Origin: Candidatus Heimdallarchaeota archaeon
GTDB lineage: Archaea; Asgardarchaeota; Heimdallarchaeia; Heimdallarchaeales; Heimdallarchaeaceae
NCBI GenBank assembly: GCA_021399395.1
Contig: JAAFKJ010000116.1
Coordinates: 1-36,565 of the forward strand
Length of the DNA: 36,565 nucleotides
Direction: 5' to 3'
Shown here: positions 1 through 36,565 of the stretch, one piece after another
How positions within the stretch are numbered: the first letter of the stretch is position 1
Layout of the letters: every line of letters starts with the position of its first letter
Position numbers and translations under genes: made by a program
Notes under the pieces: model-generated
Seen by the model: the letters and a program-made list of their open reading frames with translations, nothing else
The model's database searches: none
What the model was told of the DNA's origin: nothing

Positions 1-83
1 AGGATAGCCAAGCGGACAACGGCGCTGGTCTTGAAAATCAGTTCCTTATAGGATCCGGGGTTCAAATCCCCGTCCTGGCTCCA
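1..83 (+). tRNA. tRNA-Ser(TGA), 5' end cut off by the window edge (about 3 nt missing)
   Basis: Anticodon arm CTGGT-CTTGAAA-ATCAG, long variable arm (TCCT-TAT-AGGA), T-arm CGGGG-TTCAAAT-CCCCG, 3' TCCTGGC-T-CCA. Confidence 0.93.
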
Positions 84-133
84 ACTCTTTAGTTCATCTG
101 AAAGTGGAATTTAGTTATAATGGTGTTAGGTAT

Positions 134-2221
134 TTGTCATCTATAGAAACTCCTTACGTATTAGGTATTGCTGAGAAACCACAAGCAGCTCGAAGACTAG
201 CCTATGCCTTAGACGAGAATAATAAACCAACAGTCAAGAAATTGCGAAACATTTCAGTTTTTGTTTGTACAAGAGATAACAATCGTATAGTTATAGCCCC
301 TGCAGTTGGTCATTTATTTACTCTTTCTTCTATCGGTAAAACATGGAACTATCCAGTATTAGATTATGAATGGGTACCAAGTCATACAGTAAGTAAAACT
401 GCTAGAACTAAAAACTTCACTGATGTTTTTAAATCTCTTGCAAAAGGAGCAAGTAATGTCATTATTATGACTGATTTTGACAGGGAGGGTGAGGTAATCG
501 GTTATTTAATACTGAAGTATCTTATTGGAAAAACTGATGCTGAAAGAATGAAATTTTCTACTTTGACAGTACGAGATATACTCCAAGCTTATGATCAGAG
601 AGAGAAATCACTTGATATGGGTTTTCTAAATTCTGGTCTTATTCGTCATTATGTGGATTGGTTATATGGAATAAATTATTCCAGAGCATTGAGTCTAGCA
701 GTAAAGAAGGTTTCAGGTCAATTCAAAACAATTTCAATTGGTCGCGTTCAAGGACCTACATTAGGTTCTGTTGTAGAGTTGGAAAACAAAATCAAAATGT
801 TTCTTCCTATTCCTTTTTGGACTATTGAAAGTGAAGTGATTCTAGATAATAAGAAGTTTAAAGCTTTTTATGAAAAATCAAAGATTGAAATTCAGAAAGA
901 AGCTGTACAAATTATTAAAGATTGTAGTGGTTTAGCAGGTAAAATAACTGACGTATCTTCAGAGATGTCATATCAGTATTCTTTCCCTCCTTTTGATTTA
1001 GGATCACTTCAAAGAGAAGCATATAGATACTTCAAATTCTCCCCAAGTAAAACTCTAGAATATGCTGAAAACCTCTATTTGAAGGCTTTAATTTCATATC
1101 CTAGAACCGATAGTCAAAAATTACCAATGACTTTAGGTCATAAAACCATACTTTCCAAACTAAGCAACCAAAGCGATTATAGTACTTTTGCTAATGAAAT
1201 AATCTCTAGAAAGAAGTTCAAACCAAGAGAAGGGAAACGTACAGACGCAGCTCATCCGGCAATCCATCCAACAGGAAATGTCCCGGATAATTCACTCTCA
1301 GCATCTGAAAGAAAAATCTATGATTTAGTGGTTAAACGTTACCTCTCCGTTTTTGGTAGAAGAGCTGAAATTCTCAAGGGTATAATTGAGATTACTGTAA
1401 AAACTCATAAGTTTGAGGTTCGAGGTAGTAAAATAATAGATGAAGGGTGGATAAAATATTACAAACCATATTTCTCACTTTCAGAACAAATTTTACCGGA
1501 CGTTCAGTTAAATTCTGATGTTAAGTTTTCATATATTGAATCAAAAGAAGACTTTACTTCTCCTCCTTATAGATACAATGAATCATCTTTACTAAAGAAC
1601 ATGGAAACAGAGAAAATAGGTACTAAAGCAACTAGAGCAGGGATTATCAAAACTTTGTTTGATCGTGGTTATGTCGAAGGCAAAGTAATTTCACCTACAC
1701 CATTAGGGGTTGGTGTTGTAGATGTTCTACAAAGTCAATATCCAATTCTTGTAAAGTCCGAAATGACTAGAAACTTGGAAGATATCATGGAGGATGTTAA
1801 GAACAAGAAAACGAATATTGATTCTACAATCTTTACAATAAAAAATGAATTGAAGGATTTACTGATATTATTTCATAAGAAGGAAGAGGAAATAGGTCAA
1901 TCTCTTTATGAAAATCTACGTTTATCGGAAAAATCTGAACTTGTGGTTTTAGGAAAGTGTCAGAAATGCAAGAAGGGTGATTTAAGGATCATAAAATCTA
2001 GAAAATCTGGAAAGCGATTTATTTCCTGTTCAGCTTATTTTGATAAGAGTGTTAAATGCACCGCAACATATCCATTACCCAACACTGGAACTGTTAGATC
2101 TACATCAAAGAAGTGCCCACACGACGGATTACCAATCATAGAGTGGCAGAGAGGTAAAAGAAAATATCAGATGTGTATCTCACCAGACTGTCCATCAAAG
2201 AAAGAGGGTGATAAAAATTAG
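134..2221 (+). CDS. topA: DNA topoisomerase I (type IA, archaeal TopA/Topo III-like) with C-terminal zinc ribbons
   Basis: Toprim AEKP, GHL, DFDREGE, GRVQGPTL, catalytic ISYPRTDS, AHPAIHPT, GTKATRA, C-terminal Cys pairs. Start moved to TTG at 134 (the ORF track starts at 104). Confidence 0.95.
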   Translation: MSSIETPYVLGIAEKPQAARRLAYALDENNKPTVKKLRNISVFVCTRDNNRIVIAPAVGHLFTLSSIGKTWNYPVLDYEWVPSHTVSKTARTKNFTDVFKSLAKGASNVIIMTDFDREGEVIGYLILKYLIGKTDAERMKFSTLTVRDILQAYDQREKSLDMGFLNSGLIRHYVDWLYGINYSRALSLAVKKVSGQFKTISIGRVQGPTLGSVVELENKIKMFLPIPFWTIESEVILDNKKFKAFYEKSKIEIQKEAVQIIKDCSGLAGKITDVSSEMSYQYSFPPFDLGSLQREAYRYFKFSPSKTLEYAENLYLKALISYPRTDSQKLPMTLGHKTILSKLSNQSDYSTFANEIISRKKFKPREGKRTDAAHPAIHPTGNVPDNSLSASERKIYDLVVKRYLSVFGRRAEILKGIIEITVKTHKFEVRGSKIIDEGWIKYYKPYFSLSEQILPDVQLNSDVKFSYIESKEDFTSPPYRYNESSLLKNMETEKIGTKATRAGIIKTLFDRGYVEGKVISPTPLGVGVVDVLQSQYPILVKSEMTRNLEDIMEDVKNKKTNIDSTIFTIKNELKDLLILFHKKEEEIGQSLYENLRLSEKSELVVLGKCQKCKKGDLRIIKSRKSGKRFISCSAYFDKSVKCTATYPLPNTGTVRSTSKKCPHDGLPIIEWQRGKRKYQMCISPDCPSKKEGDKN

Positions 2222-2459
2222 CTCGAAAAAAACTTTAGCTGTATGTCCAATTTGTAAAAAAAACAAAGAAAATTCTCAAGAGAAGTATTGTAAAAATCAT
2301 AATGCAGCTAAGAAGTTGCTCAAACCGGGATATTTATCATGGTTAAAAGCATATGGTTCAGTTTCATGGGATGAGTTTCTTAAGAGATTATTAGATTTAG
2401 AAGGTTTAGTTGGAGATTTTATTAAAGAAATAGTTGAGTATGAGTTCTATTTTCAATAA
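2208..2459 (+). CDS. Small hypothetical protein with CxxC...CxxH putative zinc finger, overlapping the topA stop
   Basis: CPIC...YCKNH motif; SD-like GAGGGTGA; overlaps the topA end. Confidence 0.65.
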   Translation: MIKISSKKTLAVCPICKKNKENSQEKYCKNHNAAKKLLKPGYLSWLKAYGSVSWDEFLKRLLDLEGLVGDFIKEIVEYEFYFQ

Positions 2460-2499
2460 AACCCCCATTCAATTTTCCTCTCCCCATTCTTAATCAATG

Positions 2500-2739
2500 T
2501 TAAGAAAACAATGCGGTGTGAATTTGTTCTTTCTCCGGTAACCCCTCAATCTTCGTTTGACCAACTAATATTGTTGGTAAAGAAGAAATTTCCAACTCTT
2601 TTTTTGTGCTAATTTTTATATTTTTGTAATTAAAGAGCCCATTGTATTCATCTAGAACATTTCTAAGTATTTTTTCAGCAATGTTACAGTATGGACAATC
2701 TTCTGTTGTATATAGAACTATTTGTTTCATCTCATACAT
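2500..2739 (-). CDS. Glutaredoxin/thioredoxin family protein
   Basis: CPYC active site, cis-Pro motif SLPT, 79 aa. Confidence 0.88.
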   Translation of the reverse strand: MYEMKQIVLYTTEDCPYCNIAEKILRNVLDEYNGLFNYKNIKISTKKELEISSLPTILVGQTKIEGLPEKEQIHTALFS

Positions 2740-2841
2740 TTTCTATGCTAAAGTATTAAAAATGCAACAAAAATTTTCGGACTAGCGTAGATGATAGTGT
2801 AATATTACAAGCACAGAAACTTTGAAGCTAACCCAAAAAAA

Positions 2842-3135
2842 CTAAATAGAATCACAACTGCAGGGATTGTTTTTGCATTTCGGACATGAATGGGCGTATT
2901 TTTTGAAGAACATTTCTTCGACATCAATTTCAGCAAGATTTGCAATACTAAAGATCCAAGCAATTACATCAATGATTTCTTCTGTAATTTTAAGCTCATC
3001 TTTCAAGAGAATTGCTTCTGATAGTTCTCCAACTTCTTCAACTAATTTTAAGAATGTTTTCTCCTTTCCTCTTGCTTTATCCTTGTTATAGAAAAGATTC
3101 CTCATTAATTTTTGAATGTCGTGAATATACGTCAC
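2842..3135 (-). CDS. MazG-like nucleotide pyrophosphohydrolase (archaeal type)
   Basis: LVEEVGELSEAI...EEIIDV motif and C-terminal CPKCxxxPCxC. Confidence 0.9.
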   Translation of the reverse strand: MTYIHDIQKLMRNLFYNKDKARGKEKTFLKLVEEVGELSEAILLKDELKITEEIIDVIAWIFSIANLAEIDVEEMFFKKYAHSCPKCKNNPCSCDSI

Positions 3136-3161
3136 CCTCTGTTTTCCATTTGAAAATGTGT

Positions 3162-3359
3162 TTAAGTAGGAGAGACGTAAAGAAAATTACCTACAATAAC
3201 AACAACAATTAGGATTAGACTAAAAGCAACAACGTACCAAGGACCAATTTTTACTCCAGGTAAATCTTCATCATAATATCTCATTAAACCTGCTCCTGTA
3301 GCAGGCATTGGACTTGTATCACGCTTTTGTTTCTTCCTTTGAGAAGTTCTTCTACTCAT
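3162..3359 (-). CDS. Preprotein translocase subunit Sec61beta
   Basis: Basic N-terminus, AGLMRYYDED, KIGP, single C-terminal TM helix; ATG at 3359. Confidence 0.92.
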   Translation of the reverse strand: MSRRTSQRKKQKRDTSPMPATGAGLMRYYDEDLPGVKIGPWYVVAFSLILIVVVIVGNFLYVSPT

Positions 3360-3511
3360 ATTGCTCAACTGAGTTTTAAGATAGAGATATATATGATTTT
3401 TTATCAATTACATTTCAGTTGACCAAAACAAAATAATAAAGCTTCAAAAAATGAAACCCATCATCAAAAAATTTAAGATGTGATTAACTTCAAAGAACTA
3501 TAACATACAAT

Positions 3512-3610
3512 GACCCCGTAGCTCAGCTGGATAGAGCACCAGCCTTCTATGTAAAGCTAATATGCGAAGATAGTTGGGGGTCGCGCGTTCGAATCGCGTC
3601 GGGGTCGCCA
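3512..3610 (+). tRNA. tRNA-Arg(TCT) with 22-nt canonical intron (3550-3571)
   Basis: GACCCCG/CGGGGTC acceptor stem, anticodon TCT at 3546-3548, BHB central helix CTTC/GAAG, encoded CCA. Confidence 0.95.
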
Positions 3611-3666
3611 TGTTTATTTCCAATATATGGAAAAAATTTCTTTACAAACAAAAATGTTGCCCAGTC

Positions 3667-5295
3667 ATGAATCCATCTAAGAAGCTTCGAAAATTGGTTG
3701 CTGAAGGTTATCAACTTACTCCGGAAGCCTTTTCCTATCTTAATTCTTTAGAGGACGTAGATTCAGTTATTGATGAGATTCTTTCTTCTGGAACAGCTCA
3801 ACTGATACTTTCTATAGATGATATAAACGAAATAATTAACCAAGAAATTGAAGAAGTTAAGTCTGTTGATCAACCAGCTGATGAACCTGTTGATGCAAAA
3901 GAAGAACAGATTATGGTTGAAGATAAAACAGAAGATAGCAAAAGTTTGGATTCAAAAGTCTCATCTGTGGAAATCAAAAAAGATGATTTAGTAAAAGAAA
4001 AACAGTTATTACCTAAAGAAAAAAAAATACGGACAGAGGTAAGAAAAGAAGCAATCTCAACTGATTTAGAGGTTCTTTATTCCCCCAAAGTCACAAAAAC
4101 TCCAGCTTCAGCTGCAAGTTTTCGTCAGTATTTTAAGAATAGATTTGAAGTAATTAGCTCCTATTTTTCGAAAAGAAGAGATATTGCAAACAGAGTCACA
4201 ACCAGTGATTTAGAACCAAACAAAGATAGAGATATGGTGGCTTTAATTGCTCTTGTTACTAAGATAAAAAGGATAGCACAAAAAATAGTCATTATTGAAA
4301 TGGAAGATCTGTCTGGAGATGCAACTGGTTTTATTTATGCTTCAAATCCAGACCTTATTCAATCGTCTCAATTCATTTTGGAAGATTCAGTCTTATGCTT
4401 TGTTGGAAACTGGAGAAATAAACGATTCAATATTAAAGATGTTCTTTGGCCAGATATTCCTTATACGCACAAATCAAACTACTCGTATGAATCAGTACTC
4501 TCTCTACACATCTCTGACATCCATGTAGGATCAAAGAACTTCGCAGGAAAACTCTTTCATCGGGTTATTAATATGATAAATGGTGACCTAGAAGATGCAA
4601 AATATAATAAAATAGGAGAAAAAATCAAATATCTTTTTGTTGCTGGAGACATTGTTGATGGAGTTGGAGTTTATCCAGGACAGAAAGATGACTTGGTAAT
4701 AGATAGTATTCAACTGCAGTATCATTTAGCTACAGAATATTTTGATCAAATTAGAAAGGATGTTGAAATAATTATCATTCCTGGGAATCATGATGGTGCA
4801 AGGTCTGCCGAACCTCAAACCCCCATACAAAAGGAATTTGCTCAAGATCTTGTTAGTTTAGATAATGTTCATCTCTTAGGGAGTCCTTGTTACTTGAAAG
4901 CACATAATGTAGAGATTATGCTCAATCATGGCAATTCAATACTAGATATTAATGCGGCAATACCTGCTATTCCACATGAAACCTCTATTCCTGCTATGAG
5001 AGAGATGTTAAAAAACCGTCATCTCGTGCCTATATACGGGAGAAGAACACCTATTGCACCAACACCGACTGATGAATTAATTATCTCGAGAATTCCTGAT
5101 ATTTTTCATACTGGTCACACGCACATAGCTGGAGATGACAGATACAAAGGAGTATTATTACTTAATTCTGGAACCTTCCAATATCAAACAAGTTACCAAA
5201 AAAGTATGAATATCAATCCTACAACTGGATTAACATATATTGTAAATCTAAAAAATCTGGAAAGGTCTGAAATAAATTTTAAAGAAATACATTGA
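3667..5295 (+). CDS. polB: DNA polymerase D small subunit (DP1, proofreading exonuclease)
   Basis: Calcineurin-like motifs SDIHVGS, GDIVDGVGVYPGQ, PGNHD, HG, GHTH, NSGTFQ, plus an OB-fold region. Start set at ATG 3667 because the ORF-track start lies inside the tRNA. Confidence 0.95.
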   Translation: MNPSKKLRKLVAEGYQLTPEAFSYLNSLEDVDSVIDEILSSGTAQLILSIDDINEIINQEIEEVKSVDQPADEPVDAKEEQIMVEDKTEDSKSLDSKVSSVEIKKDDLVKEKQLLPKEKKIRTEVRKEAISTDLEVLYSPKVTKTPASAASFRQYFKNRFEVISSYFSKRRDIANRVTTSDLEPNKDRDMVALIALVTKIKRIAQKIVIIEMEDLSGDATGFIYASNPDLIQSSQFILEDSVLCFVGNWRNKRFNIKDVLWPDIPYTHKSNYSYESVLSLHISDIHVGSKNFAGKLFHRVINMINGDLEDAKYNKIGEKIKYLFVAGDIVDGVGVYPGQKDDLVIDSIQLQYHLATEYFDQIRKDVEIIIIPGNHDGARSAEPQTPIQKEFAQDLVSLDNVHLLGSPCYLKAHNVEIMLNHGNSILDINAAIPAIPHETSIPAMREMLKNRHLVPIYGRRTPIAPTPTDELIISRIPDIFHTGHTHIAGDDRYKGVLLLNSGTFQYQTSYQKSMNINPTTGLTYIVNLKNLERSEINFKEIH

Positions 5296-5308
5296 TAGGA
5301 AATTTTAC

Positions 5309-5722
5309 CTATTCAGGAGGAATCTCGTCATCATCAATTTGAACATATGACAATATGTCAGCAATTTGTGGTGCATGATTGGATAAAACAGCTATCGCTG
5401 TCTTGAATTCTTCAATATCACTAGTACCACCAACTAGATGAAAATCCCCAATAGATTTGAGAATCAAGAAACCATTTGTACCTCGGACCATTACATCATT
5501 AATTGGCGAAAAATTCAATCTTTCCAATGCTAATCTAGCAGCAGCAACAAGTGCAGCACCTATGGCGGACAACTCTGTTGAGTTTGCTTTTTTATCTCCT
5601 GCATAAAATGCTACTCTATCTCCAGTTGCAGTTAAAACAGCTAAAGCTTCTAATTTAGCTTCTTGAGTGATATCTTTCAACTCTTTTGCTAATGCATATG
5701 CAATTTTCCTTTCTAATCTCAT
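5309..5722 (-). CDS. Roadblock/LC7 domain protein
   Basis: Pattern AVLTATG...LSAIGAALVAAA...VMVRGTNGFLIL typical of roadblock/MglB folds. Confidence 0.8.
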   Translation of the reverse strand: MRLERKIAYALAKELKDITQEAKLEALAVLTATGDRVAFYAGDKKANSTELSAIGAALVAAARLALERLNFSPINDVMVRGTNGFLILKSIGDFHLVGGTSDIEEFKTAIAVLSNHAPQIADILSYVQIDDDEIPPE

Positions 5723-5948
5723 TGCTCTCTAAATCACTTTAAGCTAGAATTATCTTAATTAATGTTCCTATGGTTTCTTGCTTGTCAAGATGTGATGATT
5801 AGTTTCAAGAAGTTTTTCTAAAGCTTCTGATCATATTTGTCTACTTTTTTAAGGTGATTTTTCCAATAAAAATAATATTACAAACAAGTGAAGAAGAAAG
5901 ACTTTACTTAAGGAATATTTTTAAACGCATTTCTTTATTCAACTTCAA

Positions 5949-5976
5949 AAAGTACTGCAGTACGTTATAGTACTTT
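5949..5976. promoter_or_regulatory. Inverted repeat between the putative aglB TATA box and its SD
   Basis: AAAGTACTG-N10-TAGTACTTT, overlapping the palindrome GTACTGCAGTAC (5952-5963); TTTTTAAA at about 5918-5925. Confidence 0.3.
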
Positions 5977-5995
5977 AATATAAGGTGTATAAAAA

Positions 5996-8266
5996 TTGTC
6001 GAGTGATTCAGGTATTTCTGGAACTCTAGGTCGTTTCTGGAGAAAAATAGTAGACCACTTTGAAGATTATGAATTCGATAAAGTGGTTCTCCTTAATAGA
6101 CTTAGTCTGCTAATTATTCTTATTGCTGGTGTTATGATACGATTATTTTCATTGATGAAAGGATATGATACTCTCATCAAAGCATTTGATCCTTATGTTC
6201 AGTTAGTGAGTGCTGAATTTATAAGTGAAAATGGTTTCAGTGCATTCATACATTGGTTTAAGGATAATTCATGGTATCCATATGGATTTCAAACTGGACA
6301 AGAACTATATTGGGGTGTTCCTGTAAGTGCAGTTATTATACATGCAATCCTGAACTTCTTTGCGATAAATGTTTCAATTCAACAAGTAGCTTTCTTTAGT
6401 CCAGTTGTGTATGGTCTACTTACAATAATCGCATCTTATTTCTTAGGAAAAGAAGCTGTAAGTACAAGAACTGGTCTTTTTACGGCTTTTTTTATGGCAT
6501 TCTCGCCAGCTTTTCTATCAAGAAGCACGGCAGGTTTCTTTGACAATGAATCAATAGGTATTCTATTCACAGTACTGACCTTATACTTCTTTATTAGAGC
6601 AATTAAGCGTGGTGGAACTATTTCTGCATTTCTTGCGGGTATAAGTCTGGGGCTTTTAATTGGAAGTTGGGGTGCATATAGATATGTGTTGGATCTATTA
6701 CCTCTTGCAGCATTATTTCTTGTATTAACCAGAAAACTAACCTACAGATTGATAAAAACCTATACAATCACAATAGTAACGGCACTGAGTATAGGTTTTC
6801 TAATTCCAAGAGTAATGACAAATAAATTCTACAATATAGAAGTGATGATACCTGTTTTAATGATAGGTTTTCTAATCTTAGTTGGATTAGTGCAAAATCT
6901 ATCAAGGAACTTAAGTGAAAAAACGTTCAAACAAGTTATAATTGTAGGATCCATTACAATATTTGTTCTTCTAACCGTATTAGTGACAATCTTTCTGTCA
7001 TTAGGAATTTTTTCAAATATTGCAGATAAATTCTGGGCTGTAATTCTGCCTGGAGAAAGGACGAGTATTCCTATTATTTCTTCAGTAAGCGAACATCAAC
7101 CTATGACTTGGGCTGAGCTTTTCAACAACATCCATGTTATGATGTTTTTGATGCCTCTAGGCATATACTATTGTTTGAAGAAACCAACTGACGTTAATAT
7201 TATCATCCTTACTATGGGTATTACAACCATTTACTTCTCTGGTTCAATGGTAAGACTTGTATTATTATTGGCACCATCTGCTTCATTATTGAGCGCTATG
7301 GCTATTGACAAACTTCTCTATACCTATTCATTAAGTGCTCATGGCAAGATTGCTTTAACAAAAAGAAAATTACGTATTACCAAATCTATTGGTAGAGATG
7401 AAGCTGTAATCGCTTATCTTGTGATATTTGGTTTGCTACTTACATTTACATTTCATAGTATAAAACTCGCTGACAATTACTCACAATCTGAAATGGCTCC
7501 TGTAATATTCCTAAATGGAATTCCAGCTTCTGATTGGCAAGAGGCATTGATGTGGTTGAGAGAAAATGGTCAAAGCGACGGAATTATTGAAAATAGTGCT
7601 CCAGTAGTTTTAAGCTGGTGGGATTATGGTTATTGGATTACGAACTACGGAAATACTACGACGCTCGTAGATAATGCAACAACAAATAAAACCCAGATAG
7701 GTATGGTAGGTACTATGCTAATGTGGAATTTCTCAGAATCAGTGAAGATGATGTATAAGTATAATATCAAATATGTGCTGATAAACTCTCAAGCAGGTCT
7801 TCCAGGACTTGGATCAGATTTAGGAAAAGCACTATGGTGTATTAGAATAGCAGAATCAACTGTTCCAAGATATGGTATAACAGAAGATAATTTCTATGGG
7901 CTTTCTGAAGATGAGAGACAATATCTGTATTATGATTCATTCTATGACTCAGTCTTATACAGATTGGCAGCATATGATGAATTAACTGGTTACGCTTGGA
8001 CTCCTGATTTTGATGGAACACCAACAAGTAAAAATCCTGGTTTGTTAGTTTCAGCACAGTATTTTCCAGTTCATAATTTGAAAGGTCCAGATGGAATTAC
8101 CTATTTCTCCGAAGTATTCAGAAGTTATGGTTTAGCTTCTAATCCACAAGACTCTAGAAGATATCCTTTGGTAAGGATTTTTGAGGTAATTTATCCTGAA
8201 AACATAGAACAACTATCTGCAGAACTAAACTATGATTATCCTGAACCAATTGAGGATGAAACTTAG
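5996..8266 (+). CDS. aglB: Oligosaccharyltransferase AglB/STT3
   Basis: Many TM helices, FDPY, GFFDNE, SVSEH, WWDYG and DNAT motifs. Confidence 0.96.
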   Translation: MSSDSGISGTLGRFWRKIVDHFEDYEFDKVVLLNRLSLLIILIAGVMIRLFSLMKGYDTLIKAFDPYVQLVSAEFISENGFSAFIHWFKDNSWYPYGFQTGQELYWGVPVSAVIIHAILNFFAINVSIQQVAFFSPVVYGLLTIIASYFLGKEAVSTRTGLFTAFFMAFSPAFLSRSTAGFFDNESIGILFTVLTLYFFIRAIKRGGTISAFLAGISLGLLIGSWGAYRYVLDLLPLAALFLVLTRKLTYRLIKTYTITIVTALSIGFLIPRVMTNKFYNIEVMIPVLMIGFLILVGLVQNLSRNLSEKTFKQVIIVGSITIFVLLTVLVTIFLSLGIFSNIADKFWAVILPGERTSIPIISSVSEHQPMTWAELFNNIHVMMFLMPLGIYYCLKKPTDVNIIILTMGITTIYFSGSMVRLVLLLAPSASLLSAMAIDKLLYTYSLSAHGKIALTKRKLRITKSIGRDEAVIAYLVIFGLLLTFTFHSIKLADNYSQSEMAPVIFLNGIPASDWQEALMWLRENGQSDGIIENSAPVVLSWWDYGYWITNYGNTTTLVDNATTNKTQIGMVGTMLMWNFSESVKMMYKYNIKYVLINSQAGLPGLGSDLGKALWCIRIAESTVPRYGITEDNFYGLSEDERQYLYYDSFYDSVLYRLAAYDELTGYAWTPDFDGTPTSKNPGLLVSAQYFPVHNLKGPDGITYFSEVFRSYGLASNPQDSRRYPLVRIFEVIYPENIEQLSAELNYDYPEPIEDET

Positions 8267-8270
8267 AAAT

Positions 8271-8312
8271 ATTTTTCATCTTTTTCTTTCCTTATTTTTT
8301 CTGTTTTTTCTT
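8271..8312 (+). terminator. Oligo-T archaeal terminator after aglB
   Basis: Several T5-T6 runs immediately after the stop codon. Confidence 0.5.
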
Positions 8313-8505
8313 CCATGTAAGATTATAATAAGAAGGTTTAACATCAAAAGACTAGATTTTGTATGCGGCAGATAGCAAATTCAGAGCAAAGCTTATTTCT
8401 GATAAAGACAAGACCAAAACGCTTTTAATAATCTTTGGAGGGGAGTTATTAAAGTACATTCAATATAAAATAATAGTACTGTTAATTAAAAAAAGGTGTA
8501 AAATA

Positions 8506-9792
8506 ATGAGCTCAAAAGGGAAACCTCATTTAAATCTAGTAATCATTGGTCACGTTGATCATGGTAAATCTACTATGACTGGTCACTTACTCTATGTCTG
8601 TGGAAGTATATCTGAAAGAGATATTCAGAAATGGGAAAAAGATGCTGAATTAATCGGTCGAGGCAGCTTTAAATTTGCCTGGGCTCTTGATAAACTAAAA
8701 GAAGAGAGAGAAAGGGGTGTAACCATTGATCTTGCGTTTTACAAATTCCAAACAAAGAAATACTACTTTACAATTATTGATGCTCCAGGGCATCGTGACT
8801 TTGTTAAGAACATGATCACTGGTACTTCCCAAGCTGATGCTGCTATTCTAGTTATCAGTGCCGGTACTGGTGAGTTCGAAGCTGGTATTAGTACAACTGG
8901 ACAAACAAGAGAGCATGCATTGCTTGCAAAGACATTAGGTGTAGATCAATTAGTCGTAGCAGTAAATAAAATGGATCTTGCAAATTATAAGCAAGAACGT
9001 TTTGAAGAAATTAAGGACGAAATGGAAAGAAACCTAAAACTCTTTGGTTTTGATATCGCGAAAAAAGTGAAATTCGTACCAGCAAGTGGTATGCAAGGTG
9101 ATAATCTTAACGCTAAGTCAGATAAAATGCCATGGTATGACGGTCCTACAATGCTCGAAGCATTAGATACCTTCATTGTACCACCCAAGCCAAGCGATAA
9201 ACCTTTGAGATTACCTATTCAAGATGTTTATACAATTACTGGAATTGGTACAGTGCCTGTAGGTCGTGTTGAAACTGGTATCCTAAAACCAAAAGACGAA
9301 ATCATTTTCCAACCAACAGGAAAGAAAGCAGCAATTATGTCCATTGAAATGCATCATGAAATAATTCCTGAAGCTATTCCCGGAGATAATATTGGTTTTA
9401 GTTGTAAAGGTTTAGCAAAGAAAGATGTACGACGTGGAGACGTTGTAGGTCATGCTACCAAACCTCCAACAATAGCTAAAGAATTTTTAGCTACAGTTCA
9501 AGTAATAAGACATCCTTCTGCAATAGCTGTCGGTTATACTCCAGTTATCCACTGTGGTACAAACCAAGTAGCAACTCGTTTTGCTGAGCTGAAGACAAAA
9601 GTTGCCAAAGGCGAAAAGACTGACAAACCTGATTTCCTAAAGAATGGTGATGCAGCTGAAGTAATTATGATCCCAACTCGTGATATGGTCATTGAATCAT
9701 ATACAGAATTTCCACCACTAGGTCGTTTTGCTGTTAGAGATATGGGTCAAACAGTAGCTGTAGGTATTGTTAAGAAAGTAACTCCAAAATAG
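8506..9792 (+). CDS. tuf: Translation elongation factor EF-1alpha
   Basis: [39 protein letters not shown]; SD-like AGGTG before ATG 8506. Confidence 0.98.
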
Positions 9793-9879
9793 TTCTTTAA
9801 CTATTTTTTCATTTTTTTATTTTTTCTTCTGATATTCAAAATATAAGTAAACTATGAAAAATAGAAAAGAATCAGAAGA

Positions 9880-10791
9880 TTATTTTTCTGGGACAATACT
9901 GTCAACAATATTCTCGGGTATAAAAGGTTCAAAATCATTGTAATTTTGTCCAATACCTAAGTATAATATTGGTTTTTCACTAATATGAGTGACTGAAACA
10001 GCAGCCCCACCTTTTACATCAGCATCAATTTTGTTTAAAATACTACAATCGATTCCAACTTTCTCGTTAAAGAGGGTAACTTGCGATATTAAAGAGTTAC
10101 CAGTTAAAGCATCACCAACGAATATCTTCAGATCTGGTTCGGTGACAGAACATATTTTTTGCAGCTCAGACATAAGATTTGAGCTAGTTTCAATTCGTCC
10201 TGCAGTGTCAATTAGTACTACATCTATTTCCTTTGAAACAGCGTGATTAATCGCATCAAATGCTACTGCTGCTGCATCTGAACCATAAGTTTGTGCGATA
10301 ACTCTAATCTTCAGATTTTCTCCATGTTTTTGTAATTGCTGAATACTTCCTGCTCTAAATGTGTCTCCTGCAGCGAAAACACAAGAAAATCCATTATCAT
10401 TGAAAAACTTCCCTAGTTTTGCGATGGAAAGAGTTTTTCCAACTCCGTTTACCCCAAAGAAAGCAATTGTATAAGGTGTTTTCTTATCTTTGGATTTCTT
10501 TATCTCTGCTAAAATATCGATAGGTTTCTCAGGTGTCAGAACTTCAAGCAATACTTCCTTCAATGAAGCTAAAACAATACTCTTGGCATTAGTAAAACGA
10601 GTGTGCTCTGTTTTAGAGAGTTTGATTGCCAAATTCTTGCTTATTGTTTCTGCAGTAATTACTGCTACTTCGTTTTTTATGAGAACGTCCTTTAGTTCTT
10701 TAGTTACTTTAGCAATAGATTTTTGAGAAAAATCTGTAACAGTTATCTTCTTGAGTGCCTTTGAGACGCTCTTTCTAAGTTGATCAAACAC
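9880..10791 (-). CDS. ftsY: SRP receptor FtsY (NG domain only)
   Basis: GVNGVGKT, DTFRAG, DTAGR, KIDADVKGG, LGIGQ. Confidence 0.96.
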   Translation of the reverse strand: MFDQLRKSVSKALKKITVTDFSQKSIAKVTKELKDVLIKNEVAVITAETISKNLAIKLSKTEHTRFTNAKSIVLASLKEVLLEVLTPEKPIDILAEIKKSKDKKTPYTIAFFGVNGVGKTLSIAKLGKFFNDNGFSCVFAAGDTFRAGSIQQLQKHGENLKIRVIAQTYGSDAAAVAFDAINHAVSKEIDVVLIDTAGRIETSSNLMSELQKICSVTEPDLKIFVGDALTGNSLISQVTLFNEKVGIDCSILNKIDADVKGGAAVSVTHISEKPILYLGIGQNYNDFEPFIPENIVDSIVPEK

Positions 10792-10812
10792 TAGATTACC
10801 ACGTCTCCAGTT

Positions 10813-11250
10813 TTACATGACAGATTTAACAACCCTATCAATTTCTCTTAAGCGCTCTAAAACTTCATTATAACTAGCTTTGATTTGGGTGAGTTGGGTC
10901 TCAATTTCAGACTTCTTCTTTTTAATGCCCTCAATTGCCTCAGGTAATGAACGTTCACTATGAACACCAGCACCAATGGTTGTAATTACTTTTTCACCAT
11001 CTTCAATAGAAGCATAGATGAAATTCCCTGCACCAATAGGAACCAAAATCTTCTGATTTTTCTTGGTATCTTTAAGATCAACTAGGGTTTGTTCAGCTGT
11101 ATGAATTTCGTTAAAATATCCATTCAATAGCTCAATTTGTTGATTATATCTTGTTGCTTGTTGCTCTAATTGTTGAGCAGCTACCATCAAGTTATCTAAT
11201 TCTTCTTTGGAAACTTTTTGTGTAGGAGAATTTTCGGACAGTTCTTTCAC
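10813..11250 (-). CDS. pfdA: Prefoldin alpha subunit
   Basis: Coiled coils flanking ILVPIGAG...IGAGV; conserved position before ftsY. Confidence 0.94.
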   Translation of the reverse strand: MKELSENSPTQKVSKEELDNLMVAAQQLEQQATRYNQQIELLNGYFNEIHTAEQTLVDLKDTKKNQKILVPIGAGNFIYASIEDGEKVITTIGAGVHSERSLPEAIEGIKKKKSEIETQLTQIKASYNEVLERLREIDRVVKSVM

Positions 11251-11516
11251 TTCCTTTTTGGAATAGTTAAATCATCTTCAACTGCAAAGGTTTTTACAAC
11301 TTGATTTTTAATTTCGTCAGGATTTGTTATCTCTCGAATATCCTTTGGATTTATATAAATCATGTTTCGTTTTACTTTATGTTTACTTCCTAAAGTATTG
11401 TAAATATGCTCTATAGCATCTTTTTCACTTATTGCTCTAACATATTTCCCAAATGGAATTTTACGTTTTCTTTTTCGAAATTCTCCGCGAATATGAAATG
11501 TTTTGACAGATGTCAT
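11247..11516 (-). CDS. rpl18a: 50S ribosomal protein L18a/LX (eL20)
   Basis: A..E..A.E..Y..LGSKHKVKR..I motif; operon position. Confidence 0.93.
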   Translation of the reverse strand: MTSVKTFHIRGEFRKRKRKIPFGKYVRAISEKDAIEHIYNTLGSKHKVKRNMIYINPKDIREITNPDEIKNQVVKTFAVEDDLTIPKRK

Positions 11517-11585
11517 TTAGTGTTCACCACGTTCTGCTATTTGCTGATTGTAAAAGGCTTTTTCAACTTTTTGAATCTAAAGTCA

Positions 11586-12260
11586 TTAGGGCGATAATAA
11601 TATTTCAAAGATTCTCATGCTTTCTGGACCTGTACTATCAGAACCAATAACAGCACCATTTGAATTAGCTAAAATTCCAACTCTAGGGTAAGGAATACCA
11701 CGATTAATTGTACAAACGTCTGTTTTCACCTTAAAAACTGAGGATATTTCTTTGATTTCTTCTTCAGAAAGAAGCGGATGAACAAGAGCACCTTTATTTG
11801 TACTCATAACAATACTCCCAACAAGAGGAGATCCTAATAAACTACCCACTGTAACTTCAAAGTTAAGTGCATCTTCTATCTGTTTTTGAGCAGGTTTTTC
11901 AAACATATCACTAATAATGGCACCCTTATCGTTGAGAACAATAAGATTACCCAAAGCAGTTAGGTTGCTATTTAGTTCAACAACTTCCACATTGTCTCTT
12001 AATGAGTCACTTAGAATGTTGAATTCTTTTTCCCCTACGGTTGATGGAAGGAAGAGTGTATCGGAATTTCCAACTGCCATGGTTCCTACAAGAACTGAGT
12101 TAGAAATAGTGGTTTGGATCACTTTGACTTGCAGTGTTTCGACCAAGGTGTTCTCTGTTATTTCCTTTACTCCAAAAGGAACAACAGCATATTTCTCTGT
12201 TGCCAATGCAAAGACTCCTAAACCCGAATTTCCTAAAACATTTGTCTTTGCAATATCCAA
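11586..12260 (-). CDS. eif6: Translation initiation factor aIF6
   Basis: LGNLIVLNDKGA, TNKGALVHP, TINRG, ANSNGAVIG..STGPE; probable TTG start at 12260 after GAGGT. Confidence 0.95.
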   Translation of the reverse strand: MDIAKTNVLGNSGLGVFALATEKYAVVPFGVKEITENTLVETLQVKVIQTTISNSVLVGTMAVGNSDTLFLPSTVGEKEFNILSDSLRDNVEVVELNSNLTALGNLIVLNDKGAIISDMFEKPAQKQIEDALNFEVTVGSLLGSPLVGSIVMSTNKGALVHPLLSEEEIKEISSVFKVKTDVCTINRGIPYPRVGILANSNGAVIGSDSTGPESMRIFEILLSP

Positions 12261-12299
12261 GATTATCGACCTCAAAAATAATTGAAAAGAGAAAAAACT

Positions 12300-12752
12300 C
12301 TATTCAGTTTTTTCCTCTTCTGTAGATGTTTCCTCATCTGGTTTTGGTTGCTCTTCTACAGGTTGTTTATCAACAACAGTAGTTTCTTCTTCTTCCTCTT
12401 CCTCTTCCTCGTCCTCTTCTTCTAATTCGCCTGGAATAGCGATACCATCTAACTCTGGACGAGTAGCAGCTTCAACCTTATCGTGGATTAATTCTACAGT
12501 TGCAATTTTGTCTTCCTCTATTGTTTCAACAATTGCACGAACCTTAATTTTTCTTGGAGGTTTTCTTATTCCTCTTTTCCACATAAACTCGTTTAATTCT
12601 TCATCAATTATGACAAAATCTACTTTTGTATGCTTAAAGATAAACTCCTTGAGAAGCTTAATAGCTCTAGGTGTTCTCCTGTATGGGGCTGTTTTATTCA
12701 GTTGTGGATAAAATGGAATAGTATAAATGTTCTCTATAGCTTCTTGAGACAT
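12300..12752 (-). CDS. rpl31e: 50S ribosomal protein L31e with long acidic C-terminal extension
   Basis: YTIP, RTPRAIK..KEF..KH, LNEFMWKRGIRKPPRKIKV; about 60-aa Glu-rich tail. Confidence 0.94.
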   Translation of the reverse strand: MSQEAIENIYTIPFYPQLNKTAPYRRTPRAIKLLKEFIFKHTKVDFVIIDEELNEFMWKRGIRKPPRKIKVRAIVETIEEDKIATVELIHDKVEAATRPELDGIAIPGELEEEDEEEEEEEEETTVVDKQPVEEQPKPDEETSTEEEKTE

Positions 12753-12765
12753 TCTTTTTCATCTC

Positions 12766-12921
12766 CTATCTTTTAATATTACTAGCCCTCCACCTTCTGC
12801 GTTTAGGGTGGGTTCTGAAACGTCGGTTAGTTCTAATAACGCACCAACTAGGAACGGGGCTATTACTTTTACCTTCTCTTGCGTATCTGAGTTTTCTGGG
12901 TAAGGTTTTATTTCTCGCCAT
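12766..12921 (-). CDS. rpl39e: 50S ribosomal protein L39e (absent from the ORF track)
   Basis: Hand translation MARNKTLPRKLRYAREGKSNSPVPSWCVIRTNRRFRTHPKRRRWRASNIKR (51 aa); lies between PDCD5 and rpl31e. Confidence 0.95.
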   Translation of the reverse strand: MARNKTLPRKLRYAREGKSNSPVPSWCVIRTNRRFRTHPKRRRWRASNIKR

Positions 12922-13259
12922 TATAATCGCCTTATATCGATTTTAGTTTCACGCTTTTGTCCCTGGATTTTACGGAGTATGTCTTTCAACTGAGCATCAG
13001 TTAATTTATCGGATAATGATCCTTGCTGGGCAAGTTGTATTAAGCGAAGCTCAACAGCTTCTGCAAGTTCGGGACGTACTAGCTTTATGTTAGCAAGTCT
13101 TTGTAATGCTTCTTCTGTTAAGATTTGACGAAGTACAGATTGTTTCTGAGCTTCAAGAGATGCTCGTTGCTCTTCTTGAGATTCTTGTACTGCTGCTTGT
13201 TGTTGCAATTCAGCAAGTTTTTTTTGCCTTATTGCTTCCATTTCTTCGTCATCATACAT
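12921..13259 (-). CDS. PDCD5-like DNA-binding protein
   Basis: LRQILTEEALQRLANIKLVRPELAEAVE..LIQLAQ.G motif. Confidence 0.93.
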   Translation of the reverse strand: MYDDEEMEAIRQKKLAELQQQAAVQESQEEQRASLEAQKQSVLRQILTEEALQRLANIKLVRPELAEAVELRLIQLAQQGSLSDKLTDAQLKDILRKIQGQKRETKIDIRRL

Positions 13260-13317
13260 CTTATTTCACATCCTTTCAATGGAGCTTATACTGCTTTCAA
13301 TCTTAATTTGCAGTCCC

Positions 13318-13782
13318 TTAATATCTTTCTAAGGATGGGATTTGTCTTTTGATTTCAGCTGAAAGTTTGTCAACGAAAGAGTGACCTTTAGGGGTAATGA
13401 CACGACCAACTATTACACGGCCTTTACTGCCATGACCACTCTTCTTCTGAATGTAATTAGCTTTTTCTAATTGTTGCAGAACACGTCTGATTACTGCACC
13501 ACTGCCTCTAGCAAAGTGTTCAGGTTTTACACCTCTTCTATTACGACCACCATAAGCAACTCGCAATCTTGAAACTCCAATAGGTCCATACATGTAAATT
13601 TTACGTAGTATTGAGGCAGCTCTAATATACCACCAGTCTTCTTGTACTGGAGAACTTTCTTTATGTACTCCTGTTTTGGCATAAATTGCCCATCCTGGAG
13701 GTTTGATTTCTGTCTCTTTTTTCAATTCTTCAGTAATTTTTTGTATTAGTAAGTCCGCTGGAACATCGTAAGCTGTTGGCAT
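13318..13782 (-). CDS. rps19e: 30S ribosomal protein S19e
   Basis: PGWAIYAKTGVHKE..P...DWWYIRAASILRK, YGG, LQQLE; ATG at 13782. Confidence 0.96.
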   Translation of the reverse strand: MPTAYDVPADLLIQKITEELKKETEIKPPGWAIYAKTGVHKESSPVQEDWWYIRAASILRKIYMYGPIGVSRLRVAYGGRNRRGVKPEHFARGSGAVIRRVLQQLEKANYIQKKSGHGSKGRVIVGRVITPKGHSFVDKLSAEIKRQIPSLERY

Positions 13783-13905
13783 AACTTTCACTCTTATTGA
13801 ATATAGCGTATGCGACCGATAAGTAATAACCTAATAAATCTTGCTAATGAAGGGAGAAGAGAAGATATTATCTAAATAAAAAAAGAGAAAAAATATGAGG
13901 AAAAA

Positions 13906-14089
13906 TTGGCATAGTAACAAGAAGACAGGAGGTGTCTAGCTGTATCCTACCATACGTTCTCTACCTAAGTAAGAATAGCTAGGGGTGAGGAAGTCTGAAC
14001 GATTGTTCTACGGGTTTATATATGAAAGTACACATCGTATTTATCAGTCTCGGGGGAGCAAACCTCTTTTCCAAAGATTACTTTGCTAG
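13906..14089. ncRNA. Candidate structured non-coding RNA (~180 nt, unknown family)
   Basis: GC-richer island in an AT-rich intergenic region, with paired termini and two internal hairpins. On the minus strand there is a TATA-like element upstream and T-runs downstream. Confidence 0.55.
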
Positions 14090-14239
14090 TTATATAAGCT
14101 TATGTTTTTTAATAATCAATTCAAGCCTTAAGAACTGAAAGAGTTAAGATTTGCGAAGCAAAAATCTGATTAAAAGTAAAAGAAAGAATTAAAAGCAAAG
14201 TATTGTAATTAGAGATATCTTCAATAGGAGAATACTAGA

Positions 14240-14449
14240 TTGAACGAGACCAACTCCACTTCAAAGAAAAAATGGAAACAATGGTTGCACTCTATTAATA
14301 CAGTAGATGATTATTTTGTGATTTTTGGTATAATTCTCAATGCTTTCAGCTTAGCTATTAGTTTTGCATATGGGCACATAATTGCAGGAATAATACTTAC
14401 TGTATGTGAGATTATACTTGTTGGGGCCTATATTCTGAAACTGTTTTGA
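14240..14449 (+). CDS. Small membrane protein (2 TM)
   Basis: SD AGGAG before TTG; two hydrophobic segments. Confidence 0.65.
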   Translation: MNETNSTSKKKWKQWLHSINTVDDYFVIFGIILNAFSLAISFAYGHIIAGIILTVCEIILVGAYILKLF

Positions 14450-14454
14450 GAAAA

Positions 14455-15165
14455 TTACTCTTCATCATCTGTGGATGTAAACCTTTCAACAATATATTGT
14501 CCAATTATCTCAAAAGCCTTCTCAATATTTGATCCAGTCTTAGCTGATGTTTCCAAAAAGAAATTCTCTATTGAGAGATCTTTGATTTTCTTATTGAGTT
14601 CATCTATAAACTCTTGCGCTTCTTCTTGAGTTACTTCTTGTTCGTCTACAAGATCAACTTTGTTTGCGAGAATTATAACTGGAACTACACCTCTTCCACT
14701 AAATTGATACAATTCTTCAATCCAGTTACTTAGATTGAGAAAAGTCTCTCTACGTGTGGTATCAAAAACGGCAAGAGAACCAAAACAACCCTTGAAAAAT
14801 CTTGGTCGTACGTTTTTAAACATTGGTTGCCCTGCTAAATCCCATATTTGATACTTAATCTGATACTCGTCAACTTCCTTTGTTGTTGCAGCAAAATCTG
14901 CACCTAAAGTAGTCAAATGTTCTTTCTGAAAACCATGGCCTAGATATCTTTGCCGGATTGAAGTTTTTCCAACAGCAGCATCCCCAATAAGAACTAGCTT
15001 TATCATATAAGCGTTTGTGGTAGATCGTTGCTTTGTCTCCTCTTCAGTTTCCTTCTTCTCTGTAATAGGTTTTTCTTTGTGTTTGTCTATGTTCTCTTTG
15101 AACATCACGGGACCTTTACCAGATTCTTTCTTGGATTCATCTGAAGATTGCTTCTTCTTAGCCAT
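14455..15165 (-). CDS. Ras-superfamily (Rab-like) small GTPase
   Basis: G1 GDAAVGKTS, G2 TTLGADF, G3 WDLAGQ, G4 NKVD, G5 ETSAK. Confidence 0.95.
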   Translation of the reverse strand: MAKKKQSSDESKKESGKGPVMFKENIDKHKEKPITEKKETEEETKQRSTTNAYMIKLVLIGDAAVGKTSIRQRYLGHGFQKEHLTTLGADFAATTKEVDEYQIKYQIWDLAGQPMFKNVRPRFFKGCFGSLAVFDTTRRETFLNLSNWIEELYQFSGRGVVPVIILANKVDLVDEQEVTQEEAQEFIDELNKKIKDLSIENFFLETSAKTGSNIEKAFEIIGQYIVERFTSTDDEE

Positions 15166-15225
15166 GTTATCTGATTAAATAATTCATTTAAATATATAAA
15201 AGTATGTGGTTAATCAGTGGCGGCT

Positions 15226-15948
15226 TTAATCCTTTCTAGGGGTATGTTGGTGGATAATTTTATGTTTTTTAGCTAGTTTTCCAAGTTCTTCAGCTTCTGG
15301 AATAGATAAATGAAATGGTGTTTTTTTATCTTTAAATGTCCCTTCAATTAATGCAAAATCAACATCCTCTATGAATTCTTTCAGACCTTCAAAATAACCT
15401 GTATCCCCAGTATAGAGAATTTTTTCACCTTGTTTTTCAATTATATAACCTACAGATGGTATGTTAGGTAGTTCTTTACCTCCGATAATCGAGCCACGAT
15501 GTTGAACAGGAAAAGAAGCTATGGTAACTTGATTAATCTGTGTTTCTTTTTCTATTTCATGGATTTTCAGCTTATAAGGAATGGAATCAGAATAACTTTT
15601 CTGAAAAGCCGTAACAATACCCTCTATTTCTGTAACCCCTGATGGAAATATTAGTAGTAATTCTTTACTCCTGTTTATCATTCTTAGAAAACCTAAAAGC
15701 GAAAACAATCCTCCAACATGATCAAAATGACCGTGAGTACACAAGACTGCTTGGATGTTCTCATAGAACATTTTCGGTAGAGAAACCAAATCTCTAAGGA
15801 TACCATCTCCAACATCAACGAGGTAAATATGTTGTTCTTCGATATCAAATACAAGAATTTGTGTGGCTAAACCCGCTTTTGAGTAAAGAACTCTTACTTT
15901 AAGATGTTTGCCTTCCCAATCCCAGAAATCTATTTGAGGAGAAGTCAT
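15226..15948 (-). CDS. Metallo-beta-lactamase fold hydrolase (RNase Z-like)
   Basis: VDVGDG, THGHFDHVGG, VQH, YTGDT, EGT, later His motifs. Confidence 0.85.
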   Translation of the reverse strand: MTSPQIDFWDWEGKHLKVRVLYSKAGLATQILVFDIEEQHIYLVDVGDGILRDLVSLPKMFYENIQAVLCTHGHFDHVGGLFSLLGFLRMINRSKELLLIFPSGVTEIEGIVTAFQKSYSDSIPYKLKIHEIEKETQINQVTIASFPVQHRGSIIGGKELPNIPSVGYIIEKQGEKILYTGDTGYFEGLKEFIEDVDFALIEGTFKDKKTPFHLSIPEAEELGKLAKKHKIIHQHTPRKD

Positions 15949-16033
15949 GAATCAAAGTAAAACTGAAAACAAATATCTCTTTCGATACCTCTGCCGATAT
16001 ATATTTTTACTTGAAATAGATATAATCTAATTA

Positions 16034-17053
16034 ATGGGCGTTGCACGTGATATTTTGTCTAGATTTCTGCAGGGACTCTCTATAAAGTGGGAGATGAAAG
16101 AAAAATATCACTTAGCAGCAAAAATGGGATATTATAGTTATTATGTGGGCGGAGGAGAATCTGCTGAACTCTTGAAACTTGCAGCTTTAGAAATGAAGGT
16201 TGAGAAGTACGATTCTGCGATTCAATTCCTCGAAAAATATCTTGAGGAAAACAAAGATTCTGTTAAAGCACTTCTTCTATTAGGAATAGCACAAAGGCAA
16301 AATGGAAAATATGAGGAAGCAATAAAAACCCATCTGAAATGCTTAAAGAAAGGAGAAGAAAATGCTAATGTTCTCTATACTTTAGGTTTAGATTATGAAA
16401 AAGCAAAGAAAATCAGAACGGCTAAAAGATATTATTCGAAAGTTATAGAAACTGAACAAGCTTTTGCACAAGCATATTTTCGTCTAGCTCACCTCTATGT
16501 GCAAGAGAAGAAGTATGATCTAGCTGTAAATCTATATCTAGATGGTTTATCTCTTAGGGAAGGAACAGCTAAAGATTGGATAAATCTTTCACTATGTTAT
16601 TTAATGACATCAAATCTTAAGGCAGCAGAAAAAGTTCTAGTAGAAGCCTTGGAGATTTTTCCCCAATCATCGGAAGTTCTTTTTGCGTTGGGAACTTGCT
16701 ATATTAAGAAGAGAAATTATAAGAAGAATGCAATTATTGTAGCAAAACTAGATGAGAGAGAAGAGATCAACTTAGCATTGTCTCTAAAGGTAAAAGAAGC
16801 ATTAGATAGGAAAAACTATGAGTTGTTAGAAGAACTATTAAAACAATTCGATAAACAAGAAAGAACTGCAGAGTATTGGTATATGCAATCACTAGTAGAA
16901 GCAAACATAAGCGATGAGAAAAAGGCAATTTCTTCCTTAAGAAAAGCGGTAGCAATAAATCCTAATCTAAGAAAGGAAGCTATAAAAGATGATAATTTTG
17001 CAGTAATAAGAGAACTAGTGGAATTCAAGAATATAGTATATCCAAGAAAATAA
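16034..17053 (+). CDS. Tetratricopeptide repeat protein
   Basis: Multiple 34-aa TPR-like repeats (ALLLLGIAQ...YEEAI; VLYTLGLDY; AYFRLAHLY). Confidence 0.88.
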   Translation: MGVARDILSRFLQGLSIKWEMKEKYHLAAKMGYYSYYVGGGESAELLKLAALEMKVEKYDSAIQFLEKYLEENKDSVKALLLLGIAQRQNGKYEEAIKTHLKCLKKGEENANVLYTLGLDYEKAKKIRTAKRYYSKVIETEQAFAQAYFRLAHLYVQEKKYDLAVNLYLDGLSLREGTAKDWINLSLCYLMTSNLKAAEKVLVEALEIFPQSSEVLFALGTCYIKKRNYKKNAIIVAKLDEREEINLALSLKVKEALDRKNYELLEELLKQFDKQERTAEYWYMQSLVEANISDEKKAISSLRKAVAINPNLRKEAIKDDNFAVIRELVEFKNIVYPRK

Positions 17054-17289
17054 AAGAGAGGATTTCAAGCATACTCAAACCATTGAACAGCAATTACCAT
17101 ATCTGCGTATAAGGACCTTTTAGATTCCATTTTATGATAGTTAACGCTTACAGGGAAACATTGGAAACAACCCCATATTTAATTCCAAAACATAAATTAT
17201 GCAAAGCTAATATAGTGATTGAAAATTCATAAGGCATCGCAGAATGTAGAATATTTTTAAAATGAAATTAGAGAAAAATAAATTGGAGC

Positions 17290-17319
17290 TCAAGATAAGA
17301 AAAATTGACTTCTAAAGGA
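17290..17319 (+). repeat. 30-bp direct repeat, copy 1
   Basis: TCAAGATAAGAAAAATTGACTTCTAAAGGA, identical to 18094-18123. Confidence 0.93.
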
Positions 17320-17379
17320 CTTTTCTTCTGTTTTCTTAATTAGAAAACAATTATATGTATTTATTACATAGTATATTAG

Positions 17380-18039
17380 ATGAGAAGACTATTCAGACGT
17401 ATTCTTTCTCTTTGTCTTACTTTCTTAGTTATTCTTAGTCTTTTTATCCCACTATTCCAAGCATCTTATTCTGGATATACAATTTACACTCGCATAAATA
17501 ATATAGACTTTCCTCCGCACAAATCACCTATGACATTTTTCCCAAACCACACTCTGTTTGAGTTTGATTATTCTCTGGAGCTTATTAATCCATCAGGGAT
17601 AGTTCTCTTTATCAGAACACCTTCAACATGTTTAATCTTTAATTCGGGGAACATAACTTTCGAAGATGATCAACATGAAGGTTATATCTTAAGTGGAAAC
17701 ATTGAATGTGGAGCAGCCTTTACAAACCATGAAATTCCACCAGGAATCACTGACGTATCATTCAGATTCTATATTTCTATTAATGGCACACTTGAAAGCC
17801 TTCCTTACGGGAACTACACAATAAGTATTGCAATCCCAGATTATTTGGAAGAGCATGAATATGTACATTATCCCTCTACTATTTATTACTCAAATTCAAA
17901 TCTAGAGATACTTCACAAAGGTGAGAACGAAACTTTCACTTTTCCTACAGTTCCATCTTTTCAAAGCATCTCCTCCTATTTATTGTTAACTTTCATGGTA
18001 GGGTTTACTATTGTGATTGTCATAAGAAGAAAGTATTAG
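17380..18039 (+). CDS. Hypothetical secreted/surface protein with signal peptide and C-terminal TM anchor
   Basis: Basic-hydrophobic N-terminus, beta-rich core with several N-x-T sequons, C-terminal VPSF-hydrophobic-RRKY. Confidence 0.8.
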   Translation: MRRLFRRILSLCLTFLVILSLFIPLFQASYSGYTIYTRINNIDFPPHKSPMTFFPNHTLFEFDYSLELINPSGIVLFIRTPSTCLIFNSGNITFEDDQHEGYILSGNIECGAAFTNHEIPPGITDVSFRFYISINGTLESLPYGNYTISIAIPDYLEEHEYVHYPSTIYYSNSNLEILHKGENETFTFPTVPSFQSISSYLLLTFMVGFTIVIVIRRKY

Positions 18040-18093
18040 TAATATTATAACAGGGAGCAAAATATGATTGAAACAAATTCATGTGAAAATCAT

Positions 18094-18123
18094 TCAAGAT
18101 AAGAAAAATTGACTTCTAAAGGA
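18094..18123 (+). repeat. 30-bp direct repeat, copy 2
   Basis: Identical to 17290-17319. Confidence 0.93.
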
Positions 18124-18175
18124 TAGAAAAGTTTTTTATTAAAAGAAAGGGAGAAAAAACAAGAAACAAAATCAA

Positions 18176-18249
18176 GCGGAGTTGGCAGAGTCGATATGCA
18201 GCGGTCTGCAAAACCGTGAACAGGAGTTCAAATCTCCTACTCCGCTCCA
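18176..18249 (+). tRNA. tRNA-Cys(GCA)
   Basis: GCGGAGT/ACTCCGC acceptor, anticodon arm GCGGT-CTGCAAA-ACCGT, U73, encoded CCA. Confidence 0.95.
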
Positions 18250-18307
18250 AATTCTTTTCTAATATTCTTAGGAAAACTTTATTTTATTTACATTGAATAT
18301 CGATAAG

Positions 18308-19309
18308 ATGAATAAATCATTTGCATATTTCCTTATCCTAGGTTTCATTTTTGGTGGTCTCCTTTCTTCTGTCTCTTTCAGTGTTGCTAAACAATCTTCT
18401 CCAGCTGATTTTCCTTCTTCAGAGCTTAATAGAAGGAAACATGATCCAATATTAATAGAAAGTCAAAGTCAGCTTGTGAGTTATACTTTTCCTGGCTCAG
18501 GTACCAAAGATGATCCATACAGAATAGAAAACTACAGGATTATCTATGAATCTAGCTATGGTGAGGATGTTAGAGGGATCTATATCATGTCTATATCATC
18601 TTATGTTCTTATAAGAAATAACTATATCAAAGGATTTTATTGTGGAATTGATGTAATTAAAACAAGTGACAAGGTCAGTGTTATGGCAAATGAACTTGAT
18701 GCAAATGAGTGCGGAATAGAATTTCATTATACGACGAATCAACGAATAATTGGGAATAAAATTGTTAATAATCGTGAAGGTCACGCTATTTGTCTTTACA
18801 GTAGTTATAATATTACAGTTCAATATAATGAAATAACGGATTGTGGTTGGATTGGTATAAACACAGGATATGGTGTAACAAACTGCGAGTTTTCTTATAA
18901 TACCGTAGAACGAAGCGGAAAACTAGTACCAAAACCTGAATTTCCTTTTTTCGCATATCCGTATGGTATAAGATTGAGCAGTTTAGCATTCGATAACATT
19001 GTCCATCATAATAATTTTGTGGATAATAATCCTGAGGGAACATGTCAAGCATTGGATGATGGTGAGACGGGAAATCAATGGTATGATCATGTAACACAAA
19101 CTGGAAATTATTGGTCCGATCTGGGCAACAAAGATGTTTATTATATAGAAGGCCCAAGTTCAAACAATGATATTTATCCTCTCAAAGAATTTCTACAGTA
19201 TGATAATCCTTACAACACTGCAGGTGATTTAATAAGTTGGATAATTTCGATTATGGCTATTTTTTCCTTTACAGCAGTTGTAATGTACAGAAAGAAGATA
19301 CTTCTTTGA
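18308..19309 (+). CDS. Right-handed parallel beta-helix (NosD/CASH-like) surface protein
   Basis: Signal peptide, PILI...FPGSGTKDDPYRIENY, repeated N.I..N...GI, HHNNFVDN, GNYWSD, DIYPL, C-terminal TM plus RKK. Confidence 0.88.
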   Translation: MNKSFAYFLILGFIFGGLLSSVSFSVAKQSSPADFPSSELNRRKHDPILIESQSQLVSYTFPGSGTKDDPYRIENYRIIYESSYGEDVRGIYIMSISSYVLIRNNYIKGFYCGIDVIKTSDKVSVMANELDANECGIEFHYTTNQRIIGNKIVNNREGHAICLYSSYNITVQYNEITDCGWIGINTGYGVTNCEFSYNTVERSGKLVPKPEFPFFAYPYGIRLSSLAFDNIVHHNNFVDNNPEGTCQALDDGETGNQWYDHVTQTGNYWSDLGNKDVYYIEGPSSNNDIYPLKEFLQYDNPYNTAGDLISWIISIMAIFSFTAVVMYRKKILL

Positions 19310-19319
19310 ATATTGCTGA

Positions 19320-19342
19320 TCCAATTCTCCGTCTCCGCTCCA
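19320..19342 (+). repeat. Degenerate tRNA-Cys 3'-end fragment (att-like)
   Basis: TCCAATTCTCCGTCTCCGCTCCA vs tRNA TTCAAATCTCCTACTCCGCTCCA (19/23); similarity continues through AA(C/T)TCTTTTCT past the CCA. Confidence 0.8.
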
Positions 19343-19414
19343 AACTCTTTTCTTAGTAATTCTACTCCTTCTTATTGCATAATCCTTTTAAATTTTGAAT
19401 TTATTCTGCTTTTT

Positions 19415-20500
19415 ATGTGTACAATTCGAGGAAAGGAAAAAATAGTTTTTACTATGCTGTTATTGGGAATATTTTTATTTTCAGCTAATTCACAAGCATC
19501 TTTACTGGGTGTTTATTATCATGACACTTTTGGTTCCTATGGTACTGGAGATGGACAATTTAACAATCCAATTTGTTTAAGCACAGATGAAGCTGGCAAA
19601 ATTTATGTTGCAGAAAAAGAAAATCATCGAGTTCAGATTTTTGATTCTGATGGCACTTTTATCACCAAATTCGGTTCCTATGGAACAGGAGATGGGGAAT
19701 TTGATTGGGCCCATGGTATAACTGTAGATTCTTCTGGTAAAATATATGTTTCAGACCTTCGCAACAACAGAATTCAGGTTTTTGATTCTTCTGGTGTTTT
19801 TCTTTTCAAATTTGGTTCATTTGGTACAGCTGATGGTGAGTTAAATTCTCCTAGTAATCTAAGATTTAACTCAAGTGGGTATCTGTATGTAGCAGATTCA
19901 GAAAATCATCGAATTCAAGTTTTTGATTCTTCTGGCAATTTCGTTTTTAAATGGGGTGTTCAAGGAACAGCTAATAGTGAGTTTGACACTCCAAATTTTG
20001 TCCAGTTCGATTCAGAGGGAAAAGTATATGTTTCAGATAGAAATAATGCTAGAGTTCAAATCTTTGAACCTGATGGTACTTTCATAACAAAATTTGGTTC
20101 TTCAGGTACTGGAAATGGGGAATTTGCTTCTACAAGAGGAATAGCGATAGATAGAAGTAATCGAATTTTTGTTAATGACCCAAGTAATCATCGTATTCAG
20201 GTTTTTGATTCTGAGGGTACCTTTATTGGTAAAATTGGTTCCTATGGTACTGGCGATGGAGAATTCAATTTACCTACAGGAATAGATTTGTTATATGAGG
20301 GTAATACTACCTTTATCTGCGTTTGTGAGCACAATAATAACAGGATACAAATTCTTCGTTACGATGAAGAAATAATAACTGTGATAAAAACTATTACAAT
20401 TACAGAGGAAGCTGGATTTACACTTACCATTCTCATAACTACATTCGCTTCTATGATAGTTTTAGTATACCTGAAAAAGAAAAGAAAATCAAATGTTTAG
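19415..20500 (+). CDS. NHL-repeat six-bladed beta-propeller surface protein
   Basis: Six ~47-aa repeats FGSxGTGDGEFxxPxGIxxDxxGxIYVxDxxNxRIQVF, signal peptide, C-terminal AGF-TM-KKKRK; probable ATG at 19415. Confidence 0.92.
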   Translation: MCTIRGKEKIVFTMLLLGIFLFSANSQASLLGVYYHDTFGSYGTGDGQFNNPICLSTDEAGKIYVAEKENHRVQIFDSDGTFITKFGSYGTGDGEFDWAHGITVDSSGKIYVSDLRNNRIQVFDSSGVFLFKFGSFGTADGELNSPSNLRFNSSGYLYVADSENHRIQVFDSSGNFVFKWGVQGTANSEFDTPNFVQFDSEGKVYVSDRNNARVQIFEPDGTFITKFGSSGTGNGEFASTRGIAIDRSNRIFVNDPSNHRIQVFDSEGTFIGKIGSYGTGDGEFNLPTGIDLLYEGNTTFICVCEHNNNRIQILRYDEEIITVIKTITITEEAGFTLTILITTFASMIVLVYLKKKRKSNV

Positions 20501-20516
20501 TACTGTAAGAGTGTAA

Positions 20517-20562
20517 GTCTGCAAAACCGGTTACCGGAGTTCGAATCTCCTACTCCGCTCCA
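20517..20562 (+). repeat. tRNA-Cys 3'-half copy (attR-like)
   Basis: GTCTGCAAAACCG-GTTAC-CGGAGTTCGAATCTCCTACTCCGCTCCA matches tRNA-Cys from the anticodon arm to CCA with few substitutions; no 5' half present. Confidence 0.92.
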
Positions 20563-20587
20563 AACTCTATTTTAGCGTGTCTTCACT

Positions 20588-21700
20588 TCATAAAACTTTC
20601 TTCAAAGCTTTAAGGAATCTCTCAACATTTTTTGGTTGTGCAGTATGTCCCATTAACCCAATTCGCCATATCTTGCCTGCTAGTGGTCCTAACCCCCCAC
20701 CAATTTCGATTTTATGTTCAAACCGCAGTTTCTTTCTAACTTTTGCTTCGTCAACACCTTCGGGTATAGTTACCGCATTAAGCATTGGAAGACGATATTT
20801 GTCTTCAACATACATTTTCAAACCCAATTCTTCCAACCCTTCTTTTAATTTATTGTGACATTCTTCATGCCTTTGAAATACTTTTTCCGCTCCTTCTTCA
20901 AAGAAGAGTAAGAGCGCTTGGTATAGTGCGTACAGCATGTTTATTGGTGCTGTGTGATGATAAGATCTTTTGTGATCCTTTTGCCAATATTCTCCTACCA
21001 AACTCATATCCAGATACCAGTTTGGAACTTTTGTTTTCCTATTTTTAATCTTTGACAAAGCCTTTTCTGAAAAACTAACAGGGGCTAAACCTGGAGGTAC
21101 TGATAAACATTTTTGAGATCCGCTGTATAGAGCATCAATTCCCCAATCGTCAACTTTTACTGCAATTCCTCCGAGACTTGTAACTGCATCTACTAAGAAT
21201 AGACTCTCAGTTTCTTTAATTATGTGTGATATCTCCTCAACTGGGTTCTTCACTCCTGTAGAGGTTTCTGCATGGACCATTGCGATGAGATTATAGGGAT
21301 TATCTGCTAGTTTTTCTTTTACTTGTTCGGGATCGATAGGTTTCCCCCACTCAAATTCCATACTGTCTACATCTGCACCTAAACGTGTAGCTACTTCGTA
21401 CATTCGTTTTCCAAAAACTCCATTTATCAATATTAGGACTTTATCTTTTGGCTCAATCAAATTAACAAAGCAAGTTTCCATCCCTGCAGATCCCGTTCCA
21501 GATACTGGAATTGTCAATCTATTGTTGGTATTCAATATTTTTTGTAGTAATACTTGAATCTGATCCATTATCTTAATGAAATGGGGATCTAGGTGCCCTA
21601 AAGTGAAACGGTTGAGGGCTGCATATACGTCTGGGTGGACACAAGAAGGTCCCGGTCCCATTAGCAAGATTTCGTCAATATCATCTAACAAGTTTGTCAT
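20588..21700 (-). CDS. Alanine/serine-glyoxylate aminotransferase family (class V PLP)
   Basis: LLMGPGPS, SGTGSAGME, HAETSTG, DAVTSLGG, SGSQKCL, YHHTAP, RIGLMG. Confidence 0.94.
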   Translation of the reverse strand: MTNLLDDIDEILLMGPGPSCVHPDVYAALNRFTLGHLDPHFIKIMDQIQVLLQKILNTNNRLTIPVSGTGSAGMETCFVNLIEPKDKVLILINGVFGKRMYEVATRLGADVDSMEFEWGKPIDPEQVKEKLADNPYNLIAMVHAETSTGVKNPVEEISHIIKETESLFLVDAVTSLGGIAVKVDDWGIDALYSGSQKCLSVPPGLAPVSFSEKALSKIKNRKTKVPNWYLDMSLVGEYWQKDHKRSYHHTAPINMLYALYQALLLFFEEGAEKVFQRHEECHNKLKEGLEELGLKMYVEDKYRLPMLNAVTIPEGVDEAKVRKKLRFEHKIEIGGGLGPLAGKIWRIGLMGHTAQPKNVERFLKALKKVL

Positions 21701-21898
21701 GGTTTTTCACGCTTCTAAGGAATTGTAATATCTCATCTGATAATAAAATGAAACTATTAAAAAACTATATGTGAAGCTGTTCATGTAGTGATTCAATTCT
21801 AGTTTTTTCTTGGTCTAATATTCTTTAGGTATTATGACATTTTAAATGCACAATTATGATATCTTTCACCCGGAAACCCGATTTAATAGGTGATTCTT

Positions 21899-22183
21899 AT
21901 GGTCTATGATGTAATCAACAAGATTTGCAAGAACGCGAAGATGAATCACGAACCGTTTTATAATTCGGTAGAGTTAAGGGGAGATCTAATATTGCTGTTC
22001 AGAGATAAATTGGTTAAGGAATCAGAAACAAAGAAATCCATGATGTATGAAAAATACATAGAATGGAAAGAAACAAAGGACAATGAAGTGATAGAAGAAA
22101 TAGATGGAGTAATAGCTAGATTGAGAGATTATTACAAGGAGAAATTGATAATATTCTACAAAACAGCTGAAATTAGAGTATAA
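21899..22183 (+). CDS. Hypothetical protein
   Basis: AGGTGA SD 5 nt before ATG 21899; purine-rich, coding-like composition; no recognised motif. Confidence 0.6.
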   Translation: MVYDVINKICKNAKMNHEPFYNSVELRGDLILLFRDKLVKESETKKSMMYEKYIEWKETKDNEVIEEIDGVIARLRDYYKEKLIIFYKTAEIRV

Positions 22184-22297
22184 TGCCCATCTTACACATA
22201 ATCACGGTGTCTAGGTCTCATTCCCTTTGTTGTTCTAGAGTTTACACTTTCGAAACATATTTCAATCTTGTTTCTTCTTTTTTCGTGGGTACTTGAT

Positions 22298-23182
22298 ATG
22301 CCATTCAAAGTTTTCATTGGCGGTTTACTTGAATATGACTCTGGAAAAACTACTTTTGCTAAGGACATGATTGAAGAATTTGAAAAAACCATGTCTATGA
22401 AAACAGTTCCGTTTAAACCATTAAGTGGTAACAATTTATTCTATCATTATAATCAAATCAAAAAACATGTGAAGAAATATGAGAATTTCATCTCTTTAGA
22501 TATAGTTAATCTCATGGAAGGGTCTAGTGTAGATGTTCCCATGGTTTTAGCAAACCCCGTACATAGAGTAAATACTCAAGCTATCCCATACCAATTCTAC
22601 AAAGAGGGATCACTTAATACCTTCCTTTCAACATACTCGTCAAGTGTTTCATTGTTTCAAAGACTTACAAGGCATGAAAAAGATTCAGAATTTAGTTCTG
22701 TCTTTATAGTGAATGAACCCATACACAATAATCCCAAGTGTTGGAACGATGAGTCTCTTTCTGAACCAATTTTGAAACAAGCAAAAGATTTGAAATATTA
22801 TCGAAATGAACATGAATATTATACAATGAATAGCAAATTCTATGCAGATGCAACAGAGAGTTCCTTTAATTATCTTAAAACAAAAGCTGATGTTATAGTA
22901 ATTGAAAGTTTTAACAATTCAGCTCATCCAGCTTGGTGTATAAGAGAATCTGATGTGATAATAATTGTTGGACCTGGATCATACTTCAGATTTGAGCCAG
23001 ATTCTTACTTCCGTGCTATAGACAATTTTAGAGCTATTCACAGAAATAAACCAACAACAACTGAAGAAATTCTTAAAATTACAACTCCTGCTGAAGCATT
23101 ACCCCTATCTCTTGATCCTAAGAAGAGAAAAACAGAGATTAAGGGGTTAGTAGAGAACTTACAAAAGAAGATAGAAGAATAG
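22298..23182 (+). CDS. Predicted archaeal P-loop ATPase/GTPase
   Basis: VFIGGLLEYDSGKTT, PFKPLSGNN, NPV, VIESFNN; ATG at 22298. Confidence 0.75.
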   Translation: MPFKVFIGGLLEYDSGKTTFAKDMIEEFEKTMSMKTVPFKPLSGNNLFYHYNQIKKHVKKYENFISLDIVNLMEGSSVDVPMVLANPVHRVNTQAIPYQFYKEGSLNTFLSTYSSSVSLFQRLTRHEKDSEFSSVFIVNEPIHNNPKCWNDESLSEPILKQAKDLKYYRNEHEYYTMNSKFYADATESSFNYLKTKADVIVIESFNNSAHPAWCIRESDVIIIVGPGSYFRFEPDSYFRAIDNFRAIHRNKPTTTEEILKITTPAEALPLSLDPKKRKTEIKGLVENLQKKIEE

Positions 23183-23263
23183 ATTTGTCTTTCCTGCTAT
23201 TGCACGTTTTTTTTGTTGTGTTTTTAAGCTAAATTATGGTTTAATTATTGATTGGTGAATTAA

Positions 23264-23668
23264 TTGTCTATATACAGTTCCAAATACGGAATGGAGTCTA
23301 TCAACGCCGAATTACTAGAATGTATAAACGAATTACGATTTAGATCTATAGGGATAGTCGATGTTGCTGTTGTGTCTCTTGAAGGTTTACCCTTAGTATC
23401 TCTAGTCTTAGAAAGAATAGAAGAGACTAGATTTGCTGCAATGACTGCTGCAATGGTTTCGCTTGGTGAGCGTGTAGCAGTAGAATTGAATAAGGGTTTA
23501 TTGAAGAAAATCTTTGTAGAAGGAGATCATGGTTACATAATTTCGATGCAAGCAGGAGAAAATGCTGTTTTAACAGTCAGTGCAACTATGGACACAAAAT
23601 TGGGATTGTTATTCTTAGATATGCAACGAACTACAGAAAAAATCGCTAAAATCCTCTCTTACCATTAA
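23264..23668 (+). CDS. Roadblock/LC7 domain protein
   Basis: AVVSLEGLPL...FAAMTAAMVSLGERVAVEL...VEGDHGYI...AG..AVL...KLGL. Confidence 0.92.
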   Translation: MSIYSSKYGMESINAELLECINELRFRSIGIVDVAVVSLEGLPLVSLVLERIEETRFAAMTAAMVSLGERVAVELNKGLLKKIFVEGDHGYIISMQAGENAVLTVSATMDTKLGLLFLDMQRTTEKIAKILSYH

Positions 23669-23817
23669 ATCTAGCATATTAATCAGTTTATCTTACTGCA
23701 GTTTGTGTAATGATAGTCGCTAAACTCAAAAACTAATTATCAAACAAAAATTCTCAGGACGAAAAAGAGAAAAAGGACCGATTCTAACTTATTTTGATTT
23801 ATTTGGTACAAGCAACT

Positions 23818-25971
23818 ATGTATTCACTAACAGAAGTTAGACAAAGGATAGTGAAAACTGAACAATCTTTACAAGAATCATTAGAAAGAGATGGAAAGAA
23901 GAGAAGTGGTTCGTATTACACTCCAGATTTTATTGTTGAATACATGGTAAATAATTCTATATCACAAGCAATAGTTGATAGAATAAACAGTTTACAGAGT
24001 AGATCTGAATTTAGAAGCTTAAATGAGTTAATCAAGTGTCAAGATACTAAGATTCTCACCCTCTTATTCAGAGAGATACTGCCTAATTTTATGGTATGTG
24101 ACATTGCAATGGGGTGGGGGGTATTTTTGCTGCATACTTTTGATTTCTTTTTTTCGTTTTATCTTGCTTTTAACTCGTTTATTGTTGAAAATATGAATAA
24201 CACTTTGGAACAAGAGAAAACAGCAAAAGAGTGGATTATTGATAATATCATTTCAAACAATATCTGTGGGGTTGACTTATCTCCCATTTCAGCAGAACTA
24301 GCAAATTTGAAATTGATTGAGAAGGCATTGCTACATTTAAATCAAGAAGCTGCGGTTTTACCTAATTTCAATCTATTCACAGCTAATAGTCTTTTAGATA
24401 AACAGATCTTCTCTAATGATTTAAAAGAGACTTTTAATAAAGAGTATTTTGATGTAATTATTGGTAACCCCCCCTATATTAATGTGAAAAAATTAGATGT
24501 GAATGAAAGGAGAACATATTCTAGGTTATATCAAACCTATAATCCAAATGGGGATATCTCTAACGTTTTTTGGGAAAGAAGTTTAGAACTCTGTAAACAA
24601 GATGGCCGAATATCACTAATTACTCCGAGATATTGGTTAGAGGGAAATGATAGTGATAAACTTCGTGAATATCTGCTATCAAACTCCTCAATTAATGAGA
24701 TAATAGATTTCAGGAGTAACAGATCGCTTTTTCTTTCAACTGAAAATAAACTAGGTGTCGATACGGCTATAATTTCAATCAAAAAGCATGAAAATCAAGA
24801 GAATAATATATCTGTGTTAATTTCTCTCAATAATCACACTATAAACTCAATCGATAAAACTAGTTTCCGACAGCTTACCACTGATCAGAACTTATTATCT
24901 AAAAAACGTTGGACCTTTGAAAAAACTCCTATTATAAAAATGCTTGAGGATAGTGCAGATTATTATCTAGGCGATGATAAAAAACACAAAGAATTTAGCG
25001 GAATTTGTCATCTAGGCAAAGGTTGTTCCACTGGAAATAACAAGATTTTCAAATTAGCAAAGTTGTCTGACAGGATTTTCGAAGGTCACAATAAGATTAA
25101 TGTTAGTTTGGAGAAACAAGAATTGAGTGCTCTAAGATTATTAGTGAAGAACAGCGATATTTCGAAATTCAAATGGACACCCAGATCTGATTACTGGATA
25201 TATCTGAAAGGTAAGGATATTGAAGATTATCCTAATATTAAGGACTATCTTTCAAATTTTACAACTGTTTTAGAAAGAACTCAAAAGAAATATGGTTTGA
25301 AAGAGTATTACGATTATGCTGCTTATCGTTCTTTGGATTTGATATCCAATCAATTAAAAGTAATATGTCCGTATCAAGCAATAGAGAATAGATTCGCTTT
25401 GATTGCTGATAGAAACGTATCAACGATTAATGAAACTGATGTAATTACTTTAGTTATTAAAGAGAACATGAGAGAAAAAATAGATTATATGTATTTACTT
25501 TCAGTGCTAAATTCAGAGTTAATTCAATATTTTAGTATGATAAACAACAAAAAAATATATAATTTGTATGATTTTCGTTCCAATCAAATAGCTAATTTTC
25601 CTATTAAGAAATGTAATAAACAGCTTAGTTTTAGACTTCTAGCATCTCTTCTAATACAAATTTTGAGGAATTATCAAGAATCAAATTCAGATATTCCTGG
25701 AACTAGTTCACAATCATTATTTTCAATTATTAACGCACAGGTCTATGAGTTGTATTTTGAGGATTTGTTATCAACAGAGCTTAATGAGACAATAGAGAAA
25801 TATTTTGCGTCATTTGTTCCTAAAGAGCTGGATTCTCTTAGTATGACAGACATATCTAAGATGCTCAAAAGCATTTTAGATGATGATTCAGTAAGAAAAG
25901 ATTTAGAGAATATTAATAATCTTATTCAGGTTCAAGATATTCGTAAGTTTATCAAACTCTATTCAAAATAG
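23818..25971 (+). CDS. Amino-(N6-adenine) DNA methyltransferase, TaqI/Eco57I-like gamma class with C-terminal TRD
   Basis: GSYYTP, motif I variant DIAMGWGVF, GVDL, FDVIIGNPPY, YLLSVLNS. Confidence 0.9.
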   Translation: MYSLTEVRQRIVKTEQSLQESLERDGKKRSGSYYTPDFIVEYMVNNSISQAIVDRINSLQSRSEFRSLNELIKCQDTKILTLLFREILPNFMVCDIAMGWGVFLLHTFDFFFSFYLAFNSFIVENMNNTLEQEKTAKEWIIDNIISNNICGVDLSPISAELANLKLIEKALLHLNQEAAVLPNFNLFTANSLLDKQIFSNDLKETFNKEYFDVIIGNPPYINVKKLDVNERRTYSRLYQTYNPNGDISNVFWERSLELCKQDGRISLITPRYWLEGNDSDKLREYLLSNSSINEIIDFRSNRSLFLSTENKLGVDTAIISIKKHENQENNISVLISLNNHTINSIDKTSFRQLTTDQNLLSKKRWTFEKTPIIKMLEDSADYYLGDDKKHKEFSGICHLGKGCSTGNNKIFKLAKLSDRIFEGHNKINVSLEKQELSALRLLVKNSDISKFKWTPRSDYWIYLKGKDIEDYPNIKDYLSNFTTVLERTQKKYGLKEYYDYAAYRSLDLISNQLKVICPYQAIENRFALIADRNVSTINETDVITLVIKENMREKIDYMYLLSVLNSELIQYFSMINNKKIYNLYDFRSNQIANFPIKKCNKQLSFRLLASLLIQILRNYQESNSDIPGTSSQSLFSIINAQVYELYFEDLLSTELNETIEKYFASFVPKELDSLSMTDISKMLKSILDDDSVRKDLENINNLIQVQDIRKFIKLYSK

Positions 25972-26853
25972 GTTGTTTTCCTCCAACCAGCGAGTTGGTG
26001 TCGATATCATTGCACCATGCTCCTCTAATTTGTCTATTAAATTAGTAAATGCTACGACATTCTTCTGAATTTCTGTTTTTGTTAAATATCTATTTTGAGA
26101 GATGAAATAAGCAAAATGCCAAGAGTGTAAATTTATTGAGATGTAAGAGTTCTTGTCTTTTGAGTTTTTTAGAATTTGGACATAGTTTTTAACTACTTCT
26201 TCTTCAGATCTCTTTCCTTCAAATAAAGGCCACAAATAAGTATACATTCCCTTCATGACACTCTCTTTTGGTGTTTTTATAACTGGAAACTCAATAATAT
26301 CGTCATTAATTTTATATGGAAATATCCCTGCTTCTGACTGCTTGTAGATTGAGCTATCGTGAGTGAACTCTAGTTTTGAGAGTATGTCAATTGTATTTGA
26401 TGAGAGTTTCATATATGGTGCTCGAAATCCATGAACTTCTGTTGATAGTAGGTTTTCAATTTCTTTTTTTGCACTTTGTAGTAGCTCAAACTCTTCATCT
26501 TCGGAGAATTTGATTCCTGTCTCTTCTCCTGTCAAATCTTCATGGTCATAACCATGTAATCCGTGTTCAAAAAAAGGTTGATTGAGTTTGCTAAACGAAT
26601 TTTGCTGTAATTTGTTAAATAGCTTCAAACTTCTTGCTTCATGGTAGAATGTTGTAGGGACCTTGTTATCATTTAGATAAGTGATTAAAGGATTAAAGGA
26701 TTCTATTGTGCCTTTTAGGGATACAGACAGTTCAGGATCCTTTGTGATTTCTTCTGATTCGTTTTTTATTATGTTACTTACTGCATGTTTGTGTTTATCC
26801 ATGGGTATTGCATAATCTCTATCAAAATCAATACAGATGAATACGTAACTCAT
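25963..26853 (-). CDS. Polysaccharide deacetylase (NodB/CE4) family protein
   Basis: IDFD, PTTFY, HGLHGYDH, GFRAPY, HDSS, LHSW. Confidence 0.88.
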   Translation of the reverse strand: MSYVFICIDFDRDYAIPMDKHKHAVSNIIKNESEEITKDPELSVSLKGTIESFNPLITYLNDNKVPTTFYHEARSLKLFNKLQQNSFSKLNQPFFEHGLHGYDHEDLTGEETGIKFSEDEEFELLQSAKKEIENLLSTEVHGFRAPYMKLSSNTIDILSKLEFTHDSSIYKQSEAGIFPYKINDDIIEFPVIKTPKESVMKGMYTYLWPLFEGKRSEEEVVKNYVQILKNSKDKNSYISINLHSWHFAYFISQNRYLTKTEIQKNVVAFTNLIDKLEEHGAMISTPTRWLEENNLF

Positions 26854-26877
26854 ATTATCAACTACAACCTTATGATT

Positions 26878-27126
26878 TTAGTGTTTTACTGCTAAAATTA
26901 TAGTTTTTCCCCTCACATCTACAACTTCACTATTGGTTAGTTCAGCGATATTTCTTCCAATATCTCTAGCGACATCTGTAGGAATTACTTTCAAACATTT
27001 AATTTTGACTGCTCTATCCTTTTTCAATACATTCTGAACTTCGCGAATTATCCCTTCAGTTATACCTTGTTTACCAATTCGTACTTTTGGGGATTCTAAA
27101 CGAATTTTGTTAATTATGTCCTTCAT
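26878..27126 (-). CDS. YhbY/CRM-domain RNA-binding protein
   Basis: P.VRIGKQGITEGII.EV...L......VKIK, VRGKTIIL. Confidence 0.92.
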   Translation of the reverse strand: MKDIINKIRLESPKVRIGKQGITEGIIREVQNVLKKDRAVKIKCLKVIPTDVARDIGRNIAELTNSEVVDVRGKTIILAVKH

Positions 27127-27499
27127 TTATGCCCTCCTTGCGTTGGTAATATGGTATTCTAGTATATCTGTTACAGTTAAAACACAGTGTTGCAACAACT
27201 TTGTTGGAGGAAGAGAGTCGAACACGACAGTTTTTGCCAGGATAAAGAAAGCTTTTACAATGCTTACAAAACCTCTTTTTCCATTCAGAAGGAAACTTTA
27301 TTCTTGTTCTCATTTGTAATTTTCGGGCTTGTTTTGCTAGTTTTTGAGCTAAATCATTATCGGTTTTAATTGTCTCATTAGCCTGCTCCATTAGAGAGAT
27401 CACTTGGTCTCTAATGTCCTCTTGAGATAATATCTGTGTTTTCTTCCGTCGAGGTTTTCGTCGATTTCTCTGAAATTGAACAGGCTTATCAGTTGGCAT
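27110..27499 (-). CDS. rnp4: Ribonuclease P protein component 4 (Rpp21)
   Basis: KRFCKHC..FLYPGKNCRVRL...CFNCNRYTRIPY zinc ribbon; adjacent to yhbY. Confidence 0.93.
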   Translation of the reverse strand: MPTDKPVQFQRNRRKPRRKKTQILSQEDIRDQVISLMEQANETIKTDNDLAQKLAKQARKLQMRTRIKFPSEWKKRFCKHCKSFLYPGKNCRVRLSSSNKVVATLCFNCNRYTRIPYYQRKEGINEGHN

Positions 27500-27586
27500 T
27501 AAGTTTCTTCCTTGTCAGAAGATAAGTAAAAGGCTTATCAAAGTTTCTTTATGTTGTTTTTTCAGAAATCAAAGAAATAGAAGATG

Positions 27587-28720
27587 TTAGGAAGGAGGAG
27601 TTGGAATGTTCTTAACTAGTTTTTTCATTTCATCTTCAGAAACTTCCTTTCCGTAAGATACAAGAGGTTTAGCTGGTTTTGATTCAACATTAATATTTTC
27701 GATCTTTATCTTATAGGTACTATCTTTAGCTTGTTTTTTACCGAACAATGAAAATAACCGGTTTCCCTCGTATTGTCCTGGTTTCCTCTTTCTTATGAAA
27801 CTAGGAAACTTTACTAGTTGCAATATCTGAATAATTTTATTCTTAGGAGTTACTATCGTCTGATTAATTTCTTTATGGGAAGGCAAAGCTTCTTTTCGAG
27901 CTTTTCTTTTAGAAATTGTTTGAATATTGGGTATAAATCGCTCGATTTTGAAATATGCGTCCCAGTCGGTAGAGGTTTGTTGTTTATTTGTTAGACCTAA
28001 TAGGAACAAGACCTTGTTACGTTTTATTTCATTTAGAGAGTGGAAACGTAAAGTAAAAGAAATTCGTTCTTTGTAGAGAATGGAGAGTTGTTGCAATTTG
28101 TTTAGAAATTCAATGCTCTCTTCAAAAGTTGATCCTTTATAGGATATGAGAATATTTCTTAAAGAATCAAGATTCTTTTTCTGTTTTTTAGTGGTTTTGG
28201 AGCTTAAATTTATTTTACAGTTTCCAAAACTTAGCAAATCTTGGAAATATTGGATAACTTCACCATTAGCCTCTTTTGGTAAAACTAGAGAAGAAAAAAC
28301 CCAATATTTATTCGCAATTTTAATAATTCTTGATTCTGATGTCTTTTTCAAAGGCGCAAAGTAAGCTTCCATTAAATCCTCCGCAAACCTCATGTGGTTT
28401 GTAGTAGAAATTATCAAATACGGACTAAGTGGTTCGATGATTTGCATTTTATCAAGAAGAGTAGATACTTTGTTTATTACTTCTCCAACGTTTTCAGCTG
28501 AAATAACTAAAATTAGTTTAAGAGATGATTTTGACATCTGAATAACGTATGAATAACCAAAAGAATCAAAGAAGTTGAAGATCCTTCTAGACAGTTGGGA
28601 TAGAACACCATCCTCGATTTTAGTAATGGAGAAACAAATAACAGAAATAGCTTGACTATCTGACTCTAATATTACAAAATCATCAGTATTATGGATTTGA
28701 AACTTTGACATAGTATCCAT
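27587..28720 (-). CDS. Hypothetical protein directly downstream of ftsZ
   Basis: 377-aa ORF on the same strand as ftsZ, 55-nt gap; basic disordered tail ending IPTPPS. Confidence 0.75.
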   Translation of the reverse strand: MDTMSKFQIHNTDDFVILESDSQAISVICFSITKIEDGVLSQLSRRIFNFFDSFGYSYVIQMSKSSLKLILVISAENVGEVINKVSTLLDKMQIIEPLSPYLIISTTNHMRFAEDLMEAYFAPLKKTSESRIIKIANKYWVFSSLVLPKEANGEVIQYFQDLLSFGNCKINLSSKTTKKQKKNLDSLRNILISYKGSTFEESIEFLNKLQQLSILYKERISFTLRFHSLNEIKRNKVLFLLGLTNKQQTSTDWDAYFKIERFIPNIQTISKRKARKEALPSHKEINQTIVTPKNKIIQILQLVKFPSFIRKRKPGQYEGNRLFSLFGKKQAKDSTYKIKIENINVESKPAKPLVSYGKEVSEDEMKKLVKNIPTPPS

Positions 28721-28775
28721 TATTATATAGAGATTAGAGCATAAAAACCCAAAAATAAATGGAGAATAAATAAAT

Positions 28776-29939
28776 TTAGTCTCTCCATAATGCTTCGATA
28801 GAAATTTCTTCAGGCTTGCTCAGATGAGGAGATTTTACTTCTGCAATAACAATTGTAACTGCAAGTTCATCATCTGGCATCATATCATCTATGTTACATC
28901 CCCAAACGAACTCAGCTTTAGGATGGATTTGATCTGTAATCATGGTTGTAATTGTATCAACTTCAGTCATCGATATGTTTTTGTTAGCTTTAATATTAAC
29001 TAGAGAACCAGTTGATGAGTTTATATCGACATCAAGCAAAGGATTAGATAATGCGTTTGTTATTGCTTGAATAGCTCTATTTTCACCTTTTCCTTTTCCA
29101 ACACCAATCACAGCAGGACCACTTCGACGTAAGATTTTCTTTGTATCTGCAAAGTCTACATTAACTCTTGCTGGTAGAACAATTAATTCTGTTAAACCAA
29201 CAACAGCATTTATCAAAACATCGTCTGCCAATTTGAAAGCATCCCACAAAGTGAAATCCGGTGCATACATTAACAATTTCTCATTGGGTACAACAATTAT
29301 GGTGTTTGAATATTCATTTAATTCTTGTAATCCCTCTAGAGCGGTTTCCATCTTACTCTGTCCCTCAGATGCGAAAGGTAGTGTGCATACACTTACAACT
29401 AAACAACCTTCTTCTTGGGCTATTTTGGCAACATGGGGAGCTGCACCTGTTCCGGTACCTTTACCTAATCCACAAGCAACAAAGACCAAATCATTTCCTC
29501 TAACAAGTTCTCGAAGGTCTTCTTCATTCTCTTCGGATGCTGCACGACCGATATTGGGGTCATTTCCCGCTCCTGTACCGTTTGTTAATTCTCTACCAAG
29601 AAGCATTTTTCGTTCTGCTTGAGTACTCAAAAGATGCCTCGCATCAGTGTTAACTGCAACGGTGGTTGCTCCAATAATGCCCCCTCTTGTCATAATATTG
29701 TTGATGGCGTTAGATCCTGCACCGCCAACTCCAACAGCTAATATTCTATTAGATTGAAGAACTTGTTGTATGAAAGAATCTACAGAGCGACTGGAAAAAC
29801 GATCGGAAGAGCCACTTTGACTGCTTAGAAGTTTTTCAAGTTCCTTATCGGCATCCTCGCTGTCAAAAGTTTGATTTTTATCATCTGGATTTAAACTATC
29901 TTCTTCCTCATCTAGATTCATTATATAATGTTCATCCAT
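28776..29939 (-). CDS. ftsZ: Cell division protein FtsZ
   Basis: GVGGAGSN, VNTD, GAGNDPNIG, GLGKGTGTGAAP, PFASEG, PNEKL, NVDFAD, ALSNPLLD. Confidence 0.96.
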   Translation of the reverse strand: MDEHYIMNLDEEEDSLNPDDKNQTFDSEDADKELEKLLSSQSGSSDRFSSRSVDSFIQQVLQSNRILAVGVGGAGSNAINNIMTRGGIIGATTVAVNTDARHLLSTQAERKMLLGRELTNGTGAGNDPNIGRAASEENEEDLRELVRGNDLVFVACGLGKGTGTGAAPHVAKIAQEEGCLVVSVCTLPFASEGQSKMETALEGLQELNEYSNTIIVVPNEKLLMYAPDFTLWDAFKLADDVLINAVVGLTELIVLPARVNVDFADTKKILRRSGPAVIGVGKGKGENRAIQAITNALSNPLLDVDINSSTGSLVNIKANKNISMTEVDTITTMITDQIHPKAEFVWGCNIDDMMPDDELAVTIVIAEVKSPHLSKPEEISIEALWRD

Positions 29940-30046
29940 ATGTACTCAGTCAAATTTTGTATAACACAAATAACAACGCAAATATGACCGAGAAGACTCC
30001 TCAGTATTACACTTTTGATTTTTTTCCTGTTTTTAAGAAAGAGAAT

Positions 30047-30121
30047 TGGTGCACGCGCCGGGATTCGAACCCGGGTTCCAGCCGTGGCAGGGCTGAGTCC
30101 TACCAACTAGACTACGCGAGC
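30047..30121 (-). tRNA. tRNA-Gly(GCC)
   Basis: Anticodon arm CAGCC-CTGCCAC-GGCTG, T-arm CCGGG-TTCGAAT-CCCGG, encoded CCA; U3:U70 mismatch. Confidence 0.93.
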
Positions 30122-30136
30122 GTTTGTTCTTGTTGT

Positions 30137-30210
30137 TGGTACGCCAACCGGGATTTGAACCCGGGTTCCCAGCTTGGAAGGCTGAAGTCCTACCGCTAGA
30201 CTATTGGCGT
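30137..30210 (-). tRNA. tRNA-Gly(TCC)
   Basis: Anticodon arm TCAGC-CTTCCAA-GCTGG, acceptor ACGCCAA/TTGGCGT, encoded CCA. Confidence 0.93.
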
Positions 30211-30404
30211 ATTTTCAACTACATTTTTTGTTCAAACCTTTGTTTTTAATCTTTTTGTTCTATTTGTTGTTTTCCAAACTTGTAAATGGTAAAACATTAT
30301 TAAAACAAATTAAATGTATTTTATGGCATTACTTCATTATTGAATATTCTGTTTAAACTTGTTTTTAAAAATAATGTAAAAAAGTAGAAGTGAATGGGTA
30401 TTAT

Positions 30405-31661
30405 TTACTTACCCCATTTCTCAAGAGATTTGGCTAGTTCGACATGATCTTTTGCATATTCATCAAGTGATATACCTTTCAAAGTAGCATCTAGAGCTTG
30501 TTTCATAGCCATAGCACCTTTACGAGTTCCATCAGGGTGACCGTGAATTCCTCCTCCAGCTTGAATGATGAGGTTATTACCACCATGTTTTACCAAGTTA
30601 GGTATTTTAGCAGGATATAGACCGCCAGATGCAACTGGAAAGGTTTGTTTAAATTCATACATAGGATTAAGCATAGCATCTTTGATTTGAAGCTCAAGAT
30701 CTAATTCTGTATCCATTTTACCTTGACCATATGATCCTATGTGAAGCTGATCGCCACCAACCATACGAACTATCTTAGAAACTGGTAACATAGAAATACC
30801 GTGTCTCTGGTTACGAGTAAAAGCTGCATGCATAGTTCTATGAACATGAATAGGTACTTTAATACTGGGATCAGCTGCCATTTGAGCCAATTCTTGAAAT
30901 CCGGTGAGAATAACGTCTATCATAAGACATTTTGCTCCATTGTCTATAGCTTCTTCTATTCTTCTCCACATAACATCATGTTTAGCTGTTACATTTACTG
31001 CATGGATTACAGTTCTTCCTGTTTCTTCTTTTACTTGATCCATCTTTTCTAATACGGCAACTGTTCTATCGGATATTGGACAGAATGGTTGATTGCTTAG
31101 ATTTTCGTCGTCTTTGATAAAGTCTACACCACCTATTGCTGCTTCATAAGCTACTGTGGCCCATTCTTTAGCAGTCAAACCCATCTTTGGCTTAACAATA
31201 GTTCCTACATGAGGACGATTTGGAAATTCACCTTTGTCAGTTCCTAAGATTTTACGAACCCCTTCAACACCAAATTTTGGTCCAGGAAAGTTTTCAGCAA
31301 TACTACGAGGAAATTCAACATCCAACCATCGTATATTGCGAAGGGCACCCAAACCAAAAAGATTACCAGCTAGCATGGATAAAATGCTAGTAATTCCTGC
31401 TTCAGTATCAAAAGTTTCTGTTTTAAACCCAATTAATACTTCTCCACTCTGATATCCATCATGGTCACCAATGATTTTGGTATCCAAAATCTCTGCTCTT
31501 AACCTAGGGATGATATCAATTTCTGTGTTTTCAATTGTAGTAAGCTTGGTCCATGTACCAACACTTTCTTCGTCACATATTTCTTCTGCAGCCACTTCAA
31601 CTGACTTAACATGCTCGACATAGTAGCGAGCGACTAATAATTCTTCATATTTATCTTTCAT
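30405..31661 (-). CDS. rbcL: RuBisCO large subunit, archaeal form III-like
   Basis: EESVGTW, GNLFG, IVKPKMGL, GGVDFIKDDE, HVHRTMH, QLHIG, GKM, PVASGG, GGGIHGHP; the catalytic motifs are all present. Confidence 0.95.
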   Translation of the reverse strand: MKDKYEELLVARYYVEHVKSVEVAAEEICDEESVGTWTKLTTIENTEIDIIPRLRAEILDTKIIGDHDGYQSGEVLIGFKTETFDTEAGITSILSMLAGNLFGLGALRNIRWLDVEFPRSIAENFPGPKFGVEGVRKILGTDKGEFPNRPHVGTIVKPKMGLTAKEWATVAYEAAIGGVDFIKDDENLSNQPFCPISDRTVAVLEKMDQVKEETGRTVIHAVNVTAKHDVMWRRIEEAIDNGAKCLMIDVILTGFQELAQMAADPSIKVPIHVHRTMHAAFTRNQRHGISMLPVSKIVRMVGGDQLHIGSYGQGKMDTELDLELQIKDAMLNPMYEFKQTFPVASGGLYPAKIPNLVKHGGNNLIIQAGGGIHGHPDGTRKGAMAMKQALDATLKGISLDEYAKDHVELAKSLEKWGK

Positions 31662-31689
31662 AATTTATTACCTCATAATTTAATCATAA

Positions 31690-32628
31690 TTATATCATTT
31701 CATCATTCATTACCATGAATGGATATTCTTGTTTGACTATAAGATATACAACTGCTGGTGAAAAGACTCCAGCTTCAGATATGATTCCATCTATAAGCTC
31801 ATGCGATACTGTTTCAAATGCTGGATTAAGGAAATTGAGTCCTTTTGGAGGATTTTCCCATATCTCTTCACTTTCTCGCATTTCTATCTCAGATAGTTTT
31901 CCTATACTTGTTTCTGGATCATATTTCAAGAGATTTATCGCCGAATAAAATGGAATATCCATTTCACGGGCAGCCAATGCTAATAATCTTGTTCCTATCT
32001 TATTGATGACTGTACCTTGACTAGTTATAGAATCTGCACCAGTAATTATGATATCTACATCGTGTCTGTTCATTACCCATCTCATAGCGCTGTCTACAAC
32101 TTGAGTTGTAGTAATTCCTGCATCTACAAGTTCTTTTGCTGTTATACGTCCTTGATAACGAGGACGTGTCTCAGTACAGTAAACTCTAATGTCTTTATCT
32201 TGTTTATGTGCCTCTAAAATGATGCCAGTAGACAAAGATGAATGACAATGAGTCATGATGGTACTCCCCTTCTTTATTCGATGAGCACCATATTGGATAA
32301 CTTTTCGTTTTGATTCCTTTAATAGATTAATGTATTCTTCTGCAAAGGATTTTACTACTTCTCTTGCCTCCTGAATTGTAGAAGCTTTATCGTGAAGATT
32401 GTAAACAATATATCTTAAACCATTTCTTAATGCTGGTTCAGTAGCTCTTGCTGTTGCCAAAGCTTGACGTGCTTCCTCTAATTCCTTGAACATGTTATCT
32501 ATGGAAGCAACTTCAAGACGCTCTGCTAGTGAAGAAAAGGCATTGACGCCCTCAATAGCAATATTAGTCGCACCTTGAATTTTAAGTGAACGAATATCAT
32601 CTACAATCTGTATAAATGCTGAATCCAA
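31690..32628 (-). CDS. Ribose-1,5-bisphosphate isomerase (eIF2B alpha/beta/delta family)
   Basis: IQGA, RATEPALRN, MTHCHSS, ETRPRYQG, GADSI...INKIGT, NPAFE; adjacent to rbcL. Confidence 0.93.
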   Translation of the reverse strand: MDSAFIQIVDDIRSLKIQGATNIAIEGVNAFSSLAERLEVASIDNMFKELEEARQALATARATEPALRNGLRYIVYNLHDKASTIQEAREVVKSFAEEYINLLKESKRKVIQYGAHRIKKGSTIMTHCHSSLSTGIILEAHKQDKDIRVYCTETRPRYQGRITAKELVDAGITTTQVVDSAMRWVMNRHDVDIIITGADSITSQGTVINKIGTRLLALAAREMDIPFYSAINLLKYDPETSIGKLSEIEMRESEEIWENPPKGLNFLNPAFETVSHELIDGIISEAGVFSPAVVYLIVKQEYPFMVMNDEMI

Positions 32629-32698
32629 TTAAATCACCAATAGACAATTAAAGACAATAACGGGAACCATAATAAAGAATTGTGGTTAGAACAATTTT

Positions 32699-32722
32699 TG
32701 GTGGGACATGAAGGATTCGAAC
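32699..32722 (-). repeat. Degenerate 3'-end fragment of tRNA-Ile2 (att-like)
   Basis: TGGTGGGACATGAAGGATTCGAAC vs TGGTGGGGCACGACGGATTCGAAC at 35754-35777 (21/24 identical, same orientation). Confidence 0.8.
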
Positions 32723-32868
32723 TTATCCGAGTTTTTATACCATTTTGCTCATTATATTTTGAATGCATTCTGAACTCTATAAATTTTCTAAGGGTGATTT
32801 AGATTAACACAGAGATTGAAACTGAAATAACTGACAATGAACTATCCAAAGCAAGAGAAATTGAAGAG

Positions 32869-35748
32869 ATGAAAGGAGAAATACGAGAAGTTCTACAGCT
32901 GATAAATAAAACTAAAAAAACAATTACTAAACTCCAGAAACAGAACAAGACACAGTTCCTTGAAGAAACAAAGAAGGATAATTCCAGTTATAGTGTCAAT
33001 AATTCCAAACGAATACATTTAGAAAGTATCGAGTTTCACAGCAATATCTCTTGGGATGTCCTACTGAACCTAACAGAAAAGAAGTATGGTTCTCTCGCTG
33101 ATAATGACAGATTGTTTGCAGATCTGATTAAATCATTGTTTTTTCCCAATCTAGACTTAATTAAAGACGTTCTAAACAATAAAACCAATTTAACTGAATG
33201 GAAGAGAAATATCAAAGATTTGAAATCGATATTCAAAAACCAAAAAGGAATTTCCTTTGGCGAATACATTTTTAGAGAAAACTTGAGATTCTCTCAAAAG
33301 ATTTATGATTCATATAGAAAACTGGATTTATTTGGTAAGGATCTCGATAGGGATTATAAACGGGATATTACCAGAGATTTCTTCGATAAATACGGTTCTG
33401 ATATTACTGATAAAATAGAAAAAAAATATGGGTTATTTTATGAAGAAGCAAGAGTTTTTACAATATACCTTGCTTGTATGGCTGATTTTGATAAAACTGT
33501 TCTGGGTTTTGATTACGGTTCTATGCATGAATTCTTCCAAAACGTTTGGATGAAAATCAATTGTAACCAAGATAAACTAAGGCAAAGACAATATGTATCC
33601 GATAACGAGATAAAGCAGATAGTTCATTCAAACTTTTCTAGATTTAAGACAAGTGTATCCTCAGGATTTGATTCTTACTTTGTTTTACTCAATCAAGAGG
33701 AGTTTGAATTATGGTTTGTAGAACAGAAGTGTGGTAATAGTTATGTGATATGTAAAAACTACAAGAACATTGCTGATCCATTGCACAAGTCAGTTTTCAA
33801 TTTAGCTAACAGACGCACAGATAGGAAATTACAGGATTCTTTGCAACAAGCAGGATTTACTGTCTTACAGAGCATAGACTTTGCTGGCGCTCTGTTTAGG
33901 CGTTATACTTACTACTATGATGCAATAGGAAATAATTTTCTAGGAAAAATGAAAGTCCAAAAATATACTCATGATTTGATATTTGGAATAGAAAGAAATG
34001 GATTCCCAAACGCAAAACAATTGGCAAGAAAGCTCATTAAAGCAGCTAAGGATAATCATAGATTAATAGCCCTGATTCAAAATGGACTTACCTTAGGTGA
34101 AGATAGAAAAGTGGTAAAACATATTGATCTAATTGACAAAAAGAAGCAAACAATACGTATTTTTGGGGAGATATTCACTTTCAAACCAACACGAAATAAG
34201 AAAGGAGAATATATTGTAGCGATTGAGGGCTACTCTAGAAATTTACTAAAGAAAATGAAAAAGAACGACCCAAAGTTTAATCCTGCACCGTATGATCAAC
34301 TGAATAATATCTTCCAAACTATCTCGCAAGGAAGAAACTGTAGGATCAAAGAGAAGTTATCCTCTGATGAGTATATCAAAGTTATACTTACCAACTATAA
34401 CGATATACTCTATGAGATTTTTAATTATCTTACCAACAAAGAAAACTTTGTCTCTTTTGAAAAACTCAAAGATGGTAGGACGTTTGTGTGCAGCGAAATA
34501 GCTTCAGAAGAGATATCACCAGTAAGAGAGTGGTTAGAGTACAATCAACAACGCTATTCAGCAATACCCTATATTACTAACTATTTATGGAAATTACCTT
34601 TCTTTGGCAAACTGAGAGAGATAAGTAGAAATGACAACTTAAAAATGAGTAAAGCAAAAGAGTTAGCATACAAGAAACTGTTTTCAAATAACGATAACGA
34701 AGTGCTAAGCTTCTTGGAAGAAATACAATCAGATGATTTTGCAGAGGAAGATTACGAGAAGAGAGTGAAAGCAAATCCTGAATACTCTTTTCTATTTGGT
34801 TTGCTGTATCTGTTAAAAGGGAATACATGGTTAAAACTTCGAAAGAACTTGTTTGAACAGGGAGATACTCTTCGTGCACTTGTTTTTCTGGATGAAGAAG
34901 GAAGACCAGTAAGAATATTTGGAGATGATGAAAAACTCGATTCAGTGGAAAATCCATATCTGAATATTAAAATGGATTTTTATGAAATCTTTAGTAAGAA
35001 TAGATTATTAGATCGCAACATACTCTCAACTTTTCCTATTGCTATTAAGTCAGGGAAATCAGCAAAAAGATATCCAGAGTTGAAGTTTAGATTCTGTAGA
35101 GCAGATGGTAGAAGAGCAGGAGAGAAAGGGAAGGAAGCGAGAAGGATGTATATAGAAAGAATCAGAGAGAAGATAGGGCACATAGAAGAAATAAATGATG
35201 TGATTGATATTCTGATTTCGAAACCAGCAATTGCTTTCAATCTGTTAAGGGGGGAAAATAGAGAAGTAATGATGAAATTATTCATATTTTTGCTCTTTGA
35301 ATATAATGAGGTTTGGAAGGAGTTTAGTAAATCAGTAATAGAATATTTGGAGAAGAAACTTCAAATTCCTATTGACAACATGGTTCTAAGTAATAAATTT
35401 GTTAAAAGAGGATTGAGCATAAAAGTGAACTCAGTAGAAGTGAGTTCTAATGGTAAATGGTTGTTTCAATATGAGGTGTTAAAAGGATCAACTAAAGTTT
35501 TAGAGAGAAAAATAGAAGTTCTTCCAGCTTTTACCAATATTCGAAATAAAAATACTTCAAAAGAAAATTTGAATCTAAATGAATTAACTTTGTTTTGTGA
35601 CCATAATCCGCTGTACTTAAACGTTTTATCTATTTTAGAAGCAGAAGTAATGCCACTTATCCTAGTGAAAAGTGAGAAAAATATAATTTCCAAAATACGT
35701 AAAAAATGGAAGAATGGTGTAAATTGGATGGAGAAAGCTTGTGTATAG
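32869..35748 (+). CDS. Large hypothetical protein (959 aa) with possible PD-(D/E)XK nuclease-like motifs
   Basis: Uninterrupted 2.9-kb ORF; GFD(268)...VEQK(285-287) and MDF(703)...PIAIKSG(723-729). The start may be ATT at 32803. Confidence 0.75.
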   Translation: MKGEIREVLQLINKTKKTITKLQKQNKTQFLEETKKDNSSYSVNNSKRIHLESIEFHSNISWDVLLNLTEKKYGSLADNDRLFADLIKSLFFPNLDLIKDVLNNKTNLTEWKRNIKDLKSIFKNQKGISFGEYIFRENLRFSQKIYDSYRKLDLFGKDLDRDYKRDITRDFFDKYGSDITDKIEKKYGLFYEEARVFTIYLACMADFDKTVLGFDYGSMHEFFQNVWMKINCNQDKLRQRQYVSDNEIKQIVHSNFSRFKTSVSSGFDSYFVLLNQEEFELWFVEQKCGNSYVICKNYKNIADPLHKSVFNLANRRTDRKLQDSLQQAGFTVLQSIDFAGALFRRYTYYYDAIGNNFLGKMKVQKYTHDLIFGIERNGFPNAKQLARKLIKAAKDNHRLIALIQNGLTLGEDRKVVKHIDLIDKKKQTIRIFGEIFTFKPTRNKKGEYIVAIEGYSRNLLKKMKKNDPKFNPAPYDQLNNIFQTISQGRNCRIKEKLSSDEYIKVILTNYNDILYEIFNYLTNKENFVSFEKLKDGRTFVCSEIASEEISPVREWLEYNQQRYSAIPYITNYLWKLPFFGKLREISRNDNLKMSKAKELAYKKLFSNNDNEVLSFLEEIQSDDFAEEDYEKRVKANPEYSFLFGLLYLLKGNTWLKLRKNLFEQGDTLRALVFLDEEGRPVRIFGDDEKLDSVENPYLNIKMDFYEIFSKNRLLDRNILSTFPIAIKSGKSAKRYPELKFRFCRADGRRAGEKGKEARRMYIERIREKIGHIEEINDVIDILISKPAIAFNLLRGENREVMMKLFIFLLFEYNEVWKEFSKSVIEYLEKKLQIPIDNMVLSNKFVKRGLSIKVNSVEVSSNGKWLFQYEVLKGSTKVLERKIEVLPAFTNIRNKNTSKENLNLNELTLFCDHNPLYLNVLSILEAEVMPLILVKSEKNIISKIRKKWKNGVNWMEKACV

Positions 35749-35753
35749 AAAGG

Positions 35754-35887
35754 TGGTGGGGCACGACGGATTCGAACCATCGACCAATCGGTTTCTCAGT
35801 TTTGACTCATAAAAAATATGAGCCGAGCGCCTCTTAATTGCAAGGTACGCAACCTTGCAGTTTCTAACCAAGCTGAGCTAGTGCCCC
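35754..35887 (-). tRNA. tRNA with CAT anticodon, probably Ile2, with two introns (D-arm 23/24: 35831-35862; canonical 37/38: 35793-35816)
   Basis: Spliced form GGGGCACTAGCTCAGCTTGGTTAGAGCGCTCGGCTCATAACCGATTGGTCGATGGTTCGAATCCGTCGTGCCCCACCA; the CTCGG anticodon stem is typical of archaeal Ile2; both introns have relaxed BHB motifs. Confidence 0.88.
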
Positions 35888-36027
35888 TTATTCTACTATA
35901 TTGCCACATGCTTCTTATTTTAAGTTTTTTCTTCGCTTCTAAAAATATCTTCCAGGAATGTATTCTTTTAAATTCATTCTTGGTTTAAAACAACCTTCTA
36001 ACTAAGAATCTTATACAACTGTTAAGA

Positions 36028-36321
36028 TCATTGTATTTTTTCATCACGTTTTGGTCCTGAAAGGATTGGATTTACGTATCTTGAAATAGATTCAGATAAT
36101 GTATTAATTTCTCCAGTTGAAAATTTCTCTCCTCTTTTTTTAGAACAACTATTACATAATCCTGCTGGCAGTACTACTTTAGAAACCAGATCTTTTTTTT
36201 CCCTACTTATACACCTACCACAAAGGGGTTTCTCACATTCCTCACATGAAAATCTAGCTGTAGCTCCACAGTTTAAGCAGATTAAAACTATTTCTTCATT
36301 CTTCTCGCTTATGATTATCAC
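36028..36321 (-). CDS. Small Cys-rich zinc-finger protein (B-box-like spacing)
   Basis: CLNC...CEECEKPLCGRC...LCNSC: four CxxC pairs. Confidence 0.75.
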   Translation of the reverse strand: MIIISEKNEEIVLICLNCGATARFSCEECEKPLCGRCISREKKDLVSKVVLPAGLCNSCSKKRGEKFSTGEINTLSESISRYVNPILSGPKRDEKIQ

Positions 36322-36380
36322 AATAATATTAATAGAATTCTCTAATATTAAACCCCAACACTTTCTCTGAGTTTGAAAAG

Positions 36381-36565
36381 TTAGTCCGCTAGTAAGAAAT
36401 CTGCTTCTTCAGCATTGAAGGAACTTCGAACAAAAGGTGCTGATGCAACAAATTGAAAACCCAGTTCATATGCTTTTTCTTCATATTGTTTGAATAAATC
36501 TGGATGAACAAACTCCTCAATTTCCAGATCTGAACTTGGAGGTTTAAGATATTGTCCTATTGTTA
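36381..36565 (-). CDS. lipA: Lipoyl synthase, C-terminal part (5' end outside the window; absent from the ORF track)
   Basis: Hand translation TIGQYLKPPSSDLEIEEFVHPDLFKQYEEKAYELGFQFVASAPFVRSSFNAEE...; TIGQYL and VRSS(Y/F) are LipA motifs. Confidence 0.92.
   Translation of the reverse strand, partial: TIGQYLKPPSSDLEIEEFVHPDLFKQYEEKAYELGFQFVASAPFVRSSFNAEEADFLLAD

Follow-up and report, generated by a model that had tools for sequence, protein, structure and literature searches.

How did a single surface-protein gene come to lie between two identical copies of a 30-bp sequence, just upstream of tRNA-Cys, in a Candidatus Heimdallarchaeota archaeon? The window, that is, the whole stretch of 36,565 nucleotides analyzed here (GCA_021399395.1, JAAFKJ010000116.1), is an entire contig (C19) of a metagenome-assembled genome (MAG) of 2.82 Mb and 201 contigs that is 82% complete (hereafter G000). 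A search of the window located the 30-mer as exact matches at 17290 to 17319 and 18094 to 18123, both on the plus strand, with no further match at up to three mismatches in the window and no third match at the same threshold in the assembly; two matches were reached in 0 of 100 dinucleotide-preserving shuffles. The copies are spaced 804 bp from start to start, their identity breaks off abruptly on either side of the 30 bases, and the sole open reading frame (ORF) of at least 50 aa between them (17380 to 18039, plus strand) encodes 219 aa. tRNA-Cys(GCA) follows at 18176 to 18249, leaving a gap of 52 nt after the second copy. The initial annotation had reported an exact 30-bp repeat enclosing one 219-aa gene in an 804-bp unit that ends about 50 nt before tRNA-Cys, and the repeat search, the ORF scan, and the spacing bear this out. 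The same gene lies between the same two copies in a second species (G001, locus L015) at about 6% divergence. Both junctions are bridged by Logan contigs of public runs: records 19 and 20 of X3 show 0 differences, and record 28 of X4 (825 nt), from another study, spans from inside copy 1 to past copy 2. The GC content is 30 to 39%, and archaeal ribosomal-protein and small-GTPase genes are neighbors of the locus.

The interval can be read from left to right as a series of resident and acquired segments. At 17065 to 17178 (minus strand) lies a T4 gp19-like tail-tube-family remnant comprising the last 37 codons and the stop; its translation ends in CFQCFPVSVNYHKMESKRSLYADMVIAVQWFEYA, and a stop cuts it off upstream. 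This remnant corresponds to the C terminus of 154- to 159-aa ORFs in relatives, which match PF06841 (9.3e-19), and the gene is whole in G001, G017, and G021. The spacer that follows (17184 to 17289) is decayed and, by comparison with relatives, ends in the ancestral left flank (ending in GC) of the 30-bp element. It aligns weakly with G001 (51.7%) and may derive from the 3' part of a SnoaL-like gene, which in other species directly adjoins the element. An A-rich stretch ending in GC stands immediately 5' of the element in G006, G009, G010, G013, G014, and G019, and in G001 it also stands 5' of a partial copy, behind a SnoaL-like ORF. Copy 1 (distal) has the ancestral flank on its left and cassette sequence on its right. 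The 5' region of the cassette (17320 to 17379, plus strand) contains an A/T-rich TATA-like box, TTATATG, at 17351 to 17357; the 3' flank beyond the gene (18040 to 18093, plus strand) is kept in G001 with few changes. Copy 2 (proximal), the resident operator-like or upstream activating site (UAS)-like element of the tRNA-Cys promoter, keeps the same distance to the BRE/TATA and to tRNA-Cys genus-wide. Next to it, at 18124 to 18145 (plus strand), is the putative BRE/TATA-like box of tRNA-Cys (TAGAAAAG TTTTTTATTAAAA), which is conserved and present in all of the tRNA-Cys upstream regions compared. The plus-strand tRNA gene itself was identified by ARAGORN and by Rfam (RF00005, 58.7 bits), and an Rfam search of 16900 to 18400 with E values up to 1 found the tRNA alone.

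The TTATATG box of the cargo gene is located about 26 nt before the ATG, a TATA-to-start distance that is usual in archaea, which suggests a leaderless transcript made from a putative promoter of its own; the same upstream type, ending in GTATATTAG-ATG, also occurs in cargo paralogues. The AlphaFold2 model of the protein (15-sequence alignment; pLDDT of 80.8) shows a predicted N-terminal signal/transmembrane (TM) helix, a β-sandwich ectodomain (approximately residues 32 to 180), and a C-terminal TM anchor, in agreement with the signal-peptide/TM-anchored product annotated initially. Neither the 219-aa protein nor its 227-aa paralogue has a match in Pfam. The family is genus specific and multicopy, with members of 213 to 236 aa matched in 14 of the 25 genus genomes and up to 7 in one genome; a word-based homologue search returned only 3 clusters. 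The best fold match is 3isy, the intracellular proteinase inhibitor of Bacillus subtilis (E value of 2.6e-4; TM scores of 0.36/0.60), which gives a weak lead toward a proteinase-inhibitor-like protein. Pairing with S8 subtilase genes recurs in the family, and this frequent association, taken with the weak fold match, means that the cargo may bear on surface variation.

The duplicated sequence itself is a conserved part of the genus genomes. Its degenerate form was matched in 23 of the 25, and at every locus inspected the element is positioned 0 to 2 nt 5' of TAGAAA plus a T-rich box, with tRNA-Cys following 40 to 80 nt on; in the window it occupies positions –82 to –53 relative to tRNA-Cys. 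The initial description of the repeat as not tRNA derived is correct as far as the mature tRNA is concerned, outside which the repeat lies, but it overlooks that the repeat is part of the tRNA-Cys promoter region. In three genomes the search gave another match, with minor differences, ahead of the start of a gene encoding a 477-aa cysteinyl-tRNA synthetase (CysRS) (PF01406, 9.8e-126). Twenty genus loci have a CysRS match from residue 1, one of which (G017) is cut by a contig end, and GAAGYTAAA-N4-TTTAACTTC is found in 19/19 full cysS upstream regions, followed 8 nt later by GCGAAACGCTTTTTTAA at about 25 nt before the ATG. Upstream of cysS, GCGAAACGCTTTTTTAAG occupies the offset that matches the BRE/TATA-like box of tRNA-Cys. 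The core common to both promoters, with identical spacing, is AAGnTAA-N6-TTnACTTCT-N4-GA-N2-GAAAnGnTTTTT. In the genome of the window, the expression AAG.TAA.{6}TT.ACTTCT matches at four places, namely, the two copies, the cysS site on contig C28, and a site (C5:1111) within a 947-aa ORF, which was dismissed as a further promoter site because of that position; the shared core is absent upstream of the other 27 predicted tRNAs of this genome.

The cysS site is a 22-bp dyad (9-4-9) with complementarity at 8 of 9 positions in G000, and the dyad of the tRNA-Cys site is weaker (5 to 6 of 9 positions). Since a related palindrome is found at the same spacing before the cysS TATA box and the element is conserved across the genus, we infer that the 30-mer is a putative operator or UAS of the tRNA-Cys promoter that is shared with cysS. 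A dyad-symmetric site adjacent to the BRE/TATA in linked promoters has the look of an archaeal operator or UAS, of which Ptr2- and Lrp-type sites are examples, and the 22-bp dyad site resembles these in its fixed distance to the BRE/TATA, its conservation above that of the surroundings, and its occurrence at two functionally linked promoters. The 30-mer with its flanks folds no better than shuffled sequences (z of +1.74). In a weak, by-eye comparison, the motif was not seen upstream of putative cysS starts in four genomes of other genera. The initial annotation had named a widespread regulatory motif unrelated to gene gain or loss as the reading that would undo its proposal; the element does look regulatory, but it is confined to two loci in each genome and is associated with gene gain. 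Within the portions of papers returned, a full-text literature search gave no description of an operator common to a tRNA gene and the gene of its cognate aminoacyl-tRNA synthetase, and the tRNA-Cys/cysS pair with its probable operator is a candidate for coordinated transcriptional control of the two in archaea.

Across the genus, the gene order is metallo-β-lactamase-fold gene, TPR gene, variable segment, element, BRE/TATA, tRNA-Cys, variable segment, and class-V aminotransferase gene (minus strand). The empty allele with one copy, which the initial annotation had envisaged, is carried by the majority of relatives (e.g., G017, G006, G009, G013, and G019). G017, which has the closest flank type, shows the TPR gene, a whole 155-aa gp19-like gene (minus strand), the element, and tRNA-Cys; in G009, G013, and others, the element lies 100 to 500 bp behind the TPR gene, and metagenome contigs L107 and L111 contain an identical single 30-mer 27 bp behind it. 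The locus also proved variable on both sides of tRNA-Cys, as proposed initially, with tRNA 3' fragments at 19322 to 19353 and 20517 to 20574. TnpB-like genes adjoin tRNA-Cys in relatives.

Occupied alleles are of several kinds, including ones with other genes between the copies, which the initial annotation had also foreseen and which were found in G021 and contig L116, as a second insert in G001, and in metagenome contig L117. In event A (G000 and G001), a 30-bp repeat frames a 774-bp insert with the 219/220-aa gene; the distal copy of G001 has lost one base, between the half-sites. Event B, in G001, left a third, partial copy (TCAAGATAAGAAAAT) directly 3' of the SnoaL-like gene, with about 15 bp of shared sequence, and brought in 2.97 kb encoding a 567-aa NosD/β-helix protein and a 342-aa protein with TM and winged-helix parts. 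The left flank of this partial copy (A-run plus GC) agrees with the one next to copy 1 in G000 and next to the lone copy of other species, so the event B insert entered the distal copy. In event C (G021 and contig L116), the repeat is 62 to 68 bp, running from the element through the BRE/TATA to about 7 nt before the tRNA, and the 3.04-kb insert carries a 227-aa cargo paralogue (minus strand) and an S8 subtilase of 560 aa that contains TSP3 repeats; AGAAGG is found at the start of the proximal copy of G021, and the distal copy starts with TCAAGA, as in the clade to which G021 belongs. In event D (contig L117), the copies are 426 bp apart, with a repeat of about 50 to 64 bp at 86% identity and a 101-aa ORF inside. 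At contig ends of X2 and X4, the 30-mer is flanked by yet other sequences, on the left and on the right.

Every repeat starts at most a few bases from the first base of the element, and its far end differs, giving lengths of about 15, 30, 50 to 64, and 62 to 68 bp. Judging from these alleles, there were at least four independent insertion-duplications at the element edge, and the edge of the conserved element-TATA-tRNA block is, by the same comparison, a recurrent insertion point. The events were found by searching for duplications of the motif, which biases the set toward such events; the metagenome scan gave 37 matches, comprising 30 unrelated chance matches and 7 related contigs, and none of 4 pattern matches in viral contigs was related to the locus. 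Contig-end pairs in G010 and G023 do not count as duplications, since in each case the ends overlap and belong to one locus. Tandem copying of the promoter and tRNA with later decay was likewise dismissed, as the insert of L117 holds no tRNA remnant.

The age and origin of the insert can be judged from the two species that share it. In the comparison of G000 with G001, identity reaches 94% in the cassette (90% at third codon positions) and 98% in its 5' region. The gp19 remnant shows 93% identity, the aminotransferase gene 89%, and tRNA-Cys 82%. The corresponding values are 77% for the TPR gene (57.6% at third codon positions) and 82% for 13.8 kb of upstream flank, and G021, which is nearer to G000 in the flanks (85%), is without the cassette. 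These values, 94% in the cassette against 77 to 82% in the flanks, and the absence of the cassette from the closer G021 show that the segment passed between species recently; the insert is, as far as these identities indicate, of foreign (congener) origin and moved recently. An orthologue of the cargo gene in a public record (L174) is 92% identical. The high-identity tract takes in the gp19 remnant beside the TPR gene, so the exchange is accounted for equally well by cassette-level transfer and by homologous recombination across the entire variable interval. The initial annotation had read the locus as a recent site-specific integration of a one-gene circle; recent gene gain with duplication of the target stands, whereas site-specific entry of a circle is unproven, with inserts that contain no recombinase gene.

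Elsewhere in the genus, the direct repeats around the same cargo families are copies of local sequences that differ widely from one target to the next. Downstream of the same tRNA-Cys, the repeats are tRNA-Cys 3' fragments. At another target, the 3' end of a gcvT-like gene, at least 108 nt long, is repeated around a module of a cargo paralogue plus a subtilase. A third target is a 58-nt segment, the 20-base core of which occurs in 22 of the 25 genomes, at one locus each and in 1 to 7 copies; this segment ends a conserved noncoding stretch in the three single- or two-copy loci inspected, and the 58-nt repeats of the paralogue arrays all begin at the same base. An Rfam search of the 58-nt arrays and the native locus found nothing beyond one sR52 match (E value of 0.92), far below the cutoff. 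There is a possible similarity between the ends of the 30-mer and those of the 58-nt element.

We infer, with about an even chance of being right, that the modules arose by insertion-duplication through homology-anchored recombination with congener DNA, for which the element-promoter-tRNA block serves as the anchor. The conserved block would supply the homologous anchor or, alternatively, the homology for Campbell-type entry of a circularized fragment, and an illegitimate join within the promoter region would account for the other end, leaving one fixed and one variable repeat boundary. The product would be a one-gene module between a distal partial copy (element positions 1 to 30, with the ancestral left flank) and an intact element-TATA-tRNA block; once formed, the whole segment could spread among species by ordinary homologous recombination. 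One boundary at the edge of the conserved block and another that varies, as found here, is the HFIR/Campbell-type pattern, and conserved and variable borders of this kind are what homology-anchored insertion of relatives' DNA predicts. That the same cargo families sit at differing targets also argues for a target-independent, homology-driven process. A donor with cargo directly upstream of a single element was found in 0 of the 25 genus genomes and 0 of the 7 related metagenome contigs, which is a thin sample. Several observations run counter to homology-anchored insertion: four or five events in a 70-bp promoter segment are many for rare illegitimate joins; event B, which shares about 15 bp and entered at the distal copy, is more easily reconciled with a short recombinase core than with homologous recombination; and site-specific recombination would predict a fixed starting base for the 58-nt repeats, as observed.

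The first of the alternatives is that small circular cassettes enter through the action of a site-specific recombinase encoded in trans, which would use an att core toward the left of the element (about TCAAGATAAGAAAA), as in an integron-like or satellite-like system, and that the repeat length reflects how much of the target each attP has copied. We regard this as the main rival and a serious one, though on the unlikely side. The left edge common to all events within a few bases, which the approximately 15-bp repeat of event B includes, is readily accommodated by such an enzyme, as are insertion at the distal copy as at a second att site, the compact cassettes of one or two genes and little else, the constant first base of the 58-nt repeats in the paralogue arrays, and the tRNA 3' fragments that frame cassettes on the other side of the tRNA, which are the classical integrase signature. 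On the other hand, none of the inserts contains a recombinase ORF, and tyrosine recombinases are scarce: the PF00589 profile gave 0 matches in G000 and G017, 1 in G001, and 1 weak match in G021, these four genomes being incomplete MAGs (82 to 89% complete) in which an integrase, or a serine or other recombinase, could be missed. Further, no sequence common to the ends of the four inserts was found, neither a conserved sequence nor, among the longest pairs listed, an inverted repeat marks the cassette ends, and the same cargo families use wholly different targets elsewhere. In Logan contigs of four runs, no joint was listed at the 30-mer, and hence no circle or excision joint, with the limit that such contigs cannot phase a 30-bp repeat, so that the result counts neither for nor against a circle.

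A further reading, which we consider doubtful, is that of an integrase-less cassette system, in which trans-acting recombination machinery would move small surface-protein modules to the edges of conserved noncoding elements. This machinery would be directed to the operator of tRNA-Cys, to the 3' end of the same tRNA gene, and to the 3' terminus of the conserved noncoding stretch. It might be connected with whichever protein binds the operator of tRNA-Cys and cysS, or with the TnpB-like genes beside tRNA-Cys. If such a system exists, an Asgard-type archaeon would have its own functional counterpart of integrons.

There is only a small chance, in our view, that the duplication is explained by regulatory capture, whereby the distal copy is kept because it puts the surface-protein gene under the tRNA-Cys/cysS regulator, an idea that can be combined with any insertion mechanism. 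Copy 1 precedes the cargo ATG by about 60 nt and the TATA-like box by about 30 nt, and the two copies are still identical at 30/30 positions in G000. However, copy 1 of G001 has a base missing between the half-sites, the partial copy of G001 retains half of the site only, the distal copy and TATA box of G021 face the 3' end of a reverse-strand gene, and the cargo has an upstream region of its own family type.

Slightly less probable still is a break-and-fill-in process, in which the regulator-bound element suffers recurrent breaks or nicks at the edge of the complex, foreign DNA is end joined there, and fill-in generates a long duplication of variable length. In keeping with it, neither a transposase nor, among the pairs listed, terminal inverted repeats are present, and the fixed boundary coincides with the margin of a probable protein-binding site while the other boundary varies; the right end of the 30-mer may also share a short similarity with the sequence before the paralogue promoters. 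Against this, staggered breaks 15 to 68 nt apart are not known to occur as a regular outcome, and the complete element left at the right end of the insert in every event goes unexplained. Finally, an assembly artefact or chance repeat, the former of which the initial annotation had listed as a refutation, might be suspected in a fragmented MAG of 201 contigs but is ruled out for practical purposes by the shuffles, by the same architecture in a second species at 6% divergence, and by the junction-bridging contigs of two studies.

Returning to homology-anchored insertion, the locus can be compared with known systems. Archaeal integrated mobile elements are described, in the parts of the sources available, as genomic islands at tRNA genes with att duplications (PMC6563490, PMC8813620). 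The locus works like such a tRNA-associated island hotspot: it shares with the islands the tRNA site, the direct repeats of the target, the empty sites in relatives, and the accessory surface-protein cargo, and the downstream side of the same tRNA-Cys carries classical tRNA 3'-fragment repeats. It differs in that the duplicated target is a promoter-upstream element rather than the tRNA body and in that the inserts are 0.4 to 3 kb, have no integrase, and show variable repeat length, which places it outside the integrase elements. Aloposons also integrate at tRNA sites; according to the available portion of the source they carry giant genes (PMC8813620), and on that account identity with an aloposon was dismissed.

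The locus does not belong among integron cassettes or among transposons and casposons either. Like integron cassettes, the inserts are compact one- or two-gene units that gather at one site without a recombinase of their own; unlike them, the cargo here has a promoter-like region, and the repeats copy the target and not a cassette site. No attC-type imperfect inverted repeat was present within 17290 to 18123 among the 25 longest of the 60 pairs in the window, and no intI/attI/Pc platform was found, with no PF00589 match in this genome and the neighbors being the TPR gene, the gp19-like remnant, and tRNA-Cys. As to insertion sequences, transposons, and casposons, there are no terminal inverted repeats among the pairs listed, the cargo has no Pfam match, and the duplications range from 15 to 68 bp instead of being fixed.

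The closest parallel is found in the immunity arrays of the Vibrio cholerae T6SS and in Rhs orphan arrays, for which homology-facilitated illegitimate recombination has been proposed, as far as the accessible text of the source goes (PMC5361080). There, as in our reading of the present locus, a conserved block beside a hypervariable region serves as the anchor and no recombinase is needed; modules arriving from relatives leave behind parts of the conserved end, displaced or duplicated, with frequent exchange among close lineages. Those arrays are bacterial and have an anchor in the coding region, whereas the present anchor would be an archaeal tRNA promoter element, and the mechanism is a proposal in both. 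In the literature text that was retrievable, full-text searches returned no account of a tRNA promoter element undergoing insertion-duplication or of an operator site that also acts as an insertion point, and the Asgard mobile-element papers found, as far as their available parts show, concern other kinds of element. The locus is a small, well-bounded hotspot at which gene gain can be traced base by base through empty, single, and stacked alleles, and the entry of integrase-less cassettes into archaeal genomes becomes directly testable there. Runs with the stretch are labeled cold-seep and sediment metagenomes, with no RNA run among those listed; the only joint listed in the Logan contigs (19560 to 18204) falls in the NHL-repeat/tRNA-fragment region and is probably a repeat effect.

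The downstream side of tRNA-Cys (18176-18249) carries two one-gene cassettes, one encoding a NosD/beta-helix protein (18308-19309) and the other an NHL-repeat protein (about 19415-20500); downstream of each, the tRNA 3' end recurs as a partial copy. The segment concerned spans 18229-18260 at the tRNA, and its copies lie at 19322-19353 and 20517-20574; the partial copies are 86-88% identical. In contigs from two public metagenome runs (X1 and X4), tRNA-Cys is joined, at the place corresponding to 18255, straight to the aminotransferase gene's end, and this structure is an allele without either downstream cassette. In four relatives or contigs, tRNA-Cys is adjoined by the 3' end of a reverse-strand gene for a protein of ~632-647 aa (L018, 3634-5577; L022, 285-2213; L027, 1502-3442; and the metagenome contig L117, 6661-8559), a gene that is absent from the window. 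The Pfam scan covered one member, the 647-aa protein of L018, which gave a weak match, below the cut-off, to the TnpB zinc-ribbon family Cas12f1-like_TNB (E 1.3e-4).

Directly 5' of the cysS BRE/TATA box there is a 22-bp palindrome, GAAGYTAAA-N4-TTTAACTTC, found in all 19 of the genus genomes that have sequence at this place (loci L063-L086); in the source genome it is located outside the window, at about 19810-19831 of G000:C28. Its core and spacing agree with those of the tRNA-Cys element, the 30-mer directly upstream of the tRNA-Cys BRE/TATA box. The palindrome is a candidate operator common to the tRNA and its synthetase.

Genes of the family to which the cargo gene (17380-18039) belongs are repeatedly arranged head-to-head with an S8 subtilase bearing TSP3 repeats, as in the pair at 2893-3576 and 3870-5552 of L016. 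The top PDB match of the predicted cargo beta-sandwich is 3isy, a Bacillus intracellular proteinase inhibitor. The family protein may act, anchored in the membrane, as an inhibitor or other partner of a protease. A module of a cargo paralogue plus an S8 subtilase also lies in L173 (G002:C146) between repeats that derive from a gcvT-like aminomethyltransferase gene, at its 3' end (705-812 and 4117-4224); the repeat spans at least 108 nt with 98% identity, its second copy being cut by the contig end. Between tRNA-Thr(TGT) and tRNA-Asn(GTT), two other genus genomes hold a cargo paralogue and a reverse-strand gene (L137, G005:C8; L145, G012:C23); in the source genome (G000:C28, 27363-27740) the two tRNAs lie only about 220 bp apart. 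A short A-rich segment just 5' of the tRNA-Asn TATA box recurs on both sides of paralogues on other contigs (L135, L136, and L138). These arrangements may point to another hotspot on the promoter side of a tRNA gene.

A further segment, of 58 nt, is represented in L160 (G001:C1:616000-634000) at 4742-12210 and in L175 (G000:C91), L176, and L177; at loci where it is repeated, its copies flank other genes as well as diverged relatives of the 219-aa cargo gene (paralogues). The segment, which has two small hairpins and a T-run, closes a conserved non-coding stretch 3' of a 239-aa gene, and its 20-base core, present in 22 of the 25 genomes of the genus, occupies a single locus per genome with 1-7 copies. 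No Rfam match was obtained for the segment; it may represent the 3' terminus of an undescribed small RNA, used as another cassette site.

Elsewhere in the window, ARAGORN calls a "tRNA-His" at 3512-3610, whose 99-nt length and odd anticodon, ATG, suggest an intron-containing or miscalled tRNA.

Follow-up and report, generated by a model that had tools for sequence, protein, structure and literature searches.

A fast-changing gene-swapping site at the tRNA-Cys gene of a Heimdallarchaeal genus

A tRNA-Cys gene that is followed by two copies of its own 3′ end, with one gene lying between each copy and the next, raises the question of how such an array is built. We analyzed the array in a 36,565-nt stretch of contig JAAFKJ010000116.1 (the window) from a Candidatus Heimdallarchaeota archaeon, whose 82%-complete assembly is referred to as G000. 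An initial annotation had read the segment as an integron-like array of single-gene surface-protein cassettes, each trimmed tightly between tRNA pieces and captured by a recombinase acting in trans. The arrangement itself was confirmed by ARAGORN, Rfam, nhmmer, and shuffled sequences: tandem copies of the tRNA-Cys 3′ end bracket a beta-helix gene and an NHL gene. The anchor is an intact tRNA-Cys(GCA) at 18176..18249 on the plus strand, as are all parts of the array described in this paragraph; it was found by ARAGORN, scored 58.7 bits with the Rfam tRNA model, and has an anticodon stem paired at 5 of 5 positions. A 16-nt word, CTCCGCTCCAAAYTCT, occurs three times (at 18240, 19333, and 20553) against an expected count of 0.01, and three copies were reached in 0 of 100 shuffles. 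The first downstream copy, fragment f2 (19320..19342), was detected by nhmmer and repeat searches and comprises tRNA-Cys positions 52 to 74, followed by the trailer-like AACTCTTTTC. Taken alone, f2 is weak (23 nt; nhmmer E, 0.25); it lies within a three-copy, 32-nt repeat family (D3, 88% identity) that runs 10 to 11 nt beyond the CCA, and its acceptor strand matches the allele type of another species and not the resident 5′ half. The second copy, f3 (20514..20562; nhmmer E, 1e-12), covers positions 26 to 74 and belongs to a 58-nt repeat (D4), 86% identical to the tRNA, that starts in the anticodon loop and ends 12 nt beyond the CCA. Behind f3 stands the native tRNA trailer (20563..20587; AACTCTATTTTA...), identical to the sequence after the intact tRNA in relatives whose site is empty.

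Spacing within the array is tight. From the CCA of tRNA-Cys, an AT-rich leader of 58 nt (18250..18307), whose first 10 nt belong to family D3 and resemble the native trailer, leads to the ATG at 18308, and the stop at 19309 is followed after 10 nt by f2; 72 nt separate f2 from the ATG at 19415, and 13 to 16 nt lie between the stop at 20500 and f3. Short public contigs of a single study (two runs) matched the junctions of the array at 100% identity; since the source sample may be part of that study, this gives no independent support. In a second study, two runs covered the flanks only, with contigs continuing into unlike sequence at 18130 and 20598.

The gene of module 1 (18308..19309, plus strand) encodes a 333-amino-acid right-handed beta-helix protein of the NosD-like type (Pfam PF13229, 2.4e-13; PF05048, 7.5e-12). 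Its paralogue family has 6 to 47 matches per genome, and the closest non-self member in the genus is 38% identical. The gene of module 2 (19415..20500, plus strand) encodes a 361-amino-acid, six-bladed NHL propeller (Pfam NHL, 1.2e-41, with 5 NHL repeats), an assignment that also drew on NCBIfam and hydropathy. Each protein begins with a hydrophobic, signal-like leader and has a C-terminal hydrophobic stretch with K/R residues behind it; as judged by hydropathy, both are predicted to be membrane-anchored, in agreement with the earlier view of them as anchored surface proteins. The tail of the NHL protein matched Loki-CTERM below threshold (16.3 bits against a cutoff of 19.9). Besides the copy in the window, searches of the genus yielded only a paralogue of 46% identity on a different contig and, in G001, a decayed remnant of the NHL gene that retains the C-terminal quarter alone. 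Between G000 and G001, the NHL units share 67 to 69% protein identity, whereas the flanking genes share 92 to 93%, and the fragments derive from different alleles, so independent acquisition in the two genomes is allowed. A wide protein search with the NHL protein returned 4,629 hits, mostly bacterial-labeled propellers, the best at no more than 51% identity, and was uninformative as to a donor.

Beyond f3, a class-V aminotransferase gene (20588..21700, minus strand; Pfam PF00266) adjoins the array. It is conserved across the genus at 85 to 93% identity and forms a third module in relatives, where tRNA-Cys or a fragment lies at both of its sides; the distal fragment is present in G001, G009, and G019 and degenerate in G021. 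The corresponding interval of the window (21701..21889) holds the aminotransferase promoter and then the promoter of the right-flank gene, as judged by flank comparison, and nhmmer found no tRNA-Cys fragment in it; the fragment has been lost in G000. The conserved right flank begins with a 97-amino-acid gene (21890..22183, plus strand; tblastn), followed by a 304-amino-acid gene and a Roadblock gene. On the other side, a TPR-repeat gene (16034..17053, plus strand; Pfam TPR families) is the conserved left flank in the genus, and tblastn placed it upstream of tRNA-Cys at 13 of 22 other tRNA-Cys loci.

The locus was compared across 24 congeneric genomes, 14 of which have both flanks on one contig. 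Over the whole set, the interval from tRNA-Cys to the right flank ranges from 137 nt to more than 12.6 kb, with contents that differ in nearly every genome; it measures 137 to 11,824 nt in the 14 genomes and extends beyond 12,598 nt in G010. Two sites are empty, the 97-amino-acid gene following tRNA-Cys immediately, after 140 nt in G013 and 137 nt in G014, while in G009 and G011 the empty-site trailer sits after the distal fragment instead. The gene set was the same only within three pairs of genomes (G013/G014, G007/G020, and G006/G009). Fragments co-oriented with an intact tRNA on the same contig follow it in 6 of 23 genomes (G000, G001, G009, G010, G011, and G012). The beta-helix and NHL genes are not in fixed synteny in the relatives, and the segment lies between conserved chromosomal flanks rather than inside a large integrase-bearing element. 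Thus, the variation in module number, order, and content at fixed junctions that the initial annotation had anticipated was found, and it has the form of an additive island, with a fixed position between conserved flanks and variable cassettes. The tRNA changes as well: identity of tRNA-Cys was 82, 77, and 77% for G001, G007, and G020, versus 99% in each case for tRNA-Gly. Such strong divergence among close relatives is expected if 3′ halves are replaced.

Two fragments in relatives bear on where the exchange takes place. Fragment f2 of G001 is a hybrid of the G010/G004 type to the left of the anticodon loop, its right side being identical to the G013 allele, and f1 of G010 joins 13 nt of the G005 type on its left to another type on its right. 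These two clear hybrids point to a crossover that may lie in the anticodon loop, which fits the earlier suggestion of a crossover in the anticodon arm; the hybrid signal of f3 in the window depends on 4 nt only. Anticodon stems pair at 3 to 4 of 5 positions in the fragments (3 of 5 between the 5′ and 3′ strands of f3), and at 5 of 5 in 20 of 23 intact tRNAs. A scheme of crossover sublocations was reportedly set out by Williams in 2002.

To account for these data, we propose, with about an even chance of being right, that the segment belongs to an additive genomic island, of which it is the part nearest the tRNA, and that this island grew by successive recombination events within tRNA-Cys and was subsequently trimmed. 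Modules would insert repeatedly in tRNA-Cys with a crossover in or beside the anticodon loop, each insertion giving the tRNA a new 3′ half from the incoming DNA and displacing the earlier one downstream, where it stays as a fragment. Because each insertion would displace the prior 3′ half, the newest module would adjoin the tRNA; the age order would run outward from the beta-helix gene through the NHL gene to the aminotransferase gene, the present 3′ half of the intact tRNA would have been brought by the newest module, and f3 would be a displaced former 3′ half. No recombinase gene would come with the modules, which in relatives often span several kilobases and have a TnpB-like gene and its RNA at the start; deletion would then reduce them to a single gene and its promoter between two fragments. 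A site-specific recombinase acting in trans is the favored enzyme. Among the features that run against this proposal, the 5′ ends of the fragments scatter over positions 17 to 54, and f2, which by insertion order should be the youngest fragment, is the shortest.

The earlier view that tight trimming marks purpose-built, non-autonomous cassettes was not supported. Modules of 5 to 10 kb also occur at tRNA-Cys in relatives, and seven module starts carry truncated remnants of a TnpB-associated RNA. At the aminotransferase module, the remnant is kept in G009 and G019 and lost in G000, G001, and G006. Together with the decayed NHL gene of G001, the larger modules, the RNA remnants, and this stepwise loss indicate that tightness can arise by deletion. 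Neither an RNA copy or remnant nor any other trace of a larger element is present in the two modules of the window, so their own trimming is suggested by analogy only.

Which enzyme might act was addressed by family searches. A six-frame search of the 82%-complete G000 assembly gave no match to PF00589 or PF16795, in agreement with the earlier statement that no integrase accompanies the units. No trans-acting recombinase was identified: searches of G000 and of every array examined turned up neither a tyrosine nor an SSV-type integrase, the Pfam-scanned genes from the larger modules of G010, G011, and G012 included none, PF00239 had no match on the window's contig in a six-frame family search, and an HUH Y1 transposase search gave no match. 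Candidates elsewhere in G000 include two small serine recombinases, on contigs C20 and C86. Split SSV-type integrase pieces (PF16795), which flank SSV-type elements, were likewise not found in G000, though short N-terminal pieces would escape the search. Across the genus, PF00589 exceeded the cutoff in 12 of 25 genomes and PF16795 in 1 of 25, in the latter case away from tRNA-Cys. Eight tyrosine-recombinase loci, from 21 matching places listed, contained no tRNA, tRNA-Cys fragment, or direct repeat of at least 18 nt.

Integrons are ordered arrays of mostly co-oriented, often single-gene units, with an IntI integrase, an attI site, and attC hairpins. An integron-like platform, in which non-autonomous single-gene cassettes with one tRNA-derived site each would be moved singly by a recombinase encoded elsewhere and diversify the cell surface, is an unlikely alternative to the trimmed additive island. 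Like an integron, the locus is a hypervariable platform of single-gene units separated by a short repeated, site-like element, and single-gene units bounded by tRNA-Cys or its fragments recur in five genomes: beta-helix, NHL, and aminotransferase units in G000, aminotransferase and 244-amino-acid-gene units in G001, an aminotransferase unit in G009, a DUF4365 unit in G010, and a 502-amino-acid-gene unit in G012. The aminotransferase gene behaves as a discrete block with ~115 nt of upstream sequence in three unrelated contexts of the genus, two of them away from this locus in 6 further genomes. The absence of an integrase in cis and the possibly independent arrival of the NHL gene in G000 and G001 also agree with such a platform. 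The variable content, fixed junctions, and empty sites thus uphold part of the integron-like description; its purpose-built single-gene cassettes are countered by the multi-gene modules at the same site and by the RNA remnants, according to which several single-gene units formerly had more DNA. Unlike integron cassettes, every gene has its own AT-rich leader (58 to 72 nt in the window), and one of the three units, that of the aminotransferase, is inverted. The anchor is a tRNA gene with no IntI-type integrase or attI, and by repeat search the sole repeat common to the units is the tRNA 3′ piece rather than an attC hairpin. No cassette was seen twice in identical form, whether at different array positions or in different genomes, and no near-identical cassette shared by divergent genomes was seen (38% identity at best for the beta-helix protein, 67 to 69% for the NHL remnant; the aminotransferase, at 85 to 93%, is conserved across the genus). 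Nor did short Logan contigs contain joints, circles, or empty-site records, although they are too short to be informative. Finally, fragments of other tRNAs were found nowhere in G000, and the similar one-gene units expected at other tRNAs were absent there as well.

Two further candidates for shared or additional cassettes were rejected. The DUF4365 unit of G010 and the 502-amino-acid-gene unit of G012 are not homologous and do not represent one cassette, and an apparent second array at tRNA-Leu, suggested by two 41-nt "fragments" lying 32 kb apart on contig C43, proved to be two intact, intron-bearing tRNA-Leu genes.

The 5′ side of tRNA-Cys receives inserts as well, with local repeats at their edges. 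In the window, 30 nt of the tRNA-Cys promoter region occur as a direct repeat: one copy (17290..17319, plus strand) bounds an 804-bp insert at its left edge, and the second is part of the conserved promoter region itself (18094..18123, plus strand; repeat search and alignment). The pair is perfect over 20 nt (D7) and reaches 30 nt by alignment, and G001 has the same pair. The sole gene of the insert (17380..18039, plus strand) encodes a 219-amino-acid protein that tblastn detected in G000 and G001 only, at 92% identity, and that matched no family in Pfam or NCBIfam. In G021, a 3.1-kb upstream insert lies between a 67-nt repeat pair. These promoter-region repeats of 30 to 67 nt are not what an enzyme working on the 3′ half of the tRNA would leave, a point against our own proposal.

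These inserts fit a further reading, comparably doubtful to the integron-like platform, in which no dedicated enzyme is involved and segments of the locus from related genomes, as circles or linear DNA, would insert by homologous or short-homology recombination of the Campbell type, duplicating the shared sequence, with the tRNA 3′ half serving as the best-conserved stretch. Besides the local, non-tRNA repeats of G000, G001, and G021, it would account for G005 and G012, in which the duplicated stretch of more than 100 nt includes, beyond the tRNA sequence, the spacer and part of the TnpB-associated RNA. It also agrees with the variable fragment lengths and with the GC content of the module genes, which equals that of the genome, and illegitimate recombination is the published explanation for the Alteromonas islands (PMC4898812). 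Long identical runs between diverged alleles are confined, however, to the 11-nt word of the anticodon loop and 10 nt at the 3′ end, which is short for homologous recombination. Both clear hybrids are joined at the loop, and the repeated use of one exact site across many species suggests site specificity.

Many of the relatives' modules contain a TnpB-like gene, in which a tRNA-Cys piece occupies the guide-RNA position. The protein has ~645 amino acids and a TnpB/Cas12f-like C-terminal half, and a structured RNA overlaps the 3′ end of its gene. Full RNA copies stand 35 to 50 nt behind tRNA-Cys at 14 loci in the genus, 12 of which keep the gene; for the conserved RNA behind tRNA-Cys in G001, Rfam reported only the tRNA and one sub-threshold match taken as chance. 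Three IS607-like paralogues in G000 combine a serine recombinase with a TnpB-like gene and have the RNA scaffold in common with the tRNA-linked copies; they diverge where the tRNA-linked copies stay conserved for a further 19 to 20 nt, a stretch antisense to tRNA-Cys positions 7 to 25. A TAM comparison between these IS607-like copies and the tRNA-Cys target led to no conclusion, since the left flanks were inconsistent.

One might then picture an integrase-free gene-capture platform of Asgard archaea, in which the TnpB-like protein would target modules by its tRNA-piece guide, the tRNA 3′ halves would serve as recombination sites, and the units of the window would be working cassettes or fresh leftovers; we regard this as quite improbable. 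Slightly further down the scale is the view that the TnpB-like protein and its tRNA-Cys-bearing RNA direct or drive insertion or homing into tRNA-Cys, the window holding remnants. In its favor, besides the 14 RNA copies and the conserved antisense stretch, the guide fits alleles of other species at up to 19 of 19 positions, whereas the host's own allele has a median rank of 16 to 17 of 23 in the 11 genomes that carry the gene and were scored, a pattern that kinship may inflate because related genomes are not independent samples. Other family members stand tail to tail with tRNA-Pro and tRNA-Leu and have pieces of those tRNAs in the guide position, and the incoming modules of G005 and G012 brought a copy of their own. 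Against it, neither a copy nor a remnant is present in the window, a TnpB-type cut would be expected close to the 5′ end of the tRNA and away from the anticodon loop, and the fragment starts vary instead of always lying at position 26. Moreover, IS607-type elements are described as inserting without target duplication (PMC13565253), and the third RuvC acidic residue is His across the whole TnpB-like family, so its activity is uncertain. A history without any insertion, in which the fragments would be chance matches or debris of local duplication, is barely credible despite the weak score of f2, given the shuffling result for the 16-nt word, the identical trailer at empty sites, and the different contents between the same flanks in relatives.

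Known systems resemble the locus in different respects. In Alteromonas, additive flexible islands are described as tRNA hot spots with variable cassettes and a partial direct repeat of the tRNA downstream (PMC4898812). The locus shares with them the fixed tRNA-side position, variable content, downstream tRNA repeat, and cargo for interaction with the environment; it differs in its Asgard host, in units that are often one gene of ~1.1 to 1.3 kb, in the lack of a near-identical cross-species cassette and of a nearby integrase, ICE, or integron, and in the TnpB-like/RNA module that relatives carry at the site. For Heimdallarchaeum, elements integrated at tRNA genes by tyrosine integrases have been described (PMC8813620). 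An intact tRNA with a displaced 3′ fragment and, on our proposal, tandem accretion, newest beside the tRNA, are common to both, as is an empty site with the same flanks (G013 and G014); the hybrid fragments may point to a crossover in the anticodon loop. Unlike such tRNA-targeting elements, our modules, window, and G000 assembly lack an integrase, the modules are far below provirus or aloposon size, and 5′-side inserts have local repeats. The relatives' module, with its TnpB/Cas12f-like half and RNA, recalls IS607-family elements with TnpB (PMC13565253), of which G000 has paralogues with a serine recombinase; the tRNA-linked copies depart from that family in the absence of a recombinase, the conserved tRNA-derived guide, synteny across species, a length of ~645 amino acids, and His in place of the third RuvC Asp, and the window is without the module.

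Taken together, the locus is a fast-changing gene-swapping site at tRNA-Cys rather than a proven integron-like machine. One tRNA gene serves as a landing pad, with empty and filled sites within a single genus; surface-protein, metabolic, and defense-like genes are gained and lost there on a species-level timescale, with the tRNA sequence being rewritten along the way. Should a trans-acting or RNA-guided enzyme be responsible, the site would represent a new gene-capture route and possibly a new programmable targeting system. Otherwise, it is still a clean case of an additive island in archaea and can mark how cell-surface proteins differ among strains.

The window is one entire contig of an assembly that is 82% complete in 201 contigs, and the tRNA-Cys repeat array it carries is real. 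An intact tRNA-Cys(GCA) gene, called by both ARAGORN and Rfam, lies at 18176-18249, and a 16-nt word made of the final 10 bases of this gene plus the 6 that come after them is present in three plus-strand copies (18240, 19333, and 20553), against a chance expectation of 0.01 and with three copies in 0 of 100 shuffles. The outer copy, f3 (20514-20562), runs from the anticodon loop to past the CCA (58 nt at 86%; nhmmer positions 26-74, E value of 1e-12). The inner copy, f2 (19320-19342), covers positions 52-74 only and is weak when taken alone (E value of 0.25); it is a member of a three-copy repeat family of 32 nt (88%) extending beyond the CCA. Between the copies lie a beta-helix/NosD-like gene (333 aa) and a six-bladed NHL propeller gene (361 aa), and the spacings between genes and tRNA copies in the initial annotation proved right within 3 nt. 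Both proteins begin with a hydrophobic leader and carry a second hydrophobic segment at the C terminus, with basic residues behind it, and the NHL tail gives a Loki-CTERM match below threshold.

The neighborhood includes genes for a Ras-family small GTPase (14455-15165) and a Roadblock/LC7 protein (23264-23668), which fit the Heimdall-group Asgard label, as well as an Eco57I-type restriction-modification methylase (23794-25971). The contig begins within a tRNA (1-83; called by Rfam as 5′-truncated) that has its 3′ 30 nt in common, without mismatch, with tRNA-Ser genes of two other contigs; the assembly probably broke here because the tRNA is repeated. A 99-nt tRNA-like gene at 3512-3610 (ARAGORN label His, anticodon ATG; Rfam tRNA, 51.6 bits) shares 83% identity with an unassigned tRNA-like gene of contig C55 and is probably a misread intron-bearing tRNA.

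The locus was compared between the source genome (G000) and 24 other species-level genomes of the genus (other G numbers), 22 of which yielded an intact tRNA-Cys. Its flanks are conserved: a TPR gene marks the left side, and the right side consists of a 97-aa gene, a 304-aa gene, and a Roadblock gene. The interval from tRNA-Cys to the right flank ranges from 137 to 11,824 nt in the 14 genomes having both flanks on one contig, and in a fifteenth, G010, it exceeds 12,598 nt and reaches the contig end. G013 and G014 have empty sites, where the right-flank gene directly follows the tRNA trailer, and this empty-site trailer is found behind the distal tRNA fragment in G009 and G011. Identical gene sets occur only in the pairs G013/G014, G007/G020, and G006/G009. 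The beta-helix gene is absent from all relatives compared, its family having 6 to 47 matches per genome with a best non-self identity of 38%; elsewhere, the NHL gene is represented only in G000, by a paralogue of 46% identity, and in G001, by a remnant of its C-terminal part. The larger modules (stretches from tRNA-Cys or a fragment to the next fragment) of G010, G011, and G012 carry SIR2-TPR, RING-finger, PLD, LRR, DUF4365, and unassigned genes. Relatives lack fixed synteny of the two genes, and contents vary between conserved flanks, the result that the initial annotation had named as favoring its reading; a large integrase-bearing element around the segment, which like fixed synteny would have counted against that reading, was not seen. 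The locus is a hypervariable, tRNA-anchored additive island. In the first module of G001, a small ORF (L034:12100-12320; L numbers denote extracted loci) has a charged N terminus and then a hydrophobic stretch, which, read by eye, looks like an archaeal pilin-type signal.

In 6 of 23 genomes, co-oriented fragments of the tRNA-Cys 3′ end lie behind the intact gene and on its contig; three further genomes have fragments on other contigs. The anticodon stem is fully paired in 20 of the 23 intact tRNAs, whereas the 5′ and 3′ stem strands are mismatched in all five fragments that reach it (3 to 4 of 5 pairs). Clear hybrids number two, both joined at the invariant loop CTGCAAA: in f2 of G001, a left side of G010/G004 type meets a right side identical to the G013 allele, and in f1 of G010, 13 nt of G005 type on the left meet another type on the right. 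For f3 of the window, the hybrid case is weak because its left arm has just 4 nt in common with another allele. Among close relatives, tRNA-Cys has diverged far more than the control tRNA-Gly(TCC) (30137-30210): the tRNA-Cys of G000 (18176-18249) is 82, 77, and 77% identical to those of G001, G007, and G020, versus 99, 99, and 99% for the control. This divergence, which involves the D loop, anticodon stem, and T stem among other differences between species, fits repeated replacement of the 3′ half.

The 5′ side of tRNA-Cys also carries inserts. A 219-aa gene (17380-18039) just upstream is the sole gene of an 804-bp insert, and the promoter region of tRNA-Cys is repeated directly over 30 nt on either side of it (17290-17319 and 18094-18123). 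The repeat pair is also present in G001, and in G021 a 67-nt repeat of the promoter region surrounds a different 3.1-kb insert. An enzyme working at the 3′ half of the tRNA does not account for these repeats, and they give more weight to a Campbell-type insertion, by homology, of DNA that came from related genomes.

Just beyond the interval originally reported lies a class-V aminotransferase gene (20588-21700, minus strand), whose contexts were compared between the window and L033, L035, L037, L038, L039, L041, and L045. The gene has a tRNA or fragment at both sides in G001, G009, and G019, and a degenerate fragment at its far side in G021. Since it is so bounded in relatives, the array of G000 is at least three modules deep. 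Together with about 115 nt on its upstream side (20588-21815), the gene is 85 to 93% identical genus-wide and occurs in three unrelated neighborhoods, as though a single gene of core-like character had moved as a unit.

The initial annotation had read the units as purpose-built single-gene cassettes. Eight instances of single-gene units between fragments in five genomes agree with this, as does the recurrence of the aminotransferase gene and its upstream stretch as a block in those three contexts within the genus. However, tRNA-Cys in 12 genomes is followed 35 to 50 nt behind by a conserved structured RNA together with an opposite-strand gene of 640 to 650 aa, and seven truncated remnants of this RNA, the tRNA-proximal end always retained, lie at the starts of gene-poor modules. 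In G012 the RNA occurs three times in succession, once in full and twice truncated, with one copy behind the tRNA and one behind each fragment. A 36-nt remnant persists in the aminotransferase module of G009 and G019 but is gone from that of G000, G001, and G006, and one module of G001 holds the full RNA without its gene, a small ORF, and an NHL remnant. The remnants, their loss in some genomes, and the G001 module indicated that deletion demonstrably trims modules at this locus. Neither module of the window carries such a scar, and trimming there is therefore what we infer. Purpose-built cassettes are less well supported than serial insertion at tRNA-Cys, by which modules would be added one after another and trimmed afterwards by deletion. 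Short public contigs from two runs of one study match all junctions at 100% identity; they record no joint, circle, or empty site and are uninformative on mobility.

The integron analogy describes the layout of the array but fails as a statement of membership, since no IntI or attC was found. Additive flexible genomic islands are described beside tRNA genes in Alteromonas, where inserted cassettes are followed by a partial repeat of the tRNA (PMC4898812), and elements integrated at tRNA genes in Heimdallarchaeum (PMC8813620).

Searches of G000 gave no match to PF00589 (tyrosine recombinase), PF16795 (SSV-type), or PF01797 (HUH Y1), a result that covers an 82%-complete assembly and does not prove absence from the genome. 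PF00589 is above cut-off in 12 of 25 genus genomes; the eight tyrosine-recombinase loci fetched, of 21 matching places listed, have no tRNA or tRNA-Cys fragment, and no recognizable integrase was found among scanned genes of the larger modules in G010, G011, and G012. PF00239 (serine recombinase) has four matches in G000, none on this contig. Two are in IS607-like elements, and the other two (C20:20050-20808 and C86:3969-4700) are small, stand-alone, and adjoin secreted-protein genes, the C20 neighbor being a paralogue of the beta-helix gene; the pair may be invertases or, alternatively, candidates for a recombinase that works in trans. G000 has three IS607-like elements (C28:23886-26312, C195:973-3358, and C132:63398-65338) with left-end and right-end sequences in common; a serine recombinase precedes the TnpB-like gene in two and is lost in one. 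Each of the 24 other genomes of the genus has 1 to 12 matches to this family.

The structured RNA and its gene constitute a TnpB-like module, which sits in relatives and not in the window (L046:234-2213 in G010, L048:2095-4077 in G011, L047:1948-3942 in G012, and 11 more), tail-to-tail with tRNA-Cys. A six-member profile of the protein family matches PDB chains of TnpB and Cas12f; the alignment includes the zinc ribbon and NAA-N motif, the third RuvC Asp is replaced by His, and NCBIfam gives weak IS607/IS200 TnpB matches. Two of the three TnpB-like paralogues of G000 follow a serine recombinase, which is the IS607 layout. IS607 elements leave no target duplication according to a review (PMC13565253). 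The RNA scaffold is common to tRNA-linked copies and G000 paralogues, the latter diverging from one another just after it, whereas the 14 tRNA-linked copies are conserved for 19 to 20 nt more, a stretch antisense to tRNA-Cys positions 7-25. This guide-position stretch fits tRNA-Cys alleles of other species, at up to 19/19, better than that of its host; in the eleven scored genomes that have the gene, the host's own allele ranks 16, 3, 9, 17, 19, 18, 21, 16, 16, 20, and 11 of 23. Further members of the family are placed tail-to-tail with tRNA-Pro(TGG), where the guide position corresponds to tRNA-Pro 22-38 (16/17), or with tRNA-Leu, with a match of 9 to 10 nt (L115:4680-4922, G017 C136; L114:1351-1616, G023 C14; L112, G014 C47; L111, G003 C175). 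Our literature searches found no description of a tRNA-linked TnpB-like module with a tRNA-derived guide. The module is a separate, interesting lead and a possible driver of insertion.
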